The notes beneath the pieces were generated by a model. That model searched no databases and had not been told where the DNA came from. It saw only the letters and a list, made by a program, of their open reading frames with translations. Position numbers and translations under genes: made by a program. A stretch of DNA of 64,000 nt from positions 9,563-73,562 of the forward strand of contig JAJPKQ010000027.1 of the NCBI GenBank assembly GCA_021323635.1. Reading direction: 5' to 3'. Below, in pieces: positions 1 to 64,000 of this stretch (position 1 is the stretch's first letter; each line of letters begins with the position of its first letter). The stretch is from a bacterium. GTDB taxonomy: Bacteria > Actinomycetota > Thermoleophilia > Solirubrobacterales > Solirubrobacteraceae.

Positions 1-1
1 G

Positions 2-271
2 GAGTTTCTCCATTACCTGACCTTCCGCGAGGCCGCGGCGCCGATGCCGACGCTTGCCGCTCCCTACGGGCGCGCTCAGCTTGACTTCTTGGAACGCCAT
101 CCGGGGCGCTTCGTGCCGCAGATCGCAGAGCGCCTGCGCTCGATCGATGCGCCGAAGCCCTTCGCAGCGCTCGGTGAGCTGCTGGAGGCCTTCATCACAG
201 CCGAGCGCACCCATCTGGCCAGCGCCGGGACGGGCACCGCCACAGTTGCCACCGCGTCTTTCGGACGCTGA
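2..271 (+). CDS. TorD/DmsD/EbdD-family molybdoenzyme maturation chaperone, 5'-truncated by window edge
   Basis: Frame open from base 2: EFLHYLTFREAAAPMPTLAAPYGRAQLDFLERHPGRF resembles the E-F-x-H-Y-L...AQxDFLERH C-terminal segment of type II DMSO-reductase chaperones; lies directly upstream of a Mo-enzyme gene. Confidence 0.7.
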   Translation, partial: EFLHYLTFREAAAPMPTLAAPYGRAQLDFLERHPGRFVPQIAERLRSIDAPKPFAALGELLEAFITAERTHLASAGTGTATVATASFGR

Positions 272-278
272 GGTCGAG

Positions 279-3131
279 GTGTCGCAGGAGCGCAGCCAGG
301 CTCCCAGCTTGGGGCCGGATCTCCGCGATGGGCGCGACCACCTTGAGCGCTACCGCGATCGCGTGCGCTTCTCTGACGTCGCCTTTGGCACGCACTGCGC
401 CAACTGCCTGGCGATGTGCCCCTACCGCATCTTCACCCGCGATGGCGAGATCAGCTTCGAGGAGCCCGCCGGCGTGCTGCCCGCGGTCTCGCCCGGGGTC
501 CCGGACATGAATCCGATGAGCTGTCAGAAGGGCGCGGCCTGGAGCGCCAAGCGCCACGCTGCAGATCGCCTGCTCCATCCGCTGATCCGCGAGGGCGAGC
601 GCGGGTCGGGACGCTTCCGGCGCGCAAGCTGGGACGAGGCGCTCTCGATGATCGCCGATGCTCTGATCGACACGCTTGTGGAGGAGGGGCCCGAATCGAT
701 CGTCTTCGAGGAGACGACCGAGGGCGGGCTGGTCTGCTGGGCCTCCTACCTGCGCTTCGCCTCGCTGCTCGATGCGGTCAGCCTCGACGGCAACGGCCTG
801 ATCAACGACTTCTTGATCGGGCAGTACATGACCTTCGGCAAGTACGCGATGGCCTCCTCTGTCGACGACACGTTTCACAGCAAGCTGATCCTGATCTGGC
901 ACTCCAACCCTGCTGCGACGAACATTCCCCATTACCACTTCATCAGCGAGGCTCGCTACGCGGGCGCGGAGGTGGTCAACATCGCGCCCGACTACAACCC
1001 CTCCTCGCTGCACGCCGACCGCTACGTCCCGGTGCGCCCCGGCTCCGACGCAGCGCTTGCGCTCGCGATGTGCCAGGTGATCCTCTCCGAGGGGCTTGCG
1101 GACACCGAGTTCATCAGGGAGCAGACCGATCTGGCGCTGCTGATCGACACGCAGAGCGGCCGCTTCCTGCGCGGCGCCGATCTCGCCCCGGAGGGCTCTG
1201 ATGAGCAGTTCTACTGGTGGGAGGAGCGCGAGGGCCTGATCGAGGCGCCGCGCGGATCGCTTGCGCTCAATGGCGCCACGCCGGCGCTCGAGGGCGAGCA
1301 CGAGCTGCAAGTCGGCGAAGGCGAGCGCACGATCACCGTGCGTCCGGCGCTTGCGCTGCTGCGTGAGCGCCTGGACGCCGCGTACACGCCGGAGCTCAGC
1401 GCGGAGATCTGCGGCGTGCACCCGGACGTGATCAGGGAGCTGGCACGCAAGGCGGCGGCGCAGCCGACGAAGATCCTTGCCGGCTACAACACGCCCAAGT
1501 ACTACCACGGCGATCTGATCGAACGCTCGCTGGTGCTGCTGCTGGCGCTGACCGGCAACTGGGGGCGCCCGGGCAGCGGGATCCAGGGGCTCTGCGTGCT
1601 CGGGCCCGACGGCTACTTCCTCTTCCAGCTGAAGGGCAAGCCGGGGCTGGCCGAGACGGAGCAGATTGTCGCCGGCATCGCCGGGGCGATGAGCGCAGCC
1701 AAGGAGCAGAGCCCGGGCATCACCGATGAGATCGCAGGGCTGCAGTTCCTGCAGAGCGCCGCGGCCCAGGGCACATCCGCGCCGCCCTTCTTCTTCTGGT
1801 ACTACCACTGCGGCTACCGCGAGGTGTGGAACAACCGCGAGTGGAACGACCCGGAGATGCGTCGTCCCTTTGACGACTACTTCCGCGAGGCGAGCGAGAA
1901 GGGCTGGTGGGCGGGCGTCGCGCGGCCAGGGCCCGAGAGCGAGCCGCGAGTGCTCTTCGGCGTGGGCACCAACACGCTGCGGCGCACGCGTGGCGGTCGG
2001 CGCATGCTGCTCGAGCATCTGTGGCCGAAGCTGCGCCTGATCGTCTCGGTGGACTGGCGCATCTCCTCGACGGGCGCGCATGCGGACGTGATCCTGCCCG
2101 CCGCTCCCCAGTTCGAGCGCTCGAACGTGCAGTACGCGCTCACGGGGCCGATGCGCCTGGGCTTCTCCGATCACTGCGCGCCGCGGCTCGGGGAGGCGCG
2201 CTCGGAGTGGGAGATCTTCAGCGCGCTCTCGGAGAAGGTCGCCGAGCGCGCGCGGGCGCGCGGCGTGCGCGAGTACCGCGACAGCCGCCGCCAGCGCCGC
2301 CGCCTGGACGACCTCGGCGAGCGCTTCACCGCCGCGGGCGCCTTCGCGGATGAGGAGGCGGTGATCGACGAGTGGCTGCGCGACTCCGCAGCGACCGGCA
2401 TGCTGCCGGCAGGAGCGAGCATCGACACCCTGCGCGAGGAGGGCTCGATGCGCTTTGCGGGCCTTGGCATCTTCCCGATGGGGCTTGGCGCGGCGGGCGA
2501 CGTCGCGCCGGATAAGCCCTTTGTCGCCTTCAGCTGGCACACGCAGGGCAAGCTGCCCTATCCGACGCTCACCCAACGCGCGCAGTTCTACATCGACCAC
2601 CCCTGGTTCATCGAGGCCGACGAGGCGCTGCCCCGGCACAAGGAGCCGCCGAAGATGGGCGGCGAGCACCCGCTGCTGCTGACCTCCGGCCACAGCCGCT
2701 ACTCGATCCACTCCACCAACATGAGCAACCCGGTGCTGCTTGAAACGCATCGCGGCGAGCCCGTCTGCATGCTCTCCGTGCGCGACGCGCAACAGCGGCA
2801 GATCAGCGACGGCGAGCAGGCATGCGTCTTCAACGACTGCGCCAGGATGCGGATCGCGGTGAAGGTCTCGCCCGCCGTGCGCCCGGGGCAGATCATCATC
2901 TACAACGGCTGGGAGCCCTTCCTGCTCTCGGGCTGGGAGGGCGCAAACGAGCTCGAGCCGGGGATGATCAAGTGGCTGCATCTTGTCGCCCGCTACGGGC
3001 ATCTGCGCTACCTGCCCTTCAACTGGCAGCCGGTTCCAAGCGATCGGGCGGTGTTCGTGGACGTGCGGCCTCTGGATGAGGGCGAGCGGGAGCGCTATGA
3101 GCAAAACAGTCAAGCAAAGGAGATTCGATGA
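279..3131 (+). CDS. Molybdopterin (bis-MGD) oxidoreductase alpha subunit, type II DMSO reductase family (EbdA/S25dA/NarG-like clade)
   Basis: N-terminal FS0 motif THCANCLAMC...NPMSCQKG (His + 3 Cys); candidate Asp Mo ligand in NGLINDF; IWHSNP, IAPDYNPSSLHAD, DVILPAAPQFE; C-terminal molydopterin-binding domain SGHSRYSIHS. GTG 279 chosen just after the chaperone stop; the ORF-track extension to 54 overlaps the chaperone. Confidence 0.9.
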   Translation: MSQERSQAPSLGPDLRDGRDHLERYRDRVRFSDVAFGTHCANCLAMCPYRIFTRDGEISFEEPAGVLPAVSPGVPDMNPMSCQKGAAWSAKRHAADRLLHPLIREGERGSGRFRRASWDEALSMIADALIDTLVEEGPESIVFEETTEGGLVCWASYLRFASLLDAVSLDGNGLINDFLIGQYMTFGKYAMASSVDDTFHSKLILIWHSNPAATNIPHYHFISEARYAGAEVVNIAPDYNPSSLHADRYVPVRPGSDAALALAMCQVILSEGLADTEFIREQTDLALLIDTQSGRFLRGADLAPEGSDEQFYWWEEREGLIEAPRGSLALNGATPALEGEHELQVGEGERTITVRPALALLRERLDAAYTPELSAEICGVHPDVIRELARKAAAQPTKILAGYNTPKYYHGDLIERSLVLLLALTGNWGRPGSGIQGLCVLGPDGYFLFQLKGKPGLAETEQIVAGIAGAMSAAKEQSPGITDEIAGLQFLQSAAAQGTSAPPFFFWYYHCGYREVWNNREWNDPEMRRPFDDYFREASEKGWWAGVARPGPESEPRVLFGVGTNTLRRTRGGRRMLLEHLWPKLRLIVSVDWRISSTGAHADVILPAAPQFERSNVQYALTGPMRLGFSDHCAPRLGEARSEWEIFSALSEKVAERARARGVREYRDSRRQRRRLDDLGERFTAAGAFADEEAVIDEWLRDSAATGMLPAGASIDTLREEGSMRFAGLGIFPMGLGAAGDVAPDKPFVAFSWHTQGKLPYPTLTQRAQFYIDHPWFIEADEALPRHKEPPKMGGEHPLLLTSGHSRYSIHSTNMSNPVLLETHRGEPVCMLSVRDAQQRQISDGEQACVFNDCARMRIAVKVSPAVRPGQIIIYNGWEPFLLSGWEGANELEPGMIKWLHLVARYGHLRYLPFNWQPVPSDRAVFVDVRPLDEGERERYEQNSQAKEIR

Positions 3132-4600
3132 CCGAGCAGACGATCGCGCCGGCAGGCGCCACCCTCACCGAGAGCGAGCGCGCTCAGCTGAGCCACGCCT
3201 TCGAGCGCACGCCCGGCCTCTTTGCGCTGCTCTCGACCCTGCGCACGCGCCGCGTGGGCCTTGGCTACCGCTGCGAGAGCGGCGAGGCCGAGACGCTCTC
3301 ATGGTCGAGCGGCAAGACCGTCCGCCAGGCGCGCGGCCCGCTTGCCTACGTCTCCGACCAGGAGCCCCGGCCGCTGTCGGAGCTCGAGGAGGCGCTCGTC
3401 CTGTGGGCGGCGTGCGGCCCGAACGGGATCACCTTTGCCGACATCCCGGTGCACGGCAACCTCTCGAGCCTGATGAGCTGGGCGGGGCGGACGATCCCCG
3501 CCGCGGACTCCAACGCGGCCCTTGACGTATTTGTGGTCAACGACTCGGGCACCTACATCTACAGGCCCGGCGACGAGCGCAGCGCGCCTGTGGAGATTCG
3601 CTCCGCGGAGGACTACGGAAAGGTTCTGCAGTGGTACCGCCAGGGGATGATCAAGGTCAGCGATCGCAGGCCGGACATCGGCTGGCACGCGGGGCCAGAG
3701 GACACGCGCTCGGTGGACATGATGAGCCCGGGCCAGTACAACGTCAACCGTCCGGGCTCGACCTGGCTGATCCCGGTCTCAGACGTCGGCCTGGACTGGT
3801 TCAACCTGCTCTTCTCCTGCTATGAGTGGTGGGGCACCTTCCTCGCCAAGCCCGAGGACTTCTCCCCCGCGGGGTGCGACATCTGGGTCAAGCCGGGATT
3901 TCTCGAGACCGGCTGGCCGATCCCGGCCTTCGACCAGATGGTCGCCTGCCAGCACGCCGCGCAGGCGGGGGCGCTGATCGGAAACGTGCGCCTGGCCTGC
4001 GAGGCGATCGGGCTGGGCGCCTGGCGTCTTGGCGCCTACTCCACCGACCTTGTGCTGGGCGGCTTTCCGGATGTTGCCAAGGGGCTGGGCTTCCAGTACA
4101 TGGAGCGCGACGCAGCGCGCAATCCGATGGCGGTGATGACCTCGGTGGGACTGCCGGGCTTCAAGGATGCGGTGGTCGTGCCCTCTGAGCGCTTTCCGAG
4201 CGCAGCCGACGCGGTCCATTACGTCAAGGAGCTGCGCTACCGCGACGGCGGTCCGCTCTCGGTGATGCGCAACTACGCGCGCGAGCACGGCGGCCCGTTC
4301 AAGGATGACGTGATGGAAGAGATCCTCGAGCATCCGCGCACGCACATCTCCGCGGAGTGGGTCGAGACGGCGGTGACCGAGACGGTGCAGTACGTGATCG
4401 ACACCTATGGCGTGGCGCCTGCGTTCACCAATCCGGTGCACGCTCACGTCTCAGTCCAGGTCCACCACGTCGATGCGGGCTTCTACAGGCGCTTTCACGT
4501 GCCCGGCGATGATGGCGAGCCCTACGCGCTCACGCCCGCGGTGCGCTCGCACTTCGCAGACTTTCACCCCGGCGAGAGCGACCCCTATGCGCGCTCCTGA
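3128..4600 (+). CDS. Nitroreductase-fold (SagB/ThcOx-like) putative flavoprotein of unknown function
   Basis: LRTRR (FMN-phosphate-binding-like Arg cluster), LSELEEAL, GRTIPAAD..., AGALIGNVRLACEAIGLGAW match the nitroreductase-fold pattern; ATGA overlap with the upstream gene. Confidence 0.6.
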   Translation: MTEQTIAPAGATLTESERAQLSHAFERTPGLFALLSTLRTRRVGLGYRCESGEAETLSWSSGKTVRQARGPLAYVSDQEPRPLSELEEALVLWAACGPNGITFADIPVHGNLSSLMSWAGRTIPAADSNAALDVFVVNDSGTYIYRPGDERSAPVEIRSAEDYGKVLQWYRQGMIKVSDRRPDIGWHAGPEDTRSVDMMSPGQYNVNRPGSTWLIPVSDVGLDWFNLLFSCYEWWGTFLAKPEDFSPAGCDIWVKPGFLETGWPIPAFDQMVACQHAAQAGALIGNVRLACEAIGLGAWRLGAYSTDLVLGGFPDVAKGLGFQYMERDAARNPMAVMTSVGLPGFKDAVVVPSERFPSAADAVHYVKELRYRDGGPLSVMRNYAREHGGPFKDDVMEEILEHPRTHISAEWVETAVTETVQYVIDTYGVAPAFTNPVHAHVSVQVHHVDAGFYRRFHVPGDDGEPYALTPAVRSHFADFHPGESDPYARS

Positions 4601-4639
4601 CCCAAAGAGCCCGCTCCCAGCTCCAGAGGGAGCGTCACG

Positions 4640-5173
4640 GTGAGCCTCGGCGTCCTCTACGGGGTCCTGCACGACCTCGCCTTCTCGGTCTACATCGGCG
4701 GGCTGGTGTATGCGGAGATCGTGCTGCCGCCCGCGGCCAACGCGATCGCGCCCGCGCAGGGGATGGTGGTGCGCCGCAAGGCGGGCGACCTGCAGATGAT
4801 CGCCGCCTGGAGCGCGCTGTTCCTGATCCTGATCACAGGCATCCTGCGCCTGGGCCACATGGGCATGCTCGCCTTTCCGGGCACATTCTTCCTGAAGCGC
4901 GAAGTTGCTGAAACCTCCTTCGGCCAGACGATCTTCACGATGTTCGGCCTTTGGTGCGTACTCGTGGCGATCGGCGTCGTGATGACGTTCGTGCTGCGAC
5001 CGCGCCTGGCGGGGAAGATCGACCCGACGCTCTCCGCGGCTGAGCGCGAGGCCAAGCAGCGCCAGATGATGAGCGCCGCGCGCTGGCTCTCGATCCTGCT
5101 GCGACTCGATCTCGCAGTGGCCGTGACCGCAGCGATCATGGGCGCCTCCCTGGCATACGGAGGGCTCGTGTGA
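4640..5173 (+). CDS. Four-helix membrane protein (CopD/DUF4149-like)
   Basis: Four hydrophobic segments; first helix LHDLAFSVYIGG resembles the H-x-L-A-x-x-x-W-x-GG start of CopD-like proteins. Confidence 0.55.
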   Translation: MSLGVLYGVLHDLAFSVYIGGLVYAEIVLPPAANAIAPAQGMVVRRKAGDLQMIAAWSALFLILITGILRLGHMGMLAFPGTFFLKREVAETSFGQTIFTMFGLWCVLVAIGVVMTFVLRPRLAGKIDPTLSAAEREAKQRQMMSAARWLSILLRLDLAVAVTAAIMGASLAYGGLV

Positions 5174-7212
5174 GCGCTCTGCAGGGCGCGCGCGAGCGGG
5201 TCCCGCCGGCGGGGAGGCTGACGGTCGAGCTCGAGCAGGACGCGGGGCTGCCAGGCGCGCGCGGGGCGCTCGTCGCCTACGACTCAGCTGAGCTTGCTGC
5301 GGGGGCGGCGCAGCTGGCCGCGCTGTGGCGGGAGCTTGGCGTGCGGCCAGGCGCGCGCGTGGTCGTCTACGACTATGGCGCAAGCCCGCTTGCCTTCCTT
5401 GCCGCAGCCGCATTTGCGCCGCATCTGCGGGAGGGCGCCGCGGAGCTGACCGGCGCCTCGGTGGTCTGCGTGGATGGGCTGCCGGACAACCTCACGCGCC
5501 TTGCGCAGGTGCTCGAGCGCTTTGCGCCAAGGCTGCTCTTCGTGCGCCTGGATCGCGTGGCGCTGCTCTTCAGCGGGCCGACCGCGCTCCCGGCGCAGCT
5601 GCGCGGGGCGCGGCTGGTGGTGAGCGCAGACGGGGAGGAGCCCGGTGCGCGTCAGCTTGCCTCCTGGCGGCGCGAGTGGCCGGGCGGGGTCGAGGTGCTC
5701 GTGCGCTGCGACTCGCTCAGGCAGCTGCGCAGGACCGGCAGCGGCGCGCGGATTCCCCGCTCGGGTGAGCAGGCGCTCAGGGTTTCCCCTCAGGAGGCGC
5801 CGGCGCAGCTTGCGCCCGGCGATGATCTCCTCGAGTGGGCTCCGCGCAGCGCCCTTGCAGCGCTGGCGCGCGAGCGGCTCCATCAGGTGCTGCATCGCGC
5901 GGCGCAGCTGCCGCTCTACCGCGAGCGCCTCGCGGGGGTGGCGATCGCGGAGATCGCCAGCTTTGACGACCTTGCAGCGCGCCTGCCGCGACTGCGCAAA
6001 GGCGAGCTGATCGCGGCGGGGGCGCGCAGCGGCGACTACCGCTGCGGGATCGAGGCCTGCGCAGGCGACCCGCCCGCTGTCTTCCTGACCTCCGGGACCA
6101 CGGGCAGGCCGACCTTTGCCGCGCTTGGCCGCCGGGAGCTTGCGGACGGCTCGGCGGCGGAAGTGCTGCGGGAGCTGCGCATGGACGGGATGCAGGAGGG
6201 GATGCGCGTGCTTGCCCAATACCCCGCCTGGCATCACTTGAGCGCGCTCGACAACCAGGCTCTGACCTGGCTTGGCGCAGAGGCGATCGTGCCCTTCGGG
6301 AGCTTCGTGCCACGCTACGCGCCGCGGCTGCTTGCGCTGATCGAGCGCACGCGCCCCGAATACCTGCTGACCGTGACGACGATGCTGCACGCGCTGATCG
6401 AGGAGGCGCGCGAGCGGGGGCGCGATCTGCGCCGGGTGTTCGCCTCGGTGCGCTACGCGATGGTTGCCGGCGAGCCGGTCAGCACGCGCGAGCGCGAGCG
6501 CCTCTGCGAAGAGCTGGGCCTCGAGGACCTCTTCGAGCGCGGAGGCTCAAGCGACGGGCTGTGGGGCGGCGCGGAATGCCCTGCGCACCGCGGCCATCAC
6601 GTCTGGATGGATCACCACCATGTCGAAGTGGTCGACCCATCAAGCGGCGCCCCGCTGCCTGCGGGCCAGCGCGGGAGCGTCGTTGTCACCAACCTCAGCA
6701 GCGACCGGTCGCTGTACATACGCTTCGACACCGAGGATCTGGGCGAGCTGCTGGACGGCGAGTGCCCCTGCGGCCGTGAGCACCCGCGCGTGGAGCTCTA
6801 CGGCCGCCTCGCGGACTGCGTGTCGCTGCAGGAGCGCCTGATCGCGCCCTATGACGTCCGCTCGCTGCTCGACGAGCTGGACGAGCTGATCGGCGTGCCG
6901 CTGCTGCTCGAGCACGCCGCCGCGCGCGAGCGCTCCGTGCTGCGGGTGCTGCTTGACTCCCGCGTACGCGGGGAGCGCACGCGCTCGCGTGCGCAGGCGC
7001 GCCTGGAGGCGGCATTGGGCGTCCACGCGGAGGTCGACTTCTGCGGTCCGCTCCCGCGGCGCTGGAAGGCGCGGGCGACGATCGAGCGCCAGCCGGGCAC
7101 GGTGCAGGCGCGACCTGCGCCGCCGGTGCGCTCCGCGGAGCGCGAGGAGGCGGGCGGTGGATCTCCTGCGCGGACGCGCAGGCGGCTGGCGACGACACAG
7201 AAGGGAGCATGA
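5170..7212 (+). CDS. Phenylacetate-CoA-ligase (PaaK/F390 synthetase)-like adenylate-forming enzyme with an extra degenerate N-terminal adenylation-like segment
   Basis: P-loop FLTSGTTGRPT; AGEP; ERGGSSDG; Zn-site-like ECPAHRGHH...CPCGR; RFDTEDLG. The first ~200 aa resemble a partial second copy (ELGVRPGARVVV...GASVVCVDG). Confidence 0.75.
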   Translation: MSALQGARERVPPAGRLTVELEQDAGLPGARGALVAYDSAELAAGAAQLAALWRELGVRPGARVVVYDYGASPLAFLAAAAFAPHLREGAAELTGASVVCVDGLPDNLTRLAQVLERFAPRLLFVRLDRVALLFSGPTALPAQLRGARLVVSADGEEPGARQLASWRREWPGGVEVLVRCDSLRQLRRTGSGARIPRSGEQALRVSPQEAPAQLAPGDDLLEWAPRSALAALARERLHQVLHRAAQLPLYRERLAGVAIAEIASFDDLAARLPRLRKGELIAAGARSGDYRCGIEACAGDPPAVFLTSGTTGRPTFAALGRRELADGSAAEVLRELRMDGMQEGMRVLAQYPAWHHLSALDNQALTWLGAEAIVPFGSFVPRYAPRLLALIERTRPEYLLTVTTMLHALIEEARERGRDLRRVFASVRYAMVAGEPVSTRERERLCEELGLEDLFERGGSSDGLWGGAECPAHRGHHVWMDHHHVEVVDPSSGAPLPAGQRGSVVVTNLSSDRSLYIRFDTEDLGELLDGECPCGREHPRVELYGRLADCVSLQERLIAPYDVRSLLDELDELIGVPLLLEHAAARERSVLRVLLDSRVRGERTRSRAQARLEAALGVHAEVDFCGPLPRRWKARATIERQPGTVQARPAPPVRSAEREEAGGGSPARTRRRLATTQKGA

Positions 7213-7219
7213 AGGACAA

Positions 7220-8485
7220 GTGGCAAAGACAATTGCGATCAACCCCTCCTGGTACTGGCCGGATGACATACCGCGCCTGCTGGGCGTGCCGCCGATGCGC
7301 GCTGAGCGGCTGCTGATCGAACGCTGGGCGCGGCGGCGGGCGGATGGCCTCGCGCTTGTCGATGTCGGACGCACCGGCGAGGCGCTCACCTACGCGGAGC
7401 TTCAGCAGCGCGTGCGCGGCGTTGCGGGCGCGCTTGCCGGCCGCGTGGCGCCGGGTGCGCGCGTCGCGATCTGCGATGCGCGGGGAAGCGCGGGGGTGAT
7501 CGCCCTGCTGGGCGCGCTAGCCGCCGGCACCAGGCCCGCGCTGCTTGCCTCCGCGACCGCGCTGCAGGAGGCGCTTGCGTTGCAGGACGGCGCTCCGCCC
7601 CAGCTTGCGATCGGCTGCGCAGGAGCGCCCCCCAGCGATCTCTCGCTCCCTGCGATCGCGCTCTCAGAGCTCCTCGGCGCCGCAGCACAGGCGGATGCTG
7701 CGCCGGCAGGCACAAGCTCCGACGTGCACGCCCCGGTGCTCGACCTGCCGAGCGGGCAGGGCCTCTTTGCCGCCCACTCCCACTACTCGCTGGTCGCCGG
7801 CGCGCTGTCGCTGGCCGCCTTTCTTGCCGCTGAGGGCCCGCAGTCGTGGCTCTCGGCGATCGAGCTGAGCCGCTGGGAGGGCATCTACAGCGTCTTTGCC
7901 GCCCTCTACAGCGGCGGCACCGCGGTGGTTTGTGACGCCCGCCAGGTCGGCGATGAGGCGGCGGCGGCGATCGCAGATCACAATGTCGCCTACGCGCTGC
8001 TGCCCTTCGATGCCCTCGGCGACCTCTCCCGGGGGCGGCCGCGGAGGCTCGCGGATGCGATCAAGCGCAACCTCACGGCGCTTTTGGTGAGCGTGCAGGA
8101 GCCCTTCTCCGCGGGCGAGCGCCGCAAGGCGCGCAAGACGCTTGACATCCCGATCCTGACGATCTACGGCCTGCCCGAGTGCGGCCCGATCCTCGCCTCG
8201 CACCCCAGCTGGTACGTCGACGAGTCCGTCGGCATCCCGCTCACCAACGTCGAGGTCCAGCCCGCGAACCCGCGCACGGGCGAGCCGCTTGACACCAACT
8301 GGGAGCTGCTCGACTACGCCACGATGGTCGTGCGCACGCCGCTGGTGATGAGCACATACGAGGGGAGCGCGGCCGGCGATCAGGCGCTCGCAGAGCGCCT
8401 GGAGGACGGCTGGTTTCGGACCTGGACCAATGCCTCCTTCGATGCCAACGGCATGATGTACCTGGTTGAGGGGAGCAGGCGATGA
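7220..8485 (+). CDS. AMP-binding (ANL superfamily) protein lacking the C-terminal subdomain
   Basis: LTYAELQQRV, TIYGLPECGPI, VRTPLVMSTY, DGWFRT...FDANGMMYL, then a stop; P-loop degenerate (LPSGQG). GTG 7220 follows AAGGA. Confidence 0.7.
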   Translation: MAKTIAINPSWYWPDDIPRLLGVPPMRAERLLIERWARRRADGLALVDVGRTGEALTYAELQQRVRGVAGALAGRVAPGARVAICDARGSAGVIALLGALAAGTRPALLASATALQEALALQDGAPPQLAIGCAGAPPSDLSLPAIALSELLGAAAQADAAPAGTSSDVHAPVLDLPSGQGLFAAHSHYSLVAGALSLAAFLAAEGPQSWLSAIELSRWEGIYSVFAALYSGGTAVVCDARQVGDEAAAAIADHNVAYALLPFDALGDLSRGRPRRLADAIKRNLTALLVSVQEPFSAGERRKARKTLDIPILTIYGLPECGPILASHPSWYVDESVGIPLTNVEVQPANPRTGEPLDTNWELLDYATMVVRTPLVMSTYEGSAAGDQALAERLEDGWFRTWTNASFDANGMMYLVEGSRR

Positions 8486-9678
8486 TCAAGATCTGCCTGC
8501 CCTCGCGCTTTGAGCTGGAGCTGCTCGAGGCGCTCGCACCGCTCCAGGAGCGCACCGGGCGCATCTACGAGGTCTATGGCGCGCTCACGCGCTCGCGCCT
8601 GGGGTCGGGACGCCCGGCGCGGCGCGTCTCCCAGGTCGGCGGCGAGCCGAGCTTTGCCGATCTGAAGCGCTTTGCGGAGCGCGCCCACGCGCTTGGCATC
8701 CGCGTCAACTACCTGATGAACGGCGCCCTGATCGATCTGCGCGAGTACGACCGCGCCGGCCAGCAGGCGCTCATCGCCCAGCTCGAGCAGATCGCGGAGG
8801 CTGGCGTCGACATGGTCACGGTCGCGGTGCCCTACCTGATCGAGGCCGTCCGCGCGGCGGCGCCCGAGCTGCCGGTGAGCGTCTCGGTGATCGCGGGGGT
8901 GGAGTCGCCCCAGGCGCTGCGCCACCTGGAGGCGCTGGGCGCAACGCGCGTGCAGGTGGCAGAGGACGCCAACCGCGACTTCGAGCTGCTGGGCGCGCTT
9001 TCCGCCGGTGCGCAGGCCGAGCTGTCGCTGATCGTCAACAACGGCTGCCTGCGCTGCTGCGGCTTTCGCCGCTACCACGATGTCCTCTGCACGCAGGCCT
9101 CCCAGGAGCGCGACGGCACGGAGCGCTACATCGACTACCCGCTGCTGCGCTGCTCGGCGCTGCGCGCGCGCGATCCGGTGCAGCTTCTGCGCTCGCCCTG
9201 GATCCGCCCGGAGGACCTCTCCTTCTACCACGAGCGCTTCGGGATCGAGCTCTTCAAGATCGCCGGCCGCCAGCTTCCCACCGAGCGGATCGTGCGCATC
9301 GCAACAGCCTATGCGGAGCTTCGCCACGAGGGCAACTTCATCGACCTGCTGGCGACGCCGGCGGTCGACTTTCGCCGCCACCCGATGACCGCTGAGATCG
9401 CCCAGCAGCGCGGAGCAGAGCGCTTCGCGCCCCCTGCCCTTTACATCGACAACGCGCGCCTGGGCAGGCTGACGGCAGCGATTCACGCCCGTGGCGGCTG
9501 CGCGCTTGCGCGCGACTGCGAGAGCTGCCGAGTGTGCGACGAGATGGCTCCACGGCTGATCGGGGCAGACCCGCCGGGCGCCGAGCAGGCCGAGGCGCTC
9601 GAGGAGCTGCTCAGCGAGCTGGCCGCCGGGCGCTGGAGCGCGGATGTGCGCCCAGGCGCGCCTGCGAAGGCGCTCTAG
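8482..9678 (+). CDS. Peptidase U32-family Fe-S protein (UbiU/UbiV/TrhP/RlhA superfamily)
   Basis: VNYLMNG, VSVSVIAGV, LIVNNGCLRCC...C...C, SPWIRPEDL, FKIAGR; extra C-terminal C-x4-C-x2-C-x2-C cluster. Confidence 0.8.
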   Translation: MIKICLPSRFELELLEALAPLQERTGRIYEVYGALTRSRLGSGRPARRVSQVGGEPSFADLKRFAERAHALGIRVNYLMNGALIDLREYDRAGQQALIAQLEQIAEAGVDMVTVAVPYLIEAVRAAAPELPVSVSVIAGVESPQALRHLEALGATRVQVAEDANRDFELLGALSAGAQAELSLIVNNGCLRCCGFRRYHDVLCTQASQERDGTERYIDYPLLRCSALRARDPVQLLRSPWIRPEDLSFYHERFGIELFKIAGRQLPTERIVRIATAYAELRHEGNFIDLLATPAVDFRRHPMTAEIAQQRGAERFAPPALYIDNARLGRLTAAIHARGGCALARDCESCRVCDEMAPRLIGADPPGAEQAEALEELLSELAAGRWSADVRPGAPAKAL

Positions 9679-9703
9679 CTTCGGCTCTGGCAGGATCGCT
9701 GCG

Positions 9704-10984
9704 GTGAGCAAGGCGCCGATCCCCCTTGAAGATGCCCGCGCGCAGGTGCTGGCGGCCGCGGGCGAGCTTGCACGCGCTCGCCTTGCCGAGGATGGAGCGA
9801 TCGAGACGGCGGCGATCGAGCAGGCGCTTGGTCGCACGCTGGCGCAGGAACTGCGCGCCCCCCATCCGCTGCCGCCCTTTGACGCCTCGGCGATGGACGG
9901 CTACGCGCTGCGCGCCGCCGATGTCGCGGAGGCGGGCCCGCAGTCGCCGGTTGCACTTTCACTCTGTGGGGAGGCGCGCGCGGGCCACCCCTTCTCGGGG
10001 ACGCTGCAATCCGGGCAGGCGGTGGTGATTTCGACCGGCGCGATGCTGCCGGTGGGCGCCGATGCGGTCGCTCGCCTGGAGGAGGCAAGGCGCGAGGGTC
10101 GGCATGTGCTGATCGATCGCCCGCTTAGGGCGGGCAGCGACGTGCGCGCGGCCGGCGAGGAGGTCGCCCCGGGCGAGGTCGTGCTCGCGGCCGGCCGGCG
10201 GCTATCACCGGTTGAGCTGGCGCTGGCGGCTGCGCTCGGCTATGCCCGCGTGCCGGTGGCGCGCCCCCCGCGCGTGGCGCTGCTGGCGACCGGCGATGAG
10301 CTCCTGACGCCCGCCGCGGAGGCGAGCGGGGCGACGCTCGGCGCCGGCCAGATCTTTGAGTCCAACACCTACGGCCTGGCGGCGCTCGCACAGCTTGCCG
10401 GTGCGTCCGTCGTGGGGCGTTCGCACGCAAGGGACGAGCGCGAGCAGCTGGCGGAGGCGCTGGAGAGGACGCTGGCGGCCGATGTGGCGGTGATCTGCGG
10501 CGGGGTCTCGGTCGGGCCGCATGACCACGTCTCCGAGACGCTTGCGGCGCTGGGTGTGGAGAGGCGCTTCCACGGCGTCGCGCTGCAGCCGGGCAAGCCG
10601 ACCTGGTTTGGCGTGCAGCGCTCGCGGAGGCTCGTCTTCGGCCTGCCCGGCAACCCGGTCTCGGCGCTGGTCGGCTTCGTCCTCTTCGTCGGCCCGGCGC
10701 TGCGCAGCCTGCTGGGCGCCGACCCCGTGCCCGAGCGCCTGCAGGCGCGCCTGGCCGAGGGCTATCGCAAGCAGCCCGGGCGTACGCTCGCGCTGCGCTG
10801 CACGCTGCGCCAGGAGGCGGAGCGGCTGGTGGCGGCTCCGACCGGTGCTCAGGGCTCGCACCTGCTCAGCTCGCTGCGCGACGCCCAGGGCCTCGCGATC
10901 CTGCCCGCCGAGCGCGGGGAGCTTGCCGCCGGGGAGCTCGTTGCGGTCGAGCCGCTTGCGCCCTGGCTAGGGTGGAGATGGTGA
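9704..10984 (+). CDS. moeA: Molybdopterin molybdenumtransferase MoeA
   Basis: PPFDASAMDGYA, ISTGAMLP, ATGDEL, ESN, GGVSVG, QPGKP, GLPGNPVS; GTG 9704 lies 7 nt after a CAGGAT -10-like hexamer. Confidence 0.95.
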   Translation: MSKAPIPLEDARAQVLAAAGELARARLAEDGAIETAAIEQALGRTLAQELRAPHPLPPFDASAMDGYALRAADVAEAGPQSPVALSLCGEARAGHPFSGTLQSGQAVVISTGAMLPVGADAVARLEEARREGRHVLIDRPLRAGSDVRAAGEEVAPGEVVLAAGRRLSPVELALAAALGYARVPVARPPRVALLATGDELLTPAAEASGATLGAGQIFESNTYGLAALAQLAGASVVGRSHARDEREQLAEALERTLAADVAVICGGVSVGPHDHVSETLAALGVERRFHGVALQPGKPTWFGVQRSRRLVFGLPGNPVSALVGFVLFVGPALRSLLGADPVPERLQARLAEGYRKQPGRTLALRCTLRQEAERLVAAPTGAQGSHLLSSLRDAQGLAILPAERGELAAGELVAVEPLAPWLGWRW

Positions 10985-11628
10985 CCGTCACGATCAGGCT
11001 CTTTGCAATCCTGCGCGAGCGCGCAGGCGCCGGCTCGATCGAGCTGGCGCTGCCCGAGGGCGCGACCGTCGCGACGGCGCTTGAGGCGCTGCGCCGCGAG
11101 GGGCCGCTGGCGGGCGTGATCGACCGCCTGCCGGTGCAGATGGCAGTCAACCGCGAGTATGCGGACGGCTCGACGCCGCTGCACGCAAGCGATGAGCTGG
11201 CGCTGATTCCGCCGGTCAGCGGCGGCGCGCGGGCGCAGGGGGAGGAGAGGCGGGAGGGGCGGCTGCGCCGCGCGGTGCTCAGCGCCCAGCCGCTCTCGCT
11301 CGATCGCGCTGTGCGCGCGGTGGAAAGCCCCGCTGCGGGCGCGCTGGTCGTCTTCTGCGGCATGACACGCGATGTCCCGGCGCTCGAGTACGAGGCCTAT
11401 GCGGAGATGGCCGAGGAGCAGCTTGCGCAGATCGGCCGCGGCGTCGCCGAGCGCCACGGCCTGCAGGCGCTGGCGATCGAACATCGTCTGGGCAGGGTGC
11501 CGTTGAGCGAGCCCTCGGTCGTGATCGCCGCCTCCGCGGCGCACCGCGCGGAGGCTTTCGCGGGGGCGCGCGAAGCGATCGACCTGATCAAGGAGCTGGC
11601 GCCGATCTGGAAGCGGGAGGACGGTTGA
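10972..11628 (+). CDS. moaX: Fused molybdopterin synthase MoaD-MoaE (MoaX-type)
   Basis: MoaD part ([12 protein letters not shown]...AVNREY...LIPPVSGG) in frame with MoaE part (LEYEAY...HRLG...HRAEAF...PIWKRE). Confidence 0.9.
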
Positions 11629-12104
11629 GGCTGAGCCATCTCGATGAGGCCGGTCGCGCGCGGATGGTGGATGTGTCGGCGAAGGAGCCCACCGCGCGCC
11701 ACGCTCGCGCGCGTGCGCTGGTGCGCATGTCAAGCGCGACCGCCGCGCTGATCGCCTCCGGCAAGGCGCCCAAGGGTGCGGTGCTTCAGACCGCGCGCAT
11801 CGCGGGCATCCAGGCTGCCAAGCAGACCGGGACGCTGATCCCGCTCGCGCACCCGCTGGCGCTCACGCACGTCGACGTCGAGGCCGACGTTCACCCCGAG
11901 CAGGGCCTGGTCGAGCTCTGCAGCGATGTCCGCACGATCGGCCAGACGGGGGTGGAGATGGAGGCGATGACCGCCTGCGCGGTCGCCGCGCTGACCGTCT
12001 ATGACATGGTCAAGGGGGTCGAGCGGGGCGTCGTCATCGAGCAGATCGCGCTGCTTGAGAAGAGCGGCGGCAAGGAGGATTGGCGGCGTGGGGAGGGGGG
12101 CTGA
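11625..12104 (+). CDS. moaC: Cyclic pyranopterin monophosphate synthase MoaC
   Basis: [42 protein letters not shown]. Confidence 0.95.
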
Positions 12105-12624
12105 GAGCGCGCCTGCGCCAGCCGGCGCGCGTGCGGCGCTGATCACGGTCTCAAGCAGCAGGGCGGCGGGCGCGGTCAGGGCGGGGGAGGGCAGCGATCA
12201 GAGCGGCGCGCAGCTTGCCCTCCTGGCCCGAAGGCTTGGCCTCCTGGTGGCCGGCGCGGAGCTGATCCCCGATCGGCGTGAGCTGATCGAGGCGCGCCTG
12301 CGCCACTGGTGCGATGTCGAGGGATGTGCGCTGATCTTCACCAGCGGCGGGACGGGGCTCGCCGCGGATGACCTGACCCCGGAGGCGACCCGCGCGGTGA
12401 TCGAGCGGGAGGTGCCGGGCATCGCCGAGGCGATGCGCCTGGCCTCACGCGAGCACACCCCCTACTGGATGCTCTCACGCGCGCTTGCGGGGGTGCGGGG
12501 GAGGAGCCTGATCGTCAACCTTCCGGGCAGCCCGGCGAGCATCGCCCAGATCGGCGATGTGCTTGCGCCGGCGCTGGTGCATGCGCTGGCGCTGATCGCC
12601 GGCGTGCGTGCCCGCCATGACTGA
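12088..12624 (+). CDS. mog: Molybdopterin adenylyltransferase MogA/MoaB family
   Basis: [34 protein letters not shown]; start codon uncertain. Confidence 0.88.
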
Positions 12625-13624
12625 GCAGGACGAGCGCCGGCAGGCCACGAGGGCGCGCTTCGCCGACGTGCCGATCGCAGCCGGCCACTACGAGAGCTAC
12701 TACCTGAAGGGCACGGCTCCCGAGGGCGGGCTGGGGGTCTGGATCCGCTACACCGTCCACAAGGCGCCTGGCGCGATGCCGAAGTCTTTTCTCTGGCTCA
12801 CGATCTTTGACGCCAGCGCCGGGGTCAGCGCGACCAAGATGCAGGGCCCTGCGCCGCAGGCAGGAGCAGAGGGCAGCTACATCACGATCGGTCAGGCGCG
12901 CTTTGGTCCCGATCGCATCGTCGGTGCCGCCAGGAGCGCGCAGCTTGACGCCGAGTGGGAGATCGCCTTCGAGGGCGAGCAGGCGCCGGTGCTTCACCTG
13001 CCCTACGGCTGGATGTATCGCGCTGCCTTCCCGCGCACCAAGGTCTGCAGCCCGCACCCGGCGGTCCTGCTCAGTGGCACGGTCAGGGCCGGGGGGCGCA
13101 CGATCGACCTGGCGGGTTGGAGCGGGACGATCGGTCACAACTGGGGCGCGGAGCACGCCCGGCGGGCGATCTGGATTCACGGGGCCGGCTTCAAAAATCA
13201 GGCGGACTCCTGGCTTGACCTGGCGATCGGCCGCGTCGGACTGGGGGTGCTCACCACTCCCTGGATCGCCAATGGAGTGCTCTGCCTGGAGGGCGAGCGC
13301 CATCGGCTTGGCGGGCTGGCGCGTATGCAAAGCACGCACGTGCACGAGCGGCCCGAGCGCTGTGAGCTCTCGTTGCGCGGCGATGGCCTTGCGCTCGCGG
13401 GCGAGGTGGGCGCGCCCCCGCAGCGCTTTGTCAGCTGGCTCTACGCCCAGCCCTCCGGCGGCGAGCGCCAGACCGTCAACTGCTCGATTGCGGACATGCG
13501 TCTGCGGATAAAGCGCGCCTCCGGCCCACCGCTGGAGCTGGAGGCGAAGGGGACCGCGGCATACGAGCTGCAGATGAGCGAGCGCTATGCGGCGATGCCG
13601 ATCCAGCCCTTCGCCGACGGCTGA
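12617..13624 (+). CDS. Tocopherol-cyclase/AttH-like beta-barrel protein of unknown function
   Basis: HYESYYLK...VWIRYT...GHNWG...WIHG pattern typical of tocopherol-cyclase-like folds; start overlaps the mog stop. Confidence 0.5.
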   Translation: MTEQDERRQATRARFADVPIAAGHYESYYLKGTAPEGGLGVWIRYTVHKAPGAMPKSFLWLTIFDASAGVSATKMQGPAPQAGAEGSYITIGQARFGPDRIVGAARSAQLDAEWEIAFEGEQAPVLHLPYGWMYRAAFPRTKVCSPHPAVLLSGTVRAGGRTIDLAGWSGTIGHNWGAEHARRAIWIHGAGFKNQADSWLDLAIGRVGLGVLTTPWIANGVLCLEGERHRLGGLARMQSTHVHERPERCELSLRGDGLALAGEVGAPPQRFVSWLYAQPSGGERQTVNCSIADMRLRIKRASGPPLELEAKGTAAYELQMSERYAAMPIQPFADG

Positions 13625-13653
13625 GCGTCACGACGGCTGGACGACGCGGTCGC

Positions 13654-15096
13654 TCAAACGGAGCCGTCGCCCTCAAGCAGCGAGAGGGCCAGACGCGTGG
13701 CAAGCGCCATGATCGTCAGCTGCGGGTTGACCCCCAGCGAGCTTGGAAGGACCGAGCCGTCGGCGATGTAGAGGCCGCGCAGCCCATGCACAGCGAGGCT
13801 GCCGTCGACCACGCCCTGGTCGGGGCGCGCGTGAGCCCGCGCTGTCCCCAGCGGATGGAAGGCCATCAGCTTCAGGTCGCGCCTGCGGGCCATCTCGGGA
13901 TCGACGCCTGCGGGCAGGGGCAGGTAGATCTCGCGCGCGCCCGCCGCGCTGAAGAGCTCGCGCATGCGCACAAGGCCGTCGCGAAAGCGCTGCAGGTCCG
14001 CGGCATTCATGTCGTAGCGGATCAGCGGGCGCGAGCCGAGCGCTGCGACGGAGCCGCGTGAGCTGTCGGAGACCATCAGCCCGAACACCGCCAGCTGCCT
14101 GAAGGCACGCATCGCCTCCGCATGGCGGGCGCCTGTGAGCGGCAGCGCCAGCGCGGCGTAGGCGGGCGGCCCGGCTGATCCCTCGAGCATGATCCCCTGC
14201 TCCGCAAAGTGGTCGATATAGAGGCTCTGGGGGACGCCGCGGGCCATGTCGACGATCTCATCCATGCGCGCGAAGACCGCTGTGGCCGGATGCAGCGAGA
14301 GGTTGCGCCCAAGCTGGCCGGAGCGCCCGGCGAGGCCGCTGCGCTTGAGCAGGAGCGGCGTGTTGATCGTGCCTGCCGCAACGACCACGGTCGGGGCGCG
14401 CACCTCCAGGGTGGCGCCGCCCTCAAGCCTGGCAAGCACGCCCGCGGCGCGCCCGCGCTCGATCAGCACGCGCTTGGCCTGAGCGCCGGTCAGGATCTGT
14501 GCGCCGGCGCGCTGCGCGCGCGGGATGTAGGTGATGCCGGTGTGCTGCTTGGCGGAGGTCGGGCAGCCGAGCGTGCAGACCCCCGAGCCCACGCAGCCGC
14601 GCGCGTTGCGACGCAGGTAGCCATACGACCAGCGAAGGCGCTCGGCGCCACGGCGGACGACGGCGGCGTTGCCTCCCGCAAGCTCGGGTGTGACGGTGTC
14701 GACCGAGATCGCCTCCTCGACGCGCTCGAAGCAGGGGCGCAGCGAATCCTCGCTGACCTCGATGCCGTATTCGCGCTGCCAGCGCGCCAGCACGTGGGCG
14801 GGGGTGCGAAAGCAGGTGCCGGAGTTGATCAGCGTCGTGCCGCCGATGCCGCGCCCCAGCGGCAGCATGATCGGCGGCCTCCCGAGCGTGAAGGTCTGGC
14901 CGCCCTCGCGGTAGAGGCGAGCAAGCATCTCCGGGCTGCGGGCGGTGAAGTGGTCGGGGTCATGCCAGGCGCCTTCCTCGAGCAGCGCCACGCGCACGCC
15001 GCCCTCGGCAAGCTCGGCGGCGACGGGCGCCCCGCCGGCGCCGGAGCCGATCACGCAGACCTCCGCCTGTAGCCGCTGCGCCAGGCGAGCGCTCAC
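13654..15096 (-). CDS. GMC-family FAD oxidoreductase
   Basis: VIGSGAGG FAD motif, GRGIGGTTLINSG, CVGSGVCTLGC, FHPLGTA, DGSVLPSSLGVNPQLTIMALA. Confidence 0.9.
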   Translation of the reverse strand: MSARLAQRLQAEVCVIGSGAGGAPVAAELAEGGVRVALLEEGAWHDPDHFTARSPEMLARLYREGGQTFTLGRPPIMLPLGRGIGGTTLINSGTCFRTPAHVLARWQREYGIEVSEDSLRPCFERVEEAISVDTVTPELAGGNAAVVRRGAERLRWSYGYLRRNARGCVGSGVCTLGCPTSAKQHTGITYIPRAQRAGAQILTGAQAKRVLIERGRAAGVLARLEGGATLEVRAPTVVVAAGTINTPLLLKRSGLAGRSGQLGRNLSLHPATAVFARMDEIVDMARGVPQSLYIDHFAEQGIMLEGSAGPPAYAALALPLTGARHAEAMRAFRQLAVFGLMVSDSSRGSVAALGSRPLIRYDMNAADLQRFRDGLVRMRELFSAAGAREIYLPLPAGVDPEMARRRDLKLMAFHPLGTARAHARPDQGVVDGSLAVHGLRGLYIADGSVLPSSLGVNPQLTIMALATRLALSLLEGDGSV

Positions 15097-15368
15097 GGCC
15101 GCCCCTCCGCCCGGCGCAGCCTGCGACCGCGGGCGATAACGGCCGCAGCGTCCCACCCCAGCGGGCGGCTGATGTCCGGGTCGTCGTAGCGGGCCATCGC
15201 CAGCAGACCGCTTGGAAGCTGGTCCAGGGGCGAGAGAAGGGAGAGCAGTGCCGCGCCGCGCGGGCGGCGCGCAAGCGCAAGCAGCGCACGCATCGCTGCT
15301 TGCTGCCCCAGCGGGGCGGCGGCAATGAAGCGCTCAAGCGAGGCGGCATCCGGGCCTTTGGCCAGCAT
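15093..15368 (-). CDS. Small protein coupled to the GMC oxidoreductase (possible accessory subunit)
   Basis: 91-aa ORF whose stop overlaps the GMC start; ...MARYDDPDISRPLGWD... resembles the C-termini of GMC partner subunits. Confidence 0.5.
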   Translation of the reverse strand: MLAKGPDAASLERFIAAAPLGQQAAMRALLALARRPRGAALLSLLSPLDQLPSGLLAMARYDDPDISRPLGWDAAAVIARGRRLRRAEGRP

Positions 15369-15475
15369 CGCACCGCCACCGTAACATCGGCGCGGCCGCG
15401 GTGAGGCGAGACCCTCGTTGCCGCGCTCCGTCTCCCAGAGGGGGCATGTGGGAGCGGGCGGACAAATAGCTAAGC

Positions 15476-16750
15476 TCATTCCGACGCCTGCCAAAGCCTC
15501 GCCAGCGGGACGACGTGTATGCCATTCTCGTCCGTATAGGCGCGCGCGCCTGTGTACAGCACGACCGCGCCGAGGAATTGCCGGCCAAGCCTGCGACTCA
15601 GCTTCACGAGCGGGCGCAGCTGACCGGGGCCGATCCGCGAAGTGGCCTTGACCTCGACGGCTGCCACCCGCCCGTCCTCGCGCTCGAGCACAAGATCGAC
15701 CTCGTCCCCGTCGTGAGTCCGCCAGTGTCCGCGCGCAACTGGCTCATCGAGCCAGTCCAGCTGCTTTGAGACCTCGCCGACCACGAACGTCTCCAGCAGG
15801 TGACCGAGCTGGGTGAGCGCCGACGCAGACGCCTCGGAGAGCTTGCTCTCTGTCAAGCGCAACAGGCGCGCTGCGAGGCCACTGTCGACGATGTGAATCT
15901 TTGGCGCTGAGCCGACCCGCGAGCCGAGCGTCGTCCCCCACGCTGGGAGCTGGTTGACGAGGAACACGGCCTCCAGCAGCTTGACGTAGCTCTCAGCAGT
16001 GGATTTCTCCATGCCGATCACCGCCGCGGTCTTTGCGATGTTGAGTATCTGTCCGGTCTGGCTGGCGAGGCCACGCAGCAGCAGTGGCAGCTGGCGCCGC
16101 TGTTGCACGCGCGAGATCTCCAAGACGTCGCGTCCGAGCACGAGGTCGAGGTAGTCGTCAAACCAGCGCGCGCGGTCGGCGCTGCGCACACGGCGCAGGG
16201 CGGGCGGGAACCCGCCGGCCACCACGCGGCTTATGTAGTCCGGGCGCGAGCCTGGCAGCGGGCGCCGACTGACCAGCGACGATGGGTCGCGAACGAGCAG
16301 CTCAGCGAAGTCCTCGTGCTTCTCCGCCGCCTCGCCCTGGGAGAGGGGCAGGACGCTTATGCGGTGCGCACGGCCGGTCAGAGCCTGTGCGGTCGCCGGC
16401 AGCGTCGCGTACCGTGTGGAGCCCGTGAGAACGAATCGGCCTGGCGAGCCGTCCCTGTTGAGCTCGGCCTTGATCGCGTCCAGAAGCTCCGGTGCGTGCT
16501 GAAACTCATCGATCGCGACCGGCGCTTCACCGGTCACGAGCAGGGCAGGGTCCGCACGGGCGGCATCGCGGGTGGCAAGGTCGTCGAGATCGATTATCTC
16601 GCTTCGCCACGGCTCCGCCAAGCAGCGCAGCAGGGTGGACTTGCCGACGGAGCGAGGGCCTTCCAGGACGACGACCGCCTCGACCTCCATGCGCCTCCGC
16701 ACGACCTCCACGAGTCGCCGCTCAACAACCTTGGACAGAACCGCCGCCAT
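15476..16750 (-). CDS. AAA_14 ATPase with C-terminal DUF4143 / PD-(D/E)xK-like domain
   Basis: Walker A GPRSVGKST, IDEFQ, FVLTGS, GGFP, PKIHIVDSGL, LLETFVVGE, EVDLV...EVK. Confidence 0.9.
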   Translation of the reverse strand: MAAVLSKVVERRLVEVVRRRMEVEAVVVLEGPRSVGKSTLLRCLAEPWRSEIIDLDDLATRDAARADPALLVTGEAPVAIDEFQHAPELLDAIKAELNRDGSPGRFVLTGSTRYATLPATAQALTGRAHRISVLPLSQGEAAEKHEDFAELLVRDPSSLVSRRPLPGSRPDYISRVVAGGFPPALRRVRSADRARWFDDYLDLVLGRDVLEISRVQQRRQLPLLLRGLASQTGQILNIAKTAAVIGMEKSTAESYVKLLEAVFLVNQLPAWGTTLGSRVGSAPKIHIVDSGLAARLLRLTESKLSEASASALTQLGHLLETFVVGEVSKQLDWLDEPVARGHWRTHDGDEVDLVLEREDGRVAAVEVKATSRIGPGQLRPLVKLSRRLGRQFLGAVVLYTGARAYTDENGIHVVPLARLWQASE

Positions 16751-16756
16751 CAGCGG

Positions 16757-16762
16757 ATTCTA
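16757..16762 (-). promoter_or_regulatory. -10 element (TAGAAT) of a probable leaderless transcript
   Basis: Minus strand reads TAGAAT-ccgctg-ATG(16750): 6-nt spacing, no SD sequence. Confidence 0.55.
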
Positions 16763-16768
16763 GCCGTG

Positions 16769-16860
16769 CTTCCGCAACTCGAGCCCCTTTTCTTCCGCAA
16801 CTCGAGCCCCTTTTCTTCCGCAACTCGAGCCCCTTTTCTTCCGCAACTCGAGCCCCTTTG
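16769..16860. repeat. Tandem repeat, 4 x 23 bp (CTTCCGCAACTCGAGCCCCTTTT)
   Basis: Units at 16769-16791, 16792-16814, 16815-16837 and 16838-16860 (last base G instead of T); head-to-tail with no spacers. Confidence 0.97.
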
Positions 16861-16953
16861 CCTCGGTGATATAAGCGTCTCCCCGGCCTCGAGCTGCTGC
16901 GCCGGATGGCTGCTCCGTGCATGAGCGCGTCTGCGCGATCGCGCCTGCCGCCC

Positions 16954-17706
16954 TCAGCTCCCGCTGCGGCGCGGCTGGCCGTGGATGTGCTGACGCCGGC
17001 GCTCGTGCGCGGCGCTGACCAGGGAGCAGACCTCGTCCGGGTCGGCTGCGGTCTGGATGCGCTTGAGGTCGTCCTCGTCGATCCTTCCCTGCTGGAGCGC
17101 GTGCTCGCGCAGCCAGCTCAGCATCTGCTCCCACTCCGGCCGCGCGAGCAGGATCGTCGGGAAGTGGCGGATCGTCTGCGTCTGGATCAGCGTCAGCGCC
17201 TCGAAGAGCTCATCGAGGGTGCCGAAGCCACCCGGTGCGACCACAAATGCGGAGGCATAGCGCACGAACATGATCTTCCGCGCGAAGAAGTGGCGGAAGC
17301 GAAGTGATATGTCAAGGTAGCGGTTGGGCATCTGCTCGTGGGGCAGCTCGATGTTGCAGCCGATCGAGAGCGCTCCGGCCTCGCGCGCACCGCGGTTTGC
17401 GGCTTCCATCAGCCCCGGGCCGCCGCCGGTGATGACCGCAAAGCCCGCCGCCCCGAGCGCCGCCGCAACCGCACGCACAAGCGTGTAGTCCTCGTGGCCC
17501 TCGGGCGTGCGCGCTGAGCCGAAGATCGTCACCGCTCGACCCACCTGCGCAAGCGCGTCAAAGCCGTAGGCAAGCTCGGCGGCGATGTCGCGGATGCGCG
17601 CCGCATCGGCCGCCCGAACCTCTGAGGGCTCGTCGCCGAGCCACATGAACAGCTCCTCGTCGAAGGTCTGGGCGTGGCGCCCCAGGCTGCTGCTCTCTTC
17701 CACCAC
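16954..17706 (-). CDS. LOG family (TIGR00730) nucleotide monophosphate nucleosidase
   Basis: VTIFGSAR, TGGGPGLMEAANRGA, HFFARKIMF, PGGFGTLDELFE. Confidence 0.92.
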   Translation of the reverse strand: MVEESSSLGRHAQTFDEELFMWLGDEPSEVRAADAARIRDIAAELAYGFDALAQVGRAVTIFGSARTPEGHEDYTLVRAVAAALGAAGFAVITGGGPGLMEAANRGAREAGALSIGCNIELPHEQMPNRYLDISLRFRHFFARKIMFVRYASAFVVAPGGFGTLDELFEALTLIQTQTIRHFPTILLARPEWEQMLSWLREHALQQGRIDEDDLKRIQTAADPDEVCSLVSAAHERRRQHIHGQPRRSGS

Positions 17707-17712
17707 AGGCGG

Positions 17713-17718
17713 AGCCTA
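17713..17718 (-). promoter_or_regulatory. -10 element (TAGGCT) of a probable leaderless transcript
   Basis: TAGGCT-ccgcct-GTG(17706): 6-nt spacing. Confidence 0.5.
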
Positions 17719-17934
17719 GCTGAGCCTCGGCGAGTAGAAGCCCGCAGCGTCTCTGCGGAGAACGGCGGATGCGTGCGAGCGCCCGCCCGCCATAGGGTCG
17801 CTCCACGGTGCCTGCCATTCGCCTCTGGGAGCCATACCAGCCAGTTATGGGCACCAGCTTCAGGCCGAATGGCCCGCTGAGCCGCGCTCTGCGATCGCCT
17901 CGCCTCGGTGTGCGACCTTGAGGGACGCACAGAC

Positions 17935-19368
17935 ATGAGCACGCTTGAACTTGCACGCACGCAGTTCGCGGTCACCACCCTCTTCCACTTCATCTTCGTG
18001 CCGATGTCGATCGGCTTGGCGCTGTGGGTGGCGATCTGTCAGACGCTGCACTATCGCACGGGCAATGAGGTCTACGCGCGCATGACGCGCTTCTGGGGTC
18101 GCTTCATGCTGATCTCGATCGCGATCGGTGTTGTGACGGGCATCGTCCAGGAGTTTCAGTTCGGCATGAACTGGTCGGAATACTCGCGCTACGTCGGCGA
18201 TGTCTTCGGCGCGCCGCTTGCGATGGAGGGCCTTGCGGCCTTCTTCCTGGAGTCGACCTTCATCGGCCTCTGGATCTTCGGCGCCGGCCGCATGCGCCCC
18301 GCGGTGCACCTGGCGACGATCTGGCTGACCGCGCTCGGGACGGTCTTCTCGGCCTACTTCATCCTTGCTGCGAACGCCTGGATGCAGCACCCGGTCGGCT
18401 ACGTCGTCAATCACCTGACGCATCGCGCCGAACTGACGTCGATCTTTGCTGTGCTCGGCAACTCGACCGTCTGGATGGCCTTTCCGCACACGGTCTTCGG
18501 CGCCTTTCTCACCGGTGGCATGCTGGTATTGGCGATCTCCGCCTGGTTTCTGCTGCGCGGGCGCGACGTCGATGTCTTCGCGCGCTCCGCCAGCCTGATG
18601 CTGCCCCTGGTGCTTGTCTTCTCGATCGCGACGATCGGCTTCGGCGACGGCCAGGCACGGCTTCTTGAGAGCCAGCAGCCGATGAAGATGGCCGCTGCGG
18701 AGGCTGTCTACAAGACAACCAAGGGCGCGGGCCTCTCGCTCTTTGCAATCGCGCCCTTCGAAGCGCACCCCTCGCACCTCTCCACGAACATCGCGATCCC
18801 GCACCTGGAGTCGCTGATCGCGACGCTCTCCTGGAACGGCACCGTCAAGGGCATCGACCAGGCGCAGCGCGAAGAGGAAAAGCGATTTGGGCCGGGGCAG
18901 TACATGCCGATCGTCGGCGTCGTCTACTGGACCTTCCGGCTGATGGTCGGCTCAGGGTTCCTGATGCTCTTCATCGCGATCGCCGGCTGCCTGCTGATCT
19001 GGAAAAGGCGCCTGCAGCGTGCGCGGCTCTTTCACCGCGTCGCGATCGCCGCCGTGCTGCTGCCGATCATCGCGAACTGGTCAGGCTGGATCTTCACCGA
19101 GATGGGGCGCCAGCCGTGGGTCGTCTACGGCCTACTGCGCACGAGCCAAGCGCGCTCGCCGACGGTCACCTCGACCGAGCTTGTGATCTCGCTCTCCGCC
19201 TACATCCTCGTCTACTCGATACTGACCGGCATCGGCGGCCGGCTCTTCCTGCGCGAGATGCGCCACGGGCCCGGCGCGCCAGGGCCGGCGGGCGCGGGCG
19301 CGGGGCGGCCGGGCGGTGCGCCTGCCGGCGGCGCGGCGCTTGGCGAGGACCTCGGGCTGGCCTACTGA
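17935..19368 (+). CDS. cydA: Cytochrome bd ubiquinol/menaquinol oxidase subunit I
   Basis: RTQFAVTTLFHFIFVP (His19 region), QEFQFGMNWS, NAWMQHP, QPMKMAAAEA, TEMGRQPW. Confidence 0.97.
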   Translation: MSTLELARTQFAVTTLFHFIFVPMSIGLALWVAICQTLHYRTGNEVYARMTRFWGRFMLISIAIGVVTGIVQEFQFGMNWSEYSRYVGDVFGAPLAMEGLAAFFLESTFIGLWIFGAGRMRPAVHLATIWLTALGTVFSAYFILAANAWMQHPVGYVVNHLTHRAELTSIFAVLGNSTVWMAFPHTVFGAFLTGGMLVLAISAWFLLRGRDVDVFARSASLMLPLVLVFSIATIGFGDGQARLLESQQPMKMAAAEAVYKTTKGAGLSLFAIAPFEAHPSHLSTNIAIPHLESLIATLSWNGTVKGIDQAQREEEKRFGPGQYMPIVGVVYWTFRLMVGSGFLMLFIAIAGCLLIWKRRLQRARLFHRVAIAAVLLPIIANWSGWIFTEMGRQPWVVYGLLRTSQARSPTVTSTELVISLSAYILVYSILTGIGGRLFLREMRHGPGAPGPAGAGAGRPGGAPAGGAALGEDLGLAY

Positions 19369-19381
19369 TGGAGCGAGCCTG

Positions 19382-20518
19382 ATGGCGCACGAGCCGGACT
19401 TTCTGCAGACGCTCTGGTTTGTGCTGATCGCGATCCTGTGGGTCGGCTACTTCATCCTTGAGGGCTTTGACTTCGGCGTGGGCATGCTCGTGCCGCTGCT
19501 TGGCAGGGACGAGGCGGAGAAGCGTGCTCTGATCCACACGATCGGCCCGCTCTGGGATGGCAACGAGGTATGGCTGATCGTCGCCGGCGGGGCGACGTTC
19601 GCCGCCTTCCCGGGGTGGTATGCGTCGCTCTTCTCCGGCTTCTATCTCGCGCTGCTGCTGATTCTGCTGGCGCTGATCGTGCGCGGGGTGGCGTTCGAGT
19701 TCTGGGGCAAGATCGACTCGTCCCGTTGGCGGGCGCTCTGGGAGGGCGCTCTGGCGGGCGGCTCGGCGCTTGCCTCCTTCCTCTGGGGTGTTGCGTTTGC
19801 GAACATCATCGCTGGGGTGCCGTTGAATGGCGCCCACAACTTCACCGGGACGATCTTCTCGCTGCTTCACCCTTACGCCCTGCTCGCGGGCTTGGCCAGC
19901 CTGCTGCTCTTTCTCGCCCACGGCGCAGCGTTTCTGACGCTGCGCACCCGCGGCAAGCTGCGGGAGCGCGCGGGCAGGGTCGCCACCCCGGTGGGCATTG
20001 CCGTCATCGGTCCCCTTGCCGGCTTTCTGCTCTGGAGCGCGCTCGACCAGCGCGTGGGGGGCGTGAAGGCCTCGGCAACGGCGCTTGCCGCGCTCGCGGT
20101 CGCGCTCGCGGCGGCGGCGCCGGCGCTGCTGGCGCGCGGCAGGCAGGCGGGTGCCTTTGGGGCGACGACCGGGGCGATCGCGGCGCTCTTTGCCGCGCAG
20201 CTGGTATGGCTGTTTCCGCTGGCGCTGCCATCGAGCACTGCACGCGCCCTCTCGCTGACCCTGCGCGCGGCCTCCTCGAGCCACTACACGCTGACCGTGA
20301 TGAGCATCGTCGCGGTGGTGCTGCTGCCGGTCGTGCTGCTCTACCAGGGCTGGACCTACTGGATCTTCCGCTACCGGCTGAGCAGCGAGGACTTTGCGCA
20401 GCCACCGACCCCTGGAGCATTGATCGAGCGCGCCTTCGGCGCCGGCGGCACGGGGCCGGGGTCGCCCACCGCGGGTGAGGCCGGCGCGGGCGGGGGAGGA
20501 ACGGGCGGGGGTCCATAG
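19382..20518 (+). CDS. cydB: Cytochrome bd oxidase subunit II
   Basis: LEGFDFGVG, IGPLWDGNEVWLIVAGGATFAAFPGWYASLFSG, LIVRGVAFE. Confidence 0.97.
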   Translation: MAHEPDFLQTLWFVLIAILWVGYFILEGFDFGVGMLVPLLGRDEAEKRALIHTIGPLWDGNEVWLIVAGGATFAAFPGWYASLFSGFYLALLLILLALIVRGVAFEFWGKIDSSRWRALWEGALAGGSALASFLWGVAFANIIAGVPLNGAHNFTGTIFSLLHPYALLAGLASLLLFLAHGAAFLTLRTRGKLRERAGRVATPVGIAVIGPLAGFLLWSALDQRVGGVKASATALAALAVALAAAAPALLARGRQAGAFGATTGAIAALFAAQLVWLFPLALPSSTARALSLTLRAASSSHYTLTVMSIVAVVLLPVVLLYQGWTYWIFRYRLSSEDFAQPPTPGALIERAFGAGGTGPGSPTAGEAGAGGGGTGGGP

Positions 20519-20520
20519 CG

Positions 20521-22338
20521 ATGGCTGCCGTCAGCGTCGTCGGCGAGCGCGGGCTGCAGCGGCGCCTGCTGCGCGAGAGCTCAGCAGCACGCGCTGCGAT
20601 CCGGCGCGCTGCGCTGCTCGGGCTGGCAAGCGCGGCTGCGATCGTCGCGCAGGCGGCACTGCTTGCGCATCTGATCGCCGCTACAGCCTTCGGCCATGCC
20701 TCGCTTGGCGCGCTCAGCGACGAGCTGATCGCGCTCGCTGCAGTGGTCGCGGCAAGGGCGCTGCTCGCTGGCGCCTTTGAGAGCTCAGGACGGATCGCTG
20801 CCGCGGAGGCGATGTCGCAGCTGCGCGCGCGCCTTGCGCGCACGCTGCTGATCGAGGATCCGGCGCGAGCGCTCGAGGATGCGGCGGAGGGGAGCGCCAG
20901 CGGCGAGCTTGCCGGCGCGGCGGTCGCCGGGGTCGATGCGCTGCTGCCCCTCTTTGCGGGCTATCTGCCCCAGATCGTGCTTGCGGCAGCCGTTCCCGCG
21001 CTCGCGCTTGCATACCTTGCGGCGGTGGACGCGCTCGCCGCGGTGCTGCTGCTGCTGAGCATCCCGCTGCTGATCGCCTTCATGGTGCTGATCGGCAAGC
21101 GGGCAGGGGCGGCCGCGCGCTCGCGGATGCGCGCGCTTGCGATTTTGAGCGGCCACTTCGTCGACGTCGTCAGCGGTCTCAGCACGCTGCGCGTCTTCCG
21201 CCGTGAGCAGGCGCAGGTGCAGACGATCGCGCGCGTCGGCGAGCGCCTGCGCGCGGAGACCATGGGCACGCTGCGGATCGCATTCCTATCTGCGCTTGTG
21301 CTGGAGCTGGGCGCGATGATCGCGATGGCGCTGGTTGCGGCGACGATCGGCGTCCAGCTTGACGGCGGAGCGCTGAAGCTGCAGGCCGGCCTGGTCGTGC
21401 TGCTGCTTGCTCCTGAGATCTACGGCGCGCTGCGCGGGGTCGGCCAGCGCTACCACGCCGGTGCGGACGGCCTGGCGGCGGCAGAGCGCATCTTCAGGGC
21501 GCTTGACAGCGGCGAGGGGCAGGGGCCAGCAGCCACTGGGCGGCCCATCGAGAGCGCCGGCGCAGGTGCCCTTGGCGAATCTGCTCGCGATCGCGCACGC
21601 TGCACGCGGAGGGGCCCAGCGATCAGCCCCCTGCAGGCGCCGCTGTGCCTGGAGGGGGTGCGCTTCAGCTTCCCCGGACGTGCGCAGGAGCTCCTGCGCG
21701 GCGTCGATCTCGCTCTTGAGCCCGGCTCGGCAACCCTCATCACCGGCGCAAGCGGAGCGGGGAAGAGCACGCTAGGGATGCTGCTGCTCGGGCTGCGCTC
21801 GCCCAGCGCCGGGCGTGTGCACTGTGGTGGGCAGGAGCTCTCCGAGCTTGGCCGGGAGCGATGGTGGCCCCAGGTCGCCTGGCTGCCCCAGCGCCCGCGC
21901 ATCTACGCGGGCACGCTCGCGCAGAACATCGCGCTCTATGACCGCAGGATCGATGCTGATCGAATCGAGCAGGCGGCCGCGGCGGCGGGGCTGGGGGAGC
22001 TTTTGGCCAGCCTGCCGGAGGGGCTTCAGACGCGCGTCGGGGAGGGCAACCGCGCGCTCTCTGCGGGGCAGGCAGCGCGCGTGGCGCTGGCGCGGGTGCT
22101 TGCCCCACGCGCAGCGCTGGTGGTGCTCGATGAGCCCTTTGCGCATCTGGATCAGGGCAGCCGGATGGCGATCGCCGAGCAGCTCGGCGCTCTGCAGGGC
22201 AGCTGCACGCTGGTTGTGATCGGCCATGCTCCGGCGCAGGGAGCGACCGGCTGGGCGTCTGTAGAGGAAGGCTTGTGGCCTGCGGGCGCGCGCGTCCTTG
22301 CGCTGGAGGACGGGCGGCTTGAGGCGGTGCGCGCGTGA
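20521..22338 (+). CDS. cydD: Thiol-reductant ABC exporter subunit CydD
   Basis: TM domain with LAPEIYGALRGVGQRYHA; Walker A GASGAGKST; LSAGQ; LDEP. Confidence 0.9.
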   Translation: MAAVSVVGERGLQRRLLRESSAARAAIRRAALLGLASAAAIVAQAALLAHLIAATAFGHASLGALSDELIALAAVVAARALLAGAFESSGRIAAAEAMSQLRARLARTLLIEDPARALEDAAEGSASGELAGAAVAGVDALLPLFAGYLPQIVLAAAVPALALAYLAAVDALAAVLLLLSIPLLIAFMVLIGKRAGAAARSRMRALAILSGHFVDVVSGLSTLRVFRREQAQVQTIARVGERLRAETMGTLRIAFLSALVLELGAMIAMALVAATIGVQLDGGALKLQAGLVVLLLAPEIYGALRGVGQRYHAGADGLAAAERIFRALDSGEGQGPAATGRPIESAGAGALGESARDRARCTRRGPAISPLQAPLCLEGVRFSFPGRAQELLRGVDLALEPGSATLITGASGAGKSTLGMLLLGLRSPSAGRVHCGGQELSELGRERWWPQVAWLPQRPRIYAGTLAQNIALYDRRIDADRIEQAAAAAGLGELLASLPEGLQTRVGEGNRALSAGQAARVALARVLAPRAALVVLDEPFAHLDQGSRMAIAEQLGALQGSCTLVVIGHAPAQGATGWASVEEGLWPAGARVLALEDGRLEAVRA

Positions 22339-24113
22339 GCGCGCAGGCGCAGGGCGCAGCGGCGAGCGACGATCGCGCCGGCCTGCGCGGGGGCGTGCGC
22401 GCGCTGGCTGTGCTCGGGCGCGCGGGCGGGGGCGAGCGGCGGGCGTTTGCGCTTGCGGTGCTGCTCGGATTCGGAGCGGTCGCAAGCTCTGCAGCGCTGC
22501 TTGCCACCTCCGGCTATCTGATCTCGAAAGCCGCCCAGCGACCGCCGATCCTCTCGCTGCTGGTCGTGATCGTCGCTGTGCGGACATTTGCGCTCGCGCG
22601 CGCGCTGATGCGCTACGGCGAACGGCTGGCCGCTCATGATGGCGCGCTGCGGATGATGGCGCGTGTCCGCGTGCGCTTCTTCGAGCGCCTTGCGCCGCTT
22701 GTCCCGGGCGAGCTTCTGCGCGCGAGTGTCGACCCGGACGGGCGCAGACGTGAGGGCACCAGGGCGGGCGAGCTGCTTGGACGCTTCCTGAGCGACGTCG
22801 ATGCGCTGCAGGAGCTCTATGCACGCGGCATCGCGCCGCCGCTGATCGCTGCGCTTGCAACCGCGGGCGCTGCGCTCGGCGCCTACCTGATCCTGCCCGC
22901 CGCCGGCCCGGCCGTCTTTGCGGGGATGGCGCTTGCCAGCCTGCTCGCGCCCGCTGGGGGGATGCTGCTGAGCACGCGCGCAGGCAGGCGCGAGGCGCCG
23001 GCGCGCGGGGCGCTGCTCGCGGAGCTCTTGGAGACGTTGCAGGGCGCTCCCGAGCTTGCGCTCGCAGGGCGCTCGCAGGAGCGCCTGGCGGCGATCTCCG
23101 CCCTCGATCGCGCGCTGGCTGGCCACCTGCGCCGCGATGGGCTCGCGGCGGGGCTTGCCGCCGCGCTGCTGTCGCTGATCGGCGGGGCGACGATCCTCGC
23201 GCTGGTGCTGATCGGGGTGCCGGCGCTGCGCTCAGGCGCGCTTGCCCCCGTGATGCTTGCGGCGCTCATCTTCCTTGCGATCGCGGCATTTGAGGCGGTG
23301 CCGCCGCTCGCTGATGCGGGGAGGCGCCTGGGCGCTGGGAGCGCCTCCGCGCAGCGGCTGCATGAGCTCCTCAGGCGTCGGTCCACGGTGCGCGATCGCG
23401 CGCGCCCGGCGCCCCTTCCCGATCAGGGCGAGCTTGTCATGGAAGATGTCTTCTTTCGCTACAGCCCGGCCGATCGCTGGCTGCTCGAAGGGGTCTCGAT
23501 GCAGATCGAGCCGGGCAGGCTGATCGCGCTCTCCGGCCCCTCTGGCGCTGGCAAGAGCACGATCGCCCAGCTGCTTGTGCGCTTCTTGGACCCGCAGCAC
23601 GGAGCGGTGCGGATCGGCGGCGTGGACCTCCGCGAGGCCAGGCAGGAGCAGGTGCGCAGCATGATCGTGCTGATCGAGCAGCAGGCGCACCTCTTCAACA
23701 CGAGCATCCGCAAGAACCTCCTGATCGCGCGCCCCTCAGCAGGCGAGCGAGAGCTCTGGGAGGCGCTCGAGCAGGTGGGGATCGCCGACTTCATCGCCGC
23801 GCAGCCGCAGGGGCTGGAGCTGATGGTCGGCGAGGGCGGCGAGGCGCTCTCGGGCGGCGAGCGCCGTCGCATCGCGTTGGCCCGGGCCTTTCTATCACCC
23901 GCGCGCTTCCTGATCTTCGATGAGCCGACCGCCCATCTGGACCACGCGAGCGCGCAGAGCGTTCTAGACGCGATCGAGGCGGCCGCGGCGGAGCGCGGGG
24001 TGCTGCTGATCAGCCACGAGCAGCTTGCCGGCGAGCGCGCCCAGGAGGCGCTGGAGCTGCGGTCCGGTCAGATCCTTCGTGCGACGCCTGATCAATACAC
24101 TGCGCTGCGATGA
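22335..24113 (+). CDS. cydC: Thiol-reductant ABC exporter subunit CydC
   Basis: LLATSGYLISKAA, RYGERLAAHD, Walker A GPSGAGKST, LSGGERRR, FDEPT. Confidence 0.92.
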   Translation: MSAQAQGAAASDDRAGLRGGVRALAVLGRAGGGERRAFALAVLLGFGAVASSAALLATSGYLISKAAQRPPILSLLVVIVAVRTFALARALMRYGERLAAHDGALRMMARVRVRFFERLAPLVPGELLRASVDPDGRRREGTRAGELLGRFLSDVDALQELYARGIAPPLIAALATAGAALGAYLILPAAGPAVFAGMALASLLAPAGGMLLSTRAGRREAPARGALLAELLETLQGAPELALAGRSQERLAAISALDRALAGHLRRDGLAAGLAAALLSLIGGATILALVLIGVPALRSGALAPVMLAALIFLAIAAFEAVPPLADAGRRLGAGSASAQRLHELLRRRSTVRDRARPAPLPDQGELVMEDVFFRYSPADRWLLEGVSMQIEPGRLIALSGPSGAGKSTIAQLLVRFLDPQHGAVRIGGVDLREARQEQVRSMIVLIEQQAHLFNTSIRKNLLIARPSAGERELWEALEQVGIADFIAAQPQGLELMVGEGGEALSGGERRRIALARAFLSPARFLIFDEPTAHLDHASAQSVLDAIEAAAAERGVLLISHEQLAGERAQEALELRSGQILRATPDQYTALR

Positions 24114-24766
24114 ACGACGACTGGCGGCTGCGCATCGAGCTTGGCGAGGAGAGCCACGCGCAGATGTTGACCGCGGCGCTGAGCGAGGCGCAGGAGCTGG
24201 CGCATGACCTCCGGGGCGCCTTCCACGATCGCGTGATCGTCTCGCGCGACGGGCCTGTGGTGTTCTGCTACACCGCCACCAGGGAGCAGGCGCAGGCCGC
24301 TCAGAGGCTGATCGACTCGCTGGCCGAGAAGCATGGCTGGACGCTGCGCTCGCAGCTCACGCATTGGCACCCCGTCGCTGAGGCGTGGGAGGACCCCGAC
24401 GAGCCGCTGCCCCAAGCAGACGCCGATGCGGCAGCTGAGCACGCCAGGCTGATCGAGCAGGAGCGAGCAGATACGGATCGCCTTGGCTTCGCCGAGTGGG
24501 AGGTGCGGGTGCAGCGCGCATCGCACCACGATGCCGCCGCGCTCTCGGCGGCGCTGCGCCAGGAGGGGATGCCGCATGTTCACCGCTGGCACTACCTGCT
24601 GGTCGGCGCCGCAGACGAGGACAGCGCGCGTGAGCTGGCGGCGCGGATCGAGCGCGAGGCCCCGCCCGGCACGAGCGCAAGCGTGGAGCCGGCGGCGCGC
24701 GCCGCCTACGCGCTGGGCGGCCGGCAGACCAGCCCCTTTGCGGTCTTCGGCGGGATCGGCATCTAG
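24110..24766 (+). CDS. Hypothetical protein, fifth gene of the cyd operon
   Basis: ATGA overlap with the cydC stop; host-like codon pattern; two similar alpha/beta repeats. Confidence 0.7.
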   Translation: MNDDWRLRIELGEESHAQMLTAALSEAQELAHDLRGAFHDRVIVSRDGPVVFCYTATREQAQAAQRLIDSLAEKHGWTLRSQLTHWHPVAEAWEDPDEPLPQADADAAAEHARLIEQERADTDRLGFAEWEVRVQRASHHDAAALSAALRQEGMPHVHRWHYLLVGAADEDSARELAARIEREAPPGTSASVEPAARAAYALGGRQTSPFAVFGGIGI

Positions 24767-24802
24767 CGCGCTGCTGCCAGGGCCCGGCTGGCGATCGCCG
24801 CC

Positions 24803-25843
24803 TCAGGCGCGTATGCGCGCGATGGCCTGCGTGCGCGAGGAGACGCCGAGCCGAGCGTAGATGTGCTCCAGGTGCTTGCGGATGGTGCCGACGCTGATCG
24901 AAAGCTCGTGCGCGATCTGGTCATTTGTCCTGCCGAGCGTGAGCAGCCGCAGCACCTGCGCTTGGCGCCGCGTGATCCCAAGCTCGCGCAGCGACTCGAC
25001 GCTCGGCGGGCGTGAGCGCTGCTCCTCCAGCAGCAGCGTGGTGCAGGCGTCGCGCCCCGCGGAGGGGAGGATGAGCACGCGCAGGCGCCCGCGCGGGCCC
25101 TCCAGATGCAGCGTCTTGCCGCTCGCTCCTCTGACTGCGGCCATGATCGGTGAGGGCAGCTCAGCGCACTCAGCCCAAGGCCGACCGAGATAGGCCTCGA
25201 GCAGCTCGCGTGCTGTCGCGCTGGCGTGCGCCACGCGCCAGGCGCTGTCGAGCTGGATGAAGGCGGCATCGCGCTGCGCAAGCGCGCTGTCAAGCGCCGC
25301 TACCAGCGCGGCGGCGTGCTGGCGCGCGCGCACCTGCGTGTAGGCGCAGGCAAGGTGGGGGCGCAGTGCCTCGAGCACCGCGCGGTCGCGCTCTGTGAAG
25401 GTGCGCCGATCGCGCCCGAGCACAAGCGCGACGAGCACATCTCCGGGCAGGCCGAAGACGAGCTGATCCTCCAGCCCGATGGGTCGGTAGATGTCCTGGT
25501 AGAGCTCGAGGTGGTGCAGCCGGCGCCGGGAGAGGAAGTCTGAGAGCGCATAGGTGCGCAGATCGCCCGCGCGCTGGAGCGCTACCAGCGGGTGCTGGTG
25601 GGCGAGCGCGAGGAAGCGCTCCCCGATGCCCTCGAAGAGGCAGTCGGGTGGGTCGTGTAGCGTCCACGCGCTGGCGCGTGCCAGGTCGATCTCATTGAGC
25701 GCCAGGGTTTCGCAGGCGACCAGTCTGCGCAGCCCTGGAACGAGCACGCCTCTGAGCTCGGCCATGTCCTTGCTGCGCTGCGCCTCGAGCGAAAGCTCGA
25801 GCACTGCAGCGAGATCGTCTGCGCTCAACGACATCTTCGACAT
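24803..25843 (-). CDS. LuxR-family transcriptional regulator with N-terminal GAF-like sensor domain
   Basis: C-terminal ITRRQAQVLRLL...NDQIAHELSISVGTIRKHLEHIYARLGV; N-terminal GAF-like region (RRTFTERDRAVL). Start trimmed to MSKMSL. Confidence 0.88.
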   Translation of the reverse strand: MSKMSLSADDLAAVLELSLEAQRSKDMAELRGVLVPGLRRLVACETLALNEIDLARASAWTLHDPPDCLFEGIGERFLALAHQHPLVALQRAGDLRTYALSDFLSRRRLHHLELYQDIYRPIGLEDQLVFGLPGDVLVALVLGRDRRTFTERDRAVLEALRPHLACAYTQVRARQHAAALVAALDSALAQRDAAFIQLDSAWRVAHASATARELLEAYLGRPWAECAELPSPIMAAVRGASGKTLHLEGPRGRLRVLILPSAGRDACTTLLLEEQRSRPPSVESLRELGITRRQAQVLRLLTLGRTNDQIAHELSISVGTIRKHLEHIYARLGVSSRTQAIARIRA

Positions 25844-26094
25844 CCTTCCTGGCACCCATCGCCCGCTGCGGCGCCGGACGCCGGCAGCTGTGCTCAGCGC
25901 TTCACCGGCGCCCCGGGGGCGCCCCTTGCGCTCTCGGGCCACTCTCCGACGCCGACGAAATATACGCGCTTTGTCGTATTCAGGCAAGTGCGCAGCGTCG
26001 ATATCGTCGCCCGCCAGATCGATGCTGACCGTCGCTGCGGGCAGCTGCCGACCCACGGCCAACGATGACTCAACGGAAGGTGAAGGAGGCGCCC

Positions 26095-28539
26095 ATGCGG
26101 AGAGGCAACCTGACAGCACGGCTGCTTGCAGCCACGCTTGCGCTGGCTTGCGCGCTTGCGCCGAGCGCGTCCCGGGCGGCGGGCGTCCCTCCCTCAGAAC
26201 CGCCGCCTGTCAAATGCAGCGAAACGCCGACCGGGCAGTGGCCGGAACCGGAAGGGCTCTACCGGTCGGGCGCCTGCCTGATCCAGGGCGTCGGCGGTCT
26301 CTCGATCTCCCCCCAGGTCGTCACCGTCGGCGAAGCGATCACAGCGACCGTGCCGGGCACCAATCCGCGCCCTGAATGGTCGTGGGGCTGGAAGGGCTTT
26401 GTGGCGGAAGTAGGCGGCGGGCAGGTCCTCTCCGGCTGCGGCGAAGACAGCACAAGCTGCACCGTCAAGGCCTCCGCCGAAGCTGCGTCAAGCACGTGGG
26501 AGGTCTTCTCCCACGCCGTCAGCTACCCGGGCATCTTCGGCGGGACCTCCTACTCCAGCGAATACTTCATCATCGAGGGGGGTGGCGGCACAATCACGGG
26601 CAGCGTCAGCAGCCCGAGCCACAAGGGCCTGGCAGGCGTCACCGTCGCGATCACCGGCACCAGCGCGAGCGGGCAGGCCGTGAGCGACACCGCCACGACA
26701 GCGGCTGACGGCGTCTACTCGCAGAGCGTGCCCGAAGGCTCCTATTCAGTCGCGCCGACAGGCACCCCGCCGGGACAGCCCGCCGGCGGCGAATACAAGG
26801 TGCTCGCCTGCCCGGGCAGCGAAGGACGCGGAAGCTGCTCGCTGCGGGTCTCCGCAGGAGCGAGCGAAGCGAGCTTCGAATACTCGCCACCGCACAATCA
26901 GGTGAGCATCGCGCTGGAACCGCTGTCCGTCTCGGCCGATGGCTTCGGCGTGGTCAGCGCCACGATCACGGTGAGCGCGCCCAACGGCGAACCGGTCGCC
27001 GGTCGGGCGATCAGCGTCGAGCCGCCGGTGACCTACGAACAGCCGGCGATCATCTGCGATGAAGGCGGCAGGCTCGCCTACCCGGGACGTCTCTCCGACG
27101 GATCGATCCTCGGCGCGCACTTCGTCCGAACGACCAATGCAGCGGGCCAGATCCATCTGACGATCTTCACCGGAACCGTGGCAGGAAGTTGGCTGCTTGA
27201 AGCCGGTGAAGAAGAAGCGCCGCGCTCACAGTGGGCCCATGCGCAGGTCGGGGTGAGCGAAGCGACGGGCGGTCGCAGCGAACTACCTCCGGAGCTGACT
27301 GCGATTCTGCACTCGGAGAGCCAGAGCAATGAAACGCTCGTCAACTTCCGCCGCAGCGGCCTTGCTGATGTGCTTGAGTTCCTCGGCCAGGAGAAGGCCT
27401 CCGGCGCCCTCGGCGGCGTCGGCTTCATGCCGGTCTTCTCGCGCGACCCTGCCGGCATCTTGAACGTTGGCGTAGCTCTCTTTGCGGAAGCCTTCTCAGT
27501 CCGCGAGGCGCTCTTCAACTACCTCGATGAGAAGACAAGCACGCCGCTGCCTGAAAGCCAGGCGGTCGTGATCGACATCGCCGGGATGCAGGCACTTCAC
27601 TTCACCACCTTTCTGGCCGAACATCCAACCACCGTCATCGGCGACCACCTCTACTCGCTCGCCCAGTGGGAAAACGGCAGTCTTGTCGCAATCGGTGAAA
27701 ACCTGCGCGGCGAACACCCGCACATACCGATCCCCGCGCGCGGCAGGCCTCACGCCGGCTTCCCGCCGCCGCTGGGCAACGAATCCCTGCTCTACGAGTA
27801 CGGGCCCTATCCGCCGTTTGGCGCAGAAGGGGCGGTTCGCAGCGCCTTCGTCGCATGCATCGGCGGGAACGCCGGTGGCCTGAGCGCCTCTGGCGGCACC
27901 GGCGGCGGTGGCCTGGACATCACCGCGCACTCGCCCGTGAGCCTGCTCGCGGTCGGAGCACACGGGCAGCGGGCCGGCATCGGCGCACGCGGCGGGCCAC
28001 TCGACACGATCCCCGGCGCGATCGTCCGCCACCACGGGCGCGAGGTCAGCGAGCTCAAGCTCCCGGCGGGTGCCTACCGACTCATTTTGACTGGCACCGG
28101 GCGTGGGCACGCCACGCTTGTGGTCTCCTCCTCGAGTGTGCACGGGCTGCAGAGCGAGGTGTTCTCGTTCAGGGTCAGAAGGGGCGAGCGTGGGCGTCTG
28201 GCGCTGCGCAGCGGCAAGAGCCCTACGACGATGCGTCTCGGCCGCCGTCGGCTGCGCGGCGCGCGCGGAGTGCCCCTCAGCGTGCATGGCCTGCCGTCCG
28301 CGCTCCCGCACGGCGTCCGCAGCACGTTGACGTTGAGCGTTGCGGATCAGTTCGGCAGGCCGGCCGCGGGCGTGACGGTGAGCGTCAGCGGTGGCTCCGG
28401 CGCACCGCGGCTGCAGACTGTCTCGACGCCGACCGGCAGGGTCGCAATCACGCTCGACCCGCCCGCGCCAGGCAGACTGACCGTCACCCTTGCCGCCCCC
28501 GGCTACCGGCCTAAGACGGTCAACGTGAAGGTGACCTGA
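26095..28539 (+). CDS. Large secreted multi-domain protein with Ig-like (CarboxypepD_reg/Big_1-like) domains
   Basis: AAGGAGG SD; signal peptide ...LALACALAPSASRA; ITGSVS...GVTVAITG...TTAADGVY; SADG...ATITV; HSPVSL motif; Arg-rich C-terminal beta domains. Confidence 0.75.
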   Translation: MRRGNLTARLLAATLALACALAPSASRAAGVPPSEPPPVKCSETPTGQWPEPEGLYRSGACLIQGVGGLSISPQVVTVGEAITATVPGTNPRPEWSWGWKGFVAEVGGGQVLSGCGEDSTSCTVKASAEAASSTWEVFSHAVSYPGIFGGTSYSSEYFIIEGGGGTITGSVSSPSHKGLAGVTVAITGTSASGQAVSDTATTAADGVYSQSVPEGSYSVAPTGTPPGQPAGGEYKVLACPGSEGRGSCSLRVSAGASEASFEYSPPHNQVSIALEPLSVSADGFGVVSATITVSAPNGEPVAGRAISVEPPVTYEQPAIICDEGGRLAYPGRLSDGSILGAHFVRTTNAAGQIHLTIFTGTVAGSWLLEAGEEEAPRSQWAHAQVGVSEATGGRSELPPELTAILHSESQSNETLVNFRRSGLADVLEFLGQEKASGALGGVGFMPVFSRDPAGILNVGVALFAEAFSVREALFNYLDEKTSTPLPESQAVVIDIAGMQALHFTTFLAEHPTTVIGDHLYSLAQWENGSLVAIGENLRGEHPHIPIPARGRPHAGFPPPLGNESLLYEYGPYPPFGAEGAVRSAFVACIGGNAGGLSASGGTGGGGLDITAHSPVSLLAVGAHGQRAGIGARGGPLDTIPGAIVRHHGREVSELKLPAGAYRLILTGTGRGHATLVVSSSSVHGLQSEVFSFRVRRGERGRLALRSGKSPTTMRLGRRRLRGARGVPLSVHGLPSALPHGVRSTLTLSVADQFGRPAAGVTVSVSGGSGAPRLQTVSTPTGRVAITLDPPAPGRLTVTLAAPGYRPKTVNVKVT

Positions 28540-28687
28540 GCGCTGCCGGGGCCGGCAGCGCGATCGATTGGAGCGGCAAGACTGGAGCGGCGGGCAGCCG
28601 GCCTCCGCCGCGCTGCGGATTTCCCGCAGCTGCACGCGTAGATCGCACCGGGCGCGCGGACGCATGCCCCTATATCTTTAGAAAGCG

Positions 28688-29572
28688 ATGAGCACGGCAG
28701 AGCGAAAGCCCACAGCCGCCAGGCGCAGGCCCGCGACTGGCGATCCCCCCGGAGCGCCGCCGCCACTGATCACGGACATCATCTGCGGCATCGACGGGAC
28801 GCGCTCCGCTTATGAGGCCGTGCGCCAGGCAGCTTTTCTGGCCGGGGCGGAGGGGCACCTGAGCCTGCTTGTGGTCACGGGCCACCAGGGCGCCGGCCGC
28901 CAGGAGGCCTCCGCGCTCGCCCCCGCCCGCGCTCGCGCGGTCAGCGAGTACGCGCGCAAGATCGCGCGCGAAGAAGGCGTTGCGGCGCTCGCCGAGGTCG
29001 AGGACCGGGGGCCGGTCGCCGAGGTGCTGCTGGAGCGCGCGCGCGAGCACACGCTGCTTGCGCTCGGTGCGCCGAGCATGTCCCGGCTGGCGCATCTGCT
29101 GATCGGCGGCGTTGCCAGCAAGGCTGCCCACGAGCTTCCCGTCTCCCTGCTGGTCGCACGCCGGCCGCGCCGACGCCAGGGACATGTCGCCTCAACGCTC
29201 GTCGTGGCAAGCGACGCCTCGGAGCGCTCAGGGGCGCTCGTCGAGATCGCTGCAGGGATAGCGTCCGCGCGCGGGCTCTCCCTGGTCCTGATGCACGCGG
29301 TGCACGGTGAGTCCACGCGCCATCCGACGCGCATCGCCGCCCAGGCGGCGCGCGCCAAGGAGCTGATGGGCGCGGAGGTCGAGGTTTGCGTGATGCCTGG
29401 TCACCCGGCGGCGGCGATCGTCGAGTGCGCCCGCCAGAGCGGCGCGACGCTGGCGCTGCTTGGCAGTCGGCGCACGCGCGGCCTGCGCTCGTTGGGCAGC
29501 GTCAGCGAGCGGGTGATCTACGACGCCGACTGCTCCGTGCTTGTGCTGCGACCGGAGGACATGCGCCGATGA
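28688..29572 (+). CDS. Universal stress protein (tandem USP domains)
   Basis: IICGIDGT...GGVASKAAHELPVSLLV; second domain VVASDAS...GSRR...GSVSERVIYDADCSVLV. Confidence 0.9.
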   Translation: MSTAERKPTAARRRPATGDPPGAPPPLITDIICGIDGTRSAYEAVRQAAFLAGAEGHLSLLVVTGHQGAGRQEASALAPARARAVSEYARKIAREEGVAALAEVEDRGPVAEVLLERAREHTLLALGAPSMSRLAHLLIGGVASKAAHELPVSLLVARRPRRRQGHVASTLVVASDASERSGALVEIAAGIASARGLSLVLMHAVHGESTRHPTRIAAQAARAKELMGAEVEVCVMPGHPAAAIVECARQSGATLALLGSRRTRGLRSLGSVSERVIYDADCSVLVLRPEDMRR

Positions 29573-29594
29573 GGGCGAGAGCGAGGAGCGCTGA

Positions 29595-30488
29595 ATGGCC
29601 GAGCATGAGCGGATCTTCGGCTCGGTTCTAGTCGGCGTCGACGGCCTGCAGGGTGGCCGCGACGCGATCGCCCTGGCAAGGCTGCTCTGCGACCCGCAGG
29701 GCGAGCTGCTGCTGGTGCATGTGCGGGCGCTGCCAGATCACGCAGGCGAGCGCTCCGCCGAGGCTGAGCAGGGCGACGATGGGCAGCCGCTCGCCGACGC
29801 TCTGGCGCTGCTTGAGCGCGAGCGCGCCACATCCGGGGTGCAGGCGCAGCTGCGCGCGGTGCCGGCAAGCTCGCCGGGCCGTGGCCTGCACGAGCTGGCG
29901 GGCGCCGAGTCAGCGGACCTGATCGTGGTCGGATCCTCCCACCGTGGCTTCCTGGGCCGCGTGCTGATGGGCAACGCGACGCGCGAGGCGCTCACCGGCT
30001 CGCCCTGTGCGGTTGCCGTCGCTCCCCGCGGCTACGCCGAGAGCAAGCACCGGCCGACGGCGGTCGGGGTCGGCTACGACGGCAGCCCGGAGAGCAGGCA
30101 GGCGCTCACGCTCGGTCGCGCGCTGGCCGAGCGCATGGGGGTCGACTTGAAGGTGCTCCAGGTCGTCCCCGTCGCCGGCCCGGCCTATGCGGGCTTTGGC
30201 GGCGTCGCTTGGGGCGAGGCGCTCGAGGAGATCCGCGCCGATGTGCAGAAGGACCTCGAGCAGGCGGTCGGCCCCGTTGGCGAAGCACGGGCGATGCTCG
30301 GCATCGCCGGCGAGGCGCTTGCGGAGCTTGGCGAAGAAGTAGGCCTGGTGGTCGTCGGCTCCCGCGGCTATGGGCCGCTGCGCACGCTGCTGCTGGGGTC
30401 CACTGCGCGCTATCTCGCCCGCCACGCCCGCTCGCCGCTGCTGGTGCTCCCGCGTGGATCTGAGGAGCACGCGGGCGCTGTGGACTAG
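29595..30488 (+). CDS. Universal stress protein (tandem USP domains)
   Basis: VLVGVDG...VGSSHRG...GSPCAVAV; VGYDGSPES...VGSRGYG...LGSTARYL...PLLV. Confidence 0.92.
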   Translation: MAEHERIFGSVLVGVDGLQGGRDAIALARLLCDPQGELLLVHVRALPDHAGERSAEAEQGDDGQPLADALALLERERATSGVQAQLRAVPASSPGRGLHELAGAESADLIVVGSSHRGFLGRVLMGNATREALTGSPCAVAVAPRGYAESKHRPTAVGVGYDGSPESRQALTLGRALAERMGVDLKVLQVVPVAGPAYAGFGGVAWGEALEEIRADVQKDLEQAVGPVGEARAMLGIAGEALAELGEEVGLVVVGSRGYGPLRTLLLGSTARYLARHARSPLLVLPRGSEEHAGAVD

Positions 30489-30499
30489 CCTTAGGGCTC

Positions 30500-32353
30500 G
30501 TGAGCGCACAGCTTCCGCCCCCTTCCGCTCCTCCGCGGCAGGCTCAGCCGCCGCTGCCCCCACGCCCGCGGCTGCCGCCCGCGCCGCCTCCGCCTGAGCC
30601 ACCGCGCGGCGCCTCGCTTGCCTGGCGCTTCATCGCAGGTGCGCTTGCGGTGATCGTGCTCTCCGGCGCCGGCGCCGCTGTCTTCGCGCTCAACGAGGTG
30701 CACAAGATCGTCGAAGCGCTCGGGCAGCACAAGCCCGTGAAGGTGGCGCCGAAGGTGCTCGCGCCTGTCGCGAAGGGCAAGCCTGAGACGCTGCTGCTGG
30801 TCGGCAACGACGAACGGCGCGAAACGCAGTACTACCACAACGCGGTCCTTCCGCACTCCAACGAGATGCTGCTGGTGCGCGTCGACCCGAGCAAGCCGAC
30901 GATCTCGATGCTCTCGCTGCCGCGCGAGCTGCTCGTGCCCTTCACGACCCCGGACGGGGAAGAAGTGCAGACGCGCCTCAATGCGGCCTACATGTACGGA
31001 TACGTTCAGGGCGGCGGCACCGCGGGCGGCATCAAGCTGATGGTGGAAACGATCAAGCGGGTGTTCGGCATCCCGGAAATCAACCACGTCTTCATCACGA
31101 ACTTCCCCCGCTTCAAGAACGCCGTGAACGAAATGGGCTGCGTCTACATGATGGTGGACAAGCACTACGAACACACCAACATTCCTGGCGTCAATGAACA
31201 GTACATGGAAATCCACCTCCAGCCCGGCTACCAGCGGCTGTGCGGGAGCGAAGCGCTCGAATATGTCGCCAACCGTCACGAAAGCACATCGCTGGTGCGC
31301 GACGCGCGCGATCAGCGCTTCCTGCTCGAAGTGAAGGCGCAGTACGGGCCGACGCTGTTTGAAAACCGTGAAAAGTTCGAGCACATCTTCGGCAAGGCGG
31401 TCGAATCCGATCTCCAGCAGGGTGAACAGGGCGAAGAAGAAGTGCTCGACCTGCTCGAGCTGCTCGTCGGATCGGCGAGCAAGCCTGTCCGCCAGGTGCA
31501 CTTCCAGGTCGAATTCGGCAAGAGCTTCGACACGGCAACACCTGAAGAGATTCACAACGCCGTCTACTCCTTCCTGCACGGCACCGCAGCGCTTCCCCAG
31601 CATCACATCAACCAGGCGGCGCGCTCGGTCCACGTCCGCCAGCACGGCTCCTCGGGCAATCCGCTGAGCCAGCTTGGGCTCTCCCCGACCCCGCAGAGCA
31701 CGCTTGAAGCAGCGCACGCCGACGGGGCGCGGCTGCCGATCGCGATCGAGGCGCCGCTTTACCAGAAGAGCACGGCTGAAGCGGGTGAAGATGAAATCCG
31801 CACCTACAAGATCGACGGTCCCCACGGACAGCGCTACCCGGCCTTCGTGGTCGTGGTGGGCGAGGGCGAACTGGGGCAGTACTACGACATCGAGGGTACG
31901 ACCTGGAGTGACCCGCCGATCCTGAGCGCGACCGCGCAGACGCTCAAGATCGGCCACCGCACCTACAGCCTCGCCTACGACGGCGAAAGCATCAAGACGA
32001 TCGCCTGGCGCGAAGGCGGTGGCACCTATTGGATCGAAAACACGCTCTCCAACACGCTCTCGCCTCAGACGATGGTCGCGCTGGCGCGTGAGACGCGACC
32101 TCTCAGCAGCAACACGATCGCCAAGGCGAGCAGCGGCGGCACGCCGGTGCCCAGGAGCAACGTGACGCCGCCGCCGCGTCCGGTCGCTACCGTCAGCACC
32201 GCGATCAAGCTGGGTGACTATCTGGGCTTCGGGATCCTGCTGGCGGCGGGAGCGCTCGGCGTCTTCGTCCTCTACCGCTTCAGCGTGCTGCGGCAGCTGC
32301 GAGGCGATGTCGCACGTGCGCTTGAGATCGAAGCGCAGCGTCATCGGCGCTGA
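30500..32353 (+). CDS. LCP (LytR-CpsA-Psr) family cell-wall glycopolymer ligase with C-terminal extension
   Basis: Pro-rich N-terminus, TM helix, TLLLVGND...SNEMLLVRVD...LSLPRE...RLNAAY...RDARDQRFL; LytR_C-like domain; C-terminal TM. Confidence 0.85.
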   Translation: MSAQLPPPSAPPRQAQPPLPPRPRLPPAPPPPEPPRGASLAWRFIAGALAVIVLSGAGAAVFALNEVHKIVEALGQHKPVKVAPKVLAPVAKGKPETLLLVGNDERRETQYYHNAVLPHSNEMLLVRVDPSKPTISMLSLPRELLVPFTTPDGEEVQTRLNAAYMYGYVQGGGTAGGIKLMVETIKRVFGIPEINHVFITNFPRFKNAVNEMGCVYMMVDKHYEHTNIPGVNEQYMEIHLQPGYQRLCGSEALEYVANRHESTSLVRDARDQRFLLEVKAQYGPTLFENREKFEHIFGKAVESDLQQGEQGEEEVLDLLELLVGSASKPVRQVHFQVEFGKSFDTATPEEIHNAVYSFLHGTAALPQHHINQAARSVHVRQHGSSGNPLSQLGLSPTPQSTLEAAHADGARLPIAIEAPLYQKSTAEAGEDEIRTYKIDGPHGQRYPAFVVVVGEGELGQYYDIEGTTWSDPPILSATAQTLKIGHRTYSLAYDGESIKTIAWREGGGTYWIENTLSNTLSPQTMVALARETRPLSSNTIAKASSGGTPVPRSNVTPPPRPVATVSTAIKLGDYLGFGILLAAGALGVFVLYRFSVLRQLRGDVARALEIEAQRHRR

Positions 32354-32377
32354 GGGCGCAGCACGCGGCGGGCAGGG

Positions 32378-33595
32378 ATGGCGACCGAGGTGGGCGCAGG
32401 CGGTGAGCGCAAGAGGGGCGTCGATGTCGCGATCATCGGCGGCGGCATCATCGGCCTCTCGCTCGCCTGGCGGCTGGCTGCGCGTGGCTGCTCGGTGTGC
32501 GTGCTCGAGCGGGAAGAGATCGGCTCGGGGACAAGCTCGGTTGCGGCGGGGATGCTCGCGCCTGTGAGCGAGGTGGAGAGCAGCGAGCAGGGGCGTCGCG
32601 CGCTTGCGCTCGCGCTGCGCTCCGCCGCGCTCTGGGAGGGCTTTGCCCAGGAGCTTGAGGCGGCCGCGGAAGCGAGCATCGGCCATTCGCAGGCCGGCAC
32701 GCTGATGGTCGCGCGCGACGAGGACGAAGCGCGGGAGCTTGAGCGCCAGCTGGAGCTGCGCAGCGCGCTCGGGCTTCGCGCAAGCCGGCTGCTGCCCAGC
32801 GAGGCGCGCGCGCTGGAGCCCGCGCTGGCGCCTGTGATCCGCCTTGCGCTCGAGCTTCCCGGGGACCACTCCGTCGATCCGCCCGCGGTGCTTGCAGCGC
32901 TGCGGTCAGCCTGCGAGCGCGCCGGCGTTCAGCTGCGCTGCCGGTCGGAGGCGGTCGGGCTGGAGCAGAGGTCCGATCAGGGGGCGGAGCGCACCCGCGT
33001 TCTCGCGGGCGTGCGTCTGGCCGGCGGCGAGCTGGTGGCGGCTGAGCGCGTCGTGATTGCCGCCGGTGCCTGGAGCGGCGCGCTTGGCTTGCTGCCTGAG
33101 CAGGTGGCTGTGCCGGTGCGTCCGGTACGTGGCGAGCTGCTGTGGCTGCGCGACCCCTCCGGCTCCGCGCCCCTGCGGCGTAGCATCCGCGCCGGCCGGG
33201 TCTATCTGGTGCCGCGCTCTGATGGGCGCGTGATCGTCGGCGCAAGCATGGAGGAGCGCGGCTTTGAGCGATCGCCGCGCGCCGGCACCGTCTACGAGCT
33301 GCTGCGCGCCGCCTATGAGCTGGTGCCCGCGACCTACGAGCTGCGCTTCGAGCGCGTGCTGGTGGGCTTCCGCCCCGGCACGCCAGACAACCTGCCGCTG
33401 CTTGGCGAGAGCGCCCTGCAGCGCCTCTATCTGGCAACGGGCCACTTTCGCAACGGCGTACTGCTTGCCGCGCTCTCAGCGAGGCTGCTCTGCGCCATGA
33501 TCTGCGGTGAAGCGCTGGACGCGGCGGATGCGCAGCTGCTTGCCAGCTGCGACCCCAAGCGCTTCGCCGCCGGCGCCGCCGGGCCGGGAAGCTGA
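32378..33595 (+). CDS. thiO: Glycine oxidase ThiO
   Basis: IIGGGIIG, AAGMLAP, RPVRGE, GFRPGTPDNLP, TGHFRNG; adjacent to thiS and thiG. Confidence 0.92.
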   Translation: MATEVGAGGERKRGVDVAIIGGGIIGLSLAWRLAARGCSVCVLEREEIGSGTSSVAAGMLAPVSEVESSEQGRRALALALRSAALWEGFAQELEAAAEASIGHSQAGTLMVARDEDEARELERQLELRSALGLRASRLLPSEARALEPALAPVIRLALELPGDHSVDPPAVLAALRSACERAGVQLRCRSEAVGLEQRSDQGAERTRVLAGVRLAGGELVAAERVVIAAGAWSGALGLLPEQVAVPVRPVRGELLWLRDPSGSAPLRRSIRAGRVYLVPRSDGRVIVGASMEERGFERSPRAGTVYELLRAAYELVPATYELRFERVLVGFRPGTPDNLPLLGESALQRLYLATGHFRNGVLLAALSARLLCAMICGEALDAADAQLLASCDPKRFAAGAAGPGS

Positions 33596-33599
33596 GGTT

Positions 33600-34603
<1,004 letters not shown>

Positions 34604-34610
34604 GCGGGCG

Positions 34611-34616
34611 TAGACT
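34611..34616 (+). promoter_or_regulatory. -10 element (TAGACT) of a probable leaderless argF transcript
   Basis: TAGACT-gcgcct-GTG(34623): 6-nt spacing. Confidence 0.5.
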
Positions 34617-34622
34617 GCGCCT

Positions 34623-35555
34623 GTGAGCAGGCATTTCCTCTCTGGGGCAGAGCTTGACCGCGCGACGCTCGGGCGGCTGCTGGAGCGCGCGCAGGAGCTC
34701 AAGGCGGCGCCCGCGCGCTCGCATGCGCTCGCGGAGAAGGCGATCGCGCTGATCTTCGAACGCCCCTCGACGCGCACGCGCGTCTCCTTCGAGGTCGGGA
34801 TCGTCGAGCTCGGCGGCCACCCCGTTGTGCTGCGCGCCGATGAGCTGCAGCTCGCGCGCGGGGAGTCGGTGCGCGACACCGCGCTCGTGCTCTCGCGCCA
34901 GGTCGCCGCGATCGGCCTGCGCAGCGGCTCTGATCAGGCGCTCGCGGAGCTTGCCCAGCACGCGAGCGTGCCCGTCTTCAACATGCTCACCCCGCGCGAG
35001 CACCCCTGCCAGGCGCTTGCCGACCTGCTCACGATCAAGGAGGCCTGCGGCCGGCTCGAAGGGCTGCGTCTCGCCTATGTCGGCGACGCTACCAACGTCG
35101 CCCGCTCGCTTGTGCGCCTGGGGGTCCTGGCGGGCATGGAGGTTGCGCTCGCCTCCCCGCCGGGCTTTGCGCTCAGTCCCGATGAGGCCAGGGGGCTTGC
35201 CGAGCAGATGCGCGCGGGGGCGGGTTGCGGGCGGCTTGTGGAGGTCGCCCTCCACAGCGATCCGCGCGCTGCAGCCGCGGGCGCCAACGTCCTCTACACC
35301 GACGTCTGGGTGTCGATGGGCGACGAGGAAAGCGCAGCGGCGCGCCGCCGCGCGCTTGAGCCCTACCGGATCGACGACGCGCTGCTCGATCTGGGCGCCG
35401 ATGGCGCCTTTGCGCTGCACTGCCTGCCCGCTCATCCGGGCGAGGAGATCACCGCGGAGGTCCTCTACGGCGAGCGCCAGCGCATCTGGGAGCAGGCCGA
35501 GAACAGACGCCACGCCCAGAAGGCCCTGCTCGAGTGGCTGCTGGAGGCATGGTGA
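34623..35555 (+). CDS. argF: Ornithine carbamoyltransferase
   Basis: RPSTRTRVSF, HPCQALAD, TDVWVSMG, LHCLPAHPGEE, AENR. Confidence 0.93.
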   Translation: MSRHFLSGAELDRATLGRLLERAQELKAAPARSHALAEKAIALIFERPSTRTRVSFEVGIVELGGHPVVLRADELQLARGESVRDTALVLSRQVAAIGLRSGSDQALAELAQHASVPVFNMLTPREHPCQALADLLTIKEACGRLEGLRLAYVGDATNVARSLVRLGVLAGMEVALASPPGFALSPDEARGLAEQMRAGAGCGRLVEVALHSDPRAAAAGANVLYTDVWVSMGDEESAAARRRALEPYRIDDALLDLGADGAFALHCLPAHPGEEITAEVLYGERQRIWEQAENRRHAQKALLEWLLEAW

Positions 35556-37000
35556 GCGGGCCGCGCACATCCGATCAGGGCGCCCTCGCAGGAGCCCTGG
35601 CGCGACCGGCGCGCGGCGCGGAGGTCGAGCTCTTCATCGAGTCGCTCGCCTACGGCGGCGAGGGCGTGGCGCGCTACGGCGAGGGCGGCTACGTGATCTT
35701 CGTGGCGGGCGCGATCCCCGGCGATCGTGTCCGCGCCCACGTCTACAAGGCCAAGCGCGCCTACGCCCACGCGCGCACGCTGCAGCTGCTTGAGCCCTCG
35801 CCGGAGCGGATTGCGCCGGTAGCGCCCCATCCGGGGGCGCCATGGCAGGTGCTCCCTTACGAGCGCCAGCTCGAGGTCAAGTCTGCGCAGGTGCAGGAGG
35901 CGCTCGTGCGCATCGGCGGGCTCGCAGGCTTCGAGCTTCAGCCGATCCTGCCCGCGGCAGAGCGCTGGCGCTACCGCAACAAGATCGAGCTCTCCTTCGG
36001 CAGCGACGAGCAGGGCGCGCTCGTGCTCGGCTTCCACGCCCCAGCGCGCTGGAACCGGGTGGTGGGGATCGAGGACTGCCTGCTTGCCTCCGAGCGCGTC
36101 AACCGCGCGCTGCGCGCGGTGGCAGCCTGGGCCGCCGGGCAGGGGCTGCGCGCCTGGCAGCGCTCTGTGGGCACGCCCGCGCAGCCTGCGGCGGTGCCAG
36201 CCGACGGCCGGGCACGGCTGCGCAACCTGGTGCTGCGCGAGGGGCGCCGCAGCGGCACGCTGCAGGCGCGCCTGGTCACCACCCCCGGTGAGATCGAGCT
36301 TGCGGGCTTCATCGCCGCGCTGCAGGGCGCGCTTGGCGAGGAGGAGCTCTCAGGCGTGCTCTGGAGCCGCTCTGATCGCCTCGCGGAGACCACCGCGGGC
36401 GGCGCCACGGAGCTCCTTCACGGCTCATCCGAGCTGAGCGAGCGCCTGGGCGGGCTGACCTTCCGGATCGGCCCGGAGGCGTTCTTTCAGACGAACACCG
36501 AGATGGCTGAGGTGCTCTACTCGGTCGCCGGCGAGCTTGCGCAGCTGCAGGGCGGCGAGCTGCTCTTCGACCTCTACTGCGGCCTTGGCAGCATCGGCCT
36601 CTTCCTCGCCGAGCGCGTGCGCGAGGTGGTCGGCATCGAGCTTGAGGAGTCGGCGGTCGCGGGTGCCCGTCGCGCGGCGGCCGAGAACGGAATCGAGCAT
36701 GCGACCTTCTACGCGGGCGAGGCGCGCAGGCTGCTCGGCGCGGTGCTCGAGCGCCACGGCAGGCCCGATGTCGTCGTGGTCGACCCGCCACGCGCCGGGC
36801 TCGGTCGCAGGGCGGTCGAGGCGCTGATCGCGATCGCGCCCGCTCGCGTCGTCTACGTCTCCTGCAACCCGACCACGCTTGCGGCCGATGCGGCACGGAT
36901 GTGCGAGGCCGGCTACGCGCTGCGGCAGGTGCGCCCGGTCGACATGTTCCCGCAGACGCACCACATCGAGTGCGTCGCAGCGCTTGAGCGGAGCAGCTAG
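35549..37000 (+). CDS. rlmD: 23S rRNA (uracil-C5)-methyltransferase RlmD/TrmA family
   Basis: TRAM domain, YRNKIE, AFFQTN, DLYCGLG, DPPRAG, catalytic YVSCNP, DMFPQTHHIE; Fe-S cysteines mostly absent. Confidence 0.88.
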   Translation: MVSGPRTSDQGALAGALARPARGAEVELFIESLAYGGEGVARYGEGGYVIFVAGAIPGDRVRAHVYKAKRAYAHARTLQLLEPSPERIAPVAPHPGAPWQVLPYERQLEVKSAQVQEALVRIGGLAGFELQPILPAAERWRYRNKIELSFGSDEQGALVLGFHAPARWNRVVGIEDCLLASERVNRALRAVAAWAAGQGLRAWQRSVGTPAQPAAVPADGRARLRNLVLREGRRSGTLQARLVTTPGEIELAGFIAALQGALGEEELSGVLWSRSDRLAETTAGGATELLHGSSELSERLGGLTFRIGPEAFFQTNTEMAEVLYSVAGELAQLQGGELLFDLYCGLGSIGLFLAERVREVVGIELEESAVAGARRAAAENGIEHATFYAGEARRLLGAVLERHGRPDVVVVDPPRAGLGRRAVEALIAIAPARVVYVSCNPTTLAADAARMCEAGYALRQVRPVDMFPQTHHIECVAALERSS

Positions 37001-37021
37001 TTAGGGTAGCCTAACCTGTCG

Positions 37022-38332
37022 GTGGCGATGGTTGACCCCGCCGACAGGAGACGCATTGCTCTCTCGCGCCCGCTCGGGCGCCTGCGCCCGAGCTCAGGCG
37101 CGATGACCACGGTTGCGGTCGTGCACCTCTCCGCGGGAGGGCATGTGCGCCCGCTGACGCCGCTGGTGCGCGGTCTGCAGGAACGTGGGGCGCGCACGAT
37201 CCAGTGGGCGCTGCCGCAGTGGGAGGCCGAGTGCACGGCCGCCGGCGGGGAGTTTCGCCCGCTCCCGGACGTCGGGGTCGAGATGGAGAGCCCGCCACGC
37301 AACCTCGTGGGCGTCGCGCAGCGCATGGCGCTCGCTGCCGAGCGGCTGACGCCGTGGATGGCCCGGGAGCTTGAAGAGGTCGGCGCGGAGGTGATCCTTC
37401 GCGACACCCTCGCCCACTACGCCCGCTATGCCGGCTCTGCGCTCGGCATCCCGCAGGTGGCGTTCAGCGCTGCGATGGCCTTTCCGGCGAGCATTCGCAC
37501 GGCGCTTCAGCGCATGCCTGCGGCGACGCTGCGCAGGCTGCCGGCGGCGCTCGTCCAGCTGGGCGGCGGCGCTCCGCAGGCGCTGCGCATGCGCGTTGTC
37601 GCCAGGCGGCTGCAGGCCCGCTACGGGGTACCGCTCGGCGGCTGGATGGAGGTGCTTGGCGGTCGCTGCGGCGCCCCGACGCTGATCGGGACCGCCCGCG
37701 CGCTGCAGATCATGCCCGAGCTGCTCGAGGGCGAGCAGGTGCGCTTCGTGGGGCCGCTACGCGCCGCCGGCGAGCCGAGCGGCGACGATGAGCCGGCGCT
37801 CGCCGGCCTGGCCGCTGATGAGCAGCTCATCTACGTCTCGCTCGGGACGCTCTTCGAGAGTCGTCCTGCCTTCTTCCGTGCCGCCGCGCAGGCGCTTGCG
37901 GCGCCGCGGCGGCGGGTCATCCTCTCCGTCGGGCGGGTTGGGCTGCGGGAGCTGGGCCGTCTGCCTGAGGGCGTTCATGCCTACCCTCACGTCGACCAGC
38001 TTGCGGTGCTGCGCCGTGCCCAGCTCTTTGTCACCCATGGCGGCTTCAACAGCATCCAGGAGGGGCTGGTGGCGGGGGTGCCGCTGCTCGTCTACCCGCA
38101 GATGCAGGAGCAGGCGCTCAACGCTGAGCGCGTGGTCGAGCTTGGCGTGGGCGAGCGTCTGCGCCGCGCGGCTCCTGTGCGCATCGCCGCAGAGGTCGAT
38201 CGGCTGCTGTCAGATGTGCGCTTCAGTGCCGCTGCGCGCCAGCTCGGCGGGCGCCTGCGCGCGGCGGTGGACCTGGAGGGAGCGGTCGACGCCGTGCTCG
38301 GCGCCGCGCGTGCGCCGCAGCAGCGTTGGTAG
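37022..38332 (+). CDS. GT1 / MGT-family (macrolide-type) UDP-glycosyltransferase
   Basis: GHVRP, YVSLGT, PSPG-like FVTHGGFNSIQEG...PQMQEQ; start could be ATG 37103. Confidence 0.88.
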   Translation: MAMVDPADRRRIALSRPLGRLRPSSGAMTTVAVVHLSAGGHVRPLTPLVRGLQERGARTIQWALPQWEAECTAAGGEFRPLPDVGVEMESPPRNLVGVAQRMALAAERLTPWMARELEEVGAEVILRDTLAHYARYAGSALGIPQVAFSAAMAFPASIRTALQRMPAATLRRLPAALVQLGGGAPQALRMRVVARRLQARYGVPLGGWMEVLGGRCGAPTLIGTARALQIMPELLEGEQVRFVGPLRAAGEPSGDDEPALAGLAADEQLIYVSLGTLFESRPAFFRAAAQALAAPRRRVILSVGRVGLRELGRLPEGVHAYPHVDQLAVLRRAQLFVTHGGFNSIQEGLVAGVPLLVYPQMQEQALNAERVVELGVGERLRRAAPVRIAAEVDRLLSDVRFSAAARQLGGRLRAAVDLEGAVDAVLGAARAPQQRW

Positions 38333-38338
38333 GCTCCG

Positions 38339-39283
38339 GTGTCGATGCGCGCGGTGAGCATCCGCCAGGGAGCGATCGAGATCGAGGAGCACCCAGACCC
38401 GCTGCCGGGCTCCGGCGAGGTGCTTGTGCGGGTGCGCGCCGCGGGCCTGAATGGCGCGGACATGATGCAGCGCGCCGGCCGCTACCCGGCGCCGGCGGGA
38501 TCGCCGCAGGACATCCCCGGGCTTGAGCTTGCGGGCGAGGTTGCCGCGCTCGGGCCCGGCGCAAGCCGCTTTGCGGTGGGCGAGCGCGTGATGGCGATCG
38601 TCGGCGGCGGCGGTCAGGCGGAGCTTGCGCTCGTGCATGAGCGCCAGCTCATGCCGGTGCCAGAGGCGCTCTCCTGGACGGAGGCCGGAGGGCTGCCGGA
38701 GGTCTTCCTGACCGCGCACGATGCGCTCTTTGCCCAGGCGCAGCTGCGTCCGGGCGAGCGGCTGCTCGTCCACGGGGGCGCGGGCGGGGTGGGGACGGCC
38801 GCGATTCAGCTGGGTGCGCTCACCGGCGCGCGCGTGCTTGCAACCGTCCGCGATCCGTCGCTGCGTCCGGCGGTCGCGCAGCTTGGCGCGCAGGTGATCG
38901 CCCCGGAGGGCTTTGGCGAGCACGGCCCCTTTGACGTGATCCTCGAGCTTGTCGGGGCGCCCAACATCGCTGAGAACCTGAGCGCGCTTCGCGGCGGCGG
39001 GCGGATCGTCGTGATCGGGGTGGGGGCTGGCGCGAAGGCCGAGGTCAGCCTGCTGGCGCTGATGGCGGCGCGCGGGCGCATCCACGGCTCGACCCTGCGC
39101 GCGCGGCCGCTGGAGGAGAAGGCGCTGGCAAGCCGGCGCTTGGAGCGTGAGGTGCTGCCGGCCTTCGACGAAGGGCGCCTGCGGGTACCGATCGCGCAGA
39201 CCTACCCGCTGCAGCGCGCTGCAGAGGCATACGAGCGCTTTGCGCAAGGGGGCAAGCTCGGCAAGATCGTGCTTGAGCTATGA
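38339..39283 (+). CDS. NAD(P)H:quinone oxidoreductase (zeta-crystallin/PIG3 MDR family)
   Basis: AAGLNGAD, PGLELAG, GLPEVFLTAH, VHGGAGGVG, GKIVL. Confidence 0.92.
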   Translation: MSMRAVSIRQGAIEIEEHPDPLPGSGEVLVRVRAAGLNGADMMQRAGRYPAPAGSPQDIPGLELAGEVAALGPGASRFAVGERVMAIVGGGGQAELALVHERQLMPVPEALSWTEAGGLPEVFLTAHDALFAQAQLRPGERLLVHGGAGGVGTAAIQLGALTGARVLATVRDPSLRPAVAQLGAQVIAPEGFGEHGPFDVILELVGAPNIAENLSALRGGGRIVVIGVGAGAKAEVSLLALMAARGRIHGSTLRARPLEEKALASRRLEREVLPAFDEGRLRVPIAQTYPLQRAAEAYERFAQGGKLGKIVLEL

Positions 39284-39303
39284 GCGGCTGAGCGCGGACG
39301 CTC

Positions 39304-39909
39304 TCAATACGGCGGCTGCGCCGCCTGCCAGTCGCCGAGCACGCGGAAGGCATCCCAGAAGCGCTGCTTGGCCGAGCGCTCGTCCAGGCACTCATCGATG
39401 TTCGGGACAAACAGCGCGTCGATCATCGGCGTCAGCTCCTGAACGTGGCCCGGGGTCGCGGCAAGGGCGTGGCTGAGCGGGATCTGTAGGTCGTTCACGG
39501 TCGCCAGCGCCGGCTCTCCCATCAGCACGACGATCCTTGGCGAGATGATCGCGATCTCCTCGAGCAGGCGGCGCACGCAGGCAGGGTCGGCGAGCGTCGG
39601 GTCCTCCAGCGGGCACTTGACGCAGAGCGTCCCATAGACGGTCAGTGGATCGATCGCGAGGCGCTTGAAGGACTTCATCAGGGCGTTGCCCGAGCGGCCG
39701 TAGAAGGCGACGCCCTCTTCGATCTCCGAGGGCCTGGCGGAATGCTTGATCAGCATGATGTCCGCCTGCGGATGGCCGGAGCCGAGCACCGGCACCAGCG
39801 CCCCGCGCGGGCAGCCTGCGCAGGCGTGGATCTCGTGCGCGAGCGCGTTCAGCTCACGGATCGCGCGATCGAGGTAGCGCTCGCGGATCTCATCGTTGGT
39901 CTGCGGCAT
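39304..39909 (-). CDS. Uracil-DNA-glycosylase-superfamily (family 4-like) Fe-S protein with divergent active site
   Basis: CAGC...GSGHPQADIMLI...AFYGRSG...VKCP...C...IVVLMGEPA give the UDG4 architecture; GEAPG and HPS motifs are replaced. Confidence 0.75.
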   Translation of the reverse strand: MPQTNDEIRERYLDRAIRELNALAHEIHACAGCPRGALVPVLGSGHPQADIMLIKHSARPSEIEEGVAFYGRSGNALMKSFKRLAIDPLTVYGTLCVKCPLEDPTLADPACVRRLLEEIAIISPRIVVLMGEPALATVNDLQIPLSHALAATPGHVQELTPMIDALFVPNIDECLDERSAKQRFWDAFRVLGDWQAAQPPY

Positions 39910-39995
39910 CGGCTAGACCGCTTTTGACAGCAGCTCGCGGTGTCCTTGACGGTGCAGGATCGGTTGCGGCCCGCAACATCGCTCGCACGGCTCCC

Positions 39996-41981
39996 TCAGC
40001 GCGCCTGCCGGCTCGCCTCGCGCAGCCGTCGCAGCTGCGGGCCGCCGGCGCGCGTCTGGATCAGCTTCAGCGCCTGCACGTAGAGGAGGCTCTTGGGGCT
40101 GGCGATGATCTCGGCTTCTGCGAGCGCGGAGAGGAACTGCTGCGGTCCCTCGAAGTCGGGCATGCGCACGCGCACCGACCCCAGCCCCTGGGGAACATGG
40201 GCGTCGGAGCCGGCCCCGGCGAGGATGCGGTACTTGGCGGCAAAGCGCGCCGCCTCCTCGTTGAAGGCGGAGATCGCCACGCGCGCGTTATAGACCTCGA
40301 TCGCGTCGATCTGCGCAAGCAGCGGCAGCAGATTGGCGTAGTCGGGAACGGGGTGCAGGCGATCGAAGGGGTGCGGGATGTAGACGATGCCGCCCTGCGC
40401 CTTGATCTGAGCGATCGTCTCGGCGAGGCTCAGGCCGCGCGGGATCCGCTCGCTCAGAAAGAGCCCGATCACCTCCCCTTCAGAGGCGGTCTTGACCTCC
40501 TCGCCGACGATCACCTTCACGCCGTAGCGCTCGCCGAGCTCGGCTGCGGCGAGCGCGCCCGAGATCTCGTTGTGGTCGGTCACGGCGATGGCGCCCAGGC
40601 CGCGCTCGCGTGCGGTCGAGAGCAGCACCTCGACGGGCGTTGCGCAGTCCGGGGAGTGGTCGGTGTGCATGTGCAGGTCGACGTCGATCGCCTTTGTGCG
40701 CGCCTGCGCGCGCAGGGGCACGGGCGGAGCGTGGCGGCGCGCGATCAGCTCTTCGTAGATCGCCTCGGTCTCCTGCGCTGCGCGCTGCCAGCTGTGCGCG
40801 GCGGCAAACGACTTTCCGGCCCGCGCGAGGCGCTCGCGCAGAGGCCGATCGCCGATCAGCCGCTGCAGCTGCGCAAGCAGCCCCGCGAGGTCGCCTGGCT
40901 CAAAGAGCAGCCCCCGCTCCCCCTCCCCCAGCAGCTCCTCGTGGAGAGGGACGCGGGAGGCGAGCACAGCGGCTCCTGAGCCGAGCGCTCGCAGCAGCCC
41001 GGGATGGTCCGGAGCGGCGCCGCTTGAGGCGAACACGGCGATGTCGGCGCCCTCGCAGAGCTCTTCGCGCTCGGTGGCCGGCACGCTTGTGAGGCGCACG
41101 CGCTCGCGCAGGGCACCGCGCAGCGTCGCGAGCGCACGCTCAGGGCGATCCTCGATGGTCGGCGTCGCGACGAGCGCCTGCCAGCGCAGGCGCTCGGGCA
41201 GGCGGCGCAGCGCGCGCAGATGGAGGCGCAGCGCGGCGCGCTCCTCGGCTGCGGCGTAGAGGATGCGCGTCGGGTCCGTCGCCTGCCCGCGGGCGTCGGC
41301 TGCCTGGCGAGCGGAGCCGGTCGCCAGCGGCCAGAGCGCCGAGGCGCTCTGTGGCACGCCCTGCTTGCCCTCAGAGCCGCGCAGGCTCCATCCGGGTGCG
41401 ACGATTTCGCAGCGCACGGCGAGCAGCTCTGCGGCGGCGGCAGCGGCCGCGGCAGAGGGGGCGCTTGCCGCATCGATGCGCCCGAAGAGGCTGATCGACT
41501 CGCCGATCCGCCGGCTGAGCTCGCGCAGCGGCGTGCCCGCGGCGAGGTGGAAGGTTGCGGTGTTGAGCGAGCGCGAGTGGCGCAGCGCCGCGCTTGCGGC
41601 ACCGGCCGGCAATGGGTCGTGGACGTGGAGGAGGTCGATGGCGACCGCTGCGAAGAGCTCCTCGAGCGCCCGGCCCTGCTCTATCGAAACCGTGGCGCCC
41701 GGGGCGCGCGGGCGCGAGGGCGCGCCGCTGCGCACAGCCTCTGCGATTGCGATGAAGCCCTCGCTGTCGGCCGCCTGGGCAAGCGTGGCGATCTCAGCGT
41801 GAGCACGCAGCGCGGCGCGGGTGGCGCGGACGCGATTGGCCGAGCGCGAAGGAGCGATCGCGACCGCCGTGTGTCCGCGCGCGCGCAGCGCCTCGGTCAG
41901 ACGCGCGATGTGCGCGTTGACCGGGTGCTCGCTCTCGATCGGGTACGGGCTGACGTGGGCGATGGCAAGGCGGCTCTCCAT
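39996..41981 (-). CDS. Fusion: PimA-like GT4 domain (degenerate) + PHP-family metallophosphoesterase
   Basis: N-terminal IAHVSPYP...L...GH...IAPS and LLHVHDP (GT-B fold); C-terminal PHP motifs DLHMHT, VTDHNE, GEEV, IPHPFD, AGSDAH. Start trimmed to MESRL (GATAAT upstream). Confidence 0.85.
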   Translation of the reverse strand: MESRLAIAHVSPYPIESEHPVNAHIARLTEALRARGHTAVAIAPSRSANRVRATRAALRAHAEIATLAQAADSEGFIAIAEAVRSGAPSRPRAPGATVSIEQGRALEELFAAVAIDLLHVHDPLPAGAASAALRHSRSLNTATFHLAAGTPLRELSRRIGESISLFGRIDAASAPSAAAAAAAAELLAVRCEIVAPGWSLRGSEGKQGVPQSASALWPLATGSARQAADARGQATDPTRILYAAAEERAALRLHLRALRRLPERLRWQALVATPTIEDRPERALATLRGALRERVRLTSVPATEREELCEGADIAVFASSGAAPDHPGLLRALGSGAAVLASRVPLHEELLGEGERGLLFEPGDLAGLLAQLQRLIGDRPLRERLARAGKSFAAAHSWQRAAQETEAIYEELIARRHAPPVPLRAQARTKAIDVDLHMHTDHSPDCATPVEVLLSTARERGLGAIAVTDHNEISGALAAAELGERYGVKVIVGEEVKTASEGEVIGLFLSERIPRGLSLAETIAQIKAQGGIVYIPHPFDRLHPVPDYANLLPLLAQIDAIEVYNARVAISAFNEEAARFAAKYRILAGAGSDAHVPQGLGSVRVRMPDFEGPQQFLSALAEAEIIASPKSLLYVQALKLIQTRAGGPQLRRLREASRQAR

Positions 41982-42235
41982 GGCATCTCGATTATCGCGC
42001 GGATCGCACGCTGGCTGTGGCGACCGTCGCTTGCCGCCCCACATCATGCTGCGTGGAGTCCAACCGCTGTCCAAAGCGAGCGCACGAGATTCCGGCCATC
42101 CGGCCCTACGACTTCTGAGTGCTCGCTGCGATCTTGCTTGGTGCGCTACGCGGAAGCAGCGGGCAGACGGCGCCCCGCCCGGCGGCCGCGCAGCGCCCAA
42201 GCTAAAACCACCCACGAGCAGGAAGGGCATTGCAG

Positions 42236-42421
42236 ATGTCGATACACGATCAGCTTGTCGAGCAGGCCTTCAGACGCTACGAGCTGCAGCAGCGCAGCGC
42301 GCGGATGGCGGATCCGGCAGCCTCCGAGCCGCGCGAGGGCGCCCGCAGCAGCCCTCGCATCGCCCATGGGCCCGCGGGCGGCTGCAGGCGCGTCTTTGTG
42401 TTGGTCGGCGCCTCCTCCTAG
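42236..42421 (+). CDS. Possible small protein (61 aa)
   Basis: GGAAGGG 8 nt upstream of ATG in an otherwise intergenic region; no recognisable motif. Confidence 0.3.
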   Translation: MSIHDQLVEQAFRRYELQQRSARMADPAASEPREGARSSPRIAHGPAGGCRRVFVLVGASS

Positions 42422-42524
42422 TCGGCCCCACGTATTCGGCGGCATCGCTAGGCGGCGCGATCAGGGTGTACCCGGGTCGCGCCGCCGTCGGCTTTGTGCC
42501 CGCGTCGGGTCTTGCCCGGCGAGG

Positions 42525-42923
42525 CTAGCTGAGCCTCAGCGCCCGCACGGAGGCGTGCTGCTCGGCCGCAGCGGCAAGCGCCGCGTCCTTCGTCGCCAGC
42601 GACTCTTGGAGGCTCTCGGCCAGCGCGAGGAAGAGCGCATCTGCGATCGTGAGGTTGTGGCGCAGCTGCCATGCGCGCTCGCGCAGCGAAAGCGAGGGGA
42701 AGAGCTCGATTGGGACATCTCCAAGGTCGGCTATCGCCCCGGCGAGACGCTGCTCCGGGAGCGTGCCGCGAAGCGCCTCGCGACGGAAGACCGCAAGGGT
42801 CTCGAAGACGATGAGGTCGGGAGCTGCAAGCTCGCCCTCGTCGTCGAACAGCCTCTGCACCTGGTCGGCGGCGCCGCCGCCAAGCAGGTAGTCGATCAGG
42901 GCTGAGGTATCAAGTACGGTCAC
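42525..42923 (-). CDS. vapC: VapC-family PIN-domain toxin
   Basis: TVLDTSA, APDLIVFE, NLTIADALFLALAE, LATKD acidic PIN tetrad. Confidence 0.92.
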   Translation of the reverse strand: MTVLDTSALIDYLLGGGAADQVQRLFDDEGELAAPDLIVFETLAVFRREALRGTLPEQRLAGAIADLGDVPIELFPSLSLRERAWQLRHNLTIADALFLALAESLQESLATKDAALAAAAEQHASVRALRLS

Positions 42924-43153
42924 TCGCCCCGCTCTCGCAGCAGGCGGACGACTTGCTCGCTTGGCTCTGGGGGCTGGAGGGCTCCTCGTGCCTGGATGCG
43001 CGCCTGCAGCTCCGATGGGGTCGGACGAGCTGCCGAGCGGGCAAGGAGGCCTCTGAGGTACTCGGAGAGCGAGAGCCCCGCCGCGGCCGCGCGCGCCTTG
43101 AGGGTGCGGTGCACCTCATCGGGCACGTCACGAACCTGGACCAAGACGCCCAT
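42920..43153 (-). CDS. FitA/VapB-like ribbon-helix-helix antitoxin
   Basis: VQVRDVPDEVHRTLKARAAAAGLSLSEYLR; 4-nt overlap with the vapC start. Confidence 0.88.
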   Translation of the reverse strand: MGVLVQVRDVPDEVHRTLKARAAAAGLSLSEYLRGLLARSAARPTPSELQARIQARGALQPPEPSEQVVRLLRERGE

Positions 43154-43237
43154 ACACCACAGCATCTTATCATGCGCTGTACATGCATTCTGGCGCGCGC
43201 GCCGCCGTTGGCGCGGGCCTGTGGCTGGCGATGGGGC

Positions 43238-44485
43238 TCAGGCCCGAGTCGCGCCGCGCGCTCGGCGCGGCGCCTTGGAGGGGCGTGCGGGCGCCTTCGC
43301 ACCGCGCGCGTAGCGGGCGATGAAGCGCTCGGTCTCCGCGCGCGCCTCGTTGTCGGGGCGCTGGTGCTTGGGCGACTTCATCAGGTAGGAGGAGGGACCG
43401 TCGAGCTGGCCGCCGACGCCGTGGTTCAAGGCGAGCTTGCAGCAGCGCACCGCATCGATCACGATCCCCGCGGAGTTGGGCGAGTCCCATACCTCGAGCT
43501 TGAGCTCGACGTTCAGGGGCACGTCGCCGAAGGCCTGGCCCTCGACGCGGATGTGCGCCCACTTGCGGTCGGTCAGCCAGGGCACGTAGTCGGAGGGGCC
43601 GATGTAGATGTCCTCCGCGGGCAGCTGCTCGTCCATGATCGAGGTGACCGCGTTGGTCTTCGAGATCTTCTTGGACTCAAGGCGCTCGCGCTCGAGCATG
43701 TTGTAGAAGTCCATGTTGCCGCCGACGTTCAGCTGCGAGGTGCGCACCATCTTCACGCCGCGGTCGGCGAAGAGCCGCGCGAGCGTCCTGTGCACGATCG
43801 TCGCCCCGACCTGCGACTTGATGTCATCGCCCACGATCGGCAGCCCTGCGCGGGCAAAGCGCCGCTCCCAGTACTCCTCGCGGGCGATGAACACGGGGAT
43901 GCAGTTGACAAAGCCGCAGCCGGCCTCGAGGATCTGCTCGACGTACCACTTGGTGGCCTGCTCGGAGCCGACTGGGAGGTAGGAGACGACCACATCGGTG
44001 CGCGTCTCCTTCAGGATCGAGACGATGTCGGCGGTCTCGCCCGGCGCCTTCGTGATCTTCTCCTTCAGGTACTTGCCGAGCCCGTCGTGGGTCATGCCGC
44101 GGTGCACCGGCACGCCGAGCTTCCTTGGCACCTTGGCAAAGCGGATAGTGTTGTTCTGCCCGGCCCAGATCGCCTGCCCGAGATCCTTGCCCACCTTCGC
44201 CCGGTCGATGTCGAAGGCGGCGGTGAAGACGATGTCGCGGACGTGGTAGCCGCCGAGGTCCACGTGCATCAGCCCGGGGACGCGCTCGGAGGGGTCGGCG
44301 CCAGCGTAGTAGTGGACGCCCTGGACGAACGCGGAGGCGCAGTTGCCGACGCCGATGATCGCCACCCGCACCTGCTCGCTCTGGTGGCGCGAGCGCCCGT
44401 TCTGCACCGCGGGCAGGTGCTGCAGCGGCTGCTGCACAGCGTGTGTGCCGTTGGCGGTCGCGTTGTCGAGGCTGCGCTCTGCCAT
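43238..44485 (-). CDS. ino1: myo-Inositol-1-phosphate synthase (actinobacterial type)
   Basis: [64 protein letters not shown]. Confidence 0.97.
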
Positions 44486-44517
44486 GGGCGCTCAGACTAC
44501 TCCAAAGGCGCTCATCG

Positions 44518-45294
44518 TCACGCGCCGGGGGAGGCTGCTTCGCGCAGCAGCTGGCGACGGACGTGGGCGATCCGCTGGCCGACGGTCAGCACGGCAAGCC
44601 CCGCCAGGACGTAGATCGCCGGTTCGAGCGCGCTGAAGTGCGCAAGCGAGGCGCCGCGCGCAAAGAGCAGGCCGATCGCGATGATCACGACGCGCAGCGG
44701 CCTGCTTGCCAGGCCGACCTTGCACTCCACGCCCAGCGCCTCCGCGCGGGCGCGGGTGTAGGAGACCATCAGCGAGGCAAGCACCGCGATCACGACGGCT
44801 GCGACAGCGCCCGATCGGCCTTCGGCGGCAAAGCGCGCGGCGACCGCTGCCAGCACGACCCCCTCCTCGATGCGGTCGAGCGTCGAGTCGAGGAAGGCGC
44901 CGAACGGCGTTCCCTTGCCGGACATGCGCGAGTAGGTGCCATCGAGCGTGTCCATGATCGAGCCGATGATGAAGGTGATCCCGGCAAGGAAGAAGAGCTG
45001 CTCGAGCACGAGCGCCGCCGCGGCCAGGTTGAGCGCCAGGCCGCTCAGCGAGATCGCGTTGGGGGTCAGTCGCGATTCGATCAGGCGCTCGCGCACGAGC
45101 GCCCGCGCAGGGGGGCGCTCCGCGGCGCTGCGGCCCCGCGCACGCAGCGAGCCTGCGGTGGCCCGTCCGCCTGCGCGCAGCCTGGCACCTGCACGCTCAT
45201 GCGAGCGCGCGCGACGCCGCTGTGTTCGGCGCGCCCTGGCGGTCGCCGTCCGGGAGGGAGTCGCGCCGCGGTCGGATGAGGGGGGACGATCCAT
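44518..45294 (-). CDS. pgsA: CDP-alcohol phosphatidyltransferase, probable phosphatidylinositol-phosphate synthase
   Basis: LTPNAIS, signature DTLDGTYSR...GAFLDSTLDRIEE, VSYTRARAEALG; adjacent to ino1. True start may lie downstream of 45294. Confidence 0.88.
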   Translation of the reverse strand: MDRPPSSDRGATPSRTATARARRTQRRRARSHERAGARLRAGGRATAGSLRARGRSAAERPPARALVRERLIESRLTPNAISLSGLALNLAAAALVLEQLFFLAGITFIIGSIMDTLDGTYSRMSGKGTPFGAFLDSTLDRIEEGVVLAAVAARFAAEGRSGAVAAVVIAVLASLMVSYTRARAEALGVECKVGLASRPLRVVIIAIGLLFARGASLAHFSALEPAIYVLAGLAVLTVGQRIAHVRRQLLREAASPGA

Positions 45295-45315
45295 GTGCGA
45301 ATGCCCAGTGCGACC

Positions 45316-46125
45316 TTAGCCGGTTGTGCTCGTCGCCGGGGTCAGTGGCTTGTAGAGCGTCTGCCAGGCGCGCTCCGCCCAGCCGGCGAGCAGACGCGCT
45401 AGCGCTGCGGTGATCACGCCAAGGATCGTATCGAGGATGAAGTGGTTGCCGGTCGCAATGATGACGAAGGCGATCAGCAGCGGGTAGAGGACCCAGAGCG
45501 CGCGCACGAGCAGCAGCTTCGTCTCTCGTGCCAGCGGCCAGCCGATGATCAGCGCAAAGGCGATATGCATCGAGGGGATCGCGGCATAGGGGTTGAAGAA
45601 GTCGGAGAAGAGGGCGCTGGACTGGGACATCTTCAGGCCCGTCACATCGGAGACCGAGTCGACGAAGCCCCACTCGGGAAGGAAGCGCGGCGGTGCCGTC
45701 GGATAGAGGTAGTAGCCGATCAGCGCCAGCCCCAGCGCTATCAGCAGGGTGTTGCGCACCGTGACGAAGACGGGGTTGCGGTAGAAGTAGATGAACAGAA
45801 GCGCAGCGACGGTGACGGTGAACTGCGCGTTTACGTACAACCAGCCGGCGATCGCCATCAGCGTGTGGGAGCCCGAGGCCCAGGTCTGGACGGCGGGCTC
45901 GACGAAGATGTGCACCGAGCGCTCGAGCGAGATCACTTCGCGCGCATGCTGGAATGCCGCGGTGCCGTCGTTCTCGACCACGCCGCGCACGACACGGTAG
46001 GCGACGTAGGCAAGGGCGAAGTAGCCGACCTGTCGCAGGAGATCGACGGGGCTGGCGGGAAAGCCCGGCCAGCGTATGCGCTTGAGCGGGGTGCGCACCC
46101 GCGGGAGCCTAGCGCAGGCCGCCAC
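45316..46125 (-). CDS. PAP2_3 / AUR1 (inositol-phosphoceramide-synthase-like) membrane phosphotransferase or phosphatase
   Basis: YPTAPPR, YAAIPSMH, ATGNHFILD catalytic His/His/Asp arrangement; about 6 TM helices. Confidence 0.82.
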   Translation of the reverse strand: MAACARLPRVRTPLKRIRWPGFPASPVDLLRQVGYFALAYVAYRVVRGVVENDGTAAFQHAREVISLERSVHIFVEPAVQTWASGSHTLMAIAGWLYVNAQFTVTVAALLFIYFYRNPVFVTVRNTLLIALGLALIGYYLYPTAPPRFLPEWGFVDSVSDVTGLKMSQSSALFSDFFNPYAAIPSMHIAFALIIGWPLARETKLLLVRALWVLYPLLIAFVIIATGNHFILDTILGVITAALARLLAGWAERAWQTLYKPLTPATSTTG

Positions 46126-47938
46126 CTGCGCCGCGCGCCCCCGGCGAGCGTGCAGTCGGCCCCCGGCAGCTGCGATGGCTGTCGCCCAGCAGCGCGCCGA
46201 GTGAGAAGCTGACCGTGATCCGCAGGGTGCCCGCGGCCGCCGCTTCGAGGATCGTCCAGTTGCCCGCCGCGCGAACGAGACATCCCGAGCCCTGCGCGAG
46301 CGTCCAGTAGCGCGAGAAGTGGAAGGCCAAGCGGTAGCGACCCGGATGCGGAGCGCTCACAAGCAGCGACTGCGGGCCGAGCTCAAGCAGCCGCGCCGGC
46401 GCCTGCACCAGCGGCGCCGCGTGCTCGACCGCGTAGAGGCGCCAGTCCCGGTTGCGCCAGAGCCGGTGCAGATAGGGCAGGCCGGCGCGGATCAGCCTGC
46501 CCTCGGGGCGCCCGGCGGAGTCCAGGCGCGCCTGCGGGAGGGCGACGTAGGAGACGGCGTTTTCTAAGAGCCAGCGCCGGTAGGCGGAGGCGCTCAGCTG
46601 CGGTCGGTAGAAGAGGGCGTTGTAGCGGGTGTCAAGCTGGCGCTCCCAGCCGCGCGCGAGCATCAGGCCGCCGCCGGGCAGGTAGGCAGCCTCCCAGTGC
46701 GCTCCGGTCATCGGGATCTCCACGCGCGTCGGCCTGCCGCGGCTGAGGCGCTGTAGCTCTGCGATCAGCGGCGCATAGAAGGTGCGCTTCACGGTGCGAT
46801 CGCCGGCCAGGGCAAGCTGGTCGTCGATCGCGGTTGCAAGCTGCCAGTAGAGCAGGAGCGGGGCGATCGCCGCGGCGATCGCAATCCAGGCCCGCGGCCT
46901 CAAGCTGCGCGCGATCGCAGCATTCCAGAGGCAGCCGAGCAGGAGCGGGGCACCGAAGAGCGCGCCCACGCGCACCGCGTTGCCGCCGAAGGGGCTCTCG
47001 ATCAGAAACGATCCGACCAGCAGGATCGCGTAGAGGAGCGCGCCGATGCGGATTGTGCGGTGCAGCCAGTGCGGCAGGTGCCCGTGGGGCAGCAGCATCG
47101 CGACCGCGAGGCCTGCTGCGAGCTCAGGCCAGAAGGCGCCCGCCACAAAGGGCTCATAGCCGCCTTCGGGGAAGGCGAGCACGAGCGCGGCGATCGGCGC
47201 CAGCGAGGCTGAGATCAGCAGCAGGGCGACCGCGAGCGCGTGGCGCGGGCACTCATCTGATCGCCTTGCGAGCCGGCGCGGTGATCGCGTGAAGGAGGTC
47301 AGGCGCCCCGCGAGCACACTGAGCGCCAGCGCGCCGCCGGCAAGCGCCAAGAAAACGCCCGCGACCGGGCTTGCGGTCGCAGAGAGCACGCAGAGCGCGC
47401 CGGCGGCCATGAGGGAGAGCAGCCGCGCTGGGCCTGCGGGCGGCGCATGGGCGAGCGCAACCAGCGCGAGCAGCCCGATCGCGCTGCCGACATCAAAGGG
47501 GACGCGACCGGAGGGCAGCTCGGCGCAGAAGCCGAAGGCAAAGCTGAGCGCGGCGGCGCGTGCGGCGCCGGCTGTTGAGAAGGCGCGCAGCGCAAGCAGC
47601 GCAAAGCCGCCCGCCGCGACCACGGCGGAGAGCGCAAGCAGCATGCGCAGGCCGATCGCCGCGCCCAGTGCCGGCACGATGATCGAGTAGGCAAGCAGGT
47701 AGTGGCCGGCATACCAGCCCGTGTCATAAAGCAGGAGGCCGTAGCGGGAGAAGAGGTCGGCGCGGTAGGTGGCGGCGGCGAGGTCGCCCGATGGCGGCGA
47801 GACCGCCAGATAGATGGCGGCGAGCAGGATCGCAAGCGCGAGCGCGGCTGCAACCGTCAGCCGCGGGGAGCCGATTGCGCGCGGGCTTGGGGGCGGCAGG
47901 GTTGCGGAGGCTGGCTCGGCTGTCTGCAGATGTGACAT
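46109..47938 (-). CDS. Polytopic membrane protein, possible GT-C-type glycosyltransferase
   Basis: 10 or more hydrophobic segments, acidic first loop SGDLAAATYRADLF followed by WYAGH, and a soluble C-terminal domain (RVEIP, ARGWERQLD). Fold assignment is an inference. Confidence 0.5.
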   Translation of the reverse strand: MSHLQTAEPASATLPPPSPRAIGSPRLTVAAALALAILLAAIYLAVSPPSGDLAAATYRADLFSRYGLLLYDTGWYAGHYLLAYSIIVPALGAAIGLRMLLALSAVVAAGGFALLALRAFSTAGAARAAALSFAFGFCAELPSGRVPFDVGSAIGLLALVALAHAPPAGPARLLSLMAAGALCVLSATASPVAGVFLALAGGALALSVLAGRLTSFTRSPRRLARRSDECPRHALAVALLLISASLAPIAALVLAFPEGGYEPFVAGAFWPELAAGLAVAMLLPHGHLPHWLHRTIRIGALLYAILLVGSFLIESPFGGNAVRVGALFGAPLLLGCLWNAAIARSLRPRAWIAIAAAIAPLLLYWQLATAIDDQLALAGDRTVKRTFYAPLIAELQRLSRGRPTRVEIPMTGAHWEAAYLPGGGLMLARGWERQLDTRYNALFYRPQLSASAYRRWLLENAVSYVALPQARLDSAGRPEGRLIRAGLPYLHRLWRNRDWRLYAVEHAAPLVQAPARLLELGPQSLLVSAPHPGRYRLAFHFSRYWTLAQGSGCLVRAAGNWTILEAAAAGTLRITVSFSLGALLGDSHRSCRGPTARSPGARGAGGGLR

Positions 47939-48124
47939 CGGGCGCCCGATTATCGTGCAGCAAGGGGATGTGCTCGCTGGTGGGATTGCGCGGCTCGGGC
48001 AGGGGGCGATCACGCGTCGGCGTAGCGCCGCGCGAGCCTTGTGGCGGTTTGCAGCTCAGCAGTATGGCCCGCCACGAACCTCCGGGTGGCGTGGCGACAC
48101 AGTCAATGTGAAAGGATCGCAACG

Positions 48125-49864
48125 ATGGGATTGAGGCTGCCGGCAGGTGCCCGGGAGGTCTTCTTCGGCGCTGCGCTCGGCCTGGGTGTTGGTGCGGCCT
48201 ATCTGGCACCGGACGCAGTTGCGAGCGGACATTAGCCGAGGCAAGTTGGAGCGCAGATGCTGACCGTCCGTGCAGGCGCCGTGGCGGCGCCGCTCCCCGA
48301 TGGGAAGATACGCATCGTGGGTGGTGAGACGAAAACCAAGAAAAGTCAAACGTCTACAAAGAGCGCCGAAGTCTACAACCGTTCCACCAAGAGCTTTGAA
48401 GCGCACAGCGCACAGGCGACAGCATCGCGCGATTACGCAGCCGGCGCCGTGCTGCCGAGCGGCGAGGCGCTGATCGTGGCCGGCTACGACACTGAATCCA
48501 AGCAGCAGCTGAAGAGCGCCGAAGCGTAAAACCGGTCAGCGCGCGCTTTGAAACGCTAGCGAGCGAAGCGCTGGCAGCAAGGGCGTATGCGACTGCAGCG
48601 GCGCCGGGGCGGCAAGGCTCTGAATGCCGACGGGCATGGCAGCAACGGCAAGGAGGAAGCGAATCTGGGGACGGCAGAGTTCTACAACCCGAGCACCGAT
48701 GCGTTTGAACACATCGCCGGCGAACCGCAGGTAGTAGGCGGCGAGAATCCCGCAGCGGCCTTGATCCGCGAAGAAAAGTGCTGATCGCAGGCGGCTGCGG
48801 TCAAAGCTATCGCAGTAGCGCTGATCGTTACAACGCCAAGACCGGCAGCTTGAGACGCCCGCCGGCATCGGCAAACTGACCGGGCGTCGGTATGGCGCCT
48901 GGTCGCTTGCCTCCGAAGCCGGCGAAGCGTTCATCGGCTCCGGCTACAGCTCTTCTTATCTGCGCAGCGTCGATTCAACTGACGGCAAGACGCTCACGCT
49001 CTCGAGGGCTGCACGGCGGCCGCTTGAAGAGCGCTGGGACGCGGTGGTGGCGCCGCTGTCAAAGAGCCCGTGGCTGATCGCAGGTGGTATCGCGCAGTAA
49101 ACGGAATTGTCGGCATTGCCGAGGAAATCGCGGCGGTCGTTCCAATGGCCTCGATGATCGGCGGCGGCTTCGGAGCGGTGGGCGTCGGCGAAAGCGCTGG
49201 TGCGCGCACGATCACCGTCGGCAACAGAGGGCAAGGTCAACTGAGGATCAGAGGCGTGCTGCTCAGTGGGGCCGATGCCGCTGACTTCAAGCTCGACGGA
49301 GGTCTCTGCGTCGGGCTCTCGGTTGCCGCGGGCGACAGCTGCGTGCTCACGGTCAGCTCCGCGCCTGCCACCACAGGAGCTGAGACCGCCACGCTGAGGC
49401 TTGAAGACAACGAGCGGTCGCGTGCCTCGATCACGCTGACCGGCAGCGGCTGTGCGCCGGGCTCTGCTGCGGGAGCGCTGCGCCTGCGGGGAGCAGCGGG
49501 GCCGACCGGCGCCGCGGGCCCAACGGGCGCCACCGGGCCTGCCGGGAAGGTCGGGCTCCTCACCTGCTCGGTTGGCGTCAAGAAGGTCGGGCGGCATGGG
49601 CACGTAGGCAAGCTGCGCGGGCGCCACTGCACGACAAAGACGGTGAGCGGCACCGCGAAGCTCACCCTCACCGGGCCGCGGGTCGCTCTGCGTCATGGCG
49701 GTCATCTCTACACGCACGGCGAGGAGATCGCGCTCGGGCACGGTCGCAGCGAGCTGGTGCTTGCGCGCGGCGTAGCTCTGCAGCCCGGTCGCTTCACCCT
49801 GGTCTCGCGCATCCGCCGCCACGGCCGGCTCGTGCGCAGACGCATGCAGATAGAGATCCGGTGG
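48125..49864 (+). pseudogene. Decayed secreted kelch-repeat + Ig-like (choice-of-anchor D) + collagen-like protein
   Basis: Signal-peptide-like start with in-frame TAG 48233; kelch units (LPDGKIRIVGG...SAEVYN, LPSGEALIVAG...SAEA*, KVLIAGG) broken by stops and frameshifts; ITVGNRGQGQL...CVLTV...LTGSG; GxT collagen triplets; original stop apparently lost. Confidence 0.8.
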
Positions 49865-50101
49865 GCGCCTCACCTCGGCCCAAGCGCCGGGGCCCTGAGC
49901 GGGCCCCGGCGCGCCCGCGGCAGCGCGCCTCCCAGCCCTTGCCCTCAGGGTCGACGCTGCTCTCCTGAGCGAAGCCTGCAGAAAAGATCAGGGCACGCTC
50001 CCCGATGCGAGCACGGATGCCATCGGCGAGGATCGGCCAAGTTGCAAGTAACCGATCCAAGGAGGGCTTCGTTGCACCCGATCTCCGGTCTTCTCCGTCA
50101 G

Positions 50102-50773
50102 ATGCGCCGACGCTTCACATTCGCCAACGTCGTGGCCGTGATCGCGCTGCTGTTCTCGATGAGTGGCGCTGCGATCGCCGCACGCCATTACCTGATCACC
50201 TCAACCAGGCAGATCAGCCCGAAGGTGCTGCGCGAGCTGCGCGGTCGCAACGGCCAGCGCGGAGCTACTGGTCAAAGCGGAGCAGCGGGCCCGCAGGGCG
50301 CCACAGGCTCTCAGGGAGCGGCCGGCCCGCAGGGCGTGACCGGGCCGCAGGGGCCTGCAGGGCCGGGGCTGATGGCTTACGCCTCCAATAAGGGAGGCTG
50401 TGCGCTCGAAAACGAACTAGGCAATTTCTGCTACCCGTCATCCCCTTCCTCGGGCTCGTTTACGGCAAGCGCCAACGGCACCTGTCTCGTGAGCGCGAGT
50501 GCCCAGATCGAAGAAGTCTCGGGTGTCACGTCCAACGGACCGTTCTTCCGGATCGCGATCAAGGAAGGCGCCACGGAGAAGAACGACGGGCTCTATGGCC
50601 ACTACTTCGAGGGCTCCGCCGGCGTGGAATCCATCGACCTTTCGCGCACGATGCAGGTCGCGGTCAGCGCGGGAAACACCTATGAGTTCGGTGCCTACTT
50701 CGGTGCTCCCACAGGACCCTGGCATGGCAAGTTCGCCGACTACCTGGTCACCTACACCTGCTTTGCGACATAG
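50102..50773 (+). CDS. Secreted collagen-like (Gly-X-Y) protein
   Basis: MRRRFTFANVVAVIALLFSMSGAAIAA leader, about 13 Gly-X-Y triplets, beta-rich C-terminal domain. Confidence 0.78.
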   Translation: MRRRFTFANVVAVIALLFSMSGAAIAARHYLITSTRQISPKVLRELRGRNGQRGATGQSGAAGPQGATGSQGAAGPQGVTGPQGPAGPGLMAYASNKGGCALENELGNFCYPSSPSSGSFTASANGTCLVSASAQIEEVSGVTSNGPFFRIAIKEGATEKNDGLYGHYFEGSAGVESIDLSRTMQVAVSAGNTYEFGAYFGAPTGPWHGKFADYLVTYTCFAT

Positions 50774-50839
50774 CGCCGCCGGACGCGCATAGGGCGCCAC
50801 CGGACGACGCCTTTTCGGGCGTGGTGGCACGCTTAGGCG

Positions 50840-53815
50840 GTGCACACCACCGTCGGCGAGGAGCGACTATACGACCGCGAGGGCGAGCTCACAAGCATCG
50901 GCGAGGTCTTTGATCAGGCGCGCGGCGGGAGCGGCGGCGCGCTGCTCATAGAAGGCGCTCCCGGTCTGGGCAAGAGCGCCCTGCTGCGCGCCGCCCGGCG
51001 AGGTGCGGGCGGGCTGCAGGTCCTGCACGGTGCCGGCGAGGAGCTTGAGCGCGGCTTCGCGTTCGGGGTCGCGCGCGACCTTTTCGCGCGGGCACTGCAG
51101 GCGCTCGATCAGAGAGCGCGCAGGCGCGCGCTGACCGGACCGGCTGGGCACGCCTGCGCTGCACTCGGGATTGGGACGGGGACGCGCTCAGTTGAAGGCA
51201 GGGTTGCTGGCCGGGCAGCTCGCGGCGCGCCGGCGTCCGCCTGGCCCGGCGCCGCAAGCGGCGCCGAGGGCGGCGGCCGCATCCTGCACGGCCTCTACTG
51301 CCTGCTCGTGAACCTCGCCGTGCGGGCGCCGCTCGCGCTTGTCCTCGACGATCTGCACTGGGTCGATCACTCCAGCCTGCACCTGCTTGCCTACGTGATC
51401 CGGCGGCTGGAGGGCCTGCCGGTGGCGATCGTGATGGCAACCCGTCCGCCGCGGTCCGGGCGTTTCGATGGCCTGGTGCAGCGGCTTGCCGCCGAGCGAT
51501 CCGTGCTCGTGCACACGCTCACGCCGCTTGGCGCCGAGGCGGTCGGGAGCTATCTGGAAGACCGCCTGGGAGGCCCAGTCGATGTGACCTTTGCCGAGAC
51601 GGCCCGCAGCCTCAGCGGCGGCGTCCCCTACCTGCTCGAGCATCTGGCGCCGGAGATCGAGCGTCGCGGTCTCCAAACAACCGAAGCCGAGATCGAGAAG
51701 CTGCTCATGCTCTCGCCGCAATCGCTCAGCCGCGTGATCAACGCGCGCCTTGCGGAGCTGCCGACAACTGCAAGATCGCTGGCATCTGCCGCGGCGATTC
51801 TGGGCTCGCGAGCGCGCCTGGACAGCTGCATCGCGCTCGCTCACCTGAGCGCGCCGGATGCGTTGCAGGCAATCGACGAGCTTGCGGCGCTTGCGGTCGC
51901 GCACATCGAGGGCGAGAAGATCGCGATCTCGCACCCGCTGCTGCGGCGTGCGCTGCTCGCCGACCTTGCGCCAGGGACGGCTGTGCGCATGCATCTTGAA
52001 GCGGCTGAGATGCTCGATCGGGAAAACGCCGAGCCGGCGGTGGTCGCAGCGCATCTGCTTGCCGCGCCGGTCCCGCAGGGCTCCCCGGCGGCGCGCAGCT
52101 GGGCGCTCGATCTGCTGCAGCGAGAGGCCGAGCGAGCGCTGGCGCAGGGCGCTCCGGCAGATGCCGCGCGGCTGCTGCGGCGCGCGCTGATCGAGGCGCA
52201 GGAGGCAAGCCAGAGAGCGACGCTGCTCTTCAAGCTCGGGGCCGCCGAGATCAGGGCTGGCGAGGCGGATGCCATCCGCCATCTGCGCGTTGCGGCGCGC
52301 TCGCTCCTCGATCCGGGCAAGCGCGCCGGCGCCCACCTCGAGCTCGGGCTCGCGCTGATCGCGCGCGGCGATCCAAATGGGGCGGTCGCGGTGCTGGACC
52401 AGGCGCTCGTCCGACTGGGCGAGGGGCCCGCCGCTGATCGGCGGCTGCGCGTTCGCCTGGAGGCGGAGCTGCTTGCGGCGGCGCGCATAGGGGGCGCCAA
52501 ACACGCCGACATCCTGCAGCGACTGCAGCGACTGGGCATGCCGGAGGGTGAAGGTCGCGAGCAGCGGCTGCTGCTCGGTGTGGTCGCGTTCGAGGCGCTG
52601 ATCGCCGGAGGGATGCAGGTCGGCGCCCTGCCACTGCAATCGGCGGACGCGGTCATTGCGCTTGCGCGACGGGCGCTCAGCGGCGATGCGTCGATCGAGC
52701 ACTCCGCCCACTCGCCGCCCTTGAACCTCGCCGCCTACGCGGCGGCAGCAAGCGACGATCTTGCATCCGCGCTCTGCTTTGCCCGCCAGACGCTGCAGCG
52801 CGCAGAGAAGAGCGGCAGCGTGCTCGGCTTCGCGATCGCCTCCTGCTGGCGCTCGCACTTTGCGCTGCGCGCCGGTGACCTGCGCCTGGCCGAGGAGGAT
52901 GCGCGCGCCTGCCTGGCAAGCGAAGATGCTCATCATTGGCGTCTCGGCCGTCCGGCTGCGGCCGCAAACCTGATCGAAGCGCTGCTGGGCGAGGGCAGGG
53001 TGGCCGAGGCTGAGCAGCTGAGCCTGAAGTTTGTGCCCGGCGAGCTCGCCGGCGCCGGGCTGATCGGCCTTGCACTGCGCGTCGCGATCGGCCGTGTGCA
53101 CCTACTCTGCGGACGCTATCGCGAGGCGGTCGCCGTGCTGGAGGCCTGCGGCGCGGAGTTCGATGGTATCGGGGCCAGAAACCCCGCGCTCAGCCGCTGG
53201 CGATCGCTGTGCGCGCTTGCCCTGGCGGGGGAGGAGAAGCACGAGCAGGCACGCGCGCTGGCTGCAGAGGAGATGGGGCTCGCACGCGCGTTTGGCTCCG
53301 AGAGCGCTTTTGGCTGCGCGCTGGTCACCTCGGCGCTGCTATCGGACTCGCGCCGCGAGCGCCGGGCGCTGCTTGAGGAGGCGGAGGCGGTGCTTGGCGG
53401 TTGCGGTGCGCGCCTGGACTGGGCGCACGCGCTGCTTGAGCTGGGCGCGCTGCATCGCCGCGAGGGCAGGCGCAGCACAGGGGTAGAGCTGCTGCAGAAG
53501 GCGCTCGACCTCGCCGAGCGGCTGGGGGCGGGCATGCTCAGAGAGCGTGCGCGGGCGGAGCTTGCAAGTGCTGGGCTCAGACCCAGACGGGCGCTGCTGA
53601 GCGGGCCGGAGTCGCTGACGGGCGCAGAGCTTCGCGTGGCTGAGGCGGCGGCCGCCGGGATGACAAATCGGGAGATCGCGCAGCGCCTGTATCTGTCGGT
53701 GAAGACCGTTGAAACCCACCTGCGCCATGCCTACCAGAAGCTTGACATCAGCTCGCGCAAGCAGCTGCCCAGCGTGCTCACGGTCGAGCCGGCAGGGCAG
53801 CGCGCGCCGCGCTGA
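50840..53815 (+). CDS. LAL / MalT-like AAA-ATPase LuxR regulator
   Basis: Walker A GAPGLGKS, Walker B VLDDLHW, TPR-like middle, C-terminal LTGAELRVA...TNREIAQRLYLSVKTVETHL. Confidence 0.92.
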   Translation: MHTTVGEERLYDREGELTSIGEVFDQARGGSGGALLIEGAPGLGKSALLRAARRGAGGLQVLHGAGEELERGFAFGVARDLFARALQALDQRARRRALTGPAGHACAALGIGTGTRSVEGRVAGRAARGAPASAWPGAASGAEGGGRILHGLYCLLVNLAVRAPLALVLDDLHWVDHSSLHLLAYVIRRLEGLPVAIVMATRPPRSGRFDGLVQRLAAERSVLVHTLTPLGAEAVGSYLEDRLGGPVDVTFAETARSLSGGVPYLLEHLAPEIERRGLQTTEAEIEKLLMLSPQSLSRVINARLAELPTTARSLASAAAILGSRARLDSCIALAHLSAPDALQAIDELAALAVAHIEGEKIAISHPLLRRALLADLAPGTAVRMHLEAAEMLDRENAEPAVVAAHLLAAPVPQGSPAARSWALDLLQREAERALAQGAPADAARLLRRALIEAQEASQRATLLFKLGAAEIRAGEADAIRHLRVAARSLLDPGKRAGAHLELGLALIARGDPNGAVAVLDQALVRLGEGPAADRRLRVRLEAELLAAARIGGAKHADILQRLQRLGMPEGEGREQRLLLGVVAFEALIAGGMQVGALPLQSADAVIALARRALSGDASIEHSAHSPPLNLAAYAAAASDDLASALCFARQTLQRAEKSGSVLGFAIASCWRSHFALRAGDLRLAEEDARACLASEDAHHWRLGRPAAAANLIEALLGEGRVAEAEQLSLKFVPGELAGAGLIGLALRVAIGRVHLLCGRYREAVAVLEACGAEFDGIGARNPALSRWRSLCALALAGEEKHEQARALAAEEMGLARAFGSESAFGCALVTSALLSDSRRERRALLEEAEAVLGGCGARLDWAHALLELGALHRREGRRSTGVELLQKALDLAERLGAGMLRERARAELASAGLRPRRALLSGPESLTGAELRVAEAAAAGMTNREIAQRLYLSVKTVETHLRHAYQKLDISSRKQLPSVLTVEPAGQRAPR

Positions 53816-53971
53816 GGGGCGCTGGCGCAAGAGCGGTTGGACCTCTCTGCGCAGGCAGCCGCCGCCCGGCGTGCAAGCATCTGCAGGGACCATGCGACGC
53901 TTGCCTCAGGAGCGGGAAGAGGCTTCAGGGGCGTGCAGATCGCGAGTCCGTTGGCAGAGCGAGGAACTGGA

Positions 53972-54394
53972 GTGCAACAGGAGACAGCCGAGGAGAGCAG
54001 CGGCATCGGTCAGGCTGCGACCGCCCAGCTTGCCCCAACCACGCGCATAGACCGCATCCTTGCGCTCGTGCCGCGAGCGCTCTCAAGCCACCTCCACATC
54101 ATCTTCCTCGCCGGCCTGGGAGTGTTCCTGGTGCTGCTGCCGTTGGTCGGCGTGGGAGTCAGCGCAAAGGCGGAGCTGATCGGCGGCAACTACACCAACG
54201 TCACCTCAGATCTGGGCGCGTGCATAGCCGCTGGGCTCACCGTCCATCTGGTGCGCCGCGAGCACCGTCGCAGCGAGGAGCTCCATCGCATGCTCGAGCG
54301 CATGCACGCCCACCATCAGGAGGTCGCTCGGTCACTCGCCGCTACGCAGGCGCTGCTGGAGCGCGCCGAGCGGGCGGTGCGCAAGGACGCCTGA
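53972..54394 (+). CDS. Small membrane protein with coiled-coil tail, unknown function
   Basis: Two hydrophobic segments; GAGGA upstream of GTG 53972. Confidence 0.55.
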   Translation: MQQETAEESSGIGQAATAQLAPTTRIDRILALVPRALSSHLHIIFLAGLGVFLVLLPLVGVGVSAKAELIGGNYTNVTSDLGACIAAGLTVHLVRREHRRSEELHRMLERMHAHHQEVARSLAATQALLERAERAVRKDA

Positions 54395-54407
54395 GCGCAC
54401 GCACGCG

Positions 54408-55142
54408 ATGGCTGCTCGCGCGCGCCTGCTCCAAGCTGAAGGAGGACCAGTGCGGGCGCAGCAACGCGCGGCGCCCCCGTCGCGCGCGCGGGTGAAGCGC
54501 ATCCGCGCTGCCCTGCGCAGTGTCTATGGGACGCCGACGATGGCCCCGCACGGGGACCCGCTGGCCGAGCTGGTCCTGACCGTGCTCTCCCAGTCCACGA
54601 ATGACCGCAACCGTGACATCGCCTTTCTGCGTTTGCGCGAGCGCTTTGCGAGCTGGGAGCAGGTGCGCGATGCGCCGCTGCACTGCGTCGAGGAGGCGAT
54701 CCGCCCGGGCGGGATCTCAAAGGTCAAGTCCGCGCGCATCAAGGCGATCCTCGCTGCGATCAGCGAGCGTGCGCGCGATGCGAGCGAGCCGCTCTCGCTC
54801 GAGTGGATGCGGTCGGCGAGCGTGCCTGAGGGCCGCGCCTTCCTGACCTCCCTGCCGGGCATCGGGCGCAAGACCGCAGCATGTGTGCTGCTCTTCTCCT
54901 TCGGCCTGCGCGATGTCCCGGTCGACACTCACGTCGGGCGCGTCGGTCGCAGGCTGGGCCTGCTGCCTGACACAAACGTGTTCGATCGCCTGCATGAAGC
55001 GATGCTCGCGCTCACGCCGACCGGCGCCGAGCTCGAGCTGCATGTCAACCTGCTGCGACACGGGCGGCGCACCTGTCATGCGCGCGCACCTGACTGCGGC
55101 GGCTGCGTGCTGCGGCGGATGTGCCCCTCGCGATTGCCCTGA
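54408..55142 (+). CDS. nth: Endonuclease III-family (HhH-GPD) DNA glycosylase
   Basis: VLSQSTND, LPGIGRKTA, VDTHV, Fe-S motif CHARAPDCGGCVLRRMC. Confidence 0.88.
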   Translation: MAARARLLQAEGGPVRAQQRAAPPSRARVKRIRAALRSVYGTPTMAPHGDPLAELVLTVLSQSTNDRNRDIAFLRLRERFASWEQVRDAPLHCVEEAIRPGGISKVKSARIKAILAAISERARDASEPLSLEWMRSASVPEGRAFLTSLPGIGRKTAACVLLFSFGLRDVPVDTHVGRVGRRLGLLPDTNVFDRLHEAMLALTPTGAELELHVNLLRHGRRTCHARAPDCGGCVLRRMCPSRLP

Positions 55143-55183
55143 GCTGCAGTGTCGGCGCTCGCGTGACCCGCTGGCACAGGCTC

Positions 55184-55891
55184 TCAGGCGGCGCGTGCCA
55201 GCGCCTGGGCGCGCGCGGCGCTGATCTGCTCGAGCGCCCCGTCGATCACCCGGCCGAGGAAGGTCTCGCGGTCGTTGACATGCGGCAGCGGCTGCTGCGG
55301 CACGGGGACCTCCAGAAAAGCGCAGAGCGGCTCCCAGCCTTCCTTCACCTCCCACACCAGCAGACGCTCAGGCGGCACCGTCGCCTTGACCGCCTCATTG
55401 TGCGCATTAAAGGCCCTGATCAGCTGCTCGGGTGTCTCGTGGCCACCCGCAAAGCTCCCCTGCTCGCCCCAGAACATGCGCTCGACAAGCGCGACGTAAC
55501 GCTTCCAGCGCGGATCGACCAAGGCGCGCGCGGATGAAAGCAGATGGATCAGCGACTCGCCATGGCCCATGCTCCAGATCGTCTCGCGGAAGCTTCGCTC
55601 CCAGGCTGCCGGGTCCCGAACCGAGAGCAGGACCTTGGCGTCGGGGTAGGCTGCCAGCAGGCGCTCCCAGAAGTACCCGCCGGGCCAGTCGACGGTCGCC
55701 TGGAAGCCCGCGAAGACCTCCGCCCAGACCTCCTCTCCGTCCAGCGCCCGCTCCCAGACCGCCACCTGGTCGAGGTCTGCAAGCACGTTGACCCAGTGGT
55801 AGCAGGGCTCCAGGCCGAGCATCTCAAGCGCCACCTTCTGCGTCAGGGTTCCAGTGCGCGGCATGCCCGCGCCGATCAGCTTGATTGACAA
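55184..55891 (-). CDS. Stand-alone sulfotransferase-family protein (Sulfotransfer_4-like)
   Basis: IGAGMPRTGT PAPS-loop-like motif, PCYHW, ATVDWP, KVLLSVRD, EGWEPLCAFL...PLPHVN; AAGGAGG SD before TTG 55891. Confidence 0.85.
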   Translation of the reverse strand: MSIKLIGAGMPRTGTLTQKVALEMLGLEPCYHWVNVLADLDQVAVWERALDGEEVWAEVFAGFQATVDWPGGYFWERLLAAYPDAKVLLSVRDPAAWERSFRETIWSMGHGESLIHLLSSARALVDPRWKRYVALVERMFWGEQGSFAGGHETPEQLIRAFNAHNEAVKATVPPERLLVWEVKEGWEPLCAFLEVPVPQQPLPHVNDRETFLGRVIDGALEQISAARAQALARAA

Positions 55892-56069
55892 CTGCGCCTC
55901 CTTCTTTGCACGGTCGGGGCTGCGATTGTGCCAGGGCAGCGCGAGCGCTGCGCTGTGATCGCCTGCTGCCCGCGGCATCGGCCTCAGGCTCGGGTATCGT
56001 CTCTGTCGGCAGACGCGGGCGATTGCAGCCCGCCGGCGCCGGCGCGGCGCCCGATCAGGAGAAAGGCAG

Positions 56070-57965
56070 ATGCAGGCGAGCAATCCACAAGAGCAGCTGC
56101 AGGTGCTTGGCGCCGGCTTCGGGCGGACGGGCACGCTGTCGCTGAAGGTCGCTCTCGAGGAGCTGGGTGTCGCTCCCTGCCTGCACTCGCTGCAGTCCCG
56201 CGCGCCGCTCAGCGCCAGCAAGCACTGGCAGCGCCTTGCCGCGGGCGAGCAGATCGACTGGCGCGAGGCGCTTGCGGGCTTTCGCTCCAGCGTCGACTGG
56301 CTCTGCGCCCGCTACTACGAGCAGATCCTTGAGGCCTTCCCGCAGGTCAAGGTCGTGCTCTCGGTGCGTGAGCCGCAGGCTTGGTATGAGAGCGCGAGCG
56401 CGAGCCTGCACGCGGCACGCTCGCTGCGGCGCTCCTCGCCCGATGGCAGGTCGCAGGGCGCGCTCCTCGAGGCGGTCGATCGTGCGATCTGGCAGGAGCT
56501 CTTCGACGGGCGCTTCTGCGAGCGCGAGCATGCCCTTGCCGTCTTTGACCGCCACAGCAGGGAGGTGATCGCGCGCGTGCCCGCCTCCCAGCTGCTCGTA
56601 TACGACGTGCGCGAAGGCTGGGCGCCGCTGTGCGCCTTCCTGGGCGTGCCCGAGCCGAGCACGCCCTTTCCGCACCTCAACGGCCGTGAGGTCTTCTGGA
56701 CACGGATCGGGCGGCAGGCGGCAGGCGGCGAGGCTGAGGGTCAAGCGCAGCTTGGAGCGCTGATCACGCGGCGCCCCCAGCAGCTGCCCGACGTCGCCGG
56801 CGCCCCGCCGCGCCCGCGCTACGCCCGGCGGATACGCGGCGAAGCTGAGCGCGCGCGCGCCCGCGTCGCCTCAGGCGGCGAGCCGGCCGCCGGTGCCGGC
56901 ATGCAGCGGCGACCCTCCGTTCGGATTGGCGCGCTGGCGTGCGTCGATGGGCCGCGGGAGCTGAGCCAGCAGGAGGTGCTCGACCTGCTGGGGCTGCGCG
57001 GCGAGGCCTTTGCGGAGGGGGTCTTCGCGCGCTGCGGCGTGCAGCGCAGATGCCTTGACCTCGACGCGGCGATGCTCGGGCGCAGCCTGCAGGGGCGCAG
57101 CGCGCGCGTGGAGGAGCTGCTGCTCGAGCGCTCCTGCGCGGCATTCGAGCTGCTTGGCGCAGACCCCTCCGAGGTCTCGACCGTGATCAGCGCCTCGCTT
57201 GTCTCGCTGGGCTGCCCTTCGCTTGCCCACCGTCTGATCGAGCGGCTGGGCATGGACCCGAGCACCGACAAGTACCACCTGACGGGCGTTGGCTGCGCGA
57301 GCGCTGTGCCGCTGGTGCGCCTCGGTGCCCAGGCGCTGGCAGGGGACCCGACGCGCAAGGTGCTTGTGGTGGCGGCGGAGTCGATGAGCGCCCTGCTCTG
57401 CCAAGCCTCCGGCGATGACCCGCGAGCCAAGACGATCGGCTCGGCGATCTTCGGCGATGGCTGCGCGGCGCTGCTGCTTGAGGCAGAGCGGCCCGGCGCG
57501 GGCGCGCTTCCCGAAAGCGGGCCCCGCCCGCTGCCTGAGGTGATCGCCAGCGCGGTGCACCAGGTTCCAAGCTCGCTCGATGCGGTTGCCATGGCCTGCG
57601 ACTCGCAGGACTCCTATCTGGGCCTGATCCGCGAGCTGCCGGACATCGCGGGCGCGCAGCTGCGCCCGCTGGTGGACTCCTTCCTGGCCCGCCATGCGCT
57701 GACCGCGCACATGGTCGACCATTGGCTGCTTCACCCGGGCGGGCGGCGCATCATCGAATGCGCGCAGTCCGCGCTCGGGCTCGATCGCGACGCGGTTGCG
57801 ATCAGCTACGAGGTGCTTGCAGATCGCGGCAACGTTGGCACCCCCTCGATCTTCTACGTCCTGGAGCGGACGCTGCGCAAGCGCGCCCCGCAGACCGGCC
57901 AGCACGGGCTGCTGGTCACGATCGGCCCGGGCGTGACGGTCGGGCTGATGCTCGTGCGCTTCTGA
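56070..57965 (+). CDS. Sulfotransferase-type III polyketide synthase fusion
   Basis: N-terminal GAGFGRTGT...SVDW...EGWAPLCAFL...PFPHLN; ~65-aa linker; chalcone-synthase fold with catalytic triad GVGCAS (Cys), LHPGG (His), GNVGT (Asn), plus FGDG and GPG. Good SD (AGGAGAAAGG). Confidence 0.85.
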   Translation: MQASNPQEQLQVLGAGFGRTGTLSLKVALEELGVAPCLHSLQSRAPLSASKHWQRLAAGEQIDWREALAGFRSSVDWLCARYYEQILEAFPQVKVVLSVREPQAWYESASASLHAARSLRRSSPDGRSQGALLEAVDRAIWQELFDGRFCEREHALAVFDRHSREVIARVPASQLLVYDVREGWAPLCAFLGVPEPSTPFPHLNGREVFWTRIGRQAAGGEAEGQAQLGALITRRPQQLPDVAGAPPRPRYARRIRGEAERARARVASGGEPAAGAGMQRRPSVRIGALACVDGPRELSQQEVLDLLGLRGEAFAEGVFARCGVQRRCLDLDAAMLGRSLQGRSARVEELLLERSCAAFELLGADPSEVSTVISASLVSLGCPSLAHRLIERLGMDPSTDKYHLTGVGCASAVPLVRLGAQALAGDPTRKVLVVAAESMSALLCQASGDDPRAKTIGSAIFGDGCAALLLEAERPGAGALPESGPRPLPEVIASAVHQVPSSLDAVAMACDSQDSYLGLIRELPDIAGAQLRPLVDSFLARHALTAHMVDHWLLHPGGRRIIECAQSALGLDRDAVAISYEVLADRGNVGTPSIFYVLERTLRKRAPQTGQHGLLVTIGPGVTVGLMLVRF

Positions 57966-57980
57966 GCGGGACGCGGCTGC

Positions 57981-59597
57981 TCAGAGCAGCGCCGCATGGG
58001 CGCCTGCGCCTGCCCGCCCGCGCCTGATCAACAGCCCCGCCGCCACCCCGAGGAAGCTGACGATCGCGGCCACCAGGAGCGCGGTGTGCAGGCCGCTCAT
58101 GAAGGCGGCATGGCTGCCGGTCGCAACCGCGTGGGCAAGCGCGGGGCTTGCGCCTTTGAGCGCTGGCGTCGCGCCCTGGCCGACAAGCTCCTTGGCGGCT
58201 GCCAGCTGCCTTGCGATCGAGCTTGGCACGCCGGCCGCGTGCAGGGAGCGCGCGAGCACCGCGCCCACCTGCGTCGCCAGCACAGAGCCGAGGATCGCGG
58301 TGCCGACGACGCCGCCCAGCTGGACCGCGGTGGTCTGGATGCCGCCCGCGACCCCCGCCTCGTCGACGGGCGCGTTGGCGACGATCGCATCGGTCGAGGC
58401 GACCACGACCAGCCCGATGCCGATCCCCAGCAGCACGAATGAGGGCCAGAGGGCGCTGTATGGCGAGGAGGGCTCAAGTCCGAGCAGCAGCAGCAGCGCG
58501 ACGCCGGTCAGCCCCAGCCCGAGCGCGATCGGTGCCCGCGGCCCGAGGCGCCCGGTAAGGAGCGCTCCAAGCGGGCTTGAGATCGCGAAGACGAGCGTCA
58601 GCGGCAGCGTCCGCACGCCCGCAGCCACCGGGTCAAGGCCATGCACGTTCTGCAGATAGAGCGAGACGAAGAACAGCACCCCATACATCGCAAAGAAGGT
58701 CATCATTACCGTTAGCGTTCCCAGCGCGACCGAGCGTTGGCGGATCACACGCAGCGGGATCAGCGGCGCGCGCACGCGCGACTCGACCAGGCCGAAGGCG
58801 ATCAGCAGCGCGATCCCGCCGCCGAGCAGGGCGTCGATCCTGGCAGCTCCCCAGCCCCAGCTCTGTCCCTCGACGAAAGCAAAGACCAGACAGAAGAGGC
58901 CACCCGCAAGCAGCGTGAGCCCGAGCCCGTCGAGGGCCTGGCGCAGACGCTCGCGGTTCTCCGCCAATGCGAAGAGGCCGAGCGCCAGCGTGATCGCCGC
59001 GATCGGGGCGTTGATGAAGAAGACCGACTGCCAGGAGACATGCTCCACGAGCAGCCCGCCGACGATCGGCCCGGAGGCGGTGGCAAGCGCGGAGGTGCCG
59101 CCCCAGATGCCGACCGCCTGGTTGAGGCGCTCAACGGGGAAGGTGGCGCGCAGGAGGGCGAGCGTGTTTGGCATCAGCAGCGCGCCGAAGAGCCCCTGCA
59201 GCGTGCGCATGGCGATCACCCCGTCGATCGTGCCGATCACGCCGACGCCCACGGAGCTTGCGGCAAAGCCGACGACGCCGATCAGGAAGATGCGCTTGCG
59301 GCCGTAGCGGTCACCGATCTTGCCGCCTGCGATCAGCAGCACCGCGAGCGCAAGCAGGTAGGCGTTGGTGACCCATTGCAGGTCGGCGAGGGAGGCGTGC
59401 AGCGAGCGGGCGATGTAAGGGTTGGCGATCGAGACGACAGTGCCGTCGATGCCGACCATCAGCACGCCGAGCGAGACCGTCGCAAGCGTCAGCCAGGGGT
59501 TGCCGCGCAGCGGCCTGCGGGAGCGGGCGGCGGCGTGTGACAGCGGCCTGCCCACCGTCACGGCGGCAGGGCTTCTGAGGGTTGCGTTCGGCCTCAC
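57981..59597 (-). CDS. MFS DHA2 (EmrB/QacA-type) efflux transporter
   Basis: MVGIDGTVVSIANP, WVTNAYLL, GKIGDRYGRKR, GPIVGG, WQSVFFINAP; 14-TM pattern. Confidence 0.92.
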   Translation of the reverse strand: MRPNATLRSPAAVTVGRPLSHAAARSRRPLRGNPWLTLATVSLGVLMVGIDGTVVSIANPYIARSLHASLADLQWVTNAYLLALAVLLIAGGKIGDRYGRKRIFLIGVVGFAASSVGVGVIGTIDGVIAMRTLQGLFGALLMPNTLALLRATFPVERLNQAVGIWGGTSALATASGPIVGGLLVEHVSWQSVFFINAPIAAITLALGLFALAENRERLRQALDGLGLTLLAGGLFCLVFAFVEGQSWGWGAARIDALLGGGIALLIAFGLVESRVRAPLIPLRVIRQRSVALGTLTVMMTFFAMYGVLFFVSLYLQNVHGLDPVAAGVRTLPLTLVFAISSPLGALLTGRLGPRAPIALGLGLTGVALLLLLGLEPSSPYSALWPSFVLLGIGIGLVVVASTDAIVANAPVDEAGVAGGIQTTAVQLGGVVGTAILGSVLATQVGAVLARSLHAAGVPSSIARQLAAAKELVGQGATPALKGASPALAHAVATGSHAAFMSGLHTALLVAAIVSFLGVAAGLLIRRGRAGAGAHAALL

Positions 59598-59603
59598 GGG
59601 CGG

Positions 59604-59633
59604 AGCATAGCATAAATGGCAGGAACTGCCATT
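59604..59633 (-). promoter_or_regulatory. MFS promoter overlapped by an inverted-repeat operator
   Basis: Perfect IR AATGGCAG-gaa-CTGCCATT (59615-59633); minus strand TGGCAG-16 nt-TATGCT-6 nt-GTG(59597); a further CTGCCA half-site at ~59643. Confidence 0.65.
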
Positions 59634-59842
59634 CGGCGTATACTGCCACAACTTGTGTGATCTGTTCCATGCCTGGGGTTGCTCCGCGCCATCCGCGCTC
59701 ACCCTCACCAGGAGTCCGGCGCTCGTGCGGCTGCCGGTGGGACTGAGATACTCCGCGCGGAAGTGCGGCGCGGCGGCACGTCATTTAGAGGCCGCACGCG
59801 CGCTGCAGCTAGGCATGCGAACGACGATCGAGAGGCCACAGC

Positions 59843-60799
59843 GTGACGGGCGCCGCTGAGCAGCCCGCCCTCTCGGTGCGCTCGCTCAGCAAGCGCTTCG
59901 GCGAACGCATGGCCTACGAGCAGATCTCCTTCGAGGTCGGCCGCGGGGAGGTCTTCGGTTTCCTGGGGCCAAATGGCGCCGGCAAGACCACGATGGTTCG
60001 CACCCTCGGCACCCTGATTGCGCCAAGCGCGGGTAGCGCGAGCGTCGCGGGAGTTCCGCTGAGCGAGGCAAACGGGGTCGAGATCCGCCGGCGGATCGCG
60101 ATCATGCCCGAGTCGCCCGGCCTCTACCAGCGGCTGAGCGTGCGCGACAACCTGGCCTGCTTTGCCGACCTCTACGAGGTCCCGGCACCGGCGCGGCGGA
60201 TCGCTGAGGTGCTCAGCATGGTCGGCCTTGCGGAGCGCGCGGCGGAGCTCTGCGGGGCGCTCTCCAAGGGCCTGCGCCAGCGTGTGGCGCTGGCGCGCGC
60301 GCTGCTCAGCGAGCCGCAGGTGCTCTTTCTCGACGAGCCCACCTCGGGGCTTGACCCGGCCGCCGCGCGCGATGTCCACGAGCTGATCGAGGGCATGCGC
60401 GAGCGCGGTGTGACCGTCTTCCTGACCACCCACCGCCTCGAGGAGGCTGAGCGACTTTGCGATCGGGTTGCGATCCTGAACACGACGCTGCGCTCGATCG
60501 GCCGCCCGGCGGAGCTGCGCGATCAGCTCTTCACGCGCGCGCTCCTAGTGCGCACCGCAAGCGCGCTTGCGGACCCCGCAGCGGTCTTTGCGTCACTGCC
60601 TGCGCTCGAGGGCTGGCATGCGCAGGGCGATAGCGCATATCTGCTTGAAGCTGCTGACATCAGCGCGCTGGCGCCGCACGCGGTGCGCGCGCTGGTTGCA
60701 GCCGGCGCTGACGTGCTCGCGGTCGAGGAGCGCCGCCACTCGCTCGAGGACGTCTACCTCGAGCTGGTCGGCGAGCGCCGGGAGGAGGCCGCGAGATGA
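59843..60799 (+). CDS. ABC-2-type exporter ATP-binding subunit
   Basis: GPNGAGKTT, LSKGLRQR, LDEPTSGLD, TTH. Confidence 0.93.
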   Translation: MTGAAEQPALSVRSLSKRFGERMAYEQISFEVGRGEVFGFLGPNGAGKTTMVRTLGTLIAPSAGSASVAGVPLSEANGVEIRRRIAIMPESPGLYQRLSVRDNLACFADLYEVPAPARRIAEVLSMVGLAERAAELCGALSKGLRQRVALARALLSEPQVLFLDEPTSGLDPAAARDVHELIEGMRERGVTVFLTTHRLEEAERLCDRVAILNTTLRSIGRPAELRDQLFTRALLVRTASALADPAAVFASLPALEGWHAQGDSAYLLEAADISALAPHAVRALVAAGADVLAVEERRHSLEDVYLELVGERREEAAR

Positions 60800-61518
60800 G
60801 GCTGAGCAGACGGCGCGTGCGGGGCGTCGTCGACAAGGAGCTGCGCGATCTGCGCCGCAACAGCAATGTCGTCTACACGATGCTCGTGCTGCCGCTGATC
60901 TTCCTGGTTCAGCCCGTTGTCGAGGTGCTGACGCTCTCGGCCCACTCCGCGGCGGTGCTGCGCCGCGAGCATACGCTGACCTACCTGCTTGCGATTCCGA
61001 CGCTTGTGCCGGCTGCGCTCGCTGCCTACGCGATCGTCGGGGAGCGCCTGCAGGGGACGCTCGAGCCGTTGCTCTCCACCCCTGTGCAGCGTCGCGAGCT
61101 GATCCTGGGCAAGGCACTCGCGGTCTTCCTGCCCTCGCTTGCGGTCGCCTATGTGGTGTTCGCGCTCTTTGTCATCATCGTGGAGCTCTTCTCGGCGGCG
61201 GGCGTGGCGGGAGCGCTGCTGCGCACCCCATATGTGCTCGCTCAGGTGATCTTCACGCCGCTGTTGGCAACGTGGTCGATCTGGCTGGGGATGGTGATCT
61301 CGGCGCGCTTTGCCGACCCGCGCGCGGCGACGCAGGTTGCGATCCTCGTCAGCCTGCCGACAGTGGCGATCACCTCGCTGATCGCCTTCAACGTGATCCC
61401 CGCCAACCTCCGCGTCGCGCTTGGATTCGGCGTCGGCCTGCTTGTGCTAAACCGCATCGGCTGGCGCGTGGCCACTGCGGTATTCGACCGCGAGCGCCTG
61501 ATCACGGGCAGCAGATGA
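60796..61518 (+). CDS. ABC-2-type exporter permease
   Basis: KELRDL, IVGERLQGTLEPLLSTP, LILGK; 6 TM helices; ATGA overlap. Confidence 0.9.
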   Translation: MRLSRRRVRGVVDKELRDLRRNSNVVYTMLVLPLIFLVQPVVEVLTLSAHSAAVLRREHTLTYLLAIPTLVPAALAAYAIVGERLQGTLEPLLSTPVQRRELILGKALAVFLPSLAVAYVVFALFVIIVELFSAAGVAGALLRTPYVLAQVIFTPLLATWSIWLGMVISARFADPRAATQVAILVSLPTVAITSLIAFNVIPANLRVALGFGVGLLVLNRIGWRVATAVFDRERLITGSR

Positions 61519-61588
61519 GCGGTCACCCCTGCGTGCTCGGCCTGCGAGCAGAGCGTGAGCGGCGCACTCGCTGCTGGCATAATCTGTC

Positions 61589-62290
61589 GTGATGGACGTA
61601 GCTTCGGGTGCAGGGAGGGATGCCCGCAGCAGCCGCGCCAGGCGCCCGCAGCGCCTGCGCGGGCCGGCTGCGGAGCTCGCTGAGGCGACGCTCACGGAGC
61701 GGCGCATGGCACGGACTCGGCGGGAGCTTGCGAAGGCGGCCAGTCGCCTGTTTGCGAGCAAGGGCTACGAGGAGACGACGATCGAGGAGATCGCAGCCGC
61801 CGCGGAGGTCTCGCCACGAACCTTCTACCGCTACTTCGCGCACAAGGAGGGCGTTGTGGTGGCGCTTGCGCAGTTTGGCTTCGACGATGTGATCGGAGAG
61901 CTGCGGATGCGACCGGCGCAGGAGCCGCTGCAGCACGCCCTGGCGGCGGCGTTGATCGCGCCGATCTATGCGCAGGCAAGCAGTGAGGAGGAGGTGCGCG
62001 CTTTCTTTCTGATGCTCGCGCGCACGCCCGCGCTGCGCGCGCGCTGGCGCGAGGAGGTCTACACGCGCCAGGTTGCCTTCGCGCAGGTGCTGGCGGAGCG
62101 CGTGCCGGCGCTGGCAGCGGAGCCCCTCAGAGCAAGGGTTGCCGCCGGCGCCCTGCTGGCTGCGATCTCGGCGGCCTTCGAGTCCTGGGCCGAAGGCGCG
62201 GTGCGCGGCAGCCTGCGGGCGACGCTGGAGCGGGCGATCGCGCTGCTCACCGGGCCGCTGCTGCCTGCGTACGCTGAGGCTGCGCGCTGA
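61589..62290 (+). CDS. TetR/AcrR-family regulator
   Basis: LFASKGYEETTIEEIAAAAEVSPRTFYRYFAHKE; CATAAT 5 nt upstream of GTG. Confidence 0.93.
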   Translation: MMDVASGAGRDARSSRARRPQRLRGPAAELAEATLTERRMARTRRELAKAASRLFASKGYEETTIEEIAAAAEVSPRTFYRYFAHKEGVVVALAQFGFDDVIGELRMRPAQEPLQHALAAALIAPIYAQASSEEEVRAFFLMLARTPALRARWREEVYTRQVAFAQVLAERVPALAAEPLRARVAAGALLAAISAAFESWAEGAVRGSLRATLERAIALLTGPLLPAYAEAAR

Positions 62291-62309
62291 AGGGCGCCCG
62301 GCAGCTCGT

Positions 62310-63006
62310 CTGGATTCGGGAGCTAGTCGGTATGGATGCCGAGTGGGGCTGGCCCTCGGCGTTCGCATTTCTCGCGGGTCAGCCTCGGCGGTGTAAGGGC
62401 GACATCGGCCAGAGCCGCATACGAAGGAGAACCAGCCCCGTGCCTGACGTCAGCTCCAACCGGCCCACCGACGTTCGTCTGTGGGTCGCCCTCGACGTGC
62501 ACAAGCTCTCGATCCTCGCCGCAACGCTGCCGCCGGTGGGCGGTGAGCCGGAGGTCTGCCAGATCGAGACCACCCGCGTGGCGATCCGCCGCTTCATCGA
62601 CCGCCTGGGCGGTCCGGAGGGCCTCGCCGTCTGCTGCGAGGCGGGCCCCGGCGGCTTTGACCTCCTCCGCGTCCGTGCCGAGCTGCAGGTGGCCTGCGAC
62701 GTGATCGCGCCCTCGCCGATCGCGGTCCGCGCCGGCGACCGCATCAGGTCCGACCGGCGTGAAGCCAAGAAGCTCGTGCGCCTCTACCACGGCGGCCAGC
62801 CCTCGTTCGTCGCGCCCCCGACCCCGGAGACCGAGGGCCTCTGGGACCCGGTGCGCTGCCGCGATGACCTGCGCTGCGCAAGGACGGCGGCCAGGCACCG
62901 AGTCGCCAAGCGGCTCTTGCGCCACGGACGTGTCTACCGGGAGGGCAAGAGCCAGTGGACCAATATGCACTGAGCATGGGTGGCCCGCCAGCGACTCGCC
63001 GACCCC
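62310..63006 (+). mobile_element. IS110-family element remnant: 5' non-coding end plus truncated DEDD recombinase (GTG 62440, in-frame TGA 62971)
   Basis: WVALDVHK...CCEAGPGGF...IAPS...GDRIRSDRREA...RHRVAK.LLRHG...W* AWVARQ; the C-terminal Tnp domain is missing. Left boundary approximate. Confidence 0.8.
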
Positions 63007-63038
63007 GGCCACCCGGCGCACGCGGAGACCCGCGCGTC

Positions 63039-63230
63039 CGGGGGCGCCTGCAGGCGCTGTTCGTGCGCGAGCTCGAAGCTCTGGGGCACCCCGCTCCCGA
63101 GCACGCCGCCGACCAGCTCCTGCTGCTGATCGACGGAGTGCTGCTGGAGGCGCTCACGCGTCCGGACACCCACCCGGCGCGAGGCGCCAAGGAGCTCGCC
63201 GAACACGTGCTGGGCGCGGCCAAGGGCCGG
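63039..63230 (+). pseudogene. Remnant of a TetR-family ligand-binding (C-terminal) domain
   Basis: RLQALFVRELEALGHPAPEHAADQLLLLIDGVLLEA...AKELAEHVL; no HTH and no credible start; fused to the IS110 breakpoint. Confidence 0.55.
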
Positions 63231-63441
63231 GGGCGTGTGCGGTCGCGGCGGACAGCGCAGCTTGCATCGGCGCACCCGGCCCCACAGAGCGAGGCGCACG
63301 CCGTTCGCGCGTTTGCGGATGCGCAGCCCCCGCGCGTCGCCCTCGGCTGACTCCGGGTTGTTGTAGCCGGCGGCGCTCACGACCGTGGAAGGAAACGGGC
63401 TGCCCTCGTTGGCCCGCCCGAAGTCGCCCGCAATGCTCGCC

Positions 63442-63710
63442 CTACGCTCTACCGCTGAGCTTGTTACCGCGCTGCGGTGCAACCGCGACCGCGGCGAGCT
63501 CTCGCTCGAGCGGGCGCCGCTCGGCGTCATCGTGGACCAGCTCGAGCGCGCGTTGGTAGGCATTGCGGGCCTCTCGCGAGCGACCGAGGCTTATCAGCAG
63601 CTCGCCCCGGCTCGCGTGGAAGTAGTGGAAGTCCTGGAGCTGCAGCCCGCCGAGGATCTGCAGGGGGCATCAGGACCCTCGGCCTCGGCGATCGCGATGG
63701 CCCGGTTGAG
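63442..63710 (-). pseudogene. 3' remnant of an ECF sigma-70 factor with TPR-like C-terminus (YciI/DGPF-associated type)
   Basis: Manual minus-strand translation: LNRAIAIAEAEGPDA / frameshift / QILGGLQLQDFHYFHASRGELLISLGRSREARNAYQRALELVHDDAERRPLEREL; TAG at 63442-63444. Not in the ORF track. Confidence 0.72.
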
Positions 63711-63748
63711 GAGGAGGAGAGTCTGATTTATCTGATACGATCACGCCC

Positions 63749-64000
63749 ATGATCCGGATGAGCGCCACCGATGTCGCGCGCAACTTCTCGTCGGTGATCA
63801 ACCGGGTGGGGGCTGGCGAGGAGGTCGAGATCGTGCGCAACGGTGCCCCGGTGGCCGAGCTTCGAGCTCCTTCGGCGCCGTGTGGACTAAGCAGCACCGA
63901 ATGGCGGGCGCTGATTGCGAGCCTGCCGGCGGTGGACGATGAGTTCGCCCGTGACGTCGAAGCAGCTCGCTCGGCTGTCGGCCCGCCGACGGGCAAGTGG
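63749..64000 (+). CDS. Phd/YefM-family antitoxin (runs off the window end)
   Basis: MIRMSATDVARNFSSVINRVGAGEEVEIVRNGAPVAEL is the Phd pattern; frame open to base 64000. Confidence 0.82.
   Translation, partial: MIRMSATDVARNFSSVINRVGAGEEVEIVRNGAPVAELRAPSAPCGLSSTEWRALIASLPAVDDEFARDVEAARSAVGPPTGKW

Follow-up and report, generated by a model that had tools for sequence, protein, structure and literature searches.

A conserved fusion of a Cpz8-family sulfotransferase and a type III polyketide synthase in Solirubrobacterales

In a 64,000-nucleotide stretch of DNA from an uncultured soil member of the Solirubrobacteraceae (the window), a single gene joins a Cpz8-family sulfotransferase (ST) domain to a type III polyketide synthase (PKS) domain. 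The fusion is real and conserved, and it is a variant of an already known kind of system, that of Cpz6, Cpz8 and Cpz4. Type III PKSs nearly always stand alone. In the literature searched we found no description of a natural type III PKS fused to a product-sulfating enzyme. This agrees with a preliminary description of the DNA, made from the sequence alone, whose author knew of no characterised ST-type III PKS fusion, and the fusion appears to be undescribed so far. We consider it probable, by analogy with Cpz6/Cpz8/Cpz4, that the protein combines a PKS with a PAPS-dependent ST and that its sulfated polyketide then acts as the donor for exported aryl-sulfotransferases of the ASST family. The coordinates of all features are listed in Table 1.

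Table 1. Features of the fusion gene and its surroundings in the window.
Feature	Position	Strand	Details
ST2	55184..55891	-	stand-alone Cpz8-family sulfotransferase; PF17784 E 1e-63; divergent to the fusion
ST2/fusion intergenic region	55892..56069	.	divergent; 178 bp
ST1-PKS fusion gene	56070..57965	+	631 aa, single open frame
Cpz8-family ST domain (ST1)	56070..56711	+	residues 1-214; PF17784
5'-phosphosulfate loop G14-T22	56109-56135	+	GxGxxRTGT
3'-phosphate motif S98..R100..S108	56361-56393	+	SVR(D/E)P..WY.S
Linker	56712..56918	+	residues ~215-283; A/R/G/P-rich; internal ATG 56901 inside
Type III PKS domain	56919..57965	+	residues 284-631; Pfam, NCBIfam, Foldseek, invariant residues
Cys409	57294-57296	+	TGC
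His555	57732-57734	+	CAC
Asn588	57831-57833	+	AAC
Phe461		+	PKS domain; gatekeeper, CHS Phe215 position
IGPG loop		+	residues 618-621; G-x-GPG loop of type III PKSs
MFS (DHA2-like) transporter	57981..59708	-	MFS_1 E 9e-58; convergent to the fusion

Structure of the fusion gene

The preliminary description had reported one open reading frame containing both an ST and a type III PKS, and we found this frame at the same place. It begins at an ATG codon with AGGAGAAAGG 5' of it. In the HMM scan that had been proposed alongside, PF17784 as well as Chal_sti_synt_N and Chal_sti_synt_C were all matched above their gathering cut-offs. The linker rich in Ala, Arg and Pro was recovered too, with a length of ~69 aa rather than the ~65 aa given before, and it is rich in Gly as well. 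Across the linker the other two reading frames are interrupted by stops and the gene's own frame alone is open. The GC3 of the linker is 0.83 compared to 0.88 in the two flanking domains. The AlphaFold2 pLDDT is below 50 at residues 215-247 and 265-278 and ~85-97 over most of both domains, and the linker is predicted to be disordered apart from a single helix (residues 250-265). Across the homologues its length ranges from ~20 to 70 aa.

Sulfotransferase domain

Pfam Sulfotransfer_4 (PF17784) covers residues 11-207 with an E-value of 7e-52 and 176.8 bits (cut-off 22.8), and the pLDDT of the domain is mostly 85-95. The GAGFGRTGT loop noticed in the preliminary description lies at residues 14-22. 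The best match among solved structures is PDB 9kf1 (E 7e-55; 44% identity). We compared its first ~80 residues to the codon-optimised cpz8 gene in the literature, and as the two agree over this stretch we take 9kf1 to be Cpz8. For the ST half, the Cpz6/Cpz8 analogy of the preliminary description amounts to direct homology. In the literature on PF17784 we found nothing concerning bacterial polyketides.

In all 96 of the 96 fused proteins the RTGT loop (R19-T22), R100, S108, H39 and H162 are invariant. In an alignment with the Schistosoma oxamniquine sulfotransferase, D76 falls on the catalytic Asp of that enzyme's T-T-D motif. This makes D76 no more than a candidate for the catalytic base, as 49 of the 96 fused homologues have Gly where the window protein has Asp. 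An ST domain that does not use PAPS had been named as an observation that would count against the preliminary reading. All PAPS-binding motifs are kept, and together with the 44% identity to Cpz8 this suggests that PAPS is used.

Next after Cpz8 among the solved structures comes SgdX2 (E 5e-42) from sungeidine biosynthesis, an activating sulfotransferase according to its depositors, at least as the work is cited in PMC11677658. This match would suit a different role of the ST, in which the sulfated hydroxyl is a leaving group for elimination or substitution, as in SgdX2 and CurM, and the final product is free of sulfate. We regard such a role as very improbable. Cpz8 is the closer of the two structures, no conserved elimination partner (thioesterase or other) was found nearby, and type III polyketides have phenolic or enolic hydroxyls, from which we would expect sulfate to be eliminated poorly. 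Furthermore, the linkage to ASST genes described below would stay unexplained.

Type III PKS domain

Judging by its sequence, the PKS half is a type III PKS that is divergent yet complete. At residues 345-631 Pfam reports Chal_sti_synt_C, FAE1_CUT1_RppA and Chal_sti_synt_N, each above the gathering cut-off (53 bits for Chal_sti_synt_C and 35.5 bits for Chal_sti_synt_N; cut-off 27 bits). The Cys-His-Asn triad, which the preliminary description had called intact, corresponds to C409, H555 and N588. These residues, F461 and G619-P620-G621 are invariant across 111 homologues. The PDB sequence matches listed for this half are type III PKSs in 60 of 60 cases with Pks11 as the best (E 3e-29), and Foldseek aligned it to PKS11 (4jao) with a TM score of 0.88-0.89 and an rmsd of 2.3 A.

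The best NCBIfam match is the DpgA equivalog (NF042429). With 137 bits against a cut-off of 425 membership in this family was rejected. Orthology to Cpz6 was rejected as well, as the identity to VioA/Cpz6-type pyrone synthases does not exceed ~33% (tblastn against plasmids).

Conservation of the fusion

A protein identical to the window fusion is present on 4 public contigs, and the fusion is one open frame in four GTDB species genomes. The search for full-length two-domain homologues that had been recommended earlier returned more than 100 of them: ~105 clusters (90% identity) from Solirubrobacterales genomes and metagenomes contain both domains and are 42-71% identical to the window fusion. 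The preliminary description would have been wrong if relatives had a separate co-directional PKS behind a stop near 56720. Instead we found a fused family of 96 or more proteins, and their ST domains belong to one clade. In the ST tree this clade has an SH-aLRT of 99, and the fused family has diverged to ~40% identity while still in frame. In the PKS tree the fused domains fall into 2-3 groups, mixed with stand-alone domains, and the deep nodes are weak; either one fusion followed by fissions or a reshuffling of domains would fit this tree.

It is extremely unlikely that the joined frame results from stop-loss, a frameshift or mis-assembly, or that a separate PKS is made from ATG 56901 so that the gene yields two proteins. 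The starts of the stand-alone PKSs of many relatives do align near residue 280, and the linker is of low complexity, both of which would be expected under this explanation. However, it would have to account for the ~105 independent clusters, the open frame in four species, the identical protein on 4 contigs and a monophyletic clade of fused ST domains that reached ~40% identity in frame. ATG 56901 is not preceded by a Shine-Dalgarno sequence. An additional internal start within the fusion gene is possible.

The same PKS clade and a Cpz8-like ST occur in four layouts, namely divergent, ST-PKS, PKS-ST and fused. The divergent layout was found at ~40 loci, and the commoner arrangement in relatives is a stand-alone PKS with a divergent ST2. 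Where the ST gene is followed by the PKS gene, start and stop overlap in GTGA. A fusion in the reverse order (PKS-ST) was absent among the best 150 representatives. Taken as a Rosetta-stone argument, the fusion suggests that the Cpz8-family STs and this PKS clade act on one molecule.

Neighbouring genes

The sole conserved neighbour of the fusion gene is ST2. Its likely start is the TTG at 55891 with GAAGGAGG ahead of it, and it is 45% identical to Cpz8. Orthologues of ST2 (56-77% identity) are divergent to the PKS in ~40 related loci. The gap between ST2 and the fusion is presumed to be a shared promoter region. No site of the sigma-70 consensus was seen in this gap, which says little in a lineage of such high GC, and nothing was found in the promoter and terminator scans.

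The convergent MFS gene is a possible exporter, and its membership in the system is uncertain. Compared to the MFS portion of the MFS-ASST proteins of relatives it shows ~32% identity, and its position is not conserved. The same holds for the ABC transporter, the TetR and LAL-type regulators and endonuclease III, none of which is conserved near the fusion in relatives. As this neighbourhood is not conserved we did not count these five genes as part of a cluster.

Linkage to ASST genes and supply of PAPS

Genes for ASSTs and MFS-ASST fusions are immediate neighbours of the PKS in 17 of 55 related loci. Three genomes (G057, G007 and G116) contain ASST, ST2, PKS and MFS-ASST together within 11-19 kb, and G116 is of the same genus as the window genome. 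The window genome has 6 ASST genes, all on contigs other than that of the fusion, and 6-8 ASST paralogues were counted in each of the other four species genomes with the fusion. An N-terminal signal or anchor was seen in all three stand-alone ASSTs of the window genome that were examined. One ASST of this genome matches PDB 9kf6 (E 1e-75). This structure comes from the deposition series that includes Cpz8, and it is probably Cpz4. Hydropathy indicates 14-16 helices for the MFS-ASST fusions, a count that does not settle their topology; their last helix takes the place of the signal peptide of the stand-alone ASSTs. Given the N-terminal signals and anchors and the MFS-fused ASST domains, sulfation would take place outside the cytoplasm.

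Across the order we observed no enrichment of ASSTs in PKS-bearing genomes (7 of 14 compared to 60 of 151 overall), and we therefore base the proposed relay on copy number and on the physical linkage of the genes. ASSTs are absent from genus g22 (7 genomes) and from two Thermoleophilaceae genomes, all of which do have the PKS and an ST. Thus the pair should be able to work without the relay.

This last observation would fit an explanation with the same two activities in which the sulfated polyketide is itself the end product, an alkylresorcinol or alkylpyrone serving as envelope sulfolipid, signal or bioactive compound. Such a product would resemble the sulfated adipostatins (sulfatostatins, panosialin type), with ST1 and ST2 acting on two hydroxyls, and two STs at one locus suit a di-sulfated resorcinol. 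There is a precedent in the adp cluster, which joins a type III PKS, an ST and PAPS genes and yields mono- and di-sulfated alkylresorcinols (PMC12135136). Also in line with it, no ASST lies beside the fusion gene in the window genome or in L001-L004. However, AdpST comes from a different ST family and di-sulfates on its own, whereas the STs studied here are of the Cpz8 family. The ASST adjacency in 17 of 55 loci and the fact that five of five fusion-bearing genomes are rich in ASSTs also argue against an end product. Overall we judge it unlikely, with perhaps a quarter of the weight of belief on its side.

From its genes the window genome can be expected to make PAPS with CysD(N) and APS kinase. 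The APS kinase gene is located at C33:79091 and adjoins an ASST pair, and CysD scores above its equivalog cut-off; a Sat-type sulfurylase was not found in this genome. One of its ASST genes is located at C33:79797-81671. An APS kinase is encoded in all 14 PKS-bearing genomes of the order sample, a count that is uninformative as 81% of the order's genomes have one.

Proposed function

From the domain identities, the conserved motifs, the conservation of the fusion and the gene linkage we infer the following chemistry, export step and hand-over to ASSTs. The PKS half, presumably a homodimer, would use Cys409, His555 and Asn588 to condense an acyl-CoA starter with malonyl-CoA units and release a small hydroxylated aromatic or pyrone polyketide. 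The tethered ST would then transfer sulfate from PAPS to a hydroxyl of this compound as an ester, so that the product is probably a sulfated phenol or pyrone. The fusion would fix the two activities at a 1:1 ratio and hold a poorly soluble or reactive product near the ST. ST2 may act on this scaffold too, by sulfating a second hydroxyl or by re-charging the carrier. An MFS pump would export the sulfated polyketide, and the six exported ASST-family proteins would pass the sulfate to acceptors outside the cytoplasm.

A wider proposal is that the Solirubrobacterales have a general, antibiotic-independent pathway for extracytoplasmic sulfation, in which the fusion charges the carrier, MFS pumps export it, 6-8 ASSTs transfer the sulfate and ST2 re-charges the carrier. 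Some of the exporting pumps would be covalently joined to an ASST domain, and the acceptors would be located in the envelope or the environment. We put this forward tentatively, as it is somewhat more likely to be wrong than right. If it is true, it would reveal for a whole lineage the natural donors that bacterial aryl-sulfotransferases use and that have long been sought. A 2026 review notes that for most of these enzymes neither the natural substrates nor the physiological roles are known (PMC13426309). As a single expressible polypeptide is expected to yield a natural ASST donor, this question would become directly testable, and the same genome offers matching ASST genes, MFS-ASST fusions and an APS kinase beside an ASST pair. 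The caprazamycin logic of a polyketide as sulfate reagent would extend far beyond antibiotic clusters. A self-contained maker of aryl-sulfate donors could also be of use in PAPS-free biocatalytic sulfation.

Comparison with known systems

The closest system is Cpz6/Cpz8/Cpz4 of the caprazamycins in Streptomyces sp. MK730-62F2, which combines a type III PKS, a PF17784 ST and the ASST family as here. Counterpart genes (LipE and related) are part of the liposidomycin and A-90289 clusters. Cpz8, which is 44-45% identical to both STs described here, depends on PAPS and sulfates the pyrones made by Cpz6; the sulfate is then donated through Cpz4 (PMC6731281, PMC4924298). The system described here differs in that ST and PKS form one polypeptide and a second ST paralogue is kept. 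Furthermore, its PKS is not an orthologue of Cpz6 (at most ~33% identity to VioA-type proteins), there is no liponucleoside or other antibiotic cluster, and its ASSTs either have signal peptides or anchors (the stand-alone ones examined) or are fused to an MFS domain.

In the adp cluster of Streptomyces davaonensis (AdpPKS, AdpST and a PAPS cassette) a type III PKS is likewise co-encoded with a PAPS-dependent ST. PAPS synthesis genes are linked and the product is sulfated adipostatins. In contrast to the fusion, the genes are separate, AdpST is close to lanthipeptide STs, the alkylresorcinol mono- or di-sulfate is an end product and there is no ASST.

CurM and OLS have an ST domain covalently attached to a type I PKS that acts on the product of this PKS. 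They differ in being type I modular enzymes with an ACP-bound substrate and another ST family, and their sulfate is a leaving group in decarboxylative release.

In the rv1371-rv1373 operon of Mycobacterium tuberculosis the gene of the type III PKS Pks18 adjoins that of the sulfotransferase Rv1373 (PMC13141999). These genes are separate, and the reported substrates of Rv1373 are glycolipids. A rare fusion of a type III PKS is that of Steely1/2 in Dictyostelium, which joins it to a type I FAS-like module. There the fused partner feeds the starter upstream instead of tailoring the product, and an ST plays no part.

Domain composition and conservation of the fusion

The fusion gene starts with an ATG 8 bases 3' of AGGAGAAAGG and encodes an N-terminal sulfotransferase (ST1), a linker and a type III polyketide synthase (PKS). 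In the profile scan suggested by the preliminary description Sulfotransfer_4 (PF17784) covered residues 11-207 with an E-value of 7e-52, Chal_sti_synt_C, FAE1_CUT1_RppA and Chal_sti_synt_N matched on residues 345-631, and all of these Pfam models exceeded their own gathering scores. The features that had been read from the sequence earlier were borne out: the GAGFGRTGT loop occupies residues 14-22, the Cys-His-Asn triad consists of Cys409, His555 and Asn588 (codons confirmed straight from the DNA), and the Ala/Arg/Pro linker corresponds to an Ala/Arg/Gly/Pro-rich stretch at about residues 215-283, where the gene's own frame is the sole open one and GC3 is 0.83 compared to 0.88 in the domains. 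The top NCBIfam match of the PKS half, DpgA, scored 137 bits (cut-off 425), and we thus classify this half as a type III PKS without a named equivalog. AlphaFold2, run on a 111-sequence alignment, gave a mean pLDDT of 84.9 and a pTM of 0.72, with two confident domains and values below 50 at residues 215-247 and 265-278. All Foldseek matches of the predicted structure in the PDB were type III PKSs, and the top structural fit was M. tuberculosis PKS11 (TM 0.89, rmsd 2.3 Å).

Four public contigs carry an identical fusion protein. The preliminary description had also proposed a BLAST search for full-length two-domain homologues in other genomes, and these were found in about 105 clusters (made at 90% identity; 42-71% identity, 555-636 aa) and in four other GTDB species genomes (L001-L004), in each of which the fusion is a single uninterrupted frame. 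The linker ranges from ~20 to 70 aa among the homologues and both domains are conserved. The reading of the fusion as an artefact is very unlikely because of this conservation. The NCBI entries are labelled only 'sulfotransferase [Solirubrobacteraceae bacterium]', the JGI entries 'predicted naringenin-chalcone synthase'. Clustering at 50% reduced the family to ~2 full-length representatives, so it is compact, and among genomes with visible names it is confined to Solirubrobacterales.

Coordinates of the features discussed (window positions unless a contig, C, or locus, L, is named; G000 is the window's own genome)
Feature	Position	Strand	Remarks
ST1-PKS fusion ORF	56070..57965	+	631 aa
ST2 (PF17784)	55184..55891, likeliest extent	-	TTG start behind GAAGGAGG; divergent from fusion gene
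LAL-type regulator	50840-53815	+	991 aa (AAA_16 + TPR + GerE/LuxR); 1.4 kb upstream of ST2
ORF in inositol-lipid gene group	46109-48013	-	634 aa; no Pfam match
PiT/PHO4-type permease, APS kinase, secreted ASST (625 aa), MFS-ASST (1179 aa), side by side	G000 C33:77636-85625 (L087 7637-15626)		
ST3, third PF17784 sulfotransferase of the window's genome	G000 C33:170222-171118 (L088 7223-8119)		
DHA2-like MFS with C-terminal Arylsulfotran_2	L014 1900-4962	-	~1000-1100 aa
DHA2-like MFS with C-terminal Arylsulfotran_2	L037 11084-14314	+	~1000-1100 aa
Tandem pair of PF17784 domains	L055 8001-9562		

Relationship of the sulfotransferases to Cpz8

The closest solved structure to the ST half was PDB 9kf1 (E 7e-55), deposited merely as 'Sulfotransferase family protein'; we found no publication for 9kf1/9kf2 and 9kf4/9kf6. 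The sequence of 9kf1 equals the translated codon-optimised cpz8 gene (PMC6731281 supplement) over the ~80 N-terminal residues compared, a match that identifies 9kf1 as Cpz8. Identity to Cpz8 is 44% for the window's ST domain and 45% for ST2, a separate gene beside the fusion gene. On sequence we count the ST halves as true members of the Cpz8 family. Cpz8 is described as PAPS-dependent and as sulfating the triketide pyrones that the type III PKS Cpz6 produces, after which the ASST-type (aryl-sulfotransferase) Cpz4 passes the sulfate on to caprazamycin (PMC6731281, PMC4924298). The next solved structures were SgdX2, which a title cited in PMC11677658 calls an 'activating sulfotransferase', and then the schistosome oxamniquine sulfotransferases. 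We consider an activating (leaving-group) role of the window's ST unlikely.

The R19-T-G-T22 loop, R100, S108, H39 and H162 are invariant in 96 fused homologues, in which no PAPS-binding motif varies. Residue D76 corresponds to the catalytic Asp of the schistosome oxamniquine sulfotransferase, which is part of a T-T-D motif; in our alignment of ST domains (A2) this column holds Asp in 47 and Gly in 49 of the 96, the window protein having Asp. Either the catalytic base would be another residue (H39 or H162) or the ST would be altered in half of the fused family.

Gene layouts and domain trees

Per-domain tblastn across 80 related loci revealed the following layouts: (a) a stand-alone PKS with a divergent ST2 orthologue (56-77% identity) in ~40 Solirubrobacterales loci; (b) ST2 with the ST1-PKS fusion in the window and L001-L004; (c) an ST2-type gene followed by a PKS on the same strand in loci L020 and L030 and genomes G057 and G007, in some cases with a GTGA stop/start overlap; and (d) a PKS followed by an ST1-type gene in Thermoleophilaceae, Conexibacter and genus g22. 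The 35 fused domains fall into a single clade of the ST tree (SH-aLRT 99), with solo Solirubrobacterales STs and the layout (d) STs nearest to it, and ST2 belongs to a distinct clade (98), whose placement close to Cpz8 and SgdX2 is weakly supported. The fused PKS domains fall into 2-3 groups interleaved with stand-alone PKSs, with weak deep nodes; the clade sister to the window's group (83) has ASST genes at its loci.

Apart from ST2, none of the neighbours of the fusion gene (MFS, ABC transporter, TetR, LAL-type regulator, endonuclease III) was conserved in the related loci, nor did the LAL-type regulator stand beside the PKS/ST pair in relatives. At ~16 loci (from L006-L017, L024, L026, L034, L042, L047 and L052) genes for F420 biosynthesis flank the ST2-PKS pair, with cofD on its upstream side, cofE on its downstream side and a fused radical-SAM gene resembling fbiC; 9-10 loci have a PadR regulator and an RPE65-family dioxygenase close by. 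This arrangement may be mere synteny. ST3, for which no PKS lies nearby, branches basal to the ST2 clade. Tandem PF17784 domains occur in P0140, P0168, P0205 and at L055 (Ktedonobacterales and others), and the fragment P0199 links PF17784 to an AMP-binding domain. The predicted 4818-aa protein P0121 matches the type III PKS domain in 12 stretches (26% identity) and may be either a giant repeat protein or an artefact of gene calling.

Exported aryl-sulfotransferases and proposed mechanism

ORF clustering showed that ASST-type genes directly adjoin the PKS in 17 of 55 related PKS loci. They encode Arylsulfotran_2 proteins (PF14269, ~600-650 aa) and transporter fusions (MFS-ASST, ~1000-1100 aa). 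In G057 an ASST, ST2 and PKS, an MFS-ASST and a further ASST follow one another within 11 kb, G007 is arranged similarly, and G116, from the window's genus, has four ASST genes and an MFS beside the PKS. The window's genome (2.64 Mb, 46 contigs, 97.5% complete) holds six PF14269 genes, which are unlinked to the fusion gene. Its sole APS kinase (283 aa, ~80-aa N-terminal extension) has one ASST and one MFS-ASST directly downstream and adjoins a PiT-type permease; adjacency of APS kinase and ASST recurs in genomes G122, G134 and G119. CysD is also present, so that PAPS synthesis is possible. Each of the four other species genomes with the fusion encodes 6-8 ASST paralogues, including ~1000-aa open frames.

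The stand-alone ASSTs examined begin with a signal or anchor sequence, and in the MFS-ASST fusions the final transmembrane helix takes the position of that signal peptide, which argues that the ASST domains act outside the cytoplasm; hydropathy counts of 14-16 helices leave the topology of the fusions unproven. The MFS-ASST architecture suggests that sulfate transfer is coupled to export. Besides L014 and L037, it occurs at L018, L019, L025, L028, L029, L032, L033, L036, L044, L045 and L062. The closest structure to the genome's ASST was PDB 9kf6/9kf4 ('Sulfotransferase', 472 aa, E 1e-75), from the same deposition series as Cpz8 (9kf1) and probably Cpz4.

We propose that the PKS half would convert an acyl-CoA starter and malonyl-CoA into a hydroxylated aromatic or pyrone polyketide, that the tethered ST half would sulfate this product with PAPS, and that ST2 would act on this scaffold too. 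The resulting sulfate ester would then be exported as a donor for the exported ASSTs or retained as a sulfolipid or signal. For the window's genome we lean slightly towards export and use by the ASSTs. The domain identities, motifs and fold, the conservation and the gene linkage are results of the analysis; substrates, product, export and hand-over are inferred. Of 151 genomes sampled from the order, 14 had the PKS clade and 60 an ASST, and just 7 of the 14 PKS-bearing genomes had an ASST. The other seven all belong to genus g22 with layout (d), where we found no ASST homologue whatever; two Thermoleophilaceae genomes with layout (d) likewise had none. This argues that the PKS/ST pair also functions without ASSTs, and it makes the sulfated polyketide as an end product, kept as a sulfolipid or signal, an alternative to be taken seriously. 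Such a product would resemble the di-sulfated adipostatins of the adp cluster, whose ST is of a different family (PMC12135136). As an account of the window's genome, an end product seems to us possible but rather unlikely.

Comparison with known systems

The preliminary description knew of no characterised ST-type III PKS fusion, and our literature search agreed in finding no paper that describes one. The adp paper names, besides adp, only cpz and tot as ST clusters that include a type III PKS, and the ST and PKS genes are separate in adp, cpz and tot alike (PMC12135136). According to a review published in 2026, neither natural substrates nor roles are known for most bacterial ASTs (PMC13426309). 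By analogy, the window's system would work like Cpz6/Cpz8/Cpz4; its PKS is a type III PKS as Cpz6 is, but no orthologue of it, with at most ~33% identity to VioA-type enzymes. The fusion would give access, through a single gene, to the presumed natural donor of the ASSTs.
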